DNA of 64,000 nt from Felis catus (Eukaryota): positions 92,506,001 to 92,570,000 of the forward strand of contig NC_058368.1 in NCBI RefSeq assembly GCF_018350175.1. Direction: 5' to 3'. The position numbers and the translations under genes are program-made. The notes under the pieces are model-generated. The model was given only the letters and a program-made list of their open reading frames with translations. It was not told where the DNA came from and ran no database searches. Shown in pieces: positions 1 through 64,000 of the stretch (positions are counted from its first letter, which is position 1; the number at the start of each line of letters is the position of its first letter).

Positions 1-1097
1 AGGGATGGCAGGTTTGCGTTCAAATACTGCAAATACTTGATGTACATTATATTCTAAATACATGAATATATTGCCCCCAAGCAAAGAGTGTTTCCCTGCT
101 AATAGCTGCTGAATTGTAGAATTCAGGGATTTTATGAAGCGGAGGGAACCCTGGAGAAATTAGCTTGGGAACAACAGACTGCTTTTCAAGGATAATCCTC
201 TGTGTCTAAATTATATATGTATTATTGTCCTTCATTTGCATGACCAATTATAGGGAAGTTCCTTATTGTGAGATGCCATAATTTTGTATAATTGTAGTCA
301 TCTCAGCAGTTTTGAGGGAGGTTTCCCTAGTAGAACGCAGTCTCAGGGAAAGCAAATTATGTTGATTTACTAGCAATTCTGCAAATGGATAGGGTGTCTT
401 TTTTATGCAGCACAAAGAAACTGCACGCTGTTTGACATTGTAAATTGCTTGCTTGGAATATGTCAAGCTGCAGACCTATAATTGCATGGTGTTGCCTCTG
501 AGGGGCCACCATTTTGCACTTGGATTTGGAGACTTTCTGTGTGATGATTCAGGGAGAAAAATGGTACTCATTTACCCAATAGCAGAGGGCAGGGCAGTGG
601 CTATGAACATCCAGGAAAAAGCAGAAAAGAACCAAGTCTACGGTAAATTTCTGTCTAAGCTCCGGTATCTCTGTGGTTTTACTGAAATTAGCTTATATGA
701 ATATTGTCACCAAATGAACAAGAAGAGAAGGGACGTTAACTGGCTACCTCAACATCTCTCCTAGCCTCATAAGATCTAGGAAGAGGTGGGTTTTAGAGCT
801 GATCTAGGCTGTGCTGCTGTCTGCGCCCTGGGCAGGAAAGCTGGGAGGTTAAATGCTATGTCTGGCAGGTGCACAGCTGGATGGGGGAGGAGTCCAGGCT
901 GAATTTTGCTGGCAGGCCATTTCAGGTTCCATCAGGGTGGAGGATCCCTGGCAGGATGATGGTATTGGATAGGGTCTTGCAGAATTTTACAAGCACTTGT
1001 AGGGCTTTTTATTTCTTTCCTATGACACCCTAGAAATTGGTGATTTTCAGAGGGCTGAATGTGAGCAGTTGCTGAAGGAGACCAGGGAGCTGATTTC

Positions 1098-1308
1098 TTT
1101 TTTTTAATGTTTAATTATTTTTGAGAAAGAGAGAGAGACAAGAGTGCAAGGGAGGAGGGGCAGAGAAAGGGAGACACAGAATCTGAAGCAGGCTCCAGGC
1201 TCTGAGCTGTCAGCACAGAGCCTGACACGGGGCTCGAACTCCTCACCTGCGAGATCATGACCTGAGCCGAAGTCGGATGCTTAACTGACTGAGCCACCCA
1301 GGTGCCCC
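1098..1308 (-). mobile_element. CAN-SINE (felid SINEC_Fc type)
   Basis: Reverse complement of GGGGCACCTGGGTGGCTCAG...; (GA)n and T-rich tail. Confidence 0.9.
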
Positions 1309-1899
1309 TTAACCTGCTGGATATTTTAAACTTTTTATCGGTATTACTCATGTGGGACTTCTCTGTGACTTTTTTTTGTTTGTTTGTTTTACACTAGATT
1401 AGAATATTACAGAGGTCAGACCCTTAGTCTGAAATAGCTTGACATCTTCTGTCCTGCTTGGCATGGTGGTGCCTCACACACAGTGGGTTCTCGGTGTTGC
1501 TAAATGAATGGACACACCCCTGACCATCTCTGGACCTTTCACTTTCTGGATCTTTCCTGTGCCTGCACAAGGAGGGTTTCTGCCCATGATTTCTCTTCCT
1601 CCCAGATATGGGGCATAATGGCGTGGAGACCTCTGCTTTGGTCCCCCTTACTCAGTTTCTTTTTTCAGGACTTGTCTAGTAACAAGAAATCTCCAGGCGG
1701 TCCTCCAGACTTGGAGCTTTGTGCACATCAATTTACTGAGTTCAGAAACTCAGTAAAAATTTTTTTTTCACTGCCCAGACAGTACAAAGTATGCTTATTA
1801 TATTTCTAGTGAGTTTGCTTAATGGGAAATATAACTGCCATCATTTTAGAGAATTAGGTCCCTTTTGCATGACCGTGCAATTTTTTTTTCAAGCATCTT

Positions 1900-2389
1900 G
1901 CTAGCATTATCAACAATAGCCTAACTATGAAGAGAGCCCAAATGTCCATTGACTGACGACTGGATAAAAAAAATGTGGTATATAAATACAATGGAATATT
2001 AGCCATCAAAAAGAATGAAATCATGCCATTTGCAATGATGTGGATGGAACTAGAATGTATTCTGCTAAGTGAAATAAATCAGTTAGAGAAAGACAAATTC
2101 CATATGATTTCAGTCATATCTGGATTTTAAGAAACAAAACAGATGAACATATGAGAAGGGGGGAAAAAGAGAGAGGGAAACAAACCATAAGAGACTCTTA
2201 AGGGTAGAGAACAAATTGAAGGTTGATGGAGGGACATTGGGGGGGATGGACATTAAGGAGGGCACTTTTTGGGATGAACACTGGGTGTTGTATGTAAGTG
2301 AGGAATCACTAAATTCTACTCCTGAAACCAATATTGCACTGTATGTTAACTAACCAGAATTTAAATAAAAATATGAAAAGGAAAAAAAA
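1900..2389 (+). mobile_element. L1 3' end (carnivore type), 5'-truncated
   Basis: ORF2 end/3'UTR motifs CCCAAATGTCCATTGACTGA, ATGCCATTTGCAATGATGTGGATGGAACTAGA, GAATCACTAAATTCTACTCCTGAAACCAA; A-rich tail. Confidence 0.9.
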
Positions 2390-3049
2390 TTCTTCTAGAA
2401 CAGTGAATTGTTTTCAGTGTTTAGTTTTTCTGGAGCCACTATCATTCTTCTACCCCTTAAAACATAGAACATTGTAGAACCATTATTTTGGCAATCTCTC
2501 TGTGAAGTAGATTAAAGATTAATAGGCCAGAGGGCGATTTTATTAAGTAGGTTCTCAAGAAAAGTTAGTTTTAGATTTGTAAATAAATCTTATAATGAAG
2601 TACATATGATTCTAAATGTATTCTGTGTGCACTCCTATGTGAGAGCAGAGTCATTTGACTATATCTTCACAATTCTAAAATAGAATTTTAGTAAGTCATT
2701 GCAATATTTTAGGTGGAGTAGGAGGAATTTGAGAAGGCCCTGGAGGTAGAGCTGAAGACCAGGTTGGATAAACTTGTCACCAAAAAAGCAAGAAGTGAAG
2801 GAAAAAGCTGAAGACGGAGAAGAGAGAATTGACTAGAGAATGGGAGGAAGGGTAGTTGTGGTGGAAACTGAGTCAGTGTGTTAGAAATGACAGCGAGTGT
2901 AAGATATGTGATCTGGGAGAGGGGAGGAATACGTTTGTCTATGTTAGTTAGCTGTGGAGGTATGCAGTTGGAATGGCGCCTGGGAATTGTGTCCAGAGTT
3001 TAGCTGAAAAGGGCTGGGCCCCCATCAGGTACTTGGGCATTGAAACCAA

Positions 3050-3274
3050 GGGCGCCTGGGTGGCTCAGTAGGTTAAGTGTCCGACCGGCTCAGGTCATGA
3101 TCTCGCGGTCCGTGAGTGCGAGCCCCATGTTGGGCTCTGTGCTGACAGCTCAGAGCCTGGAGCCTGCTTCAGATTCTGTCTCTCTCTCTCTCTCTCTCTC
3201 TCTGCCCCTCCCCACTTGTGGTCTGTCTCTCTCTGCCTCTCAAAACTAAAGAAACATAATAATAATAAAAAAAA
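3050..3274 (+). mobile_element. CAN-SINE
   Basis: GGGCGCCTGGGTGGCTCAG head, (CT)n, A tail. Confidence 0.9.
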
Positions 3275-3804
3275 GAAACTGATTCAGAACCATTGAAACC
3301 TTTTGCTCTCTAAGCATAAGCAAGGATAGAATCACTCTGTTCTAGAAATTTTATAAACCAAAGTGCATAGGACTCCCAAGGAATAAATATTCATCCTTGA
3401 AGATGAACTGGTGTTTAAAATTGACAGATTACATAACTGACATCCAGCAGATGCAACCAACAAAATAATTGGTATCCAAAAATGCAAACATAAATTAGAG
3501 AGAAATTATACACTGATAATATTTAGTATGAGTGTACAGATAAAAAAAAGTATTCACTCACACCATGAAGGAACAAAATAGTATGAAAAAGAGCAGGTGG
3601 AATAGGAAAGAGGAACTGAACAGATGCGTAGGTGTAAAAAAACCAAAAATGCAGTCCTTGAAATTCACAGATTGAGAGATGAGTGAAATAGGGGATTAGG
3701 TACAGAAGAAGAGAGAATCAGTTAAGTAACTAACATTAAAGGGAAATCCCTAGTGTGTCTGACAGATAAGATGGAAAGAGGCAAAGAGCAATCAATAGAC
3801 AAGT

Positions 3805-3985
3805 AATTCACAGGAATAAAAGGCACAGAATGGGGAATGTAGTCAATCGTATTGTTGCATGGTGACAGACGGTGGCCACACTGGTGGTGAGCACAGCACA
3901 ATGTCTAAACTGGTCGATTTGCTCTGTTGTTCACCTGAAACTAACATAACATTGTGTGTCCACTCTACTCAAATAAAAACATTTT
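3805..3985 (+). mobile_element. L1 3'UTR fragment
   Basis: GGGAATGTAGTCAAT...GGTGAGCACAGCACAATG...CACCTGAAACTAACATAACATTGTGTGTC. Confidence 0.75.
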
Positions 3986-4210
3986 TTAAAGAGTAGCTCA
4001 TAGATAAAGATGACCAGATAAGCGGTATAAAGTATGCAAGAAAGAGAAGGGAGAAGAGATAACGTTTGAAGGGATAAGAATTTTTTATGTGAAGAAAGGT
4101 GGAAGTCACATTTTAAGAATCACAGTGTATTCCTAGTAGAATAAAAAACCCTGTCCCCTACTATTCCCGTTATTTAATATATCATCCTCTTCATTGCAAA
4201 CCTCATATTT

Positions 4211-4378
4211 AATTAGTTAATTAATTAGCTTTTTGAGAGGCGGGGAGGGGCAGACGGAGAAGGAGAGAGAGTCCTAAGCAGCTTCATGCTCAATCTTATG
4301 ATCTCATGACGGTGAGATCGTGACCTGAGCCAAAATCAAGAGTCGGATGCTCAACCGACTGAGCCATCCAGGTGCCCC
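4211..4378 (-). mobile_element. CAN-SINE
   Basis: Consensus head in reverse; TSD GCAAACCTCATATTT. Confidence 0.85.
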
Positions 4379-4841
4379 GCAAACCTCATATTTTAAAAAT
4401 ATATCCATGCTACTGTAAGTAATGTACCATGAATAAAAGATGGACTAAAACAGCCCCTATACTTGGGGAGCTCACAGTCATTCTCAGCATCATCAGCAAG
4501 AACATATATCAAGGGTCAGAAACTGAACTAAGCATTTAGGTCAATTACTTTATTTATTATTTAAGTCCTATTTTACAGCTTGGCTAGACTAACTGAAAGA
4601 TGACATCCTATATGTCTCCTGAATAAAATAAGGGGATCAAAATTAATTTTGCAGTAAAATGTTTTATCTTTTCTGACATTCCATGGGAAAAATCATTTTG
4701 CAGATGCATTTAGTGTAATTCAGATGGATGACCAGCACAATTAGATTAGTTTCTTTAAGAAATTCAGTAGGCATTTATTGGTCACCTACTATGTACATTA
4801 AGTGGTGTAGGCACTTTAAGGTATGAGGGTTTTTTTTCTCA

Positions 4842-4970
4842 GTTTTTTATTTTAATTCCAGTACAGTTAACATACAGTGTTATATTCATTTCAGGTATAC
4901 AGATAGTGATTCAACAATTCTATACATTACTCAGTGCTCATCATGATATGTGTGCTCTTTAATCCCCATC
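4842..4970 (-). mobile_element. L1 3' fragment
   Basis: TTAACATACAGTGTTATATT...TAGTGATTCAACAATTCTATACATTACTCAGTGCTCATC. Confidence 0.75.
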
Positions 4971-4999
4971 GAAGGTCTAAGGGTTTTACCAATTATAGT

Positions 5000-5445
5000 A
5001 CACGTATCAATATAGCAGGACTTACAGGCTCAAAAAGCAAACATTTATTTGCTTATAATTCTGTAAGTTGACAATATGGGCTGGGCTCAGCTTGGGGCAG
5101 TTCATTTCTGTTCCCCAAGTTGAAGGCTGGGCTCACACATGCAGTTGGGCTTTGGCTCAGATGTCTGGCATGGCTGGGATGGCTAGAAAAGCAGGCACCT
5201 TACTCTACATGCTGTGACACCCCCCAAAAAGCTACCTAGGCTTTTTCCCATAGTGGTGGAAAAGTTCCTTGTAGGCAAGCACTTTTCAAGCCTCTGTTGT
5301 ATCACATTTGCTAATATTCCATTGGCCAAAGCAACTCACATAGTCAAGCTCAGTGTCAATATGTGTGTGTGTGGGCGGGGCGGGGGGGGGGGAATAGCCA
5401 ATGGGCATGGATACAGAGAGATTATATTCACTGGCGCCATTTTAA
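5000..5445. mobile_element. MaLR (MLT1-type) LTR
   Basis: CATTTATTTGCTTATAATTCTG...GGGCTGGGCTCAGCT...CACATTTGCTAATATTCCATTGGCCAAAGCAACTCACATAG. Confidence 0.7.
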
Positions 5446-5449
5446 AAAA

Positions 5450-5626
5450 ATATTTATTTATTTTTGAGAGAGAGCTGGGGAGGGGCAGAGAGAGAAAGTT
5501 TCAAGCAGGCTCTGTACTGTCAGTGCAGAGCCTGATGTGGGGCTCAAACTCATGAACCATGAGATCATGACCTGAGCCAAAAATTAAGAGCTGGTCCCTT
5601 AATCAATTGAGCCTCCAGGTGCCCCC
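5450..5626 (-). mobile_element. CAN-SINE
   Basis: Consensus motifs in reverse. Confidence 0.85.
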
Positions 5627-5753
5627 ATTGGGGTGGCCCCATTTTTAAAACAGTTTACCTCAAAGGTAATTAAAATTTTAACTGGAGTTGAAATCTCAAC
5701 CCAAAATTGTAGGACAAACAACATTTGAGTTTTATTACCTTTTAGTTTAAAAA

Positions 5754-5963
5754 ATTTTTTAAATGTTTGTTCATATTTGAGAGAGAGACAGAGTGCAAGC
5801 GGGGGAGGGGCAGAGAGAGAGAGGGAGACACAGAATCTGAAGCAGGCTCCAGGCTCTGAGCTATCAGCACAGAGCTCCATGCGGGGCTCGAACCCACAAA
5901 CCGTGAGATCATGACCTGAGCCGAAGTCAGACGCTTAACCAACTGAAAACACCCAGGTGCCCC
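5754..5963 (-). mobile_element. CAN-SINE
   Basis: Consensus motifs; TSD-like TTATTACCTTTTA. Confidence 0.9.
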
Positions 5964-6529
5964 GAGACTTATTACCTTTTAAGATTATAAACCTTAGTCA
6001 TTTCTTAGATCATGACAGTCCATCATGAAACATTCATCTGGGCAATTTCTTCTAGATGGGCAGCCAATCTGAATTCTTAAGTTAAAGGCAGACTCTTGTA
6101 AAAAGAGCATCTGAGAATCTGTCCATTTTAGCTGAGTAGATTGGTCTTATACAGTCCCTCAAAAGGGGTCCTTTGGAGAGCTTACCTTGGAAGCAGTGAG
6201 TTATTGCTTCTGTGGAAGGATCAAGTGACTAACCTTCCATTCATATCTCACTGCCACAGGCAAAGAATCTCTTGACCTCCTTAGAAGCTGGAAGAAAGAT
6301 GATGCCCTCTAGTACATTGGACAGTTCAGCCTGCAAGAATATAATTAATCATTACTTTCTGGGTCAGCTCCTGAAACCGCTCCTTTATCATCATCCATCT
6401 TTTTCTAGAAGGGATCTTTAAATTCTACTTTGTTAAAGAAAGAATAATGTGGCTGCTTTTTGTGGGGGTGGGATATGAGTTTGGGGAGGGCATCACTCTT
6501 ATTCTTTTGAGAGAGAGAAAAAGATCTTT

Positions 6530-6754
6530 ATTTTTATTTAAAAAAAATTTTAAATGTTTATTCATTTATCAGACATGGAGAGAGACAGAGCATGAGCAGG
6601 GGAGGGGCAGAGAGAGGGAGACACAGAATCCAAAGCAGGCTCTGGGCTCTGAGCTGTCAGCACAGAGCCCGATGTGGAGCTCGAACCCATGGACCGTGAG
6701 ATCATGACCGGAGCTGAGGTCAGAAGGTTAACCAACTGAGCCACCCAGGCGCCT
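6530..6754 (-). mobile_element. CAN-SINE
   Basis: Consensus motifs; TSD-like AGATCTTTA. Confidence 0.9.
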
Positions 6755-7725
6755 CAAGAAAGAGATCTTTAAACATCCGTAAGTATATTTGTTAAAGTCT
6801 TAAAGTTTTTCAGGATACTCGCGTCTCCAAAAATTATCACTGTACAGACTGTAACAGGCATTCCTTTATCTCTTCCCAGTAATTCCAGATTTCTGTGAGG
6901 GTATTGACGTGTTCCCTGGAAAACTGGCTCGATCCCTAGCTTCAAGAACTAAAGCCTGAGATTCCAATCAGACAAGCAATGAATTTTATTCTACTGGCAT
7001 CAGTTCAGATGTGGGCAGGTAATGCCAACTATTATCATCAGATTGCGTTTGTGGGAAGGTTAGGGCAACTATTTTCTTTTCTGCAAGGAAGAAAAAGCGT
7101 ACAGCGTGTGGAGTGGCAGATAGCTGTGCCTCTTAAGACCACAAACGGGCCAGTGCTAGATGAAGAAAGCCATGCCGAAGGCAGAGTGGCAAGATAGGAA
7201 GAGGTCAGGTTCAAGGTGGCATCAGGGAGCTGTTGAATCAAGCTTTACCTGAGCAACTTTTCAGTTATGTGAACCAATAAATTACCTTTTTTTTTTTAAA
7301 TCTAATTTGAGTTAGGCTATTATATTTTCTGTAGCCTACAGCATCCCCTCTAACGTACAGCCGACCTCAAAGAACAGATGATATTCTCCTTTTGTGAAAC
7401 CCCTTGAAGCTACAGGGTAAGAGGATACTTTTAAAGGATGTTGATGAGGGAGAGGATGATTATGACCTAGAGGAGGAGGGAGAGCTTTGTCTAATACACT
7501 GTTCCCAGCAGATCCTTGACTGAGAAAGATCTTGACAGAGGGTATTTAATGGTGCAAGCACTATCAGTGATAAAAAACTTATTCAGAAATGGAACTATCT
7601 TCTCGTATGGAATAAGGACTGTTTTAGTTGTTTTTTGTTTGTTTGTTTGTTTTTGTTTTTGTCTGGGACCAGTCTGCCTTGGCATTCCTCTTACACACAG
7701 TCATTTGTATAAAAATTGATTTCAC

Positions 7726-7965
7726 AGGGGCGCCTGGGCACCTCAGTCGGTGAAGCATCCTACTTTGGCTGAGGTCATGATCTTGCAGTTTGTGGGTTCG
7801 AGGTCATCATCTCGTGGTTTGTGGGTTCGAGCCCCTCCTTGGGCTCCGTGCTGACAGCTCAGAGCCTGGAGCCTGCTTTGGATTCTGTGTCTCCCTCTCT
7901 CTCTGCCCCTCCCCTACTCATGCCCTGTCTCTCAATAATAAATAAATGTTTAAAAAATTTTTAAA
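7726..7965 (+). mobile_element. CAN-SINE with an internal tandem duplication of about 29 bp
   Basis: GGTCATGATCTTGCAGTTTGTGGGTTCGA followed by GGTCATCATCTCGTGGTTTGTGGGTTCGA; TSD-like ATTTCACAG. Confidence 0.88.
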
Positions 7966-8664
7966 CACTTATTTCACAGACATTTATTGAGCATCTATTA
8001 TGTGCCAGATGCTTGGAATATGGAAAATAATAATAATCCCAATACTCAAAAATTCAAAAATTAGTGGAAAGAGAGTGGGAGAGGTCCAGTAAAATAAACA
8101 CAACTCAATGTTGCAAATCTGTAGAAAGTGTTACAAGATGATGGAACAGCCAGTTCTGTCTGTAGTCTGGGACAGTGGTTCCCAGTTATCCATGGCTGGT
8201 TTTTTTGGTTACCATTGTTTTCCTGTGGCAAAAGGAGAAAATTAAGAACAACCAAATGAGTGAAATTTTTCTAAAACCAAATTCATGAAATTGAAAACCT
8301 CTCCTTTATTCTGAGGTGATATTCTTCCTGGGCTTGTTTGTTTGTTTTTGGTTCTAACTTATCCTCCATATTGTGGTAGGTACCTGTTTATGTGTGCATG
8401 AACAAAGTCAAAGCAGACAATACTATATTAGAACTTCCTTTGTAAATATTGATAATGCCTGTATTACCAAACTTTGGCAATCGCTCATCTAGATACTTGG
8501 AGAAGCTTTGGAGGGGTTATTCTGGAATGGATCTTGAAGAATAAATACAGTTTCAGCAGGCAGACTGAAGAAGGCAGGGGCTTAGCATATGCAAACACAC
8601 AGATATGAAATGGGAAAGGGCTGTTTGGGGAATGGCATGTATTTTGGAATATTTAAAGAGGGAA

Positions 8665-8880
8665 GGGGTGCCTGGGTAGCTCAGCCAATTAAGCATCCGA
8701 CTTCAGCTCAGGTCGTGGTTCGACCTGAGCTCACGGTTCGTGGGTTCAAGCCCCAAGTCAGGCTCACCGCTGTCAGCACAGAGCCTGCTTTGGATCCTCT
8801 GTCTTCTCTCTCTGTCCCTCCCCAGCTCACATGCACATTCTCTCTCTCTCTCAAAAATAAATAGACATTTTTTTAAAAAA
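8665..8880 (+). mobile_element. CAN-SINE
   Basis: Consensus head and (CT)n; tail interrupted by an opposite-strand SINE. Confidence 0.85.
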
Positions 8881-8898
8881 TGGATACTTTTAAAGGAT

Positions 8899-9087
8899 GA
8901 GAGAGAGAGAGACAGAGTGTGAGTGGAGGAGGTGCAGAGAGAGAGGGAGACACAGAACTCAAGGCAGGCTCCAGGCTCTGAGCTGTACAGAGCCTGATGG
9001 GGGCTCAAACTCACAGACTCCCGGATGGTGAGATCATGACCTGAGCCAAAGTTGGCCTCCCAACCGACTGAGCCACCCAGGCGCCCC
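8899..9087 (-). mobile_element. CAN-SINE inserted into the tail of the previous SINE
   Basis: Flanked by TAAATAGACATT / TAAATAAACATT duplication. Confidence 0.85.
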
Positions 9088-9924
9088 TAAATAAACATTA
9101 AAAAAAGAATATGAGGTGAATGGTGGCACTGAAGTTGAAATAATTGGCTTCATTCCAATATTAAAAGGCCTTGAATGTCATGCTAAAGAACTTGGATTTG
9201 ATCTAACAGGCAGTTGGAGCTACTGAAGCGTTTAAAATAGGGGAGTAACATGATTGGCTATGTGATTTTGAAAGCTAATAAAAGTAGTAGGGAAATGTGT
9301 CCACTTCTTTGACAGTTACATTTCTTAATGGATCTAAAAGTAGAAATGGCGTTTCAAATAAAAAGAATAAAACTCTTAAGAGGGCTCTGATATTTATCAG
9401 CACGCGCAATTGATTAGCGATTCGTGAAAACATAGGAATGACAAATTTGGCATTTGCTGGTTATTTTTCAAACAGTAAAGGGACCCCAATCTCCCCATCC
9501 CACCCCCTCACACACACACACACACACAGCTCCAGAGCAGAGCTCTTAATTTTCTGAGTGGTTCCCTTTCTTTTTATTTTATCTTAGAGTTAGGAACAGA
9601 TCCTCGCCTGATTTGTTGCAGAAGCCAAACTGTGTTTCCAAGGGCGCATGTTCGGAACCTCTGGAAGGCATCTAGTCACCGTTACGAGGAGCCTGGGAAA
9701 GACAAGCTGGTAGACTCTGGGTCTCTCTAAGGAGACACTCAATTTAGATTAGGAGACAGTTGTTGGTGTCATTGGCCCGTTCCAAATGAAAATAAAACCG
9801 AAGAGCAACTCAGCTGCCCTTTGTATCCACATCTCAACACTAGCTTAAATCGAGGCATAATCGAGTGGAAAGAAAATCCTTGTGATTGACAAGAATTCTG
9901 TGGGAGGTCCAGGTCCTTGATTAT

Positions 9925-10045
9925 TAGCTCTGCGATCTTGGCCAAGGATCTTAACCTCTTTGGTCCTCAGGTCATGAGCCTACACTGTCTCAGAAAATTG
10001 GTAGGAGATTTCAGTGAAATGACATAAGTAAAGCCCAATCCCTGG
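9925..10045 (+). mobile_element. MIR fragment
   Basis: GCGATCTTGGCCAAGGATCTTAACCTCTTTGGTCCTCAG core-like sequence. Confidence 0.55.
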
Positions 10046-10286
10046 CCTGTCATGCATCCCCACAGACTGTCAGTTGGCTTCTCACAGAATGGTGGGCTAT
10101 TCTCATGTTACATGTGCAGGGTCCGGGCAAGAGTGCAAATGGAAGCCTATGTCCCACGTGTCTAGATACTTAAAAGTTCTAAATCAAACAAGCAAACTTA
10201 AATACATCTGTCATAAGCTTCTAGGTTGGCAAATATACCTTCATAGCGAAGAGTTGAAAACTTTGTTTAAAGAAAAGTTCATAACA

Positions 10287-10451
10287 GGGGCGCCTGGGTG
10301 GTTCAGTCAGTTGAGCGTCCGACTTCGGCTCAGGTCATGATCTCAGGGTTTGTGGGTTCGATTCCTGCGTTGGGCTCCGTGCTGACAGCTCAGAGCTTGG
10401 AGCCTGCGTCCGATTCTTTGTTTCCCTCTCTCTCTGCTCCTCCTCTCCTTG

Positions 10452-10486
<35 letters not shown>

Positions 10487-10497
10487 CAAAAATAAAT
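10287..10497 (+). mobile_element. CAN-SINE
   Basis: Consensus; TSD-like AAAGTTCATAACA. Confidence 0.9.
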
Positions 10498-11252
10498 TAC
10501 GCCTCCCCCCAAAATTAGTAAAGTTCATAACAAATCACTGTGGATATAGAGCAAATTTCAAATTAATTTCATAGTTGGCAAAGACCACACTTCTTTCCAG
10601 GAAGACTCACTGGCACCGGGTGAGGAGAGAAAGAGGAGAGATTTCTCCTTCCCTGGCTGGCTAGCTTGTGCATGTCCCTAGGCCCTTCTTGACTTTGTCT
10701 TCCTCTTCACACAGGGGAAGCTTCAAGATTTCTCTTCACCTCTTCAGTCTTATCCTCGTTAGCTCTTACCCACAAATTGCTATCAATACCCCTCCGCCCA
10801 CCAGCATGTCCCATTTAAATCTTTCAAAAGAACCTGAAGCTGGGAGGCCCGGCCGTCACATTCCCTCCAACCTCTGGCCTATTGTTTGTCTCCTTGCCTT
10901 TCCATATTTGTCTCTACCCTGAAATAGGGTTTCATGTGCTGGACACACCAGCCTGTAGGTCCAAGCTCTACCCACACATCACAATAGCTACCCTTGCCGC
11001 TGCCTGTGCCGAGGGGTATACACAGTGGTGGTCTTTCAGGAAGCTGGATCAGGGGAAAGGCCCAAGCAGAACCTGGAATTGGAATTACAACCACTGGGGC
11101 AGGAATCTCAGAGTCCCTGTACCCCATATTATAGAGAAGGGGAGGCCCAGCCTATAAGTGGGCACATCACTTCTCTGTGAGCAAAGGTATAGAAACAGAA
11201 GGGCAAGAGGGGGCCCTTTAAAGCCTAGGGCTCAGCATAGGGGAGCTTCTTC

Positions 11253-11701
11253 TTTTTTTTTAAGTCTTTATTTTTTTAATTTTTTAAATGTTTATTTTAT
11301 TTTTGAGAGACAGAGAGATAGCGTGCAAGTGGGGGAGGGGCAGAGAGCAAGGGAGACACAGAATCCAAAGCAGGCTCCTGCTCCAAGCTGTCAGCACAGA
11401 GGCCGACATGGGGCTCGAACTCATGAACTGTGAGATCATGACCCGAGCCCAAGTCAAAAGCTTAACCGACTGAGCCACCCAAGTGCCCCTGTTTATTTAT
11501 TTTGAGAGAGAGCAAGAGTGAGCAGAGGAGGGGCAGAGAGAAAGGGAGAGAGAGAGAGAGAAAGAGAGAGAGAGAATCTTAAGCAAACTCCATGCTCAGT
11601 GCAGAGCCTGATGTGAGGCTTGAACTCACAAACTGTGAGATCATGACCTGAGCCAAAATCAAGAGTCAGACACTCAAGTGACTGAGCCACCCAGTTGCCC
11701 C
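11253..11701 (-). mobile_element. Two tandem CAN-SINEs (about 11253-11490 and 11492-11701)
   Basis: Two consecutive reverse consensus copies. Confidence 0.88.
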
Positions 11702-11777
11702 AGGAATCCCACTCTTAATCGTAATGCGGAGGACACATGTGGCAGGGGGTTCATTGCTGTGTTGTGTGAGAGAATGA

Positions 11778-12494
11778 TGTGGGGGAGGTAAAACTTTACC
11801 TCTCCCCATCGAGTTTTCAGTTCTGTAACCAAAAGACAGATTAACAAGAGAAAAACCAACAGTTTCTTGAGCAGCGCACATCACGTGGGAGAAACCTAAA
11901 TGAGAAAAGCAAGTCGAAGCCTGTGGCTTAAAATTTTGGCTTACGTGGCATCTTCAACAAAGAACAGAAGCGCATTTGTAGAAAAGTGACAGGACAAAGG
12001 AAAGCAATTTTAGGCCTCTGGGGGCAGCACACTGTGGGAAGGTAAATATACGGGAAGGAACTAATGAAGTCAGGGTTGTTGGCAGATTCCTCTGGTTACA
12101 TCTCTGGGCTGCTAAGAGTCTGTCTCCAGTGAAAGGAGAATTTATATTCTACTTTTAGGAAGAAAAAGGGGAACTTGCTTTGTGTTTGTAGCTTCTTAAA
12201 TAACTTTGGTTCAAAAGATTTAAAACAATTTTTTAAAAGCTTATTTTATTTTGAGAGAGACAGAGACAGTGGAGTGGGGGTGGTGCAGAGAGAGAGAGAG
12301 AGGGAGAGAGAGAGAGAGAGAATCCCAAGCAGACTCTGTGCAGCCAGCGCAGAGCCTAACGTGGGTCTCGAACTCATGACCTGAGCCGAAACCAAGAGTC
12401 AGACGCATAAGCGACTAAGCCACCCAGGTGCCCCCAAAAGATTTTTGGTGTCAAAGAGACATCTTTTGGGGGTAATACTCTCTAACTTCCCTCA
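11778..12494 (-). mobile_element. MER34-like ERV1 LTR interrupted by a SINE
   Basis: TGT...CCCTCA termini; motifs GACAGATTAACAAGAGAAAA and CAAAGAGACATCTTTTGGGG typical of MER34 in reverse; TSD ATGA/ATGG. Confidence 0.7.
12228..12435 (-). mobile_element. CAN-SINE inside the MER34-like LTR
   Basis: Consensus; TSD-like CAAAAGATTT. Confidence 0.88.
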
Positions 12495-13398
12495 ATGGGG
12501 AGCTGGAGGTGGTTGGGAAGTCTATTACTGGACGAGTGGATAGGCAAATGTGGTGGGTATGCATACACAACACGGATGGATTCATAAAAGCATGTTGATG
12601 CATGAAGTTGCAGAGAAGTCATACCATTATGTCAAATAAAACTTCATATATAAAAATAACATAGATTTCATGAGAACAAGAAAATCGAGGAGCCTCGTGT
12701 GGACTCATGATAATAGGCCATGGACAACAGTGATTAACTCAACTCTAGGCACCTGAAATTCAAAACAACAACATGGCATTTTTTGGGGGGCTATCCACCC
12801 ATGGCCATTGAATCCTACCTCTTCAGCCGGGCAGCAGCCATAGTCTCTAATGGCTTCTTGTGGTCACAGCCTCCTTGATATTTATTGTGCCCTTGATCCT
12901 TCACACCCTAGTAAGGGTCATGGGGAAAGGGGGCCAGATTACACCCTGCTGGGGAATCATCTGGCTCCCCCTGAGGACTCTGGGAAGGCTTTGCCATACC
13001 TGCCTAAAAAAGAAAGTCAGTTTGTAGCTCTAGTTTCTGCCAGGTATGGTGGCCTCAGGACCTTGGCCTAGAGTGTACCTGGTCTCATTTACTGGTTTTA
13101 AAAAAATGATAGTAAAGGTTGCTTTGGGTTTCCCTTTTCTATCTCTCCCTTCCACTTTAGCACTGTGCCAACTAAAATAAAATAAAAATAGAATTATCAA
13201 TGGAGCCATAGTGAGAGTCAACTGATTTATACAGAAGTGGCTTGTGGTTTTGTGCAGTGATCTCCAAGGTTGGGTGTGGAAGAGAATCCATTGAGTTGTC
13301 AAGAGAAAGTTAGAAATGTCCATTTACTTTTTATTTTACCCTTAATTTTTTATTTTCCATATTTTTAAAAAACAATAACTGCAATACATTAAAACATA

Positions 13399-13606
13399 TT
13401 AATTTTTTAAATGTGTATTCATTTTTGAGGGAGACAGAGCACAAACGGGGAAGGGGCAGAGAGAGAGGGAGACACAGAATCCGAAGCAGGCTCCAGGCTC
13501 TGAGCTGTCAGCACAGAGCCCAATGCGGGGCTTGAACCCACAAACTGTGAGATCATGACCTGAGCCAAAGTCGGACACTGAACTAACTGAGCCACCTAGG
13601 CACCCC
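13399..13606 (-). mobile_element. CAN-SINE
   Basis: Consensus; TSD AAAACATATTAATT. Confidence 0.9.
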
Positions 13607-14096
13607 AAAACATATTAATTAAAGGTGCAAACTAAAAGGTAGTTGGAGACCACTGCTTTAAGGAGACATTTATTTGCCTGAACGCTTTGGACCCTTTGAT
13701 ATGGGTGATTTGGCATTGGCTTACACAGAGGAAAATTGTGCAGTTTTCCACAAGCTTTTTTGGGTGATTTATACTTTTGGCGGGGAGGTTTGTGGGAAGG
13801 AGTTTCCTGCTGGCTCCCAAGCATTTAATCGCTTGCCTGTTATTGTCTAAAACGTAAGCTCTTCATTCCAGGACATCTCTTGTTGGTCCCATAATGTTTC
13901 TCCATTGAGGGAGCTGGTGGAATTTTGGGAGGGCGTCCTCCCTGGTGTGGGACCTCCTGAATCTCAGGACGTTTAGCACCCACTTGAAGGCAGAGGGTCT
14001 TTCCCATTCTTGGTGATAAACCCAAATCCCCCCAAGCATTTCCTCCAGCCCGTGGGGGTAGGGGTTATTACCTACCCCTTTAAGAACAATTCTCCT

Positions 14097-14314
14097 TGGG
14101 GCCCCTGGGTGGCTCAGTCCATTAAATCCGACTTCAGCTCAGGTCATGATCTCACTGTTTGTGGGTTCAAGCCCCGCATCGGGTTCTGTGAGGACAGCTC
14201 GGAGCCTAGAGCCTGCTTCAGATTCTGTCTCCCTCTCTCTCTGCCCGTCCCCTGCTTGCTCGCGCACTCATTCTCTCTGTCTCTCTTAAAAATAAATAAA
14301 CATTAAAAGAAAAA
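14097..14314 (+). mobile_element. CAN-SINE
   Basis: Consensus head, (CT)n, AATAAA/A tail. Confidence 0.9.
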
Positions 14315-14689
14315 GCACTTCTTCTTGATGCTCTGCTTGCCTTTCTGGACTTGTTGCAAACACCTGCTCTTCTGCACCTCCACCAGGATCCCCTCCCTGA
14401 TTGCACCAACCCACAAAGATCTCTCCCTCCTGTGAATGCACAATATCATGTATTTGGCTTTATATGTCATCTCGTGGCTTCTATTACACTGTTGTCTTAG
14501 GTCATTATTTAGTACACATATGCTTTATAAACTTTCATGTGTCCAGATATTACTTTCTCAACTGGCTTACAAAACAGGGATTCCTGAAAGGTGAGGGAGG
14601 GGAAAGAAAAGCCCTCACCATGTTTCCTTTTCTTTCTCTCTCTCTCTTTTTTCTTTTTTTACTGCATAATCATAACCAGAATTATTTTA

Positions 14690-14840
14690 CTTTTTATTTT
14701 TATTTCTTAATTTAAATTTCAGTTAGCATACAGTGCGATATTGGTTTCAAGAGTACACTTCAGTGATGCATCACTTCCATACAATAGCCCGTGCTCATCA
14801 CAAGTGCCCTCCTTAATACCCATCACCCATCTAGTCCATT
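14690..14840 (-). mobile_element. L1 3' fragment
   Basis: GCATACAGTGCGATATTGGTTTCAAGAGTA...CACAAGTGCCCTCCTTAATACCCATCACCCAT. Confidence 0.75.
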
Positions 14841-14854
14841 TAAAAAAAAAAATG

Positions 14855-14867
14855 CTCATTTATTTAT

Positions 14868-14906
<39 letters not shown>

Positions 14907-15028
14907 CAAACAGGCTCTGCTCTCAGATCCACCTGTGGCTCAATCCCAGGAACCTTGAGATTATGACCTGAGCGGAAATCAACGGTCAGACGCTTAACTG
15001 CGTAACCGACTGAGGCACCCATGTGCCC
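14855..15028 (-). mobile_element. CAN-SINE
   Basis: Reverse consensus with (GA)n. Confidence 0.8.
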
Positions 15029-15321
15029 CTGGCCCATGTTTGAGCAATGCCTCCTTCTAAATAAGGTTGCTATGCTAAAAGCCTTCATCCTCGGAAAGCC
15101 TGGACTAAGGGGCCCCAAGAAATTTAGGGAGGATCTGAGAAATTTCTCTGTGGATTGAGAACTTTACATTTCTTTGGGGGACTTGAGTTTAGCTTTGGGC
15201 CAATAAATACAGTTGGATCAACGAATTAAGGTTTGTAGTAACCAACGTCTTGTGAGAACTTGGTCAAAACAGCTTGCTTTGCTTACTAGGGTAACTGGCA
15301 AATTTCTGTTTCTCCATGAAA

Positions 15322-15529
15322 AGAGGAAAGATAAAAACAGAGCAAGTGGCAAACTGTAAGAGACTCTTGAGTCCAGAGAACAAACTGAGGGTTGATGGGG
15401 GTGCGGAATGGGTTAAATGGGTGACAGGCATTTGTTGGGATGAGCACTGGGTGTTGTAGGTAAGAGATGAATCACTGGGTTCTACTCCTGAAGCCACAAC
15501 TACGCTGTATGTTAACTAACTTGAGAATT

Positions 15530-15561
<32 letters not shown>

Positions 15562-15595
15562 AGAAAAAGAAAAAGAAAAGAAAGAAAAGAGGAAA
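15322..15595 (+). mobile_element. L1 3' fragment with long A/GA tail
   Basis: AAGAGACTCTT...AGAGAACAAACTGAGGGTTGATGG...GATGAATCACTGGGTTCTACTCCTGAAGCC; poly(A)/(GAAAA)n. Confidence 0.85.
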
Positions 15596-16092
15596 GAATG
15601 TTCTCTCCTGTAAAGTCTATGTCCTGACCCTGAAAATCACCTAGGATTTTGGTAGCATTGTTGCTAATGCCAAAAGCTCTTTTTTTTTTTTTTTTTTCCT
15701 CCTGATTTGATAAGTGAGCAGAAAGGCAGTGACAATTTTAAAAAGTTTTTTTTTTCTTTTTCCTCCCCATGAGCATCTTGGAGGAACCTGTCTTTGGTAT
15801 GGAAGACTTTTTTACAACTTCGTGCTTGTAGTTACCTTCAGCTAACAGCCAATTAAACGTGCATGGGGAAGGAGTCTAGGGAGAGCTTCGGGTCGCAAGA
15901 ACAGAAATGCTAGGGAACATTAAGAACATACACACCATCATGGACCAGGCCTGTGAGCTTGTTTAAGCTCGAAGCAGAATCAGTAAGATTCACCAGGTCA
16001 AGGGGCCCTAGCACCTGTGTGTGTGAGGTAAGAGTCTTAACTGATAAAGGTCCAGCAACAGGGCAGTGGGGTGTTGGCTCCTGTTCTGCCAG

Positions 16093-16560
16093 TCGGGGGA
16101 CCAGAACATACCACCCCCAAAATATGCCATTTGGTGTAGGGATTTTGAACTGGAGGCAGCAAGGCATTTTCCCAGACCTTCCCCCATCTGACTAAAAGCA
16201 GAAGCTTCTGAAACATGGGGAGTGCTGTGAATGCTCTCTCTTGGGGAAGTTTTATGGCCACCAAGAAGAGGGAAAGAAGCAGGGCAGAGATGGGAGGACA
16301 TAATCTTTATTTCCTTCGTTTCCCAGTAGATTACCTCCCCAGGGGGTGCCACCCTTGAAGGCTGACCACCCTTTTCCTTTGTCTTGTCACTTGCCTGCAA
16401 TGTATTGTTCTTCTTTGGAAGATATCACAGAAGCCTACATTCTAACAACACCTTTGCTTGACTCCTCTCTGCTGAATAAGCATCTGTTTGGGTATTTTTC
16501 TGGTCAATCCGTCTTTTGTCAATCTAATCTTCTGGGGCCCCAGGGCTGGGGGCACAACAT
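16093..16560 (+). mobile_element. MER34-like LTR fragment
   Basis: ACCAGAACATACCACCCCCAAAATATGCCATTTGG resembles the MER34 5' end; ends in GTCTTTTGTCAATCTAAT-type sequence. Confidence 0.6.
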
Positions 16561-16923
16561 TCCAGGTTGCAAGGATTTAAGAGATTTTCCGGATTGGCTC
16601 CAAACAGTGCAGCTAGCTCAAAACTCTCTATAAAAATTAAGTCTCCTTTTAGTGAACTCCACAGTGCATTTATGATAGGAAAATAGATGCGTTGCTGGTA
16701 GAAGTCATGCTGCCAGGCCAGCACAGCTGACACCGAACTAGAATTCTCCACAGTACACGTCTGAGTGCAAAACAGTTTGGAATTCACGGAAGCCGGCTGG
16801 TGTCAGACATGCACCACTCACAGTTTGGGGCTTTCCTAACGTGCCCCAGCCACACTGGCTCCCGAGCTGTTTCTTAGTGAGCAGCCATGTGCCCACCTCA
16901 GGGCCTTTGCACTTTAAAACAAA

Positions 16924-17164
16924 ATTTTTAAAAAATATTTATTTTTAAATCAAAATTAAAAAAAAATATTTGTTTATTTTTGAGAGAGAACACACAGAAG
17001 TGGAAAGGCAGAGAGTTCTAGAAAGGGAGACCCAGAATCCGAAGCAGGCTCCAGGCTCTGAGCTGTCAGCAACAGAACCTGACACGGGGCTCGAACCCAC
17101 AAACTGTGAGATCATGACCTGAGTCCAAGTCGGGCGCTTAACCGACTGAGCCACCCAGGTGCCC
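16924..17164 (-). mobile_element. CAN-SINE
   Basis: Reverse consensus. Confidence 0.9.
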
Positions 17165-17253
17165 GGGGCATTTGCACAGTTAAATTTTCTCTGTCTTGAG
17201 GCTGGTGGCCCAGAAAACGAAGTGGTCCACTCACTTCCTTTGGCTCTTTACCC

Positions 17254-18355
17254 CGTTAAAAAGCCAAAATTTGACAGAGTAAATTTGAAAATATAATTGG
17301 CTTTATTAAATGATTCATGAATTGGGAGATGTCCCACCTAGCATATGGAGAAGAGCTCTGTGGGAGCTCCAGAAAAGGAAATGTTTTTCAAAGTGGGGGT
17401 GTAGGGCATGGGGGGAGTGGTGGGTGTAGGTGGTGGAGGGGAGGGGGGGAGTTAACAAAGAATCCATTGTTTTAGGCTTGGTGGCCCTCCTAAGGGGAAT
17501 TACCTTCTGGCTGTTGACCAGGAAATTCTAATTTGGCTGGTTAAAGGTCATGGTGAAGTTTTGGGGTGGTGGGGTGGTCCAAAGCTGATGGCCAAGAAAG
17601 AATTCTTGAAGACATCTTTGGTACAAAAATGTAATTTTATTCAAGCATGGGGACAGGACCCACGGGCAGGAAGAGCTGCACTGGGGTCCTGATGGGTAAC
17701 TCATTATATACCTTCAGGTTGGGAGGGGGTCAGGGACTGAATAAAGCTCTAAGAAATTTTGGAAGCAAGGTTTCCAGGATCTTGAGGGGCTATCTGTTGC
17801 TAGGGAAACACCATTTATTACAGTTTAATAAAACCTCAGCCATGAGACCCTTCAGATGTATATCAGGAGGCCATAAGCTTGGAGTGTGATTGCCAGCATG
17901 TATTCTGGGGCAGTTGGGATAAAGGAAGTAGATTTACAGGATCCTCAAGGTTGGGACAATGTTAAGCCAAGGTTCTCTTTTGCCCCCAGCAAAGTGTCCT
18001 CATCCAGGCAGCTGAGCTCCTGCCTGTTTCAAGGACTTGTCAGTAGGCTGCAGGCAGTAAAGGAATTTAATTTTTCATTTGCCTTAGGTTCCCACATCAC
18101 CATGGCAAGTGCTTAACCCCTTTTCCTTTCTTCTTGGGTAGCTGGGAGTGACCGAGGAATATCACACAGATGCCACCTGGGGTGGGGGGTGTGCCAGTCT
18201 GTATTTTGCCATCAGCTTGCCCCAAGCTCCCTCATCAGTTACATCCTGGTGGGGGAGGGGAACCAACAGTTAGGTTAAGTGCTAAGTCTTAGTTTGCTGA
18301 CATGGGGCCTTAACCTAAGTGACACCATTTTGGTCCGTTGGTTTACTTTTTAACG
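17254..18355. mobile_element. Older LTR-like element interrupted by the 17551-18237 LTR
   Basis: Terminal inverted ends CGTTAAAAAG...CTTTTTAACG; sequence continues on both sides of the nested LTR. Confidence 0.5.
17551..18237 (-). mobile_element. Solo LTR, second ERV1-type family (here called family B)
   Basis: Aligns along most of its length with 49413-50121 and 58979-59717; TG..CA termini; imperfect TSD GTCA/GTTA; sits inside an older LTR-like element. Confidence 0.85.
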
Positions 18356-18598
18356 TCTCAGTGACACTGTCTTCAGAAAGCTGTCCCTGGACACCCCATC
18401 CAAAATTGTCTTGTCCTCTCCCCCACTATCTTTCTCTCAAGCTCTTGCGATTATTTAACAGATTCTGAAATGTACTCCCCATCTTTTTTCTCCACTCTGT
18501 GCCCCAGAACAGAGTATCAGCTTCATAAAAGGGAGGTTTTGTATTTTTTGTTCCCTGCTCTATTCTCCACACCTAGAATAGTGTTAGGCACATAGTAC

Positions 18599-19150
18599 TG
18601 ATAGAAGATAGGATTCAGTAGGCAGAGAGGGCAAGGTTAGGGCCTGAGGTCCCTGGGTGGGGAAAAACACCTATTTTGGAAAGGTGCTGGGAGCGGCTGA
18701 CCACAGCAAACCCCCTCAGGCGAGAGGTTCCTCTTCAGAATGTAACAGAGCCCTCCTCCCCCAAGGGTTTCCCTCGGGAATTTGACAAAAGACCTAAGTA
18801 TGACCATAGACCACCCCTCACGCAATGCAATGGAGCCAGTCAGGAATGGGCAGCCCAGCACCTGGAGCTATCAAACCAATAAGGGTAGAACCTGAGAAGG
18901 AACGAGGGGGAAAGGCAGGGCAGGGGGTTGCTGACCAGAACCTTATAAAACAAGGACCCTGGCCTAGCATCCTCAGGCATTCATTTTCCAATGTCCCCTC
19001 TCTATAAAGAGAGCTTTCCTACTACTCTTCCTTCCGGAACTTATATTCTATTAAACCTTGGCCTGCTGCTCATTTTGTGTCCACCTCTCCGTTCTTCCAA
19101 GCGGGGAGACAACGAATCCCGGGTGTTGTGGTAAAAAAAATCCTGCAGCA
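18599..19150 (+). mobile_element. Solo LTR (third family) inserted in an L2 3' end
   Basis: TGATAG...GCAGCA termini; internal CCAAT, TATAAAA and ATTAAA; imperfect TSD GTAC/GTAG; flanks rejoin as an L2 tail (GGCACATAGTA|GGACGTCAATAAATATT). Confidence 0.75.
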
Positions 19151-19390
19151 GTAGGACGTCAATAAATATTGGTGGAAGGAGCTGAGTGACTGACCTCCCC
19201 ACTGGCCCAGCTGTCACTCTGCACTCCCGGGGCTCAGCCACCACCCAGCGCTCACACCCACCTCGCCTCCCCCAGCTCCTGGGTCCTCAGCTCCACCAGG
19301 CTGCCCTCTTTCAGGCGACATGCCTCTCCAACTCTCTTAACTCCCTTAAGCCACTGCAAAACTTTTAAAATACTTTTTGTTGCAGGTCAC

Positions 19391-19819
19391 TGATGTGGGA
19401 AACAAAGGCAGAAGGAAATGGCAGGTAAAATTAAATTTCCTTGTAGCCTGCAGCCCATTGACAGAGCCCATGGACTTGGAGGCAGACAGAGGAAAATGTT
19501 TCTCCAGGAACTCCCTCTGTCTTAATGTTAATGCTTCGCTAGAGGGGAAAACCGCCTTAGCTTGACAACAGCTAGGAAACCTGGGAGTCTTCTTTAGCAT
19601 ATGAAAATCTCATTGGAAACTTCCCCTGGACTTTACCTTCTCAAACTCCACCGCATGTAACCTGTCTCTCCTGGTCCCTGGGCAGCTCTTTCTGCCCATG
19701 GGTGCTGTCCCCGTGCGTTAATAAAATCACCTCTTTGCATCAAAGGTGTCTTCAAGAATTCTTTCTTGGCCATCAGCTCCAGACCCCACGAACCCCACTA
19801 TCACCGCCAAACCTGATCA
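19391..19819 (+). mobile_element. Solo LTR, short variant related to family B
   Basis: TGATGTGGG...CCTGATCA; shares the 3' part (AATAAAATCACC...CAAGAATTCTTTCTTGGCC) with 21540-22464 and with the reverse complement of 17551-18237; imperfect TSD GTCAC/GTAAC. Confidence 0.8.
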
Positions 19820-19828
19820 GTAACAACA

Positions 19829-20509
19829 TTTTAAGTTTTTTATTTTGAGAGAGACAGAGACAGCGCAAGTTGGGGAGGGGAAAGAGAGAGGGAGGGAGAA
19901 TCCTAAGCAGGTTCCATGCTGTCAGCACAGAGCCCAACATGGGGCTCAAACCCAGGAAATTGAGATCAAGACCTGAGCTGAAACCAAGAGTCCCATGCTT
20001 AACCTGAAAGAGCGGACCTACACCGGCCGACTCCATCTTGTTCTGTGTCCTCCACCTTGAGTGACTATGTCCCTGACATGGCCCCTTTCCGGGAAAATCA
20101 CAGAAACCTCAGACCACGCTTCCTCTCCTTGAGTAACCTCCCGCTCACCCATTCAAACTTCCCAATCAAAACACACCCGGCAACCTGCGTAAGGGACTCT
20201 GACCCTTCCCAAGCCAATTGGCTGAGGCCACGACCCTTCCCCAGCCAATCAGCTGAGGCCACGACCCTTCCCCAGCCAATCGGCTAAGGCCACAGCCATT
20301 ACCTCACCAACTGCCCCTAGACCCCTGTAAAACCTTTGTGCTTTTGAAACTCCCTGGCTCTCACCTATGCGTTGGTGCAGGTAGGGAATTGAACTTGAGC
20401 TCGCTCAAATAAAGGCTCTTTGCTTTTGCATCGGACTCGGCTCCCTGGTGGTCTTTGGGGATCGTGAATTCTGGGCATAACAAACCCACTGAGCCACCCA
20501 GGCGCCCCC
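19829..20509 (-). mobile_element. CAN-SINE split by the solo LTR at 20005-20482
   Basis: ...ATGCTTAACC [LTR] AACCCACTGAGCCACCCAGGCGCCCC. Confidence 0.9.
20005..20482 (+). mobile_element. Solo LTR of the same family as the provirus, inserted in a SINE
   Basis: TGAAAGAGCGGACCTA...CTGGGCATAACA termini shared with the proviral LTRs; 4-bp TSD AACC (20001-20004 / 20483-20486); SINE sequence resumes on both sides. Confidence 0.95.
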
Positions 20510-21539
20510 ATGCTGGTAACTACATTGAAGAAGAGGGGTTTCACTAAAATAATGATAATGGAGATGTTACCGGTTATTTATACTTTGTGAAATTCATTAT
20601 TAATATTATCCCTGAGTTCCCAGCACAATTTGGAGTATCTAGGCTTCTGTTCCTCTGTACCTATTTTTCTTTCTTAGAAGAGCCTATGATCGCTGTCCTT
20701 TTGACCTATTTTTTGTCTTGTTACCTTCTTTTCACCTTCTTGGAGAGCAAGGTGGTTTTTATCCAACTGGAAGGAGTCCGTTCACCTGCACAAAATGGAA
20801 AGCCAAACACTGTATGTAGCACTGGTCTTTTGCGGAGAGAGATTTATTGCTTGCAAAGTGGTTAAGCAAGGTGAGATAGGAGGCTGGCTTCAATCTGTAA
20901 CCCCCAACTGAAATTGGAACAAGCCTTCTAATAATCACAGGGATTGGCCTTCCATACATATTGAAGGAAAGGGCGGGGAAACTTACAACTCTTCATGGAG
21001 AAAGATAGCACGTGCACATTGAGCAAACACATGCATAACATACATCCCCTGTCTATTTTGGGGTGGAGACTTAAAATGAGGCAAAATATCCGCCCCCCTC
21101 TAACCGCCATCAGGAGGTCACAGGTAGGACAAGGAGAAGGTTGTGCACATGCCCAGAGCGCTGGTATAAACTGGATAGAATTTGGGCTCCTCCTCCCTGA
21201 TGAGAAATGCAGGGCCTTTGCGTGTGCATAAGCTGGAATCTTTTGTGTCAGTTCAGGCCTCTGCTGAGACAGCTAATGGTTAGTGGGGTTTGAAAACAAA
21301 CAATAGCTGATTGGGGAGAAACAGTTCTCTGAAAACACAGGGCACGCCCCTTGTTGTCTAGGGGGTCCAGGCAGATGTGACCTTGGTGTTCATGTGGCAA
21401 CGGTCAAGGAGCCTGAGGGAGCTTCCCCACAGGCACGCTGTGACAGGAGGCACTGGGAAGCCCCAAGGAGAGCTGCCACCTCTGGTCTTCCCAGACTCTT
21501 CTTGGATGGTCCACACCCCTTCGGAAAGGTGGTCTAATG

Positions 21540-22464
21540 TGATGAGGGAGCAGAAGGCAAGCTGACCCCCACAAACACTCCCCACCCCCAGGGGGGATGT
21601 GTGTGATAGTCCTGGGGCACTCCTGGTGGCTCAAGAACAAAAGGAAAGGGGAAAAACAATTGGTTAACTGATAGAGATCACAGTCCTGCAGGACTTGAGT
21701 CTCCATTAGTTTACAACTATCTTAGTAAACTCCAAAAAAAAAAAAGGAAGTCTTATCAATAGCCTAATCTCCAGAAACCTGTAGACTCAGTTTCCTGAGC
21801 CCAAACATCACTCCTCCACAGTGATATGGGGAACAAAGGCAGAAGGAAATGGCAGATAAAATTAAATTTCCTTATAGCCTGCAGCCCATTGACAGACACT
21901 TGAGGCCAGCAGAGTAAAACATTTCTCCAGGAACTCCTATGTCTTAATGTTAATGCTTTGCTAGAGGGAGAACAACTTTTTTTTATTAAAAATTTTTTTT
22001 AATGTTTTATTTATTTTTGAGAGAGAGACAGACAGAACATGAGCAGGAGAGGGGCAGAGAGAGGGGGAGGACACAAAATCCAAAGCGGGCAACTCCAACC
22101 CACTAACTGTGAGATCATGACTTGAGCCAAAGTTGGTTGCTTAACCAACTAAGCCACCCAGGTGCCCCTAGGGGGAAAAACAACCTTAGCTTAACAATAA
22201 CTAGGCCTCCAGTATCTTGTGAGTCTTCTTTAGCATACGAAAATCTCATTGGAAACTTCCCCTGGACAGTACCTCCCCCAACTCCCAAATACATAACCGG
22301 TGTCTCCACAGGGTCCCGGGGAAGCTCTTCCTGCCCATGGGTCCTGTCCCGTGCTTCAATAAAATCGTCATTTTTACACCACCATTTTTGCACCAAAGAG
22401 GTCTCAAGAATTCTTTCTTGGCTGTTGGCTCCGGATGCCCCACCATTACCCCAAAACTGCATCA
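21540..22464 (+). mobile_element. Solo LTR related to family B, containing a nested SINE
   Basis: TGATGAGGGAG...AAAACTGCATCA termini match the reverse complement of the 17551/49413/58979 copies; SINE inserted at about 21977-22168. Confidence 0.85.
21977..22168 (-). mobile_element. CAN-SINE (internally deleted) inside the 21540-22464 LTR
   Basis: Reverse consensus; TSD-like TAGAGGGAGAACAAC / TAGGGGGAAAAACAAC. Confidence 0.85.
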
Positions 22465-23037
22465 TGATTGAGGGAAAGCAGAAATTCCCTTGTTGTCAGG
22501 CTTCAAGAGGATCATTAGCTCCTGCTGGAGTCTCTGGTCTCCAGAGTCCTGAAGGCACCTCCAGTAGGCCCCCTCCTTTAGGGCTGGAGGCTGAGGCGTG
22601 GTTCTAGGGGCCAGCAGGGTGATGCTGGCAGGGAGACAAAGTTAGTGACCATAATTGCAACACTTGATTGCATAATTTCTAACACAGTCTAAAGTCATTT
22701 TGCCCCAAATAGTAGGGATTCTGGACCAACAGCAGAAAGAAGGGAACCACCATCAAAGAGATGGGGTTTAGAAGATTAAAAAGAACTTGGTCCACATTGT
22801 AGGTTCTTAAACGGTATTTAGGAGAGCGGATGCCTCCAGTCTTTAGGGAAGATCTCACTAAAGAGGAAATAGGTCAACGGTCAAGTGCCCGTGGAATATG
22901 GAAGGAAGCCAGGAAACCAAATTAGAGCAACTGAGGTTACGACTCTGTTCAGATCTCCTCTTCTTACAACCACACTGCAACCTCCTTACTCTGATTTCCT
23001 ATTTTACTCAGGACCCCACAGTTAAATCCTTAATTAC

Positions 23038-23248
23038 TGTTAGGATGTCCTTGGAACCACAGTAGAGGGGACGGCCATCTTGCCAGTGCAACCCAATGAA
23101 AAGCCCCTAGTAGCCAGAACGAATTGGAGGCCAACCAATCACTGAGTGACAGCACGACCTGACGCGAAAAAGGCCCACCCAGACCTAAACCCGGAACTGC
23201 TGCAGCTTAAAAACCCCACCCCACACCTGGGTGCGACTTCCCTGACTC

Positions 23249-23300
<52 letters not shown>

Positions 23301-23409
23301 GGGTCACGGAACCTCACCAGAGACATTAGCTCCCAAATAAAGCCTTTGAATGCTAAAATTTTTAGCCTCTGACTCCTATTTTTACCCTGCCTTACGCCTG
23401 ACCCTAACA
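23038..23409 (+). mobile_element. Solo LTR (372 bp, fourth family)
   Basis: Perfect terminal inverted repeat TGTTAGG...CCTAACA; perfect 5-bp TSD ATTAC (23033-23037 / 23410-23414); CCAAT, TTAAAA TATA-like box, (CT)n and AATAAA. Confidence 0.9.
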
Positions 23410-23432
23410 ATTACCTCTCATTGTCTTAAATA

Positions 23433-23646
23433 ATTTTTTAAAATGTTTTTATTTATTTTTGAGACAGAGAGAGACAGAGCATGAGCGGGGAAGGGGCAGA
23501 GAGAGAGGGAGACACAGAGTCTGAAGCAGGCTCCAGGTTCTGAGCTGTCAGCACAGAGCCCGACGCAGGGCTTGAACTCACAGACTGTGAGATCGTGACC
23601 TGAGCTGAAGTCAGACGCTTAACCAACTGAGACACCCAGGCGCCCC
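23433..23646 (-). mobile_element. CAN-SINE
   Basis: Consensus; TSD ACCTCTCATTGTCTTA. Confidence 0.92.
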
Positions 23647-23756
23647 ACCTCTCATTGTCTTAGATATGTTTGTTTTTCTTAGAGTTTCTTGAGGTTAGGA
23701 AACGTGTCCCAAACTTCTGTGTTGTTGAGGATGTAGAATAAGAAGCTCTGGAATCA

Positions 23757-23944
23757 GGGTGCCTGGGTGGCTTAGTCTGTTAAGCAACTCTTGATTTCAG
23801 CTCAGGTCACGTTCTCACTGAGATCAAGCCCCGGGTCAGGCTCTGCATTGAAAGCATGGAATCTGCTTGGGATTACTCTCTCTCCCTCTCTCTGCCCCAT
23901 CTCTGCTCATGCTCTCTCTCTCAAAATAACTAAGCATAAAAAAA
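23757..23944 (+). mobile_element. CAN-SINE
   Basis: Consensus; TSD-like TGGAATCAGG. Confidence 0.85.
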
Positions 23945-26156
23945 GAATCTGTGGAATCAGGAAGTGTGTATCTTTTGTTTGAGAAGGAAACCATGCGGTG
24001 AAGTTGTGTCAAGTCTTTTATTTGGCTCTGGGTAGAAGTGGCTTTCGGGTACCGAGGTTTGCGAGGGAAGCAATCACCTTGGACTAAATTACTTTGTGTA
24101 TTCAGGTAGTGTGTTTTCAATTACCTTTCTGATAAGAATGGGGAAGGTTGAAGAGTGTCTTTGACTTAGCGAGCTAAACCCAGACTCACATTAATTGATT
24201 AATTAGGCTGAAAGGGCCTTAGATAAGATTAAATTGGTCCCTTATCATAAAGTAGAGACTTTCTCCGTGGTCTCTTCCTGACATTCAGTGCAAAGAAGTC
24301 AAGACTCTTAAGGTCAGATTGTTTTATTAAAGCAACTGGACCTATCGTAACTAGAGAGTGTAGCCCCTTAGCCCCAAGGCTTATCTTTAATCCCAAAGTT
24401 TGTAGAACGTATTATATTTACTTGACATAATAATATGTGTTTACAAGAAGGACTCGTATAATTTCAGAAAATATAGATGCCATATTTTGTGTAGGGTGTA
24501 AATGACCTGCCTCTCTAGATTTTTTCTCTTTCCCTTCTTTGTTCTCCTAATACACACTATAGTCCATAGAACTCTGGGAGGGGAGAAATCGGTTATGCTT
24601 GCTCCTCTCCCCCGCAGCTGCTGGCATTGGAATAAAGATGCCCCCGGCTGTTTCTGATTCAAGTCCAACGCAAAGCTTTGTTTCTTCCGAATCCTCACGT
24701 TAGGCACACGGCAGGTGTTCAAGTCATACCTGTTGATTAACTGACTTGTTATTGATAGACTGTCTTTAATAAGGAACCTGGAGACCAGTAGGCATTTTCC
24801 TTTGGTGTTTTACATGAGACTATGCCCGGCCCTGCATATGGGATAATCATCCCTGCTGGACACAGACTCTGAAGCATGTGGTGAGGATACAATTTCTTGC
24901 CCCCAGAAGTGTCCTGGGTAAGTTTCCAAGGTTCTAATTAAACTCTCTTTTTCTGGGTTTAAATTAAAGCGAATGAAATGCAGGCAGTGAAAAAACACTG
25001 AAGCATTATTACCTTACTGGCCTCAAAAACAACAACAACAACAACAACAACCTGAAATTGTAGCCAATAATCTTATGAAAAAGAATGTCATTGAAACAGA
25101 GGATGCTGCTGCTTCTGCTCTCCAGGTTCTTGTTTGTTTCCTTTACTGGTGACAATTTGGTGTGGCCTGGAGTTGCCTTTGACAGCAGGATCCTTCAGGG
25201 CAGCAGGGTATTGTGTGACTTGTTTTGTCCAAGAGCTATTCTATCCCCAGGAAGACTGACAGCAAATAGGGTTCTATCTGAATAACAAGTAGGGGGCGGG
25301 TGACAGGCTGATATTGTTCAGAATTTCTACAGTAACCAGTCAATCGGCTGTACCTTGGGGTCTGCTCCACCTACAGTAAAACATTTAGGAAAACTGCAGA
25401 AGCCCTGATCCTTGTCCAAATGGAGCAGAAAAGCTTGATTCCAGAAGTGGCAGGCAGTTAAAAAAAATTCTCCCCAAAGCTGTGCCTTTCTGAATGAAGT
25501 GCAAATGCAACAGTGGCTGGTGTCCATTACCGAAATGGCGATGTGAAGAAATCAATTTCTGTTTAGAAGACCTTTTCCTTTTAGATTTTCAAAGTCCAAC
25601 CTGGGAAATAAAGAAGTACTTCTTTGTCTTCGAGAGCTAGATGTGGCAGTGTGTTAGGTTGTAAACCCAGGGAGAGATACTTCGTTGAATTGAGTGGCAA
25701 TAAAGGGGACTTATTTGAAGTTAATGAGATGTAAATGACTTGAAATCACATGTATGTGAAATCTGTGTGTATACGTGATTTCCTATATACGTGATATACA
25801 CATGATAGCATATACATGTGAAATATATATCTGGTTGCGATGGAGAAGCAGGGCACTGGGTGAGGACAGTGTGCCGCTGGATGGGGGCAAAGGACAGCTG
25901 CTGATGAATGTCACCTGTTTGACACCATGGATTAGGAATACTAGCCATCAGAAGGGCAGTGACCCTGTGTCTTTTCGCCATTTCCTGATGTTCTTTGTGA
26001 ATGCCCTATGCAGCAAGAAGCTTCTGAGAGTCAGACTCTTGACAGGCAGAGGAATGAGTGGAGGAGCCCCAGGGAATGTTTGGCATGGGAAAGAAAGGGG
26101 AAATCATTGGTCATATCCTGTATCCAGGAAAACTTCTCCTAAGGCAAGGTGATGAA

Positions 26157-26158
26157 TT

Positions 26159-26208
<50 letters not shown>

Positions 26209-26282
26209 CTTCCCCCTTCCCCTTCCTCTTTCTTTCTTCTCTTCTCTTCTCTTCTCTTCTCTTCTCTTCTCTCTCGCTCTCT
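26157..26282. repeat. Compound pyrimidine microsatellite (TTTC)n/(TTCCCC)n/(TCTTC)n
   Basis: Seen directly in the sequence. Confidence 0.95.
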
Positions 26283-27569
26283 TTTTTTGGGGTGGGTAGA
26301 AAGCATTCATGTAAACAATACAGGGGAAAGAAAGCAAAAAGTAGAAATCTTTGTAAAAAGTTTCATCACCCAGATAAAAGCACTATTTGCTTTTTGTACA
26401 GCAGGAGATATGAAAGCCTGTTTATTTGCTGGGATTGAGCCAGTAGAGAGGGAAACCTTGATGATGTGACAGAGAGGGGGCAATCTCTAGTGCTTTGTCC
26501 TTGAGCAGGCGAGAAAAGATGGGATCTAGTTTACAGCTGAATGAATTTGCCATCACTCAGGGTGTGTGGACAGTTCCAGCTACAGAGAAGGAGGGTGTGT
26601 TAGGGTAATAACTATTAGGTACAGTAAAATAATGGTTCATGTAGTTCTCCTTCATATCACAGAGCAGAGCAGGTCTGGCTTCTCTTCTAGGCTGTCCCCC
26701 TCTAAATGGTGCTTCCAGAAATGGAGCTCCTGCCATGGTGTGGCTCTGCCCTACAGGGATCCTTTATTCCCAACCCTGCAAGGGAGATAGAGTCAAGAAT
26801 CTCAATGGAGATTTTAGGGGCCAGGTATGGAAATGGCTTGTGTTCCTTTGGCTGCTATTCATGCCCTACCCCAATGGCAAGGAAGGCTGGAAAATGTAGT
26901 CTTCTGTGTTTTCAGGAACAAAAGAGAGAATTAATGAGCTTCCAGCCAGGCTCTGTCATAGGAAGGAAGGCAGGGCATCATCCAGATGCCAGTGAATTTT
27001 GTTGTTGTTGTTGTTAGTTAATATGATTGTGGGAATGAGTGGAAGTTCTTTCCACTTCTTAGTGCAATGGGAAGTAAGGGGGTAGGGAGGCAGAAGCGTT
27101 GAAGGTTGGAGGAAAGAGAGAATGGTGTAAAATGCTAAAGGAAATGAGTGTAATACCTCTGAGGGAATGGTCAGTGGGTGAGCACAGGGGTTCGGCTTGT
27201 GGCTGATGTTGGTTGGCAGGGTTAGTAGTAGGGAGATGGGGCAGAGAGAGGAAGAGAGGGAGAGAGTGCAGAGCACTGACCCCCCAATCCCGTCCCCGCA
27301 GTGCAGGCCTCAAACTCAGGGACCTTAAGATCATGACCTGAGCTGAAGTTGGATGCTTAATCAACTAAGTCACCCAGGGACCTCTGTGTCTCTCACTTTT
27401 CTGACAGCTTTGGCCTTTGGATAGTACCAGTTGCTGCTTCATTTCTGCCTCCTAAACATCACACACGTTCCTTTTTGGTCAAACTCTAACCAGCAGCCCT
27501 GGAGACAATGGAATTCTGGGAAGTATAGTTCCTCGCCTCAGTCAAGGTGACAAAAGCCCACTCCAAAGC

Positions 27570-27762
27570 CTACTTTATTTTTCACCAGAGTGTGTACCTA
27601 TCACTTTCTGAAATGTTGTATATGTACTTTCTTTGTTTTGTTTTGTTTTCTTGTTATTATAAAATTTAACTCTGTGAAGATCCTGGTTTGCTTTGTCTCC
27701 TGTTATTATCCTCAGCACCTAGAGCAATGTCTGGCATAGAGAATATTTGTTGAGTGAATGCA
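27570..27762 (+). mobile_element. L2 3' end
   Basis: CCTCAGCACCTAGAGCAATGTCTGGCATAGAGAATATTTGTTGAGTGAATG. Confidence 0.65.
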
Positions 27763-28136
27763 TGGGTGTTTTGGGCATCCTTCCAGATGTCTTTCTATGT
27801 ATGTATACACATACATGAAAAGATATAGGAATTAAATTTTACAAAGATGGGCTCACACTCTACATTTACAGTTCTATAGTCTTTTTTTTTTCTTATCACA
27901 AAATCAGACCTATTTCAGTAACAATAACTATCTGTCACTATCACATTTTAAAAATTGTTATAAGAACTCCTTCATGTCTATCACAACCTAACTAATGAAT
28001 TCCATTGAGTATAATTAATTGACCCCTGATTGGTAGACATTGTGTTAGCCTGGCTCTAGGTTGATAAAACAGTCTTGATGAAAAACACAGAAGGGTCTTG
28101 ATTGGATTCTTTGAAATTTAATAAATACGATATGAC

Positions 28137-28352
28137 TTTTTAAAAAATTTATTTATTTATTTTGAAAGAGAGTGAGAGCATGTGTTCTTGAGTGGGGGAG
28201 GGCCAGAGAGAGAGGGAGAGAGAAAATCCCAAGCAGGCTCCATGCTGTCAGCACGGAGCCTGACACGGGGCTCAAATTCATGAACCATGAGATCATGATC
28301 TGAACTGAAATCAACAGTTGGATGATTAACCGACTGAGCCACCCAGGCGCCT
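28137..28352 (-). mobile_element. CAN-SINE
   Basis: Reverse consensus; TSD-like TGACTTTTT. Confidence 0.88.
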
Positions 28353-29886
28353 TTGACTTTTTCCATATAATCTCGGAATCATGAATCTGTACCACTATAG
28401 CTTGGACTTTCCCCCAGCCATACAGTGCTCTTTAAGGGGCTATCTATGGGCTAGGGGTTAGGGTGGTAGGATGTGGGATATATTCACCAGAAGGTCCTTA
28501 TCAAACGGTAGAGTAGGTGGAGAAGATAGGACAGCTTGTGTTGACTTAGCAATATGGTCTAAGGCCCATGAAACTCAAACCTTAGCATGGTCAATTTCAC
28601 AAGGTGTCAGATGCCGATGTACCTTATTCTTACAAATTTTCACCATTGCTCTGCTAACAAGATGTGAGAGGCATGGACCAGTAAAAGATGAAGCTTATGG
28701 CTTAAGTGGTTTGGAGTAACCACATGAAACCCAGTCTTACACAGTCCCCACTGGGGCTGAAGGCTGGAGGCTTCAATTGGGGAAGTGATTGTATAAGAAT
28801 GCTCAAGGAGGAAATAGGCAAAAGCCTCTGAATCCAGGCCCAGGAAAGTGCAGAGTCTCTCTGTCATGTAGAAAAATATCCTGAGCATCCTTGAAAATCA
28901 AAAACCATGAGCATCCTTGAAAATCAAGAATGCAAAACCTTTGCAATATATCCAAACCACATCGTCCTCACCACAGACCAATTAAATCAAGTCTCGGCCT
29001 TTGCGAAATCTGACACAGTGAGCATGAAATTTGCCACAGGTGGACACGTTTCTCCAATTTCCATCTGTGCTTTGAGTCAGGGGGTCAGGGGGTCTGTGAC
29101 TGCGTGAGGTGGGGGAGAGCAGTCTGGTGGTGGCGGCTTCAGGAGCAACCTGGCCAGAGAGTCTAGTTATCAGCGACCAGTCGGGACCTGCTGTCATTTA
29201 CAGCTGGCAAAGCGCGAGCTTGGTCTGCCGAATAGTGCAGAACAGAACCCCACAGCACGGCATGCCCCTGGGCTTGTGATGTGGCCACCGTTCACGTCAG
29301 TTTTGATGGTTTGGTCTCAGCCTGCATGCACTAATTAGCTCTCCTTTCTGCTGTCATACAGATGGCAGCTGCGGCTTCCGTTGGCAAATATTTCTAGCTA
29401 ATAATACACTATGTGTATAGTGCTTACCCCCTAGATGGAAGCCCCCAAGAGATCTCAGGAAGACGGTCTCGTTATGAATTTATAGAAATATGAGTATTTG
29501 TATGTTTCTCATGCAATTGTCCTAAGATTACAGTTTGTTTTGTTTTCCCTGAGAAAACTATGTTATAGTAAATATATATATAGGATCATCCATTTTTATA
29601 AAAACTAAGGTGGCCAAAGCTTAAAAGGTTACTAAATCTTGGTATGTTCTTAGAGAAAGGAATGGGATAAAGCATAATGTTGTTAACATTAGTATCTGGA
29701 GGTAGGAGTGGGAACGGGGCTGAGATGGGAGAGGGATAATGAGTAACAATTTTTGGATTGCGTTAATCACAAAGAGCACATTACTTTTGGAAAAGGGATT
29801 TCAGAAAAATCTCAAAATATATAATCAGAGGGATTTTTCAATCCCTTTTTGTTCAATGCACACTGAAATGGAAGGAGGGCTTCTTA

Positions 29887-30125
29887 TTTATTTATTTAAT
29901 GAAAAAAAATTTTAATGCTTATTTATTTTTGAGAGAGAGAGAGAGACAGACAGACAGAGCATGAGCAAGGGAGGGGCAGAGAGAGAGGGAGACACAGAAT
30001 CTGAAGCAGGCTCCAGGCTCTGAGCTGTCAGCACAGGGCCCACGAGGGCCTCAAACCCATGAACCATGAGATCATGACCTGAGCCAAAGTAGGATACTTA
30101 ACTGACTGAGCCACCCAGGTGCCCC
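29887..30125 (-). mobile_element. CAN-SINE
   Basis: Consensus; TSD GAAGGAGGGCTTCTTAT. Confidence 0.92.
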
Positions 30126-30156
30126 TGAAGGAGGGCTTCTTATAGAAAAAGATGTT

Positions 30157-30350
30157 AGGGGCACCTGGATGGCTCAGTTGATTAGGCATCCGACTCTAGA
30201 TTTTAGCTCAGGTCATGATCTCATGGGTCATGAGTTCAAGCCCCACATCAGGCTCCGTGCTGGCAGTGCAGAGCCTGCTTGGGATTCTCTCTCTCTTTCT
30301 CTCTGCCCCTTCCAGCTCTCTCTTGCTCTCTCAAAGTAAATAAACTTAAA
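30157..30350 (+). mobile_element. CAN-SINE
   Basis: Consensus; TSD-like GAAAAAGATGTT. Confidence 0.88.
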
Positions 30351-30439
30351 GAAGTCTAATCTTACAAAAAAAAAAAAAAAAGAAGGAAAAAGATGTTGGC
30401 ATCTTGCTATTGATATCATTACCAGATCTGCAGTATTTG

Positions 30440-31130
30440 TTCGTTCGTTCATTCATTCATTCATTCAGTCAGTGAATGTTAACTGAGCCATTTCCATGTC
30501 GCAAGTATTGTTCCAGGTGCTGGTATAGCAGCTAGTGGGCAGGGTCTCTGTCTTCTCTTGTGGTCAGTCAGATGTTACACAAATGAAATATATGTCTGGT
30601 ACTGTGGAATAGCAATGGGGAAAGCTAAAGCAGGGTATAGGGATAGGGAAGGGGGATGGTGGTCAGGGAAGACCTCACCAAGGTCTGCAGAGATTTAAAT
30701 CAAGCAAGGGAGTGACCCCTGGAAAGATGGGGGTGGGTAGGAAATAAAGATCCAGACAAAGGGAGCAATATGTTCAAAGAATAGCAGGAAGGCATGGGTG
30801 CCTGGGTGGCTCAGTGGGTTAAGTGTCTGGCTTCGGCTCAGGTTGTGATCTTGCAGTTCGTGGTTTCGAGCCCCAAATCGGGCTCTGTGCTGACAGCTCG
30901 GATCCTGGAGCCTGCTTTGGATCCTGGGTCTCCCTCTCTCTCTGCTCCTCCCCTGCTCACACTCTGTCTGTCTCTCTCAAAAATAAAATAAAAAACATAA
31001 AAATAGATAGATAGATAGATAGATACATAGATAGATAAAAGGATCAGTCTGCCTATTGTGTGAATAGGGGGACCAAAATAGAAGTCAAGGGTCATATAGG
31101 AGACTGTTTCATTAGACCAGACAAAAGGAT
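30440..31130 (-). mobile_element. L2 fragment interrupted by a SINE
   Basis: (TTCA)n...GTTAACTGAGCCATTTCCATGTCGCAAGTATTGTTCCAGGTGCTGG...GTGGTCAGGGAAGACCTCAC. Confidence 0.6.
30796..31002 (+). mobile_element. CAN-SINE followed by (GATA)n
   Basis: Consensus. Confidence 0.88.
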
Positions 31131-31292
31131 CTGGGAGACTGTTGATCTCTTTAACTTGCCGGCCAGTTCTTCATTGTTTTGGGACCTATTCTTTGTTGCT
31201 CTTGACCATGAGAAGAGCAAACCTCAAGAGTAGCCCCTATGAGATCATAGGTGTGGACAGATTGAAAGTATCACCACCGAAATGGATTGCCT

Positions 31293-32131
31293 GAGAGTCT
31301 GAGCCACTTGATCAAGTAATGTATTCTTGCATTTGGACCCACTCAAACCTGGTCTCCAGTGTGTCACTTTGGAATGCTCCCGTCCTTATGATCTGGTCTA
31401 TGAGACCACGCAGAGTTGTCAGTGGGCACTCAATTCGTGTAGTCAGTGGTATCCAGCGATCAGACCCACAGTTCCTACTGGGGACTCTTAGCTCTGCGGG
31501 AGCTCTTTGTCCACAGGTACATAGTTTTCTGCCGTCAGGGCATGCCCCTGTTCTAGAATCCCAGGGATTCGTACTGTCTCCTGCTGGGGCTTGCCGTACG
31601 CTATGCAGCAAATTCATTGGCCAGAGACCTCCTATACAGTCGCACCTGCTGGCACACACAGCCCAAAAGAATAGAACACCTGACCGCAGCTTAGATATGC
31701 TGTGGAGCTTCGTTTTGAACGGGACCCTACCGGAAACTGTAGCTTTTTGCTATCTGATTAATAAGTGGGGCTCATTTTTCAAAGTCCAGCATAAATGGCT
31801 TCCAAAGCCCAAAGAGCCCTAGGACGTGCTATGCCTTTTGCTTAGCGGTATAAGGTACAATAATCTGTCTTTTACTTTTGCTGGACCACTGAATCCCTGA
31901 AAACATCACTGATGTGGCAGTTCCCTGATGTCAGGTTTGCTGCCAGTCCTCTGCATGCGTCTGTCTCACTAGAGCATCTTGGGCACCTGTCATTGTCTGC
32001 TCGTCAAGTTCAGTTGGGGTGATGTTGTCAGTATAGTGAAACAGCATGATGTCCCGTAGCTTGTCAGGGTGGTGAATTCTTTAGACTATACTTCGGAGGA
32101 GCGTGGGAGTGTGAATATAGCCTAAGGTAAA
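31293..32131 (-). pseudogene. pol: Ancient ERVL (class III) pol fragment: RT core, connection and RNase H
   Basis: Manual minus-strand translation across frameshifts: LP*GYIHTP, DIMLFHYTDNI (cf. ERVL DITLVHYIDDI), QGTATSVMFSGIQW (cf. QGPSTSVKFLGVQW), PAKVKDRLLYL (cf. PSKVKDKLLHL), LGLFGLWK, SVRQAPAGDS (cf. SLWQAPIGES), AENYVP, LLDQVAQT. Confidence 0.85.
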
Positions 32132-33118
32132 AGAGGGATTAGGGAATACTTTCTTGGCAAAGTAAAGTTGGTCTTCGTACATTATTGGTGTGGACATCTT
32201 TGCAGAGGACATTATTATTATTCTGCCTTCCACAATCCTGATCCAACTGCTTCCTGTCAAGAGTATTCTATAGGTGAGGACTCTCCTCCTCCCAGCAAAT
32301 GTTGGTTAGTCTATCTACCAGAAAGATGGTCATCAGCATGATGACAAGCAGATTAATCTCGCTCAGTTGTCTTCTTCCCTTTCAGTAACTGGGATAGAAA
32401 TAGAAGATTTCTTCTATTCCTTCCTTCCCAGATTGATCAGCTTTATACCACGGGAACAAGAATCTGGGGAACTCAGTTGTCAACATCTTTCTGTTATATT
32501 TATCAGTCCTATTCTCTGTGAATCTCTTGACCTATCCATCAACTCTGTCCACCCATCCACCCATCCAGCCACGCATCCATCCATCCATCCATCCATCTAC
32601 TCATACTTCCACCCTTTAATTTGTACATCTGCATAAATTCATTCTGATGACTTATTTAAAATCATGGGCAGAAACTTTAGCTCAAATGTTAAGCATAAAC
32701 AATCCATAAAACTAAGTAAAAGTTATTTTCTAGGAGAGGTAGGTGAGAAGACAGAGAAGTTGAAAAGGGACAAGGGGGAGGTGAAGAACTCCATCCTGGG
32801 AGAGACTGGGAAAGTCAGGTCTAGTAGATTCCTGGCCATTGTTTTATGAGTCAAAATGCGCCCCTTGAAGGGGACAAAAGCAAGCCATCTAAGCAGAGCT
32901 GCTCCCCTGGGCATTCTGTCAGAAGCATCCCCCTCCTTTCCTGTGTGGCCATGAGAGTAGAGAACTCTCATTCTTTCCATGTAAGAACTTCCCAAACTGG
33001 GCTCGGTGTTCTCCCCTTCCCTCTACCCCCACCTCTCCTTTATTATTGTTGTCATTTACTAGGGAAATACAGATGTAGGGGAGGATGAATATCTCAACCT
33101 TAGTAAAAGCCTTTCCTC

Positions 33119-33325
33119 TGGGGGTGCCTGGGTGGCTCAGTCAGTTAAGTGTCTGATTCTTGGTTTCAGCTCAGGTCAAGACCTCACAGCTTGTGAGTTC
33201 GAGCCCTGCAGGACTCTGTGCTGACAGTGCGGAGTCTGCTTGGGATTCTCTCTCTTCCACTCTTTCTCTCTGCCCATCTCTCTCTCTCTCTCTCTCAAGT
33301 AAATAAATAAACTTAAAAATAAAAA
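33119..33325 (+). mobile_element. CAN-SINE
   Basis: Consensus; TSD-like TTTCCTCTGGG. Confidence 0.88.
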
Positions 33326-33416
33326 TATTTTCCTCTGGGTTTTGTTTCTGATTTTTTGCCAGTTTTCTTTGGGACAGTTTTTTATGAAAAGAGAAATAAG
33401 AACTTCAACAAGGGAC

Positions 33417-33449
33417 TTTATTTATTTCTTTAATGTTTTATTTATTTTT

Positions 33450-33481
<32 letters not shown>

Positions 33482-33633
33482 TAGAGAACACATGGGGGAG
33501 GGGCAGAGAGAGAGGGAGACACAGAATCTGAAGCAATTTCCAGGCTCAGATGAGGGGCTCAAACTCAGGAACTGTGAGATGGTGACTTGAGTCAAAGTCG
33601 GACCCTTAACCGACTGAGCCACCCAGGTGCCCC
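33417..33633 (-). mobile_element. CAN-SINE
   Basis: Consensus; TSD-like AAGGGACTTT. Confidence 0.88.
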
Positions 33634-33639
33634 AAGGGA

Positions 33640-33870
33640 CTTTGTTTTTAATTGAAGTACAGTTGATACACATTATTGTATTAGTGTCAAGTGTACAACA
33701 TAGTGATTCAACAATTCCATGCATTATGAAACACCATGATGCGCATAATGATCACCATCTGTCAACATACAAAGTTTTTACAATATTATTGACTATATTC
33801 CCCGTGCTGTACTTCTCATCCTTGTAACTGATTAATTTTATACCTGGAAATTTGTACCTCCTAATCCTTC
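33640..33870 (-). mobile_element. L1 3'UTR fragment
   Basis: ATTGAAGTACAGTTGATACAC...GTACAACATAGTGATTCAACAATT...TTGACTATATTCCCCGTGCTGTACTT. Confidence 0.8.
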
Positions 33871-34510
33871 AATATGGAACTTGGCAATTAAGACTTCACT
33901 TACTGGTCCCAGGCTCCCTTAAAAATTAACTTAAATGATGGGATATTTCAAACATGTTGAAAAGTCAAAGGAAAGAATATACATAGCATATACCCATCAC
34001 TAAGATTAAATGCATGTCAGACTGTTGATATATGTACTCAATGTTTCTCATTGTCTTTCATTTTTTAATTTGTAGGGAATAAAACATTACAATTGGGTTA
34101 AACCTAACCCCCACATCCTGTCTTCCTCCTACCCCAGAAGTGCATTTTTATCTTTTGCAAGTATGGTTTTTTATGCTTTTAGCACACATTTATGTATTTA
34201 TGAATACCATCCTGTTGCCACTTGCTTGCTGCATCCCACATTATGTGTTTGGTGTCTGTTCATGTTGATTCATGCAGCTCTCCTTTTAATTTTAATAGCT
34301 ACATAAAATTTCATTGTACAAATGAACTAGGCTATCTGTTGTCTGGTTCATTGACAGTTAAATTTTTCTAGTTTTTCTATTGTAAACAGCAGTGTAATGA
34401 GCATAAAGAGCCGGTTTCTTTGTGAATATTTGTGAGCATTTTTCCAGGATAGATGATAGGAGTAGATTTCTGTTCATTGTAGATCATAATGTATGTATAC
34501 ATGTGTCTCC

Positions 34511-34742
34511 CTATCTATGTATCTATCTACCCTTCCTTCCTTCCTTCCTTCCTTCCTTCCTTCCTTCCATCCTTCCATCCATCCATCCATCTCTCCTTCC
34601 TTCCTTCCTTCCTTCCTTCCTTCCTTCCTTCCATCTATCCTTCTATCCAGCCATCCAACCATCCATCCATCCATCCATCCATCTCTCCTTCCTTCCTTCT
34701 ATCTATCTATCTATCTATCTATCATCTATCTATCTATCTATC
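34511..34742. repeat. Compound tetranucleotide microsatellite (TTCC)n/(ATCC)n/(ATCT)n
   Basis: Seen directly in the sequence. Confidence 0.95.
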
Positions 34743-35716
34743 ATCATCTGCATATATCTTCAACTTGGTCAATTTGTCTTCAAAGGGGTTCAACCAATTT
34801 ACACCACTCACAAGATAAAGGAGTTGCTGTTACAGATCTCTTAAGTAGTTTGTGCCAAACTAGATACAGTGGTGAAGTAGGCCAGATTTGTCTACCAGCT
34901 GCAACTCTTTGGGAGAATTCTCCTTTTTTTGGCATCTCCACTTCTGAGGTGCCCAAAACACTCTGGGCTTGACTTTAGAAGTTGTACATATTGAAAACGT
35001 CTTACTTTCTCATATATCAGTCACTGGGTTTATTAGACATTTTAATGTTTTGCCACTTTGATGGATGTAAGTTGTATTTCATTTTGCTACTTTCATTCAT
35101 TTTAATAGCTGTACAGAATTTTCAATGAATAGAATTTCTCTAATTATTAGTGAGGTTAATCATTCTTTTATGTATTCAATGGCCGTTTGGATGTCCTCTT
35201 TTGTGATTTCCCAGTTCTTATTAATTATACATATTTTCCTCAGATTGTTTGCCTTTTTTCATAAGTTTTCATTTGGCATATGTATTATTAATATCTTCTC
35301 ACAGTCTGTGACTTGCCTTTTTACGTTGTGCTGCCTTTTGTAATAAAGTTGTTCATTTTAAGGTAGTTATATATATAATTTTCCTTATAAATTTGGCTTT
35401 TTGTGTTCTGTGTAGGAAATTAACTTATGAAGTCATAACGATATACCCCAAATTTTAGAGGTTTGCTTCTTGTAGTTAAGACAGTAACTTACATGCATGA
35501 GTTGGAGATCTACTTTTGTGTTTAATTATATGAATTACCAAAACTTTTGCCGCCACTTATTGAATAGTGTATTTTTTCACTGTTTGATTTGTAGTATCTA
35601 CTTTGTCATATGCCAGCTTCCATATGTGTATGAGCTCCCTGAGCCAGTATTACATTGCCTAAATTATAGTCTCATAGTAAGTTGATACTTATAGAAAGAG
35701 TCCTCATGTATTCTTT

Positions 35717-35938
35717 TGGCTGATGCTAGGGTGGCTCAGTTGGTTGAGTGTCCGACTCTTGATTTCAGTTCAGGTCATGATCCCAGGGTCATGGGATCAA
35801 GCCCTGCATCGGGCTCTGTGCTCAGCATGGAGCCTGCTTCAGATTCTCTCAATACCTCCCTCTGCCCCCCTTCCCTCCTCCCGTACTCTCTTTCTCTAAA
35901 AAACCAAAAAAAACCAAAAACAAACAAAAAAAAAAAAA
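35717..35938 (+). mobile_element. CAN-SINE (older type)
   Basis: GGGTGGCTCAGTTGGTTGAG...GGTCATGATCCCAGGGTCATGGGATC; A-rich tail. Confidence 0.85.
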
Positions 35939-36027
35939 CCAACCCACACAACAATTTTGGCTGTTGTTGGCCTACTGAGTGAGTTTGGGGATCAGCTTGT
36001 CAAGTTCTATAAAAGTTTGCTGGGACT

Positions 36028-36306
36028 CTAACTACAGAGAACAAACTGACGGTTGCCAGAGGGAAGAGGGGGATGGGCAAAGGGGGTGTGGCGGGGAGGG
36101 AGATACAAGCTTCCGGTTATGGAGTGAACAAGTCCTGAGGATAAAAGGTACAGCATAGGGAATATAGTCGATGGTTCTGTAATGGTGTTGTGATGATGGC
36201 AGATGATAGCCACACTTGTAGTGAACACAGCACAAGTATGGACTTGTCAAATCACTGTGTTGTACACCTGGAACTAATGTAACACTGTGTGTCAGCTGTA
36301 CCTTAA
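36028..36306 (+). mobile_element. L1 3'UTR fragment
   Basis: ACAGAGAACAAACTGACGGTTGCCAGAGGG...GGGAATATAGTC...GTACACCTGGAACTAATGTAACACTGTGTGTC. Confidence 0.8.
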
Positions 36307-36530
36307 TTTTTTTTTTAATTTTTTTAACGTTTTTATTTATTTTTGAGACAGAGAGAGACAGAGCATGAACGGGGGAGGGACAGAGAGAGAGGGAGACACA
36401 GAATCAGAAGCAGGCTCCAGGCTCTGAGCTATCAGCCCAGAGCCCGACGCGGGGCTCGAACTCATGGACGGTGAGATCGTGACCTGAGCTGAAGTCGGAT
36501 GCTCAACCGACTGAGCCACCCAGGCACCCC
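36307..36530 (-). mobile_element. CAN-SINE (young, CpG-rich)
   Basis: Near-consensus; TSD AGCTGTACCTTAATT. Confidence 0.93.
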
Positions 36531-36996
36531 AGCTGTACCTTAATTAAAAAAAAAAAACTCTTGAGAGTTTGATTGAAATTATACAGAATATATTAATGGA
36601 TTTTCTAATGTTGGTGACCCTTAAATTCCTGGGATAACCCCTGTTTCCCCCTGTTGTATTATTACTTTTCAGTATTGCTGTGTGCAGTCTACTAATGGCT
36701 TCTATAGGACGCTTACTTCTGTATTCATAAGTGATATTTGCCTTTTCCTTCTTTTTAAAAAATTTTTATTTTCTGTTTTACTTTAGAGACAAAGAGAGAG
36801 AGTGTGCATGTGAGCAGGGTAGGGACAAGGGGAGAGAGAGAAACTTCAGGAGGCTCTATATTCATCATGGATCCCAATGCTGGGCTCAATCCCACACCCC
36901 TCACCTTTTCCTTTTTACCCTAATCTGATTTGGGGATTAAGGTAAGAAAAGTCTCATTAAGTGAGTTGCAGAGATTTCCCCCTTTCCCCCTCATCT

Positions 36997-37262
36997 AGAG
37001 CAGGGGTTGGTAAACTATGCCAACTGAATTCAGTCCATTGTTTATTTTATAAATAAAATTCAGTTGAAGGGTGCCTGACTCTCTCTGTCAGTAGAACATG
37101 TGACTCTAGATCTCAGGGTTGTGAATTTGAGCCCCAAGTAGAGTCTAATTAAAATTTTAAAAAGATTCAGTCGGAGCACAGTTTTGGCCGTTGGTCAACG
37201 TATTGTCTGCGGCTGCCCTAATGCTGTAGCTCAGAGTTACATCGGACACTCTATTGCCCGCA
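36997..37262 (+). mobile_element. MER58-like hAT-Charlie MITE interrupted by a short SINE (about 37068-37163)
   Basis: CAGGGGTTGGTAAACTATG start, TTTTATAAATAAAAT, ACGTATTGTCTGCGGCTGC. Confidence 0.6.
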
Positions 37263-37671
37263 GGTGAAAACAGGGCAAACGCATCATAAGTGGGGGAAGG
37301 AAATCATAAAACTGAAAGCCCACATTGGTGAAAAAGAAAGAGAAAATAGAGAACACCAATAGAGCCAAAACCTAATTCTTGAAAAATGTGAATGAAGAAG
37401 ATAAACTTCTTGCAAGATTATCCACAAAAATGAGGAGAAAATAAACATCATTAAGAATGAAAAGGGGCATAAAAATGAATGCTACAGTTCAGGGTTCAGG
37501 GATATAAAAATCACAGTAGAATATGAATAATGTTATTTCAATCAAATCGGAAACTTGGATGAAATAAATATTCAGAAAGTATAAATTGCTAGGAGAATTA
37601 GTTTTGACTCAAGAGTGAATAGGACAGCTAATAGATAGATAATCATTAAGGAAACTGTGGTTAAAAATCTG

Positions 37672-37703
<32 letters not shown>

Positions 37704-37830
37704 GTGTCCAGTAGGACCAGATGATTTTATAAGCACGACCTATCAAATTTCAGGAACAGTCTTACATAATGTGTTCTAGACAAATTGAGGATATCATTAT
37801 GAAATTAATCTCTTTAAAAATGACTATTAT

Positions 37831-38058
37831 TGGATTGCCTAGGTGGCTCAGTCAGTTAAGCGTCTGGCTTCGGCTCAGGTCATGATGTTGTGGCTCTTGG
37901 GTTCGATCCCCACGTCAGGCTCTGTGGTGACGGCACAGAGCTTGGAGCCTGCTTTGGATTCTGTATCTCCCTTTTTCTCTGCCCCTCCCCCGCTCACACT
38001 TGGTCTCTTTCTCTATCTCTCTGAAAAATAAACATTAAAAAATTTTTAAAAAATAAAT
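37831..38058 (+). mobile_element. CAN-SINE
   Basis: Consensus; TSD-like ACTATTATT. Confidence 0.88.
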
Positions 38059-39067
38059 TAAGAATTACTATTATTAATTTCTAAGCTCAAAGCTTCTTGG
38101 GCCAACTGACAGGGTCAAATTAACTCTGAGTCTGTCCAAGGTGTAGGCTCATGGTTACAACCTCTGAAGGAGACTTCTTTTCCTTATTCCACCAAACTCC
38201 AGTTTGAGGTAGACTCTCTTGTCACTCTGTGATAGTGGGTAGATGCTATCAAGCCCGTATTTTCCCTGAGGGTACAGGTCTTTGAAGACCTTGTTTTTAC
38301 CACTTGGCTTTACTTAGGCTCAAGACCTTATCTCTTGTCTCTGAGGAAGGACCAAAGCCCTTGGTGGCTGAGACATTCACCTTTGCTCCTCAGTAGTCTA
38401 AGTATGGGCAAACTTCAAAACAGACATATACATTCCTCTAGAAGAAAAAAATCAAAATCAAAATCATGACCTGAGCTGAAATCAATGGGACACTTAACTT
38501 ACTAAGCCACCCCGGTGCCCCTTCCTTTTTTTTTTTTTTTTTGGTTTATTTATTTATTTTGAGAGAGAGAATGTGTCCTGGTTAACATGGTTGTAGCCGA
38601 GTGCATATCTAAGTGGTTTTGGAAGCCAAAAGTGGCTTTCTTCGGGTCTAGAGGCACTGCCAGAGGAGTGGTCATATTTAAATACAGGGTTGGGAGCATT
38701 ACAGATGAGGAGTAAAATTGACCATCAAATATATTAGGATGTTGAAGCTGAAAGAGTATTTTAGAAATAAGTAAGCAGCCATTAAGATAGGTCAGGTGGC
38801 TCTAAAAACAGGGCCATGAATACAGAGATGGTGGGAAGATATATTGGTTAGTTAATTGCAGGAGATGCAAATATAATAGAAAGTGTCTTGTTCTTTGCAA
38901 AATATGAAACACAGAAAGGTAATATTCTTCTTATGCATTTGGGAAAAAACCAACTAGTGTTATGTTATCACCAAAAAACCAAAAATGCTGCCAAGGTGCC
39001 AGACTTGGTCAAAGAATTAGGAGCACTGTGGAACCATCCTGCCCTAACCACTGCCTGCTATCCAATC

Positions 39068-39073
39068 AACACA

Positions 39074-39108
<35 letters not shown>
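39068..39108. repeat. (CA)n microsatellite (others at about 9509, 37672 and 40277)
   Basis: Seen directly in the sequence. Confidence 0.95.
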
Positions 39109-39110
<2 letters not shown>

Positions 39111-39207
39111 AGAAAAGATTATTCTTATATGGAATGCACTGGAAACCTGGATAGACTCAATGACAGAATAAAGAAAGAGGGATGGGGTCGATTCTATTTA
39201 AACATGT

Positions 39208-39423
39208 AGGGGCACCTGAGTGGCTCAGCCTGTTATGCATTTGACTCTTGATTTCGGCTCAGGTCACGATCTCACTATTTGTGAGATCGAGCCCCCTGTC
39301 AGGCTCTGCGCTGATGGCACAGAACCTGCTTGGGCTTCTGTCTCTCTTCCTTTATCTCTGCCCCTCTCCTTCTCATGCTGTCTCTCTCTCTTTTTCTCAA
39401 AATAAATGGAATAAACATTAAAA
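39208..39423 (+). mobile_element. CAN-SINE
   Basis: Consensus; TSD-like AACATGTA. Confidence 0.88.
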
Positions 39424-41115
39424 TTTTTTTTAACATGTAAAAATAATCAGCGTGTGTTCAAGAATTGCTCTGGGTATGACAGCTGTGTTACTGTCAGTAT
39501 AAATACAATCAACATTGTGGATTTGCTTTGCTTTGCCCAGGCACCTCCTAACACTTGCAGGACCCAAGGCAGAAGTAGAAAATGGAGGCCTAATACCATA
39601 TTATAACAAATTAGAATTTACAAATTAAGGCACCTGTGGAAAGAATAAAAACATGTTCTACCATTTTACCTCTGTGTGAAAGTAGGTTCAATGTTGCAAT
39701 TTTGAGACTCCTAGGGGTTCCATACCAGAATGTGGCCTCATGAGGCCTTCCGACACTTTCTCCATGGTCCTTCCCATTCCTCCAGGTGACTCTCACCATC
39801 ACATAGAAGATTTTTCCTCTTTCTGCCAACTTACAGTTCCTGGAACTAACAAAATGTAAGAAAATCTGTTTTAAACATTGTATTTCTTATTTTATTTGTT
39901 TAGCTTTCTCTTCTTTCTATGCTTATATCTTCTGGTCGATGCATACAAAAACAGATCTGTGACTCGGTTCATGTTGGATTCTCTTTCCTCCTAATTTCAA
40001 CCTTCTGAGAAACAAAACAGGTAACTTTATTTTTGTTTCAATTTCAGAAGACAATCTGTGAGCCTAGGACAGAGATGTAAGACTAACCTTGAGATATTTG
40101 AGCTGTTTGCCTCTTACTGGCATCAGAAAGTGGGAACATGGAGAAAAAGCTGAATAGATGTTTATTCTTCTAATGCATTCACTAACAAGTTAATTAATCA
40201 CATGCTAAGATTGTCTAAGGTCAAGGGTGTTTTTTGTGTGTGTTCCCTAACCCAACATTGCAACACACCTACCCATGTGCGCACACACGCGCGCGCGCAC
40301 ACACACACACACACGAACCGTATAAAAATGATTTATAATCTTTTTCTGAATGGTCAGACCACCTTGCAGAAGAATCAAGAATCTAGAGCTGGGAACAATT
40401 CACTGCACATGGTGGGGGGGGGGGTTAGTTTCTAGCATATTTCAGTCCCTGTGTGTATATGGTTTGCAATATGGGGAAGGGCACAGAATTTAATATGTAA
40501 TTTATTCAAATCAACCAGTTAGAAAAAATTTTTTTGTTTGCCTCCTATGTGACTCGGTAGTTGTCCTGTTCTGTGAACTTTAGAAGATTTGTTTTTGCCC
40601 TCACGGGACTTGCAGTCTGGTTCATGCATGTCTGAGTCTCCTTTTTTCAGATGCATAATAGGCAATGAATAAATGAAATCAGTAAATAAATACATGAAAA
40701 ATTCAGCTAATAAACCTAGTAAGTGGCTCAGATGAAATATTTACTATCAACATAGTACATCACTTGGTAAACTCATTAGTGAGGCACTCAATGTAAAGAG
40801 AATTAATGTAATTTCCAAATTTACACAGAGTGAGAATGGAAGAATAAGACAGGCTCATTTTTTCCTTTACTATTTATATAATGCTGGGAAAATGGGTTGG
40901 GAAAATTGTCACTGTTCTGTATCTCATTTCAAAGTTTTTTGGTTGCATTTGTTCATAATTTGTGCCTTTGTAGAATTTGATGAAATCTTGGAAACGCGAG
41001 TCTATTCTTGACATCACATCTGTTTACTAGCAAGTCTCTATGCTCTGCTGTCTCACCAAAGGGAATCCTGACTTTTATGGAGCACCTGTGTTTTACATAC
41101 AGTATTTGAAAAAAA

Positions 41116-41135
41116 ATTTTAATGTTTTATTTATT

Positions 41136-41179
<44 letters not shown>

Positions 41180-41344
41180 CATGAGCAGGGGAGGGGCAGA
41201 GAGAGACACACAGACAGAATCCAAAGCAAGCTCCAGGCTCTGAGCTGTCAGCACAGAGGCTGACAAGGGCTTGAACTCACTAACTATGAGATCATGACCT
41301 GAGCTGAAGTCAGATGCTCAAATGACTGAGCTACCCAGGAGCCC
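41116..41344 (-). mobile_element. CAN-SINE
   Basis: Consensus; TSD CATACAGTATTT. Confidence 0.9.
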
Positions 41345-41597
41345 TCATACAGTATTTAATGTGTGTGTGCATGGGTGTGCAATCAGTATCCCTATTTATT
41401 AGAAGATGTGGAAACTTTTAATTGAGTGGTGCAAGTAAGTTGTGTTGGGCTGTAGAACTAAAAAATGATAGATTTAGTACTTAGAACTTGGTCTCACTGC
41501 TAAGTGCATGCCTATGCTTCAAATAATACCTCTCTAAAAGGCTGAGTTGAATGATGCTCTCAGTTAATGGTCTAATGGCACTCTTTTTAAGAGCAAA

Positions 41598-41789
41598 TTT
41601 TTAAGTTTATTTATTTATTTTGAGAGACACAGAGACAGTGTAAATGGGGAAGGGGCAGAGAAGGAGGGAGAGAATCTCAAGCAGGCTCAGAGCCTGATGT
41701 GGGGCTTGAACCCACAAAACTGCAAGATCATGACCTGAGCCAGAACCAAGAGTCAGAAGCTTTAACTGACTGAGCCACCCAGGCACCCC
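41598..41789 (-). mobile_element. CAN-SINE
   Basis: Reverse consensus. Confidence 0.85.
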
Positions 41790-42149
41790 TAATGACTGTT
41801 GATACTCACTTGAGTTCACTGTAGAATCCTCTATTGAGTCTTCATTGGGAAGGAGGAAAAACTGGGTATAAATTGAGTGTAATTTTTTTTTCCATATACT
41901 GTTCAAACTCCTGGAAACATTCTTTAAACCAAATAGTTTTCAGTAAAGCCCAACTTCTGGAGCCCTTCTGAAAGGTCCACACTAGAAAAGAACTAAACCT
42001 TGGAACAGGATTGCATCATACATTGTTAGTCGAACAGAAGGCCCTAAGTCCCTAGTGATAAATATAGTTAATCATATCGGTGAGAACACTGACTTTCTAC
42101 CAGGACTCATACTTTGCATTTTATGTCATAACAATTAGAGCAACATTGT

Positions 42150-42325
42150 TTGAATATTTATTAGGTGAAGGATACTGTGTTTTGCATAAATTATCTTCCA
42201 TTTAATTTTTTACAGTATCTCAGTGAGGTAGAAATATATTATTTCCATTTTACAAATGTGGGAATTGATCTTCAGGGAGGTTGAGTTGCCTAAAATCACA
42301 TGGCTGGTTAGGAACGGAGCCCAGA
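42150..42325 (-). mobile_element. MIR fragment
   Basis: TATTATTTCCATTTTACAAATGTGGGAATTGA...GAGGTTGAGTTGCCTAAAATCACATGGCTGGTTAG. Confidence 0.65.
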
Positions 42326-42328
42326 GTT

Positions 42329-42645
42329 AGTTTTCTTTTCTTTTCTTTTTTTCAATTTATTTTAGAGAGAAAGAGAGAGAGCAGGAGTGGAGGAGAGGGG
42401 GAGATGGAGAGAGAGAATCTTAAGCAGGCTCTATGCTCAGCATGGAGCTCGATGTGGGACTCAATCCCACGACCCTGGGATCATGACCTGAGCCAAAAGC
42501 AAGAGTCGGAGGGTTAACTGACTGAGCCACTCAGGTGCCCCCCAATTTTTTACTTTCAAGTAATCTTTACACCTAACATGGGGCTCAAACTCACAACCCT
42601 GAGGTCTAGAGTCACAGGCTCCACTGGCTGAGCCAGTCAGGCGCC
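42329..42645 (-). mobile_element. Two tandem CAN-SINEs (long form about 42329-42543; short form about 42546-42645)
   Basis: Reverse consensus; second copy has the TAATCTTTACACCTAACATGGGGCTCAAACTCACAACCC short-type motif. Confidence 0.82.
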
Positions 42646-43724
42646 ACACTATGGGGTCCATTTTTAGAAGCAACAAAGATAACAGAAAACATCCATGCTT
42701 GTTTGCTTTCTGAAGGAATACTCTCAGAATGGCCAGTTTCCTGTGAATAGTAGTTGACAGCCTTAATGTCTCCTACAGTAACCCTAAAGTGTGACTTCCA
42801 TGGAAACTGAAGATGTTAATAGTTGACCATAGTCGCCATAACTACTGTTTTTTTTTTCCATTTGACTAACAAATAATGACTTAAATCTATCGAATTCCGT
42901 TCTTGATCCTCCGTAGGCAAAGTAAGAATTTTAAGTATGTTGATAAAGAGGGAATGGAGTTTTGAGTCTTTAGCTCACTGCCTTAAGTTCTGTGAGACGT
43001 GGGAAGGCAGCATTTTGTTTTAGGTAGAGTCATCTGTATGCCTGGAATTTGGGTTGACATAATTAAGCTCACACATATGTGCGTAAGTGTGTATATAAAT
43101 ATATCTCAATTCTCTCTGTATCTAGCTAGCTATCAATATGTTTTATATATAGATATTTTTGGGGAGTTCCCAAGGCTTATTGATTCTAAATTCCATAACA
43201 TCTAAGTTAGTGCTATAAATTTCTTTGCTTCATCTTTATGTGAAAATTTTCCACTTCAGAAAGCTAGCATTTTACCTATTGCTCTGTACAAAAGCTGCTT
43301 TGCTAGTGATGTACAGGGCCTTTAGAAGATGGCCAGGCCGGTTCTTACAGTAGCATCAATGATGATTGATTGAGCTTTGACTCTTTCATCAAATGTTGTC
43401 CTAATTTCACAGTGAAAAAAAAATGGATTCTTAAATTTTTTTTTTTATTTTTTAAATTTTTTAAAATTTATTTTGTGGTTGAGGTCTTTGCTGACAGGCA
43501 GCAGCATCATCATGGTGCATCATGGTGTGGACTTACCATTTGTGTTATAAGTTCTCTCTATTGTGATGACTTCAGATGAAGTTTGAGGGTGGATTTCCTG
43601 TCCTTACCAGCCAAAACCCATTGTACCCTATAAATAGGAGTGTAGTCGCAGGGCAGATCTCTGATAGCATAGGCCTACCTGGAGCCTGTACAGTTGGGCT
43701 GTCATTCTTAAGAAAGGGAATACA

Positions 43725-43940
43725 GGGGCGCCTGGGTGGCTCAGTCGGTTGAGCGTCTGACTTCAGCTCAGGTCATAGTCTTTCAGTTCGTGAGTTCCGG
43801 CCCCACGTCGGGCTCTGTGCTAACAAACAGCTCAGAGCCTGGAGCTTCCTTCAGATTCGATGTCTCTCTCTCTCTCCCCCTCCTCTGCTCATGCTCTGCC
43901 TCTCTCTGTCTCTCAAAGATAAATAAGTGTTAAAAAAAAA
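43725..43940 (+). mobile_element. CAN-SINE
   Basis: Consensus; TSD AAGGGAATACA. Confidence 0.9.
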
Positions 43941-43990
43941 AGGGAATACACAAATATCTTAGTTTTGTAATCTACAAAATCTTCTGCCAA

Positions 43991-44488
43991 TGTTGGGGAG
44001 AAAGAGTTTCCTATGCCCTTCAAGGTCCTTCTGGCTGGAGTATGAATCAAATTGATGTGAGATTAACAGGAGAAAATCCAATTTAATAGCGTATATATAT
44101 AAGTATGAGGAATCCACACCAACATGGAAATTTCAAACACACCCAACGGATTGCTAACATGGGCTAACAGAAGAAGAGGCATACAAATTTTTATTGGATG
44201 TTAATATTTTAATGTTTGTGTGTATGGAGGGCTTCATAGATAAGCACAGGGGTCCATCAGCAGGAAGGTGAGAGGAGATGTTTGGAAGACAAAGGCGCCC
44301 TGTTATGTAGATAAGTTTCTTCAGTAAAGGAGACTCTCTGTTACTAATTCTCTTCCTGGTACAGGCAGGCAGTTGAGGGGGACGTAAGTAGCTTTTCTGC
44401 ATTCTGCTGCGCTTTGATTGCTTTTGACTCTAAATAATGTTCACGCCAAAGTAGCCTGTCTTGGGGCGGCCTGTTCTTGGCCTCTACA
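43991..44488 (-). mobile_element. MER34-like LTR
   Basis: TGTTGGGG...CCTCTACA; GATTAACAGGAGAAAA and ATAATGTTCACGCCAAAGTAGCC...TTGGGGCGGCCTGTTC. Confidence 0.65.
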
Positions 44489-45596
44489 CTTGGAACCTTC
44501 TTTCTCTGAAGGAACCGTGGACGTGAGGGCTTAGGTTTCATTCACAGTACATTTGCCTCTGGTTAGTGCTTGTCATACTACCTTCAAAATGCCTTTTCCT
44601 ATTTCTCTTGCTCCCACTTAACTCCAAGCCCTTGGGGGCAGAGGCCATGTCTTTTTAATCTTTGTATATTTAAGATGTTCACAAAAATGCTTGTTAGACT
44701 GAACTGAACTGGAAAATGCATTAGGAACTGGCAGCCTTGATGTTCTCACACCTTGTCCTGCAGAAACTAGGTCAAAAGATCTTTAATAATGTGAAGGAAT
44801 CCTTACTCATTAGCCTTACAGCATTTCTCCCTTTGACAAATCAGGGCATGATCTTTTGTTGCGAAGTGTCATGGGTAAAAATCTGACTGTGATTATTTTC
44901 CTTGCGGTGCTTAACGCTAATGTAGAAGTCACACTTGAAGGATGCTTGCAGAGTAATTGTTTTACATGTAAGGAATAACCGTTGGTTGACCTATATTGGT
45001 GAAATTATTAGGAGCAGAATGGAAAGGAAAGAAGGAAGTATTTTGCAAAGAGCTGGGGTTTGCTCCCCGTGTAGTTATCCTTAGTGAAAGCCTGAGAATT
45101 GAGTGGAACTCGGTTCTGGAGACTGAGGAACCAATTCAGGTCAAAGCAGGTGTGCAGGTATGCTGCGTGTGAAGGGGTTTCCCTCCCAACAGGTTTGAAG
45201 AATTGAGATCACTTTCCCAGACCTTTTGTATTTTGATCCATGGAAGGGTAACCTACGTCAGAAGTATTAAAGGTAAAAGGAATTTTTTTTTTTTACTTCA
45301 GAAAAATCAAAGTGGCTATGTGTCAAGATCAGAAGTGCCCTAACTCCACCAGATATCTATGTTTCTGCTTATTGATCGATCAACAAATTATTGAGGGAAG
45401 AATTTGTGAGGGAAACAAGTGTACCAGTCAAAATTGCCAGGCTGTTTAAAAGGATTCTGGGAATAGGACTTCTGGAATACATTCTGGTAAAACCATAGGA
45501 GTGTGATTTCCATATAAATAAGACCAATGTGGACGCCTATGAAAAGATTAAGTTAACTGTGAATTTATTAAGAGGGTTTGTGATATGCAGATAGCA

Positions 45597-45753
45597 TAGG
45601 GAGGGGCAGAGAGAGGGAGAGAGAGAATCCCAAGCAGGCTCTGCACTGTTAGCACAGAGCCTGATGTGGGGCTCGAACTCATGAATGTGAGATCATGACC
45701 TGAGCTGAAATCAGAGTCTGACGCTCAACTGACTGAGCCACCCAGGCACCCCC
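45597..45753 (-). mobile_element. CAN-SINE (tail missing)
   Basis: Reverse consensus. Confidence 0.82.
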
Positions 45754-45941
45754 AACATATTTCTTATGGAAGTATATTTCCAGGACTGCTTAAATATTGC
45801 TATTTTAAAAAGAAAAACAAAATGGAAAGGTTTTCTGTGGTCAGATAATTTTTGGCAATGTTGGGTAAAACTGTATTTGGCAGATTTCTTTACTGCAACG
45901 ATTCTTAGTGCAAAAGTGCTTCTTAGAAAGGGATATTTCTT

Positions 45942-46163
45942 GGGGCGCCTGGGTGGCTCAGTCGATTGAGCGTCCGACTTCGGCTCAGGTCATGATCTCC
46001 TGGTCCATGAGTTTGAGCCCCGTGTCGGTCTCTGTGCTGACAGCTCAGGGCCTGGAGCCTGTTTTGGATTCTGTGTCTCCCTCTCTCTCTGACCTTCCCC
46101 CATTCATGCTCTGTCTCTCTCTGTCTCAAAAATAAATAAACGTTTAAAAAAATTAAAAGAAAA
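45942..46163 (+). mobile_element. CAN-SINE (young)
   Basis: Near-consensus; TSD AAAGGGATATTTCTTG. Confidence 0.93.
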
Positions 46164-46329
46164 AGGGATATTTCTTGCTGAGTTGTCCAAGAAATCATAT
46201 TTTGAGGGAGTCCATGGAACAGACTTTGGGGGATGATACTCTATTCTGACCCTACACACTCACACAAGTCCCAAAGTGATTTCCCTTGTTACACGGCTGG
46301 AAGAAGAACCGTGGCCAGAGTCCACATCT

Positions 46330-46731
46330 GCCCCCAGGCAGATCTCTACACCACAGAAAGTCAGTACTGAGATGGGTCTGCACAAACATACTTTAATAAA
46401 ATTACACTTATCTTCCATTAGTTTCCCCTCCTATATTTACCTTCCCACCATTTACCACCCCTGGAAGCTCAAACCCCTTTTCCTTTTTCTTGTCACTTCA
46501 CAAATTTATCGCCCTTTGTTAAAATGAGTATATGAGTCCTTGCATCCAAACAGCCTTTTGGGATCCTCATATCTCATCTATGAAGGCTTCATTACATATA
46601 AACATTAAAATGTGAACATCAAGTAAAATTTGTATCCCTTTTCTTCTGTCGACCCATCTTTTGTTAGTTTAATTAGCATGCCCCAGGCACTGAACATAAG
46701 AGGGGAGAAAAATTTTTTTGCCTTCCCTACA
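46330..46731 (+). mobile_element. MER34-like LTR 3' part
   Basis: CTTTTGTTAGTTTAATT...GCCCCAGGCACTGAAC...TTGCCTTCCCTACA terminal motif. Confidence 0.55.
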
Positions 46732-46750
46732 CCCTCCAACTGTACTTACT

Positions 46751-46828
46751 ACTGTAAAATTATCTCCATCACATCCACTCGGTGGAGACTCCACTGTAAA
46801 ATTATCTCCACCACATCCACTCGGTGGA
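46751..46828. repeat. 42-bp-period tandem duplication
   Basis: ACTGTAAAATTATCTCCA(T/C)CACATCCACTCGGTGGA at 46751-46786 and 46793-46828 (one mismatch). Confidence 0.9.
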
Positions 46829-47007
46829 ACACTCCTTTAGTGTTCTCGGTCCACTAAATCAAATCAAAGAAGTTAGGGACTGAAGATGAAAGAATACAGC
46901 CAAAGAAAGTGCGCCATATTAAAAGGGAATACTTTACATTATCTATGATTTCAAGTCTTTAAATCAAAATATGATAGGACATGTGATTCTACTTCTCAAC
47001 AGATGTA

Positions 47008-47234
47008 TTTTTTTTTTAATTTTTTTTTTAACGTTTATTTATTTTTGAAACAGAGAGAGACAGAGCATGAACAGGGGAGGGGCAGAGAGAGAGAGGAAGA
47101 CACAGAATCTGAAACAGGCTCCAGGCTCTGAGCTGTCAGTCCAGAGCCCGCCGCAGGGCTTGAACTCACAGACCGTGAGATCATGACCTGAGCCGAAGTC
47201 AGATGCTTAACCGACCAAGCCACCCAGGCACCCC
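47008..47234 (-). mobile_element. CAN-SINE
   Basis: Consensus; TSD TCAACAGATGTATT. Confidence 0.92.
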
Positions 47235-47321
47235 TCAACAGATGTATTAATCAGTGTGACCTTTTATTTGCACTCTCTCTCAAAATAAATAAATAAACTT
47301 ACAGAGAAAAAAGAAATACTT

Positions 47322-47530
47322 TGGGTGTGCTTGGGTGGCTCAGTCGATCGAGCAGCCAACTTCGGCTCAGGTCTTGATCTCATGGTTTGTGGGTTTGAGC
47401 CCCCTGTCGGGCTCCATGCTGACAGCTTAGGGTCTGGAGCCTGCTTTGGATTTTGTGTCTCCCTCTCTCTCTGACCCTCTTCTGCTTGTGCTCTTTCTCT
47501 AAAACATAAATAAACGTTGGAAAAAAAAGA
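47322..47530 (+). mobile_element. CAN-SINE
   Basis: Consensus; preceded by an orphan SINE tail at about 47272-47312. Confidence 0.88.
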
Positions 47531-48342
47531 AAGAAAAACTTCGGAAAAACCTGAGCTTAAGGATCTCTCAAATACCTTGCTGGTCTTACCGATTAAAATC
47601 TTAAAATTTATTTTACTTTAGGAAATAACGTATTTGTGCATAGCTAATATGTTGAGTATTCTACAGAAGGGGTCAAATAAAAGTGCATTTTCTTGTCAAG
47701 AAGACTTAATAGCTATAAACACAGAAAAATAAATAGACCTGAAAATATACAACAAAGACATGGTAGTAGGGGCAGAAAAAGAAATTCAGCTAATAAGCAG
47801 TAATATGTGCACCATTGGCATGCAGTGGTTGCTTTGAGGGAAAGGTTTGTGGGAGTTTTGGTTGGGGGAGGCTTGTGAGATGTTAATGAAAATATTCAGA
47901 GCCACACGGGAAAATCTAATGAGCTAGGAAAAGGGGTAGGGTCTTCTATGAAGAAGATTTGTTGTGTATATGCTCTTTAATCTTGAATAACTCAAGTAAG
48001 CCATACGATGAGTGATCCTGTATTGATAATCAATGATGTTAACAGTAAGATGTATCTCATGAGGGATGTGCAGGAACATGGGGCGTTATGTTCCGGGGCG
48101 GGGGGGGGGGGAGGGGTTGCATAATCAGTTTAATTATATATATAATGTGCCTTTGATTATGTTTTTGAGTTTTAGTAGGCAATCGTCTTGAGCCCAGATC
48201 ATTTGTGGGGGCCTTTTTCATTTTGCACCAGGGGCAAAAAAGCCTTTTTCACAAAACAGGAAAAAGTGCAGTTTAAGGTGCTAACATAGAATGAAAATAT
48301 GAACAAAATTCTAAGCAAAAAAATTAACAATTAAAATGATCA

Positions 48343-48475
48343 GGGGCGCCTGGGTGGCTCATTTGGTTAAGCAAACGACTCTGATCTCAGCTCAGGTCTT
48401 GATCTTGGGGTCATGAGTTCAAGCCCCACGTTGGGCTACGAGCTGGGCATGAAGCCTATTTAAAAAAAATTTAAA
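48343..48475 (+). mobile_element. CAN-SINE, short older type
   Basis: GGGGCGCCTGGGTGGCTC...GGGCATGAAGCCTATTTAAAA; TSD-like AAATGATCAG. Confidence 0.82.
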
Positions 48476-49361
48476 TGATCAGCTTGAATTTTATTATTCA
48501 TCTTCATATGCGCAATGCCGGTTTTAAATACAAATATGGAAGCTTTCATTTTTCCCGACTCTTAAAGAGCCTTTAGCTTGTATGCAGAATCACTGAAGTT
48601 ACACGATTTGTGTTTTGCAGCTCCGTCGTATATATAGATAGAAATAATTGCTTCTGACATTTGGATGGGGTCCTAACGGTTTATGGAGAACTTTCATGTA
48701 CCGTTACTTTGTATACAAATTAAAGGATTGGCTGCTATGATCATTTTATGGGTGATCCGACAGGGGCTCAGAGAACATATCACATGCTAACTAGTCTCTC
48801 AAGAGAGAGACTCTTATTTAAGATTCTATTCTATTTATGCTACGTTTCGATCTCTTAAATTATATTGCTATTGTAAAAACGTTGAAGTCTATAAAACAGT
48901 AGTTTTCCTGTAGCCACTGCCCAATCAGATCCTTTTTGCTCCTGTGCTTGCAAAAGACTTTGGGCTTTTTTTCTGATAAGGAGTGGTATGGTGGGTAAGA
49001 AGGCTCCCACCCCTCCCTAGCTGCCACGCCTTGGACCAGTCCCTTGGGGATAAAGACAGCGCCTAACTGCCTGGGTTTTCAGGAAGGTTAAGTGATGGCG
49101 CTGTATGTCAAACACTTAGAGCCGTGCCTGGCTGTCACATGCAATCCATGCAGAAAAAGCTATTGTTAAGCCTGTTTTTCTGGGGGTGGGGGGGTGGGGG
49201 TGGGGTGGGAATCATTTTGTTGCTCATTAGCGCTTGTATTGCAGAAGGAAGATTAGGGAAAGGAAAGCAAATCCAGTATTTGTTAGTTTTTATCCTTTCC
49301 AGAACTCTGGTGAAAGATTTAATTTGGGGACTCCTTACAATAAAAGAATGAGACACTTTTT

Positions 49362-50288
49362 AGGTTTTATTTATTTTAAAAGGTTTATTTATTTATTTTT
49401 GAGAGAGGCAGATGATGAAGTTTTGGGGTGATAGTGGGGGAAGGGTCCGGAGCCAACAGCCAAGAAAGAATTCCTGAAGATGTCTTTGGTGCAAAAAGGT
49501 GATTTTATTAAAGCACAGGACAGGACCTGTGGGCAGAGAGAGCTGCACTGGGGGTCTGACGGGTAGCTCATTATGACCCTCAGGTTGGGAGGGGGTCAGG
49601 GATAGAGTAAGTCTCTAAGGAATTTTGGAAGCAAGGTTTTTCTGGGACCTGGAGGGGCTAGCTGTTGCTAGGGAAACACCATTTATTACAGTTTAATAAA
49701 ACCTCAGTCATGACACCCTTCAGATGTATATCAAGGGGCCTAAGCTTGGAGTGTGATTGCCAGCATATATCCTGGGGCAGTTGGGATAAAGGAAGTAGAT
49801 TTACAGGATCCTCAAGGTTGGGACAATGTTAAGCCAAGGTTCTCTTTTGCCCCCAGCAAAGTGTCCTCCTGGAGGCAGCTGAGCTCCTACAGGGAGGTCA
49901 CTATCCTGGTGTCAAGGACTTGTCAGTGGGCTATAGGCAGTAAGGGAACTTTCTTTTCGTTTGCCTTAGTTTCCCACATCACCATGGCAAGCACTTAACC
50001 CTCTTTCCTTTGTTTTTGGGTAACTGGGAGTGACCGAGGAATATTACACAGATATCACCCGGCAGGGAGGGGTGATGCTAGCTTATACTTTGCCCTCGGC
50101 TTGCCCCATGCTCGCTCATCACAGAGACAGTGTGAGCGGGGAGGGGCAGAGAGAGAGGGAGAGAGAGAATCCCACTGTCAGCACAGAGCCCAATGGGGGG
50201 GGGGTGTGGAACCCAGGAAACTGTAGATCATGACCTGAGCCAAAACCAAGAGTGGGACGCTTAACCGACTGAGCCACCAAGGTGCTCC
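49362..50288 (-). mobile_element. CAN-SINE split by the LTR at 49413-50121
   Basis: Tail ...TTTTGAGAGAGGCAGA [LTR] CAGAGACAGTGTGAGCGGGG...CCACCAAGGTGCTCC. Confidence 0.88.
49413..50121 (-). mobile_element. Solo LTR family B, inserted in a SINE
   Basis: TGATGAAG...CTCATCA; perfect TSD CAGA (49409-49412 / 50122-50125); SINE tail on the left and SINE body on the right. Confidence 0.92.
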
Positions 50289-51895
50289 AAGACCCTTTTT
50301 AAATAGTTTTAAACTGCAGTTTCATCCATTTCGAGGTCCCCAGATGCACCCCCCCAATTGATCTGGTAACTAGTTTCTCTCTTGGGGGTAAAAGCATTAT
50401 CCTCTTCTGGACAGTGAGTGTGAGAACCATAAAAAAATAGCACATTAGTGAAAAGTTCTCTTCCCTGGGAAAGAAACAGGCCTTTGGGTATCAGCTTTAG
50501 AGTAAATCCTAAGCTGCCCTCCAAAAATGGGGGATTTGGAGAGACCCAGCCAAAAAAAAAAAAAAAAAATCCTTTAACTTGGAATCATAAATTCTAAAAT
50601 TCACCTTGGGGATGGGTTATTGCCCCAAAGCTCCTCTTTTATAATGCAGACACCCTGGGGAGCTGTGCCACTTTTAAGGGACTAATTTGCCATTCAAAGC
50701 TCCTCAGCTTGTCTTTTAAGCTGAAGGGTGGTCTGGAGTTGCCTGCAGAGAATGGGCTGGAGGGGTGGGGCAGGGCTGAAAAGAGGAAGTGGAGGGGAGA
50801 GGGAAGAGTTGATGCCAGCCCCAGGAATCAGTGAGTCAGGACACCTTGGTCTGCTCTGGTGCTGCAACCAATTCACTGAGCAGCCTTGGGAGGTCAAAGG
50901 TCAACTTTTGGAGGCCCCGCCCAAAATGGTCTGCTGTTCTCTGTGGTTCTCTGTCCTGTGTTTCATCTGTTAGCTCCTACCGCTCCGATTTTAGGTGGAG
51001 CTCAAGAGATAGACCTCAAGGGCAGGCGAACAGTATCAAACTTTCTGGAATATTCCAGAAAGGTTTACTTGCATGCCGGCTTTTACCCATTTGGGCCCTC
51101 AGCATTATTAATCACGGCTGTTTTCAATTCTTGGTCTGATAATTCCAACAACCCTGCCTCCTCTGGGTCTGACACCTGCCCTGTGTCTTAAAACTGTTTT
51201 TTTTTTTTTTTGGTTTTTTGGTTTTTGGGGTTTTTTTTGGCCTTTTCGTATGCCTTGTAATGTGTTTGTGATAGCCAGGCAGGACTGACCAGATCAAAGG
51301 AACTGCTGTTAAATGGGCTTTAGGAATGTGGTGGAGAGGTGTGGGGGCGGGGAGGGGTCTATAGTCCTCTGAGTAAGGCCTCAGTCTTTCCCTGTGCCTT
51401 TACCTCTGCACTAGAAATGTCACTAGTGTTTCTCAGGTTCCTTCTGCCCCATTTAGGCAGCACAGGATGGGTAAAGAGGGCTGGACTTATGTATCTCCCT
51501 TTCCTCAGGTCAGTTAGGCTCTGGTTAACCACTTTCTCCTGAGGACAGACCTTATTAAGAACAGAATGCCCAGGTGTATTTCAAAATGACTCCTTCTCTC
51601 TCCCTCTGGAAGCACGAGTGAGGATTTTTCTCCAATACTTACCATGAGAACCAGCTTCAGCTCCTAGGGGTAAATCTCACAAAAGTTTGGGGGCCTCCCT
51701 CTGACGGGGACCCCTGTGGTTTTTAACTCTCAGGCTTGTCCACGCTAAGCTTCCAGCAGTTAACTAATTGCAATTCAGGTTTTGCGGCTCTGGGGCTGGT
51801 TTCCATGGAGGCTTCTGCTGGGGTGTGTTGGTATTCTTTGTATTTTCCTGTCTGTCTGTCCTTCCAATTCCAGGGCCTCTTGTTTATCCTGTGAC

Positions 51896-52304
51896 TGAAA
51901 GAGCGGACCTAGACTGGCCGACTCCATTTTGTTTTGTATCCTCCATTTTGAGTGACTATGTCTCCAACATGGCCCCCTTTCCGGGAAAACCGCAGAAAGA
52001 AATTCCCGTTCAAACTTCCCGTTCAAACTTCCCGTTCAAACCACGCCCGGCAACCTGCGCAACGGGACTCTGACCTTTCCCCAGCCAATCGGCTAAGGCC
52101 ACAACCATTACCCCACCAACTACCCTTAGATCCCTATAAAACCTTTGTGCTTTTGAAACTCCCTCTCTCTCTCTCCGGCATCTCACCGCTGCGTCTGTGC
52201 AGGTAGGGGATTGAGCTCGAGCTAGCTCGAATAAAGGCTCTTTGCTTTTGCATCAGACTCGGCTCCCTGATGGTTTTTGGGGATCACGAATTCTGGGCAT
52301 AACA
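51896..52304 (+). mobile_element. 5' LTR of the provirus (409 bp)
   Basis: Starts TGAAAGAGCGG, ends GGCATAACA; CCAAT 52085-52089, TATAAAA 52135-52141, AATAAA 52230-52235; three copies of 13-mer TTCCCGTTCAAAC; aligns to the 3' LTR. Confidence 0.97.
52085..52141 (+). promoter_or_regulatory. LTR U3 core promoter (CCAAT box and TATA box)
   Basis: CCAAT at 52085 and TATAAAA at 52135, 50 bp apart, in the usual gammaretroviral U3 position. The TATA is intact here but reads TATGAA in the 3' LTR and TGTAAA in the solo LTR. Confidence 0.8.
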
Positions 52305-52306
52305 TT

Positions 52307-52324
52307 TGGGGGCTCGTCTGGGAT
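52307..52324 (+). promoter_or_regulatory. Primer binding site, tRNA-Pro
   Basis: TGGGGGCTCGTCTGGGAT, 2 nt after the 5' LTR; 17/18 match to the MLV-type Pro PBS TGGGGGCTCGTCCGGGAT (C>T at a CpG). Confidence 0.93.
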
Positions 52325-52692
52325 CCCTAAGACCCCCGAGGGACCCCCGACCCAGAGAGCCTGACTGGCCACAGTTAGTGTCTGTTCGTTCCCTGTCTCT
52401 TCTCTGTGAGCTCATTTCTGAAATTCTGGTAGTGCCTGGCGCGGTCTAAGTGGACGCACTGGAGGACCATGGGCTGGGAATTTTGGAAGATGTTCTGATC
52501 CTCCCTTCTGGAGGGATGTGGATTCCCCTCAAAGGTCTGTGACAAGGCGGGTCACTCCTGCCGGTCGGCGTGAGGCCGTCGTCTAGCTTTCAGTTTTGCT
52601 TCCATGGAGTTGGAAGACTGTTTCTAAGGGCCCTCTGTTTGTATGTTTCTGTGTTTTTCTGTTTTGTTCTGTGGACTTACTGGACGGACGTT

Positions 52693-54312
52693 ATTGGACA
52701 GACTCAGACTACTCCTCTAAGTATTATGATTGATCACTTTAAGGATGTCAGGGGAAGAGCTAACAACCTCAGTATGGAAGTCCGAGAGGGTCGGTGGCAG
52801 GTTTTTGTTCTAAAGAGTGGCCAGCTTTCCATGTCGGATGGCCACCAGAGGGAACCTTTGACCTCCCTATCATCCACCAAGTCAAGGGTATCATCTCTCG
52901 GCCCAAGACGGGCCATCCTGATCAGCTCCCTTACATTATCACTTGGCAGGACCTTGTAGAAGACTCACCCTCTTGGCCTAAGCCCTTCCTAGCCCCACAC
53001 CCTCCAGAGCCAAAACCCATTCTTGCTTTGCAGGGGACAGAAGAAGGAGAACAAGAAAAGTCTTACCCAGCCTTCAGCACCCCTCTACCCTGTCCTACAG
53101 GGGGGGACTGAAGAAGAATTAATTTTTCCTCCCCCGTATAACCCCCCTAGGATGCCAGAAGAACACCAACCTCCCCCTCCGGGGGAGGCAGATGCTGTTC
53201 CGAGAGTGGGAGGTGGAAACGCTCCAGTGGGAAACCCGCCCTTTACCAGACAGAGGGCTCAGAGGGAGCAATCCATCTCCACCGCTGACTCCACTATTCT
53301 GCCCCTGAAAGCCACTGGACCTCCAGACGCGGAGGGGAATCAGCCCCATCACTATTGGCCTTTCGCCACTAGTGACCTCTACAATTGGAAAGCTCAGAAT
53401 CCTAAGTTTTCCGAGAAATTGGCAGGGCTTATTGATCTATTAGACTCTGTTCTTTTTACCCATCAGCCCACGTGGGATGATTGCCAGCAGCTTTTGTAGG
53501 TCCTGTTCATGACTGAGGAAAGAGAAAGTATCCTCAATGAGGCCCAAAAACTAGTTCCGGGTGCAGACAGGAATCCCACCACCAACCAGGCTCAGATAGA
53601 TGCCTCCTTCCCTTTAACTCAGCCCAAGTGGGATTTCAACACAGCAGAAGGTAAGGAGAGGCTCCAGGTCTACCGCCAGACTCTAATGGGGGGTCACTGA
53701 ATGGCTGCTAGGAAACCAACCAATTTGGCTAAGGTAGGAAATGTGCAACAGGAAAAAGATGAATCTCCAGCTGCCTTTTTAGAACAGATCATGGAGGCAT
53801 TCCGTACCTATACTCCCATGGATCCAGAGGCTCCAGAAAGCAAGGCAGCTGTTATCATGGCCTTTGTAAACCAATCAGCCATAGACATTAGGAGAAAATT
53901 ACAGAAAATAGATAGACTAGGAGAAAAGACTGCAGGACTTACTGGTGGTAGCCAAAAAGGTATCTAATAACTGGGAGCCTCCTGTTATTAGATGCTCCCA
54001 TCTAATAACTGGGAGCAGGCTCACCCCATGGCGGCTGCCAGCAGTAAGCAGACTCGAGACCTGGCCAGAATACTACTAGCTACCACTTCTGACTCCCCCG
54101 AGGAACGAGACTGCCGTCTCCAGCAGCTGGCAGACAACTCAAGAGGAGGTAAAGGAACCACCAACGGGGGGAGGCAGAGGCTGCAGAAAGATCAGTGTGC
54201 ATACTGCGAGGAGATAGGGCATTGGGCCCGAGATTGTCTGAAAAAGGCTGGTGGGAAGGGAAATAAGACTGATCAAGTGAAAGTCTTAGAGCTAGATGAA
54301 CTGAGTGATTAG
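52693..54312 (+). pseudogene. gag: gag (MA-p12-CA-NC), disrupted
   Basis: Start codon decayed to ATT (I-GQTQTTPLS); MA motif [19 protein letters not shown]; late domains PSAP and PPPY; CA YWPFATSDLYNWK and THQPTWDDCQQLL; MHR QEKDESPAAFLEQIMEAFRTYT; single CCHC knuckle CAYCEEIGHWARDC; stops at 53497 and 53698 plus several frameshifts; ends at TAG 54310-54312. Confidence 0.95.
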
Positions 54313-54372
54313 GGGAGTCAGGGTTCGGATCCTCTCCCTGAGCCCAGGGTAACTCTTAAAGTGGAGGGGACC
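54310..54372 (+). promoter_or_regulatory. gag-pol stop-codon readthrough signal (TAG, purine-rich spacer, pseudoknot)
   Basis: TAG GGGAGTCA GGGTTCGG...CTGAGCCC stem with loop CCTCTCC complementary to downstream GGAGGGG; pol continues in the same frame, as in MLV-type gammaretroviruses. Confidence 0.8.
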
Positions 54373-56851
54373 CCTGTTGACTTCTTTTTTGACACCGGAG
54401 TACAACATTCGGTCCTCTGCACCCCACAAGGAAAACTAGCCAGCAAGAAGTCCTGGGTACAAGGGGCAACTGGTATGAGCCAGTATTCATGGACTACCCG
54501 AAGAACGGTAGATGTGGGGATGGGCCAGGTATCCCACTCCTTTATGGTAATACCGGAATGCCCCTACCCGCTGTTAGGACGGGACTTACTGACCAAGATT
54601 GGAACTCAGATAACTTTCAGACAAGGGGGGCCTCAGGTCACCAATGGCAAGGGCCACCCCATCCAGGTCCTGACCATGAAACTGGAGGATGAATACCGTC
54701 TCCACCAGGAGGCGCTCCCGAGAGAGGATAATATAGACAGATGGCTACAAGAATTCCCCTCGGTTTGGGCAGAGATGGTGGGGATAGGACTAGCCACTCA
54801 CAGGACCCCAGTCCTGGTAGAGCTCAAGCCAGGAGAAGGTCTGGTAAGAATCAAACAATACCCCATGTCTCAGGAGGCCCGGAAGGGGATCCAGCCACAC
54901 ATCCAGAGACTATGAAGCCTGGGGGTACTAGTTCCTTGCCAGTCTGCCTGGAACACCCCCCTACTGCTGGTCAAAAAGCCTCACACAAATGACTATCAAC
55001 TGGTACAAGACCTCCGGGAGGTAAATAAGAGGGTCACGGACATATACCCAACTGTTCCCAACCCATATACTCTCTTGAGCTCCTTGGCGCCCTCCAGGGT
55101 CTGGTATACTGTACTAGATTTAAAGGACGCCTTCTTCAGTCTGCCGCTGGCACCCCAGAGCCAACCCTTGTTCGCCTTCGAGTGGCATGATCCGGAGGAG
55201 GGCTACACACCTGGACACGGCTGCCTCAGGGGTTTAAAAATTTGCCCACCATCTTCGATGAGGCACTACACGAGGGCCTGGGTGAGTACAGAAAGGAGCA
55301 CCCTGGCCTCAGCCTCCTACAGTACGTAGATGACATCCTGATTGCTGCCGACACAGCCGAGGACTGTGAGCGAGGGACTCAGAACCTGTTGGCTACCCTG
55401 GGGGCCTTGGGGTACAGGGCAACCATGAAGAAGGCTCAGATATGCAGGGAGAGGGTAAGTTACCTGGGATACATCCTGGAGGTCAGACAGCAGCAGTTAT
55501 CAGATGCCAGAAAAGAAACTGTCCTAAAGATCCCTACTCCCACCTCCCAAAGGGAAGTAAGGGAATTCCTAGGATCGGCCGGCTACTGCTGCCTCTGGGT
55601 TCCGGGTTTTGCTGACAACTACCGGACCTGGGAGACCCAGTTTTACCAGACCAGCCCAAATACTCCCAGGAGGAGTTACAGCGGATCAAGAAACCCCCCC
55701 TCCCCCCACCATGGCCCAGGAGATAAAGGGATGGTGGTATACACCTAACAAGGAGCTCGTGCTGCCAGACCGGCTCAGAGTCTCAGTATTAGAGCACATG
55801 CATCGGTCTGCTCACATGGGGGCCCGAAAATTAAAAGACTTAATCCGACATGCCATAATCAAGATTCACCAACAGGACACCAAAATAGAGCAAGTTGTAT
55901 CTGCCTGCAAGACCTGCCAACTCACCAACGCGAGAGCCACATCAAATAAAAAAGGAACCAGGCTCAGAGGCATCAGACCGGAAGCCCAATGGGAGGTTGA
56001 CTTCACTGAAGTTAAACCAGGAAAGTATGGTTATAAATATCTTTTAGTATTTACAGACACCTTCTCTGGCTGGGTGGAGGCATACCCAACCAAGCATGAA
56101 ATGGCTCAGACGGTGGCTAAGAAGCTACTAGAAGACATCTTACCCAGGTATGGTTTTCCTGCCATGGTAGGATCAGATAATGGACCAGCTTTTATCTCAC
56201 AGGTAACACAGGCAGTAGCCAAGGCGGTGGGGGCAAACTGCAAATTACATTGTGCTTATAGGCCCCAGAGCTCAGGACAGGTAGAAAGAATGAATAGAAC
56301 CCTAAAAGAGACCCTTACCAAATTAACCATGGAGACTGGCGGGGACTGGGTGACTCTCCTACCCTACGCCCTTTACCGGGTTAGGAACACTCCTTACACC
56401 CTGGGTTTTACTCCCTACGAGATCATGTTTGGCAGGCCACCCCCTATTATTCCCAACCTTCCAGCTGAACTTCTTGCTCAGTTTAAAGATCAAGAACTTT
56501 TTCTTTCCTTGAGAGGGCTCCAGAGGGTGCATGAGGACATTTGACTGCGCCTCCGTGCCATCTATGAGGCCAGCCCAACCCCGACACCTCATCAGTACAG
56601 GTGGGGAGACTGGGTCTACGTCAAGAGACACCGCTGAGAGACCCTCAAGCCACGCTGGAAGGTACCCTACATCGTGGTGCTGGCAACCCCACCGTTCTTA
56701 AAGTAGATGGCATCACTACCTGGGTCCATTACACCCACGTTTGGCCAGCGGACCCTCCATGATCCAGAAGGACTTTGTCACACGATGGGCCGTCAATTGG
56801 GACCAACACGACCTGCTCAAGCTGAAGCTACAGCGCATTCAACCCACCTAA
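54313..56851 (+). pseudogene. pol: pro-pol (protease, partial RT, integrase), disrupted; RT connection/RNase H deleted
   Basis: PR DTGVQHSVL and [46 protein letters not shown]; jump at about 55614 from WVPGFA to the IN N-terminus; [34 protein letters not shown]; premature stops at 54913 and 56542; frameshifts near 55207 and 55700; probable ancestral stop TAA 56849-56851. Confidence 0.95.
55711..56544 (+). CDS. Open integrase-core ORF (277 aa), C-terminal domain truncated; translation unproven
   Basis: ATG in CCACCATGG context; uninterrupted HHCC zinc-binding and DDE catalytic core; ends at premature TGA 56542-56544. Confidence 0.35.
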
Positions 56852-57525
56852 TATTGGTAACTCTGTTAGCTCTGCTTGTCACTGCTCATGTTGCCGGGAG
56901 TCCCCACACCCCCCAAAACATCACCTGGCAGATCATAGACACCAGCTCGGGGACAATACTTAATCAGACTTCCCAGAGCCACCCCAGGGACACTTGGTTC
57001 CCAGAACTTTGCGTAGACCTCCAAACTCTGCTCCTCTTGTCACCATACGCCCCTGGATTCCATGCGCAGAACCTTTATTTCTATGTCTGCCCCGGCCACT
57101 CTCGCTCGAGCACATGCGGGGACACGGCTGACTACTTTTGCACCTCCTGGTCATGTGTCTTGACAGGGCACATCTGGTGGACCCCACCATGCACCGGAGA
57201 TCTTATCGTGGTAAAGCGGCCCAGTGGCCCCCGACCGCCATATGCCTGGGGGCGCGGTAATCCCATAGTTATATCCTTTACAAGCCAAGGTAAAAAAACA
57301 ACAGGATGGGAGAGTGGAAAAACTTGGGGACTCAGGATATATGACCGGGTTAGGCTGGGAGCCAAGGACAAGGAAACGTTATTTACCCTCCGAATGCAAG
57401 CGACTCCCCTTGCCCAGCAGTCCCCCACAGGGGTAGGACCCAACCAAGTACTAGTTCCCCGACCTGCCCCCGCCCGGACGGCCACATTCCCCCTGGACAG
57501 TCACCTCTCTGTAGTGAAACCCTAA
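56785..57525 (+). CDS. env: Truncated Env: signal peptide plus SU receptor-binding domain (246 aa; an upstream in-frame ATG at 56707 gives 272 aa)
   Basis: ACGATGG Kozak context; hydrophobic core [17 protein letters not shown] followed by SPH; SU motifs [37 protein letters not shown]; sequons NIT and NQT; stop TAA 57523-57525 after a 15-aa out-of-frame tail. Confidence 0.7.
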
Positions 57526-58322
57526 CAGTCCCTAGGGAGACAGTGTATCTACTTCCTCCTGAAAATGCATGGTGGGCCTGTTCCAGCGGCCTCACTCCCT
57601 GTGTCCACTCCCAGGTCCTTAACTCCTCAAAGGAAAGCTCCATACTTGTGCAGTTGATTCCCAAGTTAGTGTACCATTCGGGGGAAGAAATACTTAACAG
57701 GTTAGGCTCTGCTAACCCCCGAAGTAAAAGAGAGCCTATTACAACCTTAACTCTGACTGCGCTCTTGGGACTGGGATTATCTGGGGCAGGGACCAGAATA
57801 TCCTCACCTGTCATCCAGGACAAAAACTACCAAACCCTAAGGGCAGCCATTGACTTAGACATAGAAAGAATTGAGAAATAAATTTCTCATTTATAGGAAT
57901 CCCTTACTTCCTTATCAGAAGTAGTACTCCAAAAGAGAAGGGGATTAGACTTATTATTCATGCAGCAAGGAGGACTATGTGCAGCCCTAGGGGAAAAATG
58001 TTGCTTCTGTGTTGATCACTCAGGGGTCGTAAAAGAATCTATGGCCCTCATAAGGGAAGGGCTACAAAAACGTCATAGAGAGAACAATCTCAGTCCTGGT
58101 ACGAGTCTTTGTTCAACTGGTCTCCCTGGTTAGCTACCCTCATCTCGGCCCTTGCCGGACCCCTCACCATCCTGCTCCTACTAGTAACCCTCGGACCCTG
58201 TATCAACAGGCTGGTCCAGTTTGTCAGGGACCGCGTGGGGGCCGTCCAACTAATGGTCCTCTGTGCTCAGTACAAGCCCTAATAACAGAAGAGACAAAAT
58301 AGAAATGCAGCCGGTCCTATGA
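57480..58322 (+). pseudogene. env: env 3' part (SU C-terminus and TM), disrupted
   Basis: In a different frame from the [14 protein letters not shown]...[19 protein letters not shown], furin site RSKR, fusion peptide [38 protein letters not shown]6CC (CAALGEKCC), TM anchor; stops at 57879 and about 57894 and a later frameshift. Confidence 0.93.
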
Positions 58323-58344
58323 CTGGGTCCGTAAGCTACATGAC

Positions 58345-58354
58345 AAGGGGGGAA
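58345..58354 (+). other. Polypurine tract
   Basis: AAGGGGGGAA immediately before the TG of the 3' LTR. Confidence 0.9.
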
Positions 58355-58752
58355 TGAAAGAGCGGACCTAGACTGGCCGACTCCATTTTGTTTTGTGTCC
58401 TCCATCTTGAGTGACTGTGTCCCCGACATGGCCCCCTTTCCAGGAAAACCGCAGAAAGAAATTCCCGTTCAAACTTCCTGTTCAAACCACGCCCGGCAAC
58501 CTGCACAACGGGACTCTGACCCTTCCCCAGCCAATCGGCCAAGGCCACAACCATTACCCCATCAACTGCCCCTAGATCCCTATGAAACCTTTGTGCTTTT
58601 GAAACTCTCTCTCTCTCTCTTTCCGGCATCTCACCACTGCATCGGTGCAGGTAGGGGATTGAGCTCCAGCTGGCTCAAATAAAGGCTCTTTGCTTTTGCA
58701 TTGGACTCGGCTCCCTGGTGGTCTTTGGGGATCACGAATTCTGGGCATAACA
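58355..58752 (+). mobile_element. 3' LTR of the provirus (398 bp)
   Basis: Same termini as the 5' LTR; AATAAA 58678-58683; two copies of the 13-mer; about 25 substitutions versus the 5' LTR by manual count. Confidence 0.97.
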
Positions 58753-58978
58753 GTGACCTCCATTCTTTTACAAATCTAAGAAGAGTTGTTGATGTTTTCA
58801 GTCTGTTCAGCTTGAGATGGAATGGTGACTTCCAAACTCCTTATATGTGGAGTTGGGAAGCAGAAATGCGGGAGGTTTATTTTATCATAGCTAGTGTCAA
58901 TCGATTCTGAAGTATGGCCTTATCTTTACAGCACAATCTGTTACTCTCTGCCTCTGGGTTGATGTTAAAAAACCCTAC

Positions 58979-59717
58979 TGATGAAGTTTTGGGGTGATGG
59001 TGGGGTGGTCCGTTGCTGACGGCCAAGAAAGAATTCTTGAAGACGTCTTTGGTGCAAAAAGGTGATTTTATTAAAGCACGGGACAGGACCTGTGGGCAGA
59101 AAGAGCTGCACTGGGGTTGTGACGAGAACTGATTATGTACCTTCAGGTTGGGCGGTGGTCAGGATAGAATAAGTCTAGAGTAAATATTTTGGAAGCGAGG
59201 TTTCCAGGACCTTGAGGGGCTAGCTGGTGTTAGGAAAATACCATGCATTACTGTTTAATAAAACCTCAGTCATGAGACCCTTCAGATGTACATCAGGGGC
59301 CATAAGCTTGGAGTATGATTGCCAGCATATACCTTGGGGGGCACTGAGATAAAGGACGTTTCCAAAGGAATTTTTATATGTTAAAGCAGACTTACAGGAT
59401 CCTGGAGGTTGGGATGATAAGCCAAGATTCTCTTTTGCCCTCAGCAAAGTGTCATCATTGAGGCAGCTGAGCTCCTAGAGGGAGGTCGCTCTGCCTGTTT
59501 CAAGGACTCCCATGGGCTGTAGGCAGTAAGGGAATTTAATTTTTCATTTGCCTTAGGTTCCCACATCACCACGGCAAGCACTTAACCCTCTTTCCTTTGT
59601 TCTTGGGTAGCTGGGAGTGACTGAGGAATATTACGTATTCCTCTGGGGAATAACATGGTGGGGTGGGGTGCTGCTAGCCTGTATTTTGTCCTCAGCTGGC
59701 CCCACACTCCCTCATCA
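58979..59717 (-). mobile_element. Solo LTR family B
   Basis: TGATGAAG...CTCATCA; TSD CTAC/CTAT; collinear with 49413-50121. Confidence 0.9.
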
Positions 59718-59817
59718 CTATTATCTCTGGTCTTGCAGTACCTCAGGGGTCTCCAGGTTTTTTCAGGGATAAAACTCATTTTTCAAATTCTCGAAACAAA
59801 TAAAATATTCGATTTCA

Positions 59818-60077
59818 GGTTTTTTTTTTTTTTTAATTATTTTAGAGAGCGCACACACACGCATATGCGGTTGGGGAGCGAGGAGCAGAGAGAATCTTTT
59901 TTGCTTTTGAATGCTTGTTCATTTTTGAGAGAGTGCATGCGTGCAAGTAGGGGAGCTCAGAGAGAGAGGGGCCAGAGGATCCCAAGCGGGTTCCGTGCTG
60001 ACAGCAGAGAACCCGATGTGAGATCATGACCTGAGCCAAAGCCAGCTGCTTAAGCGACTGAGCCGCCCAGGAGTGCC
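59818..60077 (-). mobile_element. CAN-SINE fragments (two tails, one body)
   Basis: Reverse consensus motifs. Confidence 0.75.
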
Positions 60078-60622
60078 TGAAGGAGGATGTCTATACTTGG
60101 AACCAAAAGTATTGTAAATAATACGAGATGAGGGAGAGGTGGGTATCTCAGGGAAGCTCAGTTTAGGTTCAGGAAACGTCAAAACAGGCAAAGGCTAAGA
60201 GATGCGGTGTGCCATCATTTGGAAGCACGGGGTCACGAATGGCAGGCTGAATGTGAGGATTAGAATTTTACAGCTGAACAGAAATCTAAAGATCACGTGT
60301 TTGACACCTTCCTTTGTCCTACGAGGAAACGGATGGTCAGAGAGCTCTGTGATTTTTCAGGGCTTGAGCTTGGGGGGTGGCAGGCTTGGTAATAAAAGCT
60401 TCCATTCCGTTCCCTGGATCCCATCTGTCTCCTCACTACTTACACGATCACAGTGCCTGGCCTGAAGACCAGTCTCCCTCCCTTCCTCCTCAGTGTCCCA
60501 CGTCTTTGCAAACTCAACTAGGACCAGATGGAACTTGTCATTTCTGCCTGAGCCCTTGTTCTTCGCCCCATGTGTCCTGTCTTTAGTCACTTAAGACAGA
60601 AATGTGATTTTTTTTTTTTTTA

Positions 60623-60818
60623 GGGGTGCCTGCGTGGCTCAGTAGGTTGAGCGTGCAACTTCTGCTTGGTCATGATCTCACGGTTTGTGAGTTGGAGCCC
60701 TGCATCGGGCTCTCTGCTGTCAGCATGGAGCCCACTTCTGATCCTTTGTCCTTTTCTCTCTCTGCCCCTCCCCTGCTCTCTCTCTCAAATAAATAAATAT
60801 TTAAAAAATTTTAAAAAA
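60623..60818 (+). mobile_element. CAN-SINE
   Basis: Consensus; TSD AGAAATGTGATTTTTTTTT. Confidence 0.9.
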
Positions 60819-61262
60819 AGATAGAAATGTGATTTTTTTTTTCTTTCCACCTAAATGTTCATCTTACGTGATCTTGCATAACTTCTGTCAACCTCTGTAT
60901 CCTGGTAATTCCCAAACGTATAGCCTTAAGCCCATGTTTTTTAGGCTCTTGTATACATCTTCCACCTGCACATTTTCCCTGGAAGTTCTCAGAAGTATAT
61001 CAGACTGAACACGTAAATGTCGATTCTCCCATTCTTCCAAAAGCAATTATAGCAGACACGTGGGTCCATTTGTCAATTTTTTGGGATTTCTTCCCAGTAC
61101 CTTCTCTCTGAATTGAACCCTCCCATCCTCACTAACCAGTTGGTTAGTACTGGTTTGTACTCTTTATAATGGCTCTTTGTAATGCTTTCCACTTCCACCC
61201 CAACCCCCCACCATTGTTTTTAATCAGGTCATCAACATTTCTTAATCAGAAATTAGAAGTCG

Positions 61263-61624
61263 GCTGTACCTGGGGTGGCTCAGTCAGTTAATCGCCTGAC
61301 TGTCGAGAGTCAGCTCAGGTCTTGATCTCAGGGTTGTGAGTTCAAGTCTTGCATGGTGCTCTGCACTGGGTGCAAAGCCTACCTTAAAAAAAAAAATTAG
61401 GGGCACCTGGGTGGCTCAGTTGGTTGAGCAGCTGACTTTAGCTCAGATCATGATCTCACAGGTTGTGAGTTCGAGCCCCACGTGGGGCTCTATGCTGACA
61501 GCTCAGAGCCTGGAGCTGCCTCAGATTCTATGTCTCCCTTGCTTTCTACCCCTCCCCCACTCATACTCTGTCTCTGTCTCTCTCTCAAAAATAAATAATA
61601 AAACATTTTAAAAAATTAAAAAAA
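61263..61624 (+). mobile_element. Two tandem CAN-SINEs (short about 61263-61396; long about 61400-61624)
   Basis: Second copy inserted in the first's A tail; shared flank AAATTAGAAGTC. Confidence 0.85.
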
Positions 61625-62145
61625 ATTAGAAGTCAGACTCCTCGCTTCTAGTCTTGCATTACTTCCAGTCTGTCCCCCCACTTCCACCCCAACTGCCAGT
61701 GATCTTTCTAAAGTGGACATTTTAGATGACAGTGAGTGGTGGTCTCCCCTGACCCCAGGGTCGTGGTGTTTCCTTGGTCGTTTCACTTATTTATGCTGCA
61801 GCCAAAATCTCTTTCCCCCACACTGCACAGTTTGATGGCCTTGCTCAGATTTTCCTCCCTGTTTTTATCTTCAGCTCGGCTACACGGGGTTCAGCATAAA
61901 CCACTGTTGACCAAAGTCATGTTTCAGGCTCCTTACAAAGCCATATGAGTTTTAGCCTTTACTGGTGTGTGTGGTTTGCTGCTATACAAATCAGGTAATT
62001 GTGTCATTGTCATGTGTCAGTTTTGCCTACCTTTAGCCTGGAGCTAGTAGCTTGGAGGCTCCCTCTGGTGGCTCTTGAGACAGCACAGTTTGGGCGTAAG
62101 CATAGTCATCCAGACTGGCTGGGAATGATTTTTAAATTAAAAACA

Positions 62146-62358
62146 TTTTTTTTAATGTTTATTTATTTTTAGAGAAAGAGACAGAGGACAAGAAGAGGAG
62201 AGGCAGAGGGAGAGAGAGAGGAGACACAGAATCTGAAGCAGGCTCCAGGCTCAGAGCTGTCAGCACAGAGCCCGATGCGGGGCTCAAACCCACGAACCAT
62301 GAGATCATGACTCGAGCCGAAGTCGCATGCTTACCTAACTGAGCCACCCAGGGGCCCC
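62146..62358 (-). mobile_element. CAN-SINE
   Basis: Reverse consensus. Confidence 0.9.
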
Positions 62359-63421
62359 TGACTTTGGTGTTATTTGTAAGCCTGTAGGAGTCGCTCCCTG
62401 GGGGGACAGAGCTTATTGTCCAGCCAGTGCTTGGTCAGAGGCTGTGCTGGAGCCCCTTGTACTAGTGAGCCTTCTGTCCTGCGTTGGTGGATCTATATGG
62501 CTTGGACTGCTTTCAAGTCTGCTCTGTCCTGCTGTGATGGCTCACCAGTGGGTGTAGCCTAGCCTGTGTGCACAGCTTTTCTGATTCCCAGGTTACCTCC
62601 AGGAGGGCTCTTCTTGACTGTCTCTACCCCTGGTTCTCCGTATTCAGTTGGCCACTCTGCCATTTTGTTTGTGTCATGAAACCACTGTCACTGCTCTTCA
62701 CCAAGATCTCTGTTGCCTTCAACAACACCCTTAGGCACGGAGTTTGCCACTCTCCCTGGGCACCAGTGGGAGTGACACTTTAGAGGTGAGGACTAGAGAG
62801 GGGGGAGCAGCCCCTCTCTATGTGGAGCCTCTGTCCCATGTGCCAGTAGTGCACAGCGGAGAAGGAGAAGGAGGATATGAATGAAGTCCTAAGGCAAATA
62901 CAGATATCAAAGGACTACTCACTTCCAGGCAACAAGAGGCAAACAGCTAGGACCCAGAGACCCACAGGTATATTTGCCACTGCCCTTGAATTGGTCTCAG
63001 AGAGCCACAGTGTCCCATTTGAGGCAGAGCATTGCTTCATATCCCCTGGCTTTACACCTGCCCAAATCCAGGCAGCGCTAGGTGGGCATGAAGAGTTAAA
63101 TGTCTGGCAGGTCAATACTGCCCAGACATGGGTCACTTTTGATGGTCTGATGGTCAACCCACTTGAGACATTGGGATTTTTTCTACATACTGTGCTGACC
63201 TGCTTCCTCCTTGAAAAATTCAATGATACACTTGAGGGGAAAGGGGAATCCCCTCTTTTTTCTTGGGCCGCAATAGGTTCATTCCTTTTGCTAACAGAGT
63301 ATTTGTGTAGACCAGAAAGATAGAGCTTTTACAAATGAGCTGCGATGGGGGTGATCAGGGCACAGCATTCTGGGCTTGCTGTGTCTGGGGCAGAGTATCT
63401 GCCATAGAAGTGGGGCTGGAT

Positions 63422-63587
63422 GGGGGCACCTGGGTGGCTCAGTCGGTTAAGCATCTGACTTCGGCTCAGGTCATGATCTCACGGTCCATGAGTTCGAGCC
63501 CCACGTCAGGCTCTGTGCTGACATCTCAGAGCCTGGATCCTGCTTCAGATTCCGTGTCTCCCTCTCTCTCTTCCCCTCCCCTGCTCA

Positions 63588-63623
<36 letters not shown>

Positions 63624-63650
63624 AATAAACATTAAAAAAATTAAAAAAAA
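63422..63650 (+). mobile_element. CAN-SINE
   Basis: Consensus; TSD AGAAGTGGGGCTGGATGGGG. Confidence 0.93.
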
Positions 63651-64000
63651 AGAAGTGGGGCTGGATGGGGGAAGAGAGACCGTTTCCTCTTGGCTTGGCA
63701 TAGAGCTTCTGCAACTCAGGGCTGGGGGTGAAAAAAAACACCAGTGGTCCGCTCCTTCCAGGGTAAAACCAGAGTCACAGACTACTGGGCGCTGGGGTGG
63801 GATATGGGGTGGTGCTGGAAGGAGACCCGCCATCTTCTTGGCTACAGGTTCTAGGGGTAGAGCTTTATGACATGGAAGCGATTGGAGGTAGGTGGAAATG
63901 GAGTGGATCCTGGCTCACATGGCACAGATTCTCACTGTTCTTGTTGGAACTTAATAAGATTTTGTTGAATGAATGTTTCTCCATTTGCTATATGCCTTAG

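Follow-up and report, generated by a model that had tools for sequence, protein, structure and literature searches.

FeLIX and Refrex-1, the soluble truncated envelope (Env) proteins of cats, come from young, Felis-restricted families. FeLIX, which derives from enFeLV and is 273 aa long, holds a signal peptide, VRA and VRB without the C-terminal SU or TM, and Refrex-1, encoded by ERV-DC7 and ERV-DC16, is made up of a signal peptide plus receptor-binding domain (RBD) and ends in or near the proline-rich region (PRR) by stop codons at aa 252 and 298, without TM or ISD. Further papers drawn on are PMC11019853, PMC5923473, PMC10878261, PMC4133949 and PMC12980914. PMC4643047, which treats FERV, ERV1-1_Fca and FcERV_gamma6 as one family, reports that, of 43 cat proviruses, 9 retain remnants of env and none of these is functional in its judgement, and by its S1 Table all nine env-bearing copies are orthologous in tiger; truncated soluble products are not discussed in parts 1-4 of 9 of its main text. 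Bat MLERV1 and pangolin MPERV1 are the named relatives of FcERV_gamma6 (accessible parts of PMC4643047 and PMC4199695). At the level of titles and abstract beginnings, no truncated soluble env from FcERV_gamma6 or MLERV1 was found described; most subscription papers were outside reach and unseen supplements could bear on this.

The window analysed here is a stretch of 64,000 nucleotides from Felis catus (NC_058368.1, positions 92,506,001 to 92,570,000), and it carries an env ORF for which a sequence-only reading had proposed a FeLIX/Refrex-1-like role. The locus is best read, with a probability of about 0.7, as a neutrally decaying, env-retaining FcERV_gamma6 provirus in which the frame for signal peptide and RBD survives by chance. 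The ORF and its parts are as follows.

56785..57525, + strand: truncated env ORF, 246 aa and stop (translation, Pfam, solved-structure matches)
56785..56898, + strand: signal peptide, aa 1 to about 38 (hydropathy, helix 11-36; predicted cleavage before SPH, from FeLV/MLV RBD chains)
56899..57414, + strand: RBD, aa 39 to about 210 (solved-sequence, AlphaFold and Foldseek matches)
57480..57485, + strand: deletion junction, six bases read in both frames (PRR start / SU C-domain)
57487..57522, + strand: 12-residue out-of-frame tail, predicted disordered (alignment, AlphaFold model)
57480..58283, + strand: remnant of SU C-terminus, furin site and TM in another frame (stops 57879 and 57894; frameshift near 58075, by eye)

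Translation of 56785-57525 (+) gave the 246 codons with every motif that had been quoted, and the ATG at 56785 was seen to have the strong Kozak context ascribed to it, with A at -3 and G at +4. The open frame extends further 5′, an in-frame ATG at 56707 giving 272 aa. Pfam TLV_coat covers aa 33-223 of the 246-aa ORF (E 6e-17), and the four solved sequences that match it are FeLV-B and Friend MLV RBDs. The AlphaFold model, made from a 20-row alignment with a mean pLDDT of 64, shows a helix at 11-36, strands up to aa 208 and a low-confidence tail from aa 214, and likeness to gammaretroviral RBDs was borne out by Foldseek, where the four matches with E ≤0.001 are the same FeLV-B and Friend MLV domains. 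The signal peptide claimed earlier agrees with a single hydrophobic peak at aa 21-34 and the modelled helix, and the claimed lack of a TM anchor with a top 19-residue hydropathy of 0.92 after aa 40. By hydropathy and the structure model, signal peptide and complete RBD lie within one ORF; the domain has cysteines at 76, 102, 111, 119, 124 and 136 and N-glycan sequons at 45 and 60, and the five cysteines of the paralogous mature domain are retained. The proposed FeLIX/Refrex-1 architecture is thereby found: a signal peptide, a complete RBD, no TM or ISD, an end in or near the PRR, at its start, and a length within the 230-439 aa of such proteins given in the accessible part of PMC9245640.

The ORF lies in a provirus that spans 51896-58752 and is flanked by identical 5-bp target-site duplications, with these features upstream and downstream of env.

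51891..51895, + strand: left target-site duplication, 5 bp (identical 5-mer mate at 58753-58757)
51896..52304, + strand: 5′ LTR, 409 bp (CCAAT 52085, TATAAA 52135, AATAAA 52230)
52307..52324, + strand: primer-binding site, the sequence directly after the 5′ LTR, which we take to be of the tRNA-Pro type
52693..54312, + strand: gag, broken (frameshifts near 52806, 53045, 53930 and 54000; stops 53497 and 53698)
53651..53652, + strand: splice-donor-like GT within gag (where felid gene models of paralogous copies place their junction)
54313..55616, + strand: pro-RT, broken (stop 54913, frameshift near 55205, deletion of about 1 kb at 55616 relative to P0039)
55625..56851, + strand: RNase H end and integrase, broken (frameshifts near 55706, 56690 and 56755; stops 56542 and 56635)
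56496..56523, + strand: env splice-acceptor-like site, pyrimidine tract and AG, intact (junction from paralogous gene models)
56531..56761, + strand: upstream ATGs, four in all, following the acceptor and preceding the env start (frame shared with env at 56707 only, not at 56531, 56564 or 56759)
58355..58752, + strand: 3′ LTR, 398 bp, with the polypurine tract just upstream (AATAAA 58678)

Mapping agreed with the earlier description of gag, PR/RT and TM as broken, and integrase is broken also. A short rearranged stretch at 53984-54015 in gag resembles, by eye, an inverted duplication of the bases immediately upstream and falls at a change of frame. The top 4 of 255 Pol/integrase matches are P. 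onca (92%), P. uncia (91%), M. daubentonii (86%) and C. nilssonii (84%), those ranked after them fall to 61-65%, and among the 255 no pangolin match was named at the 84-92% level. The closest Pol relatives are confined to felids and vesper bats, which is the FcERV_gamma6/MLERV1/MPERV1 pattern. The LTR end equals the KIT FERV1 LTR at 30 of its 31 first bases (Fig. S1 of PMC4199695, by eye), the env 5′ and integrase stretches are near-identical to KIT FERV1 in that source, and the LTR R-U5 also matches by eye. Judged by these comparisons the provirus is a member of FcERV_gamma6/ERV1-1_FCa/FERV1 and not of ERV-DC or enFeLV; FcERV-gamma4, considered at first, was dropped once the Pol relatives and the KIT sequence indicated gamma6. 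An alignment of the two LTRs over 396 sites shows 25 differences, including 9 CpG-type transitions, and with the felid rate of 1.8e-9 per year given in PMC4643047 the age is 11.5 My without and 18.6 My with the CpG-type sites. Integration is accordingly estimated at about 11-19 My ago, in agreement with the older, different gammaretroviral lineage supposed from the sequence, and this LTR age fits the old env-bearing class of PMC4643047, an env remnant being present.

Other repeats were seen in the window. A same-family solo LTR of 478 bp with a 4-bp target-site duplication, about 12% from the proviral LTRs, lies at 20005-20482 (+) in what is, by its look, presumably a carnivore SINE, and two 74%-alike copies of a third repeat (19539-19797 and 22168-22453) stand on either side of it. 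Three copies (17550-18237, 49413-50121 and 58979-59717), 78-84% alike, belong to an LTR-like element of about 700-750 bp with TG...CA ends and are probably solo LTRs; two of them lie on either side of the provirus, at distances of 1.8 kb and 0.2 kb. The region from 17.5 to 22.5 kb of the window is dense in LTR-like pieces.

How the ORF ends is clear from alignment, codons 1-234 aligning with relatives and the final 12 not. The short out-of-frame tail noted earlier is present, at 12 of 246 codons; its cause is a deletion and not a point stop. Relative to P0012 and P0015, the 57480 junction has lost about 110 codons, among them those of the PRR and the CWLC motif, and the frame starting at 57480 matches Myotis Env aa 340-391 at 75%. 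Because 57480-57485 belongs to both readings, the junction suggests a deletion that arose via 6-base microhomology. An A-run at about 57290-57298, where P0003 and P0035 go out of frame, is intact in the window ORF and may be a frameshift hotspot. The sequence-only reading had also supposed that GNP in place of the usual CNP motif could be decay, which is contradicted by the alignment: since GNP recurs in 9 out of 10 further felid rows, the remaining one having lost frame before this point, and since the partner cysteine present in bat copies is missing alongside it, GNP is a trait of the felid lineage or family.

Whether the frame is longer than chance allows was assessed from a lesion map of about 1863 codons (P0060 and P0039 as references, a stop map and one frameshift by eye), which has 18 lesions, 14 of them before env, a count that may be low as the gag part absent from P0060 lies outside it. 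The longest lesion-free runs in the dead gag-pol reach 304 and 278 codons, the latter (about 278) in the integrase region, against 244 for the run that holds env. A given stretch of 210-234 codons stays free of lesions with a probability of 0.09-0.13, at least one of nine env-bearing loci does so over such a length with a probability of 0.57-0.72, and a run of at least 234 codons occurred somewhere in the provirus in 94% of 100,000 random placements. The contrast drawn earlier between an open env and a broken gag/pol therefore stands for the open frame itself and not for its length, which is no longer than chance (0.09-0.13 at this place, 0.94 anywhere). Over aa 39-233 the window departs from the commonest felid residue at 9 sites, of which 3 (120, 126 and 197) fall in columns invariant across seven outgroup lineages, with 2.1 expected, giving a weak indication, at little power with 9 changes only, that the window ORF does not avoid conserved sites. 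Under another definition of conservation, 3 of 75 deep-conserved sites are changed in the window and 0 in cheetah, Geoffroy's cat and leopard. Retention beyond neutral expectation was not found by the length or site-pattern tests, both of low power. The nearest relatives by tree are P0005 and P0003 (support 94/85 and 90/90), known from short ENA contigs and related to the locus by the protein tree, and they leave frame near aa 147 and 172, within the RBD.

Promoter, donor-like, acceptor-like and poly(A) signals are intact at the locus, including the CCAAT and TATA of the 5′ LTR (52085, 52135) and the AATAAA of the 3′ LTR (58678) reported earlier as retained. The Kozak context and LTR signals are uninformative on this locus because they are shared with the env-less young KIT copy. 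The paralogous gene models P0032 and P0034 map to 53152-53649 and then from 56517 onward. All four upstream ATGs have a pyrimidine at -3, and because all stand in this weak context they would lower rather than abolish translation; one of them opens a frame that overlaps the env start, and the KIT FERV1 copy has, by eye, no ATGs at the four matching places. In six RNA runs a share of 0.17-0.41 of the 56200-58800 words is present, and these matches are not evidence of expression because paralogues could supply them. CpG observed/expected is 0.75 in the 5′ LTR and 0.53 in the env ORF, against 0.26 in gag, 0.32 in RT and 0.30 in the flank, which could mean less germ-line methylation or just ancestral composition.

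In the neutral reading the provirus would, after integrating about 11-19 My ago, have gathered its some 18 stops, frameshifts and deletions, and the first env lesion would happen to fall just after the RBD as the frame-shifting deletion of about 110 codons, with the frame for signal peptide and RBD as its by-product. On a transcript started in the 5′ LTR and spliced to 56524, ribosomes would have to scan past the four ATGs, and the product would be a secreted glycoprotein of about 208 aa with changes at conserved sites. Nothing shows selection keeping the frame; the whole RBD, the intact expression signals and the higher CpG of 5′ LTR and env ORF count against neutrality. The latter two would also suit an active bystander without selection or a decaying former defence, where a transcribed and secreted RBD can occupy the receptor and selection is weak or ceased with the extinction of env-bearing FcERV_gamma6 viruses in cats. 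Spliced gene models of paralogous copies use the same acceptor, and truncated Envs of 230-439 aa were secreted and antiviral in 8 of 10 assayed cases in the accessible part of PMC9245640. We consider this unlikely, as upstream ATGs have been gained, the conserved positions 120, 126 and 197 have changed, one VRA change altered activity in the same source, and the exact protein is absent from 15 billion collected sequences, the last being weak evidence.

Still less probable is the kept receptor-interference factor of the sequence-only reading, a co-opted FeLIX/Refrex-1-like restriction factor under selection here whose secreted RBD blocks viruses sharing a transporter receptor. Its architecture and length match those of FeLIX and Refrex-1 and its RBD fold is whole, but the proposal is not supported, in view of the length at neutral expectation, the lack of avoidance of conserved sites, the gained upstream ATGs and the nearest relatives frameshifted in the RBD. 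Moreover, its frameshifted end occurs in 0 of the 24 relatives found, and an end common to several felid species occurs in a paralogue and not at this locus. That the 57480 junction is an assembly error and the real env end differs is very improbable. The family is a multi-copy repeat, and even the best-matching DNA runs contain only 0.53-0.60 of the words sampled from 56200-58800, a shortfall that repeat collapse or a different species may explain; against this, the window contains no N, target-site duplication and LTR pair match, a second large deletion is present in pol of the same provirus, and microhomology junctions are usual for real deletions. For the preferred reading of neutral decay it follows, if correct, that a FeLIX-like frame appears by chance in about 1 in 10 proviruses at this level of decay, and domestication should therefore not be concluded from architecture alone.

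The paralogues matter more than the window ORF. Its two best matches are NCBI models named as CBY3 isoforms, from cheetah and Geoffroy's cat, which cluster with a leopard model and with ENA and Logan proteins. Five proteins (P0001, P0002, P0026, P0031 and P0033) run 238 aa from the env ATG to one common in-frame end, a frame of signal peptide and RBD present in cheetah, Geoffroy's cat and leopard, where the two CBY3-named NCBI models extend upstream through pol frames; P0030, which may be a chimera, has the same end and a divergent 5′ part. Accessions of the 238-aa locus are XP_053075433, XP_045340786 and XP_053763577. Distances within the five are 0.9-5.6%, compared with 8.2-9.0% to the window ORF, which is therefore their paralogue. 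The window as orthologue of the CBY3-named locus was rejected on this distance, on its lack of the signal-peptide and integrase residues shared by the group, and on its grouping with P0003/P0005. At 420 aa each, the cheetah and leopard models agree in 398 residues, and from proteins only we infer one 238-aa locus common across Felidae; against one locus counts that the leopard model is on a 150-Mb contig, versus 236-240 Mb, and lacks the CBY3 name. Going by the position of CBY3, the domestic-cat copy of this 238-aa locus may be the full-length row at 91.51-91.52 Mb of NC_018723.1 in the coordinate archive of PMC4643047, as far as accessible. Constraint on the 238-aa frame was not detected between cheetah and leopard (11/238 env against 11/182 upstream differences, P = 0.52) or in changes at conserved columns (0/8 and 1/13, P = 0.12 and 0.15), and the tree did not have the resolution to show the group as a clade.

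Outside this group, six proteins of 253-257 aa with a common end (P0006, P0007, P0009, P0165, P0168 and P0169), 83-95% identical, form a clade including Pipistrellus kuhlii (support 98/97). Only 2 of their 57 changes lie at conserved columns, against an expectation of 14.0 (P < 1e-4), a sign of strong constraint obtained with a column reference that includes other bat sequences. The bat locus has the accessions KAF6382692 and XP_045440911. Among the groups found, in a search whose 135-431 aa length filter favours truncated frames and hides species with broken ones, this appears the best domestication candidate. The eight-member P0004 cluster has a 276-aa frame of signal peptide and RBD with a common end, on up to 10 Logan contigs, and gave no constraint signal (1/5 changes at conserved columns, P = 0.65); the seven-member P0016 cluster, which groups with an otter protein, has a 244-aa frame of the same kind with a common end on up to 59 Logan contigs. 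Of env relatives, 0 of 300 pattern matches in JGI metagenomes and 0 of 8 in IMG/VR were confirmed, and the 2624 candidates for a longer Env relative yielded 2 fusion models but no Env of full length, which is weak evidence. The 238-aa felid and the 253-257-aa groups look like stronger borrowed-antiviral candidates than the window ORF. It is tentatively proposed that the FcERV_gamma6/MLERV1/MPERV1 env was domesticated several times as a soluble RBD. That at least the bat or the felid paralogue is a selected gene has somewhat below even odds; a selected gene at the window locus alone is improbable. The instances would be the 238-aa form in cheetah, Geoffroy's cat and leopard, the 253-257-aa form in vesper bats and possibly the 276-aa form, all of which would block one common receptor, with the window ORF as a further, decaying felid instance. 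If a truncated env was indeed kept for more than 10 My across Felidae and independently in bats, in both cases from one cross-order virus, convergent soluble-Env defence would reach into deep time, and the proteins would serve as natural ligands in the search for the receptor of this virus, which passed between three mammalian orders.

Compared with its own family, the window provirus is without the env deletion common in young FcERV_gamma6 copies such as KIT and has its own deletion after the RBD. The likeness to Refrex-1 lies in the signal peptide and RBD and in the end in or near the PRR without TM or ISD, whereas Refrex-1 originates from ERV-DC, with ERV-DC7 about 2.8 My old, and the window ORF from FcERV_gamma6. 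Expression of Refrex-1 extends to most tissues, and the secreted protein works through CTR1 (as given in the accessible parts of the sources). Refrex-1 is ended by stop codons and the window ORF by a frameshifting deletion. From FeLIX and FeLV-B the window ORF differs in much shorter variable regions and the lack of a cysteine pair in VRB, and identity to the FeLV-B RBD is only 27% in structural alignment, yet its closest solved fold and best Foldseek match is that same FeLV-B RBD (1lcs, E 3.5e-9).
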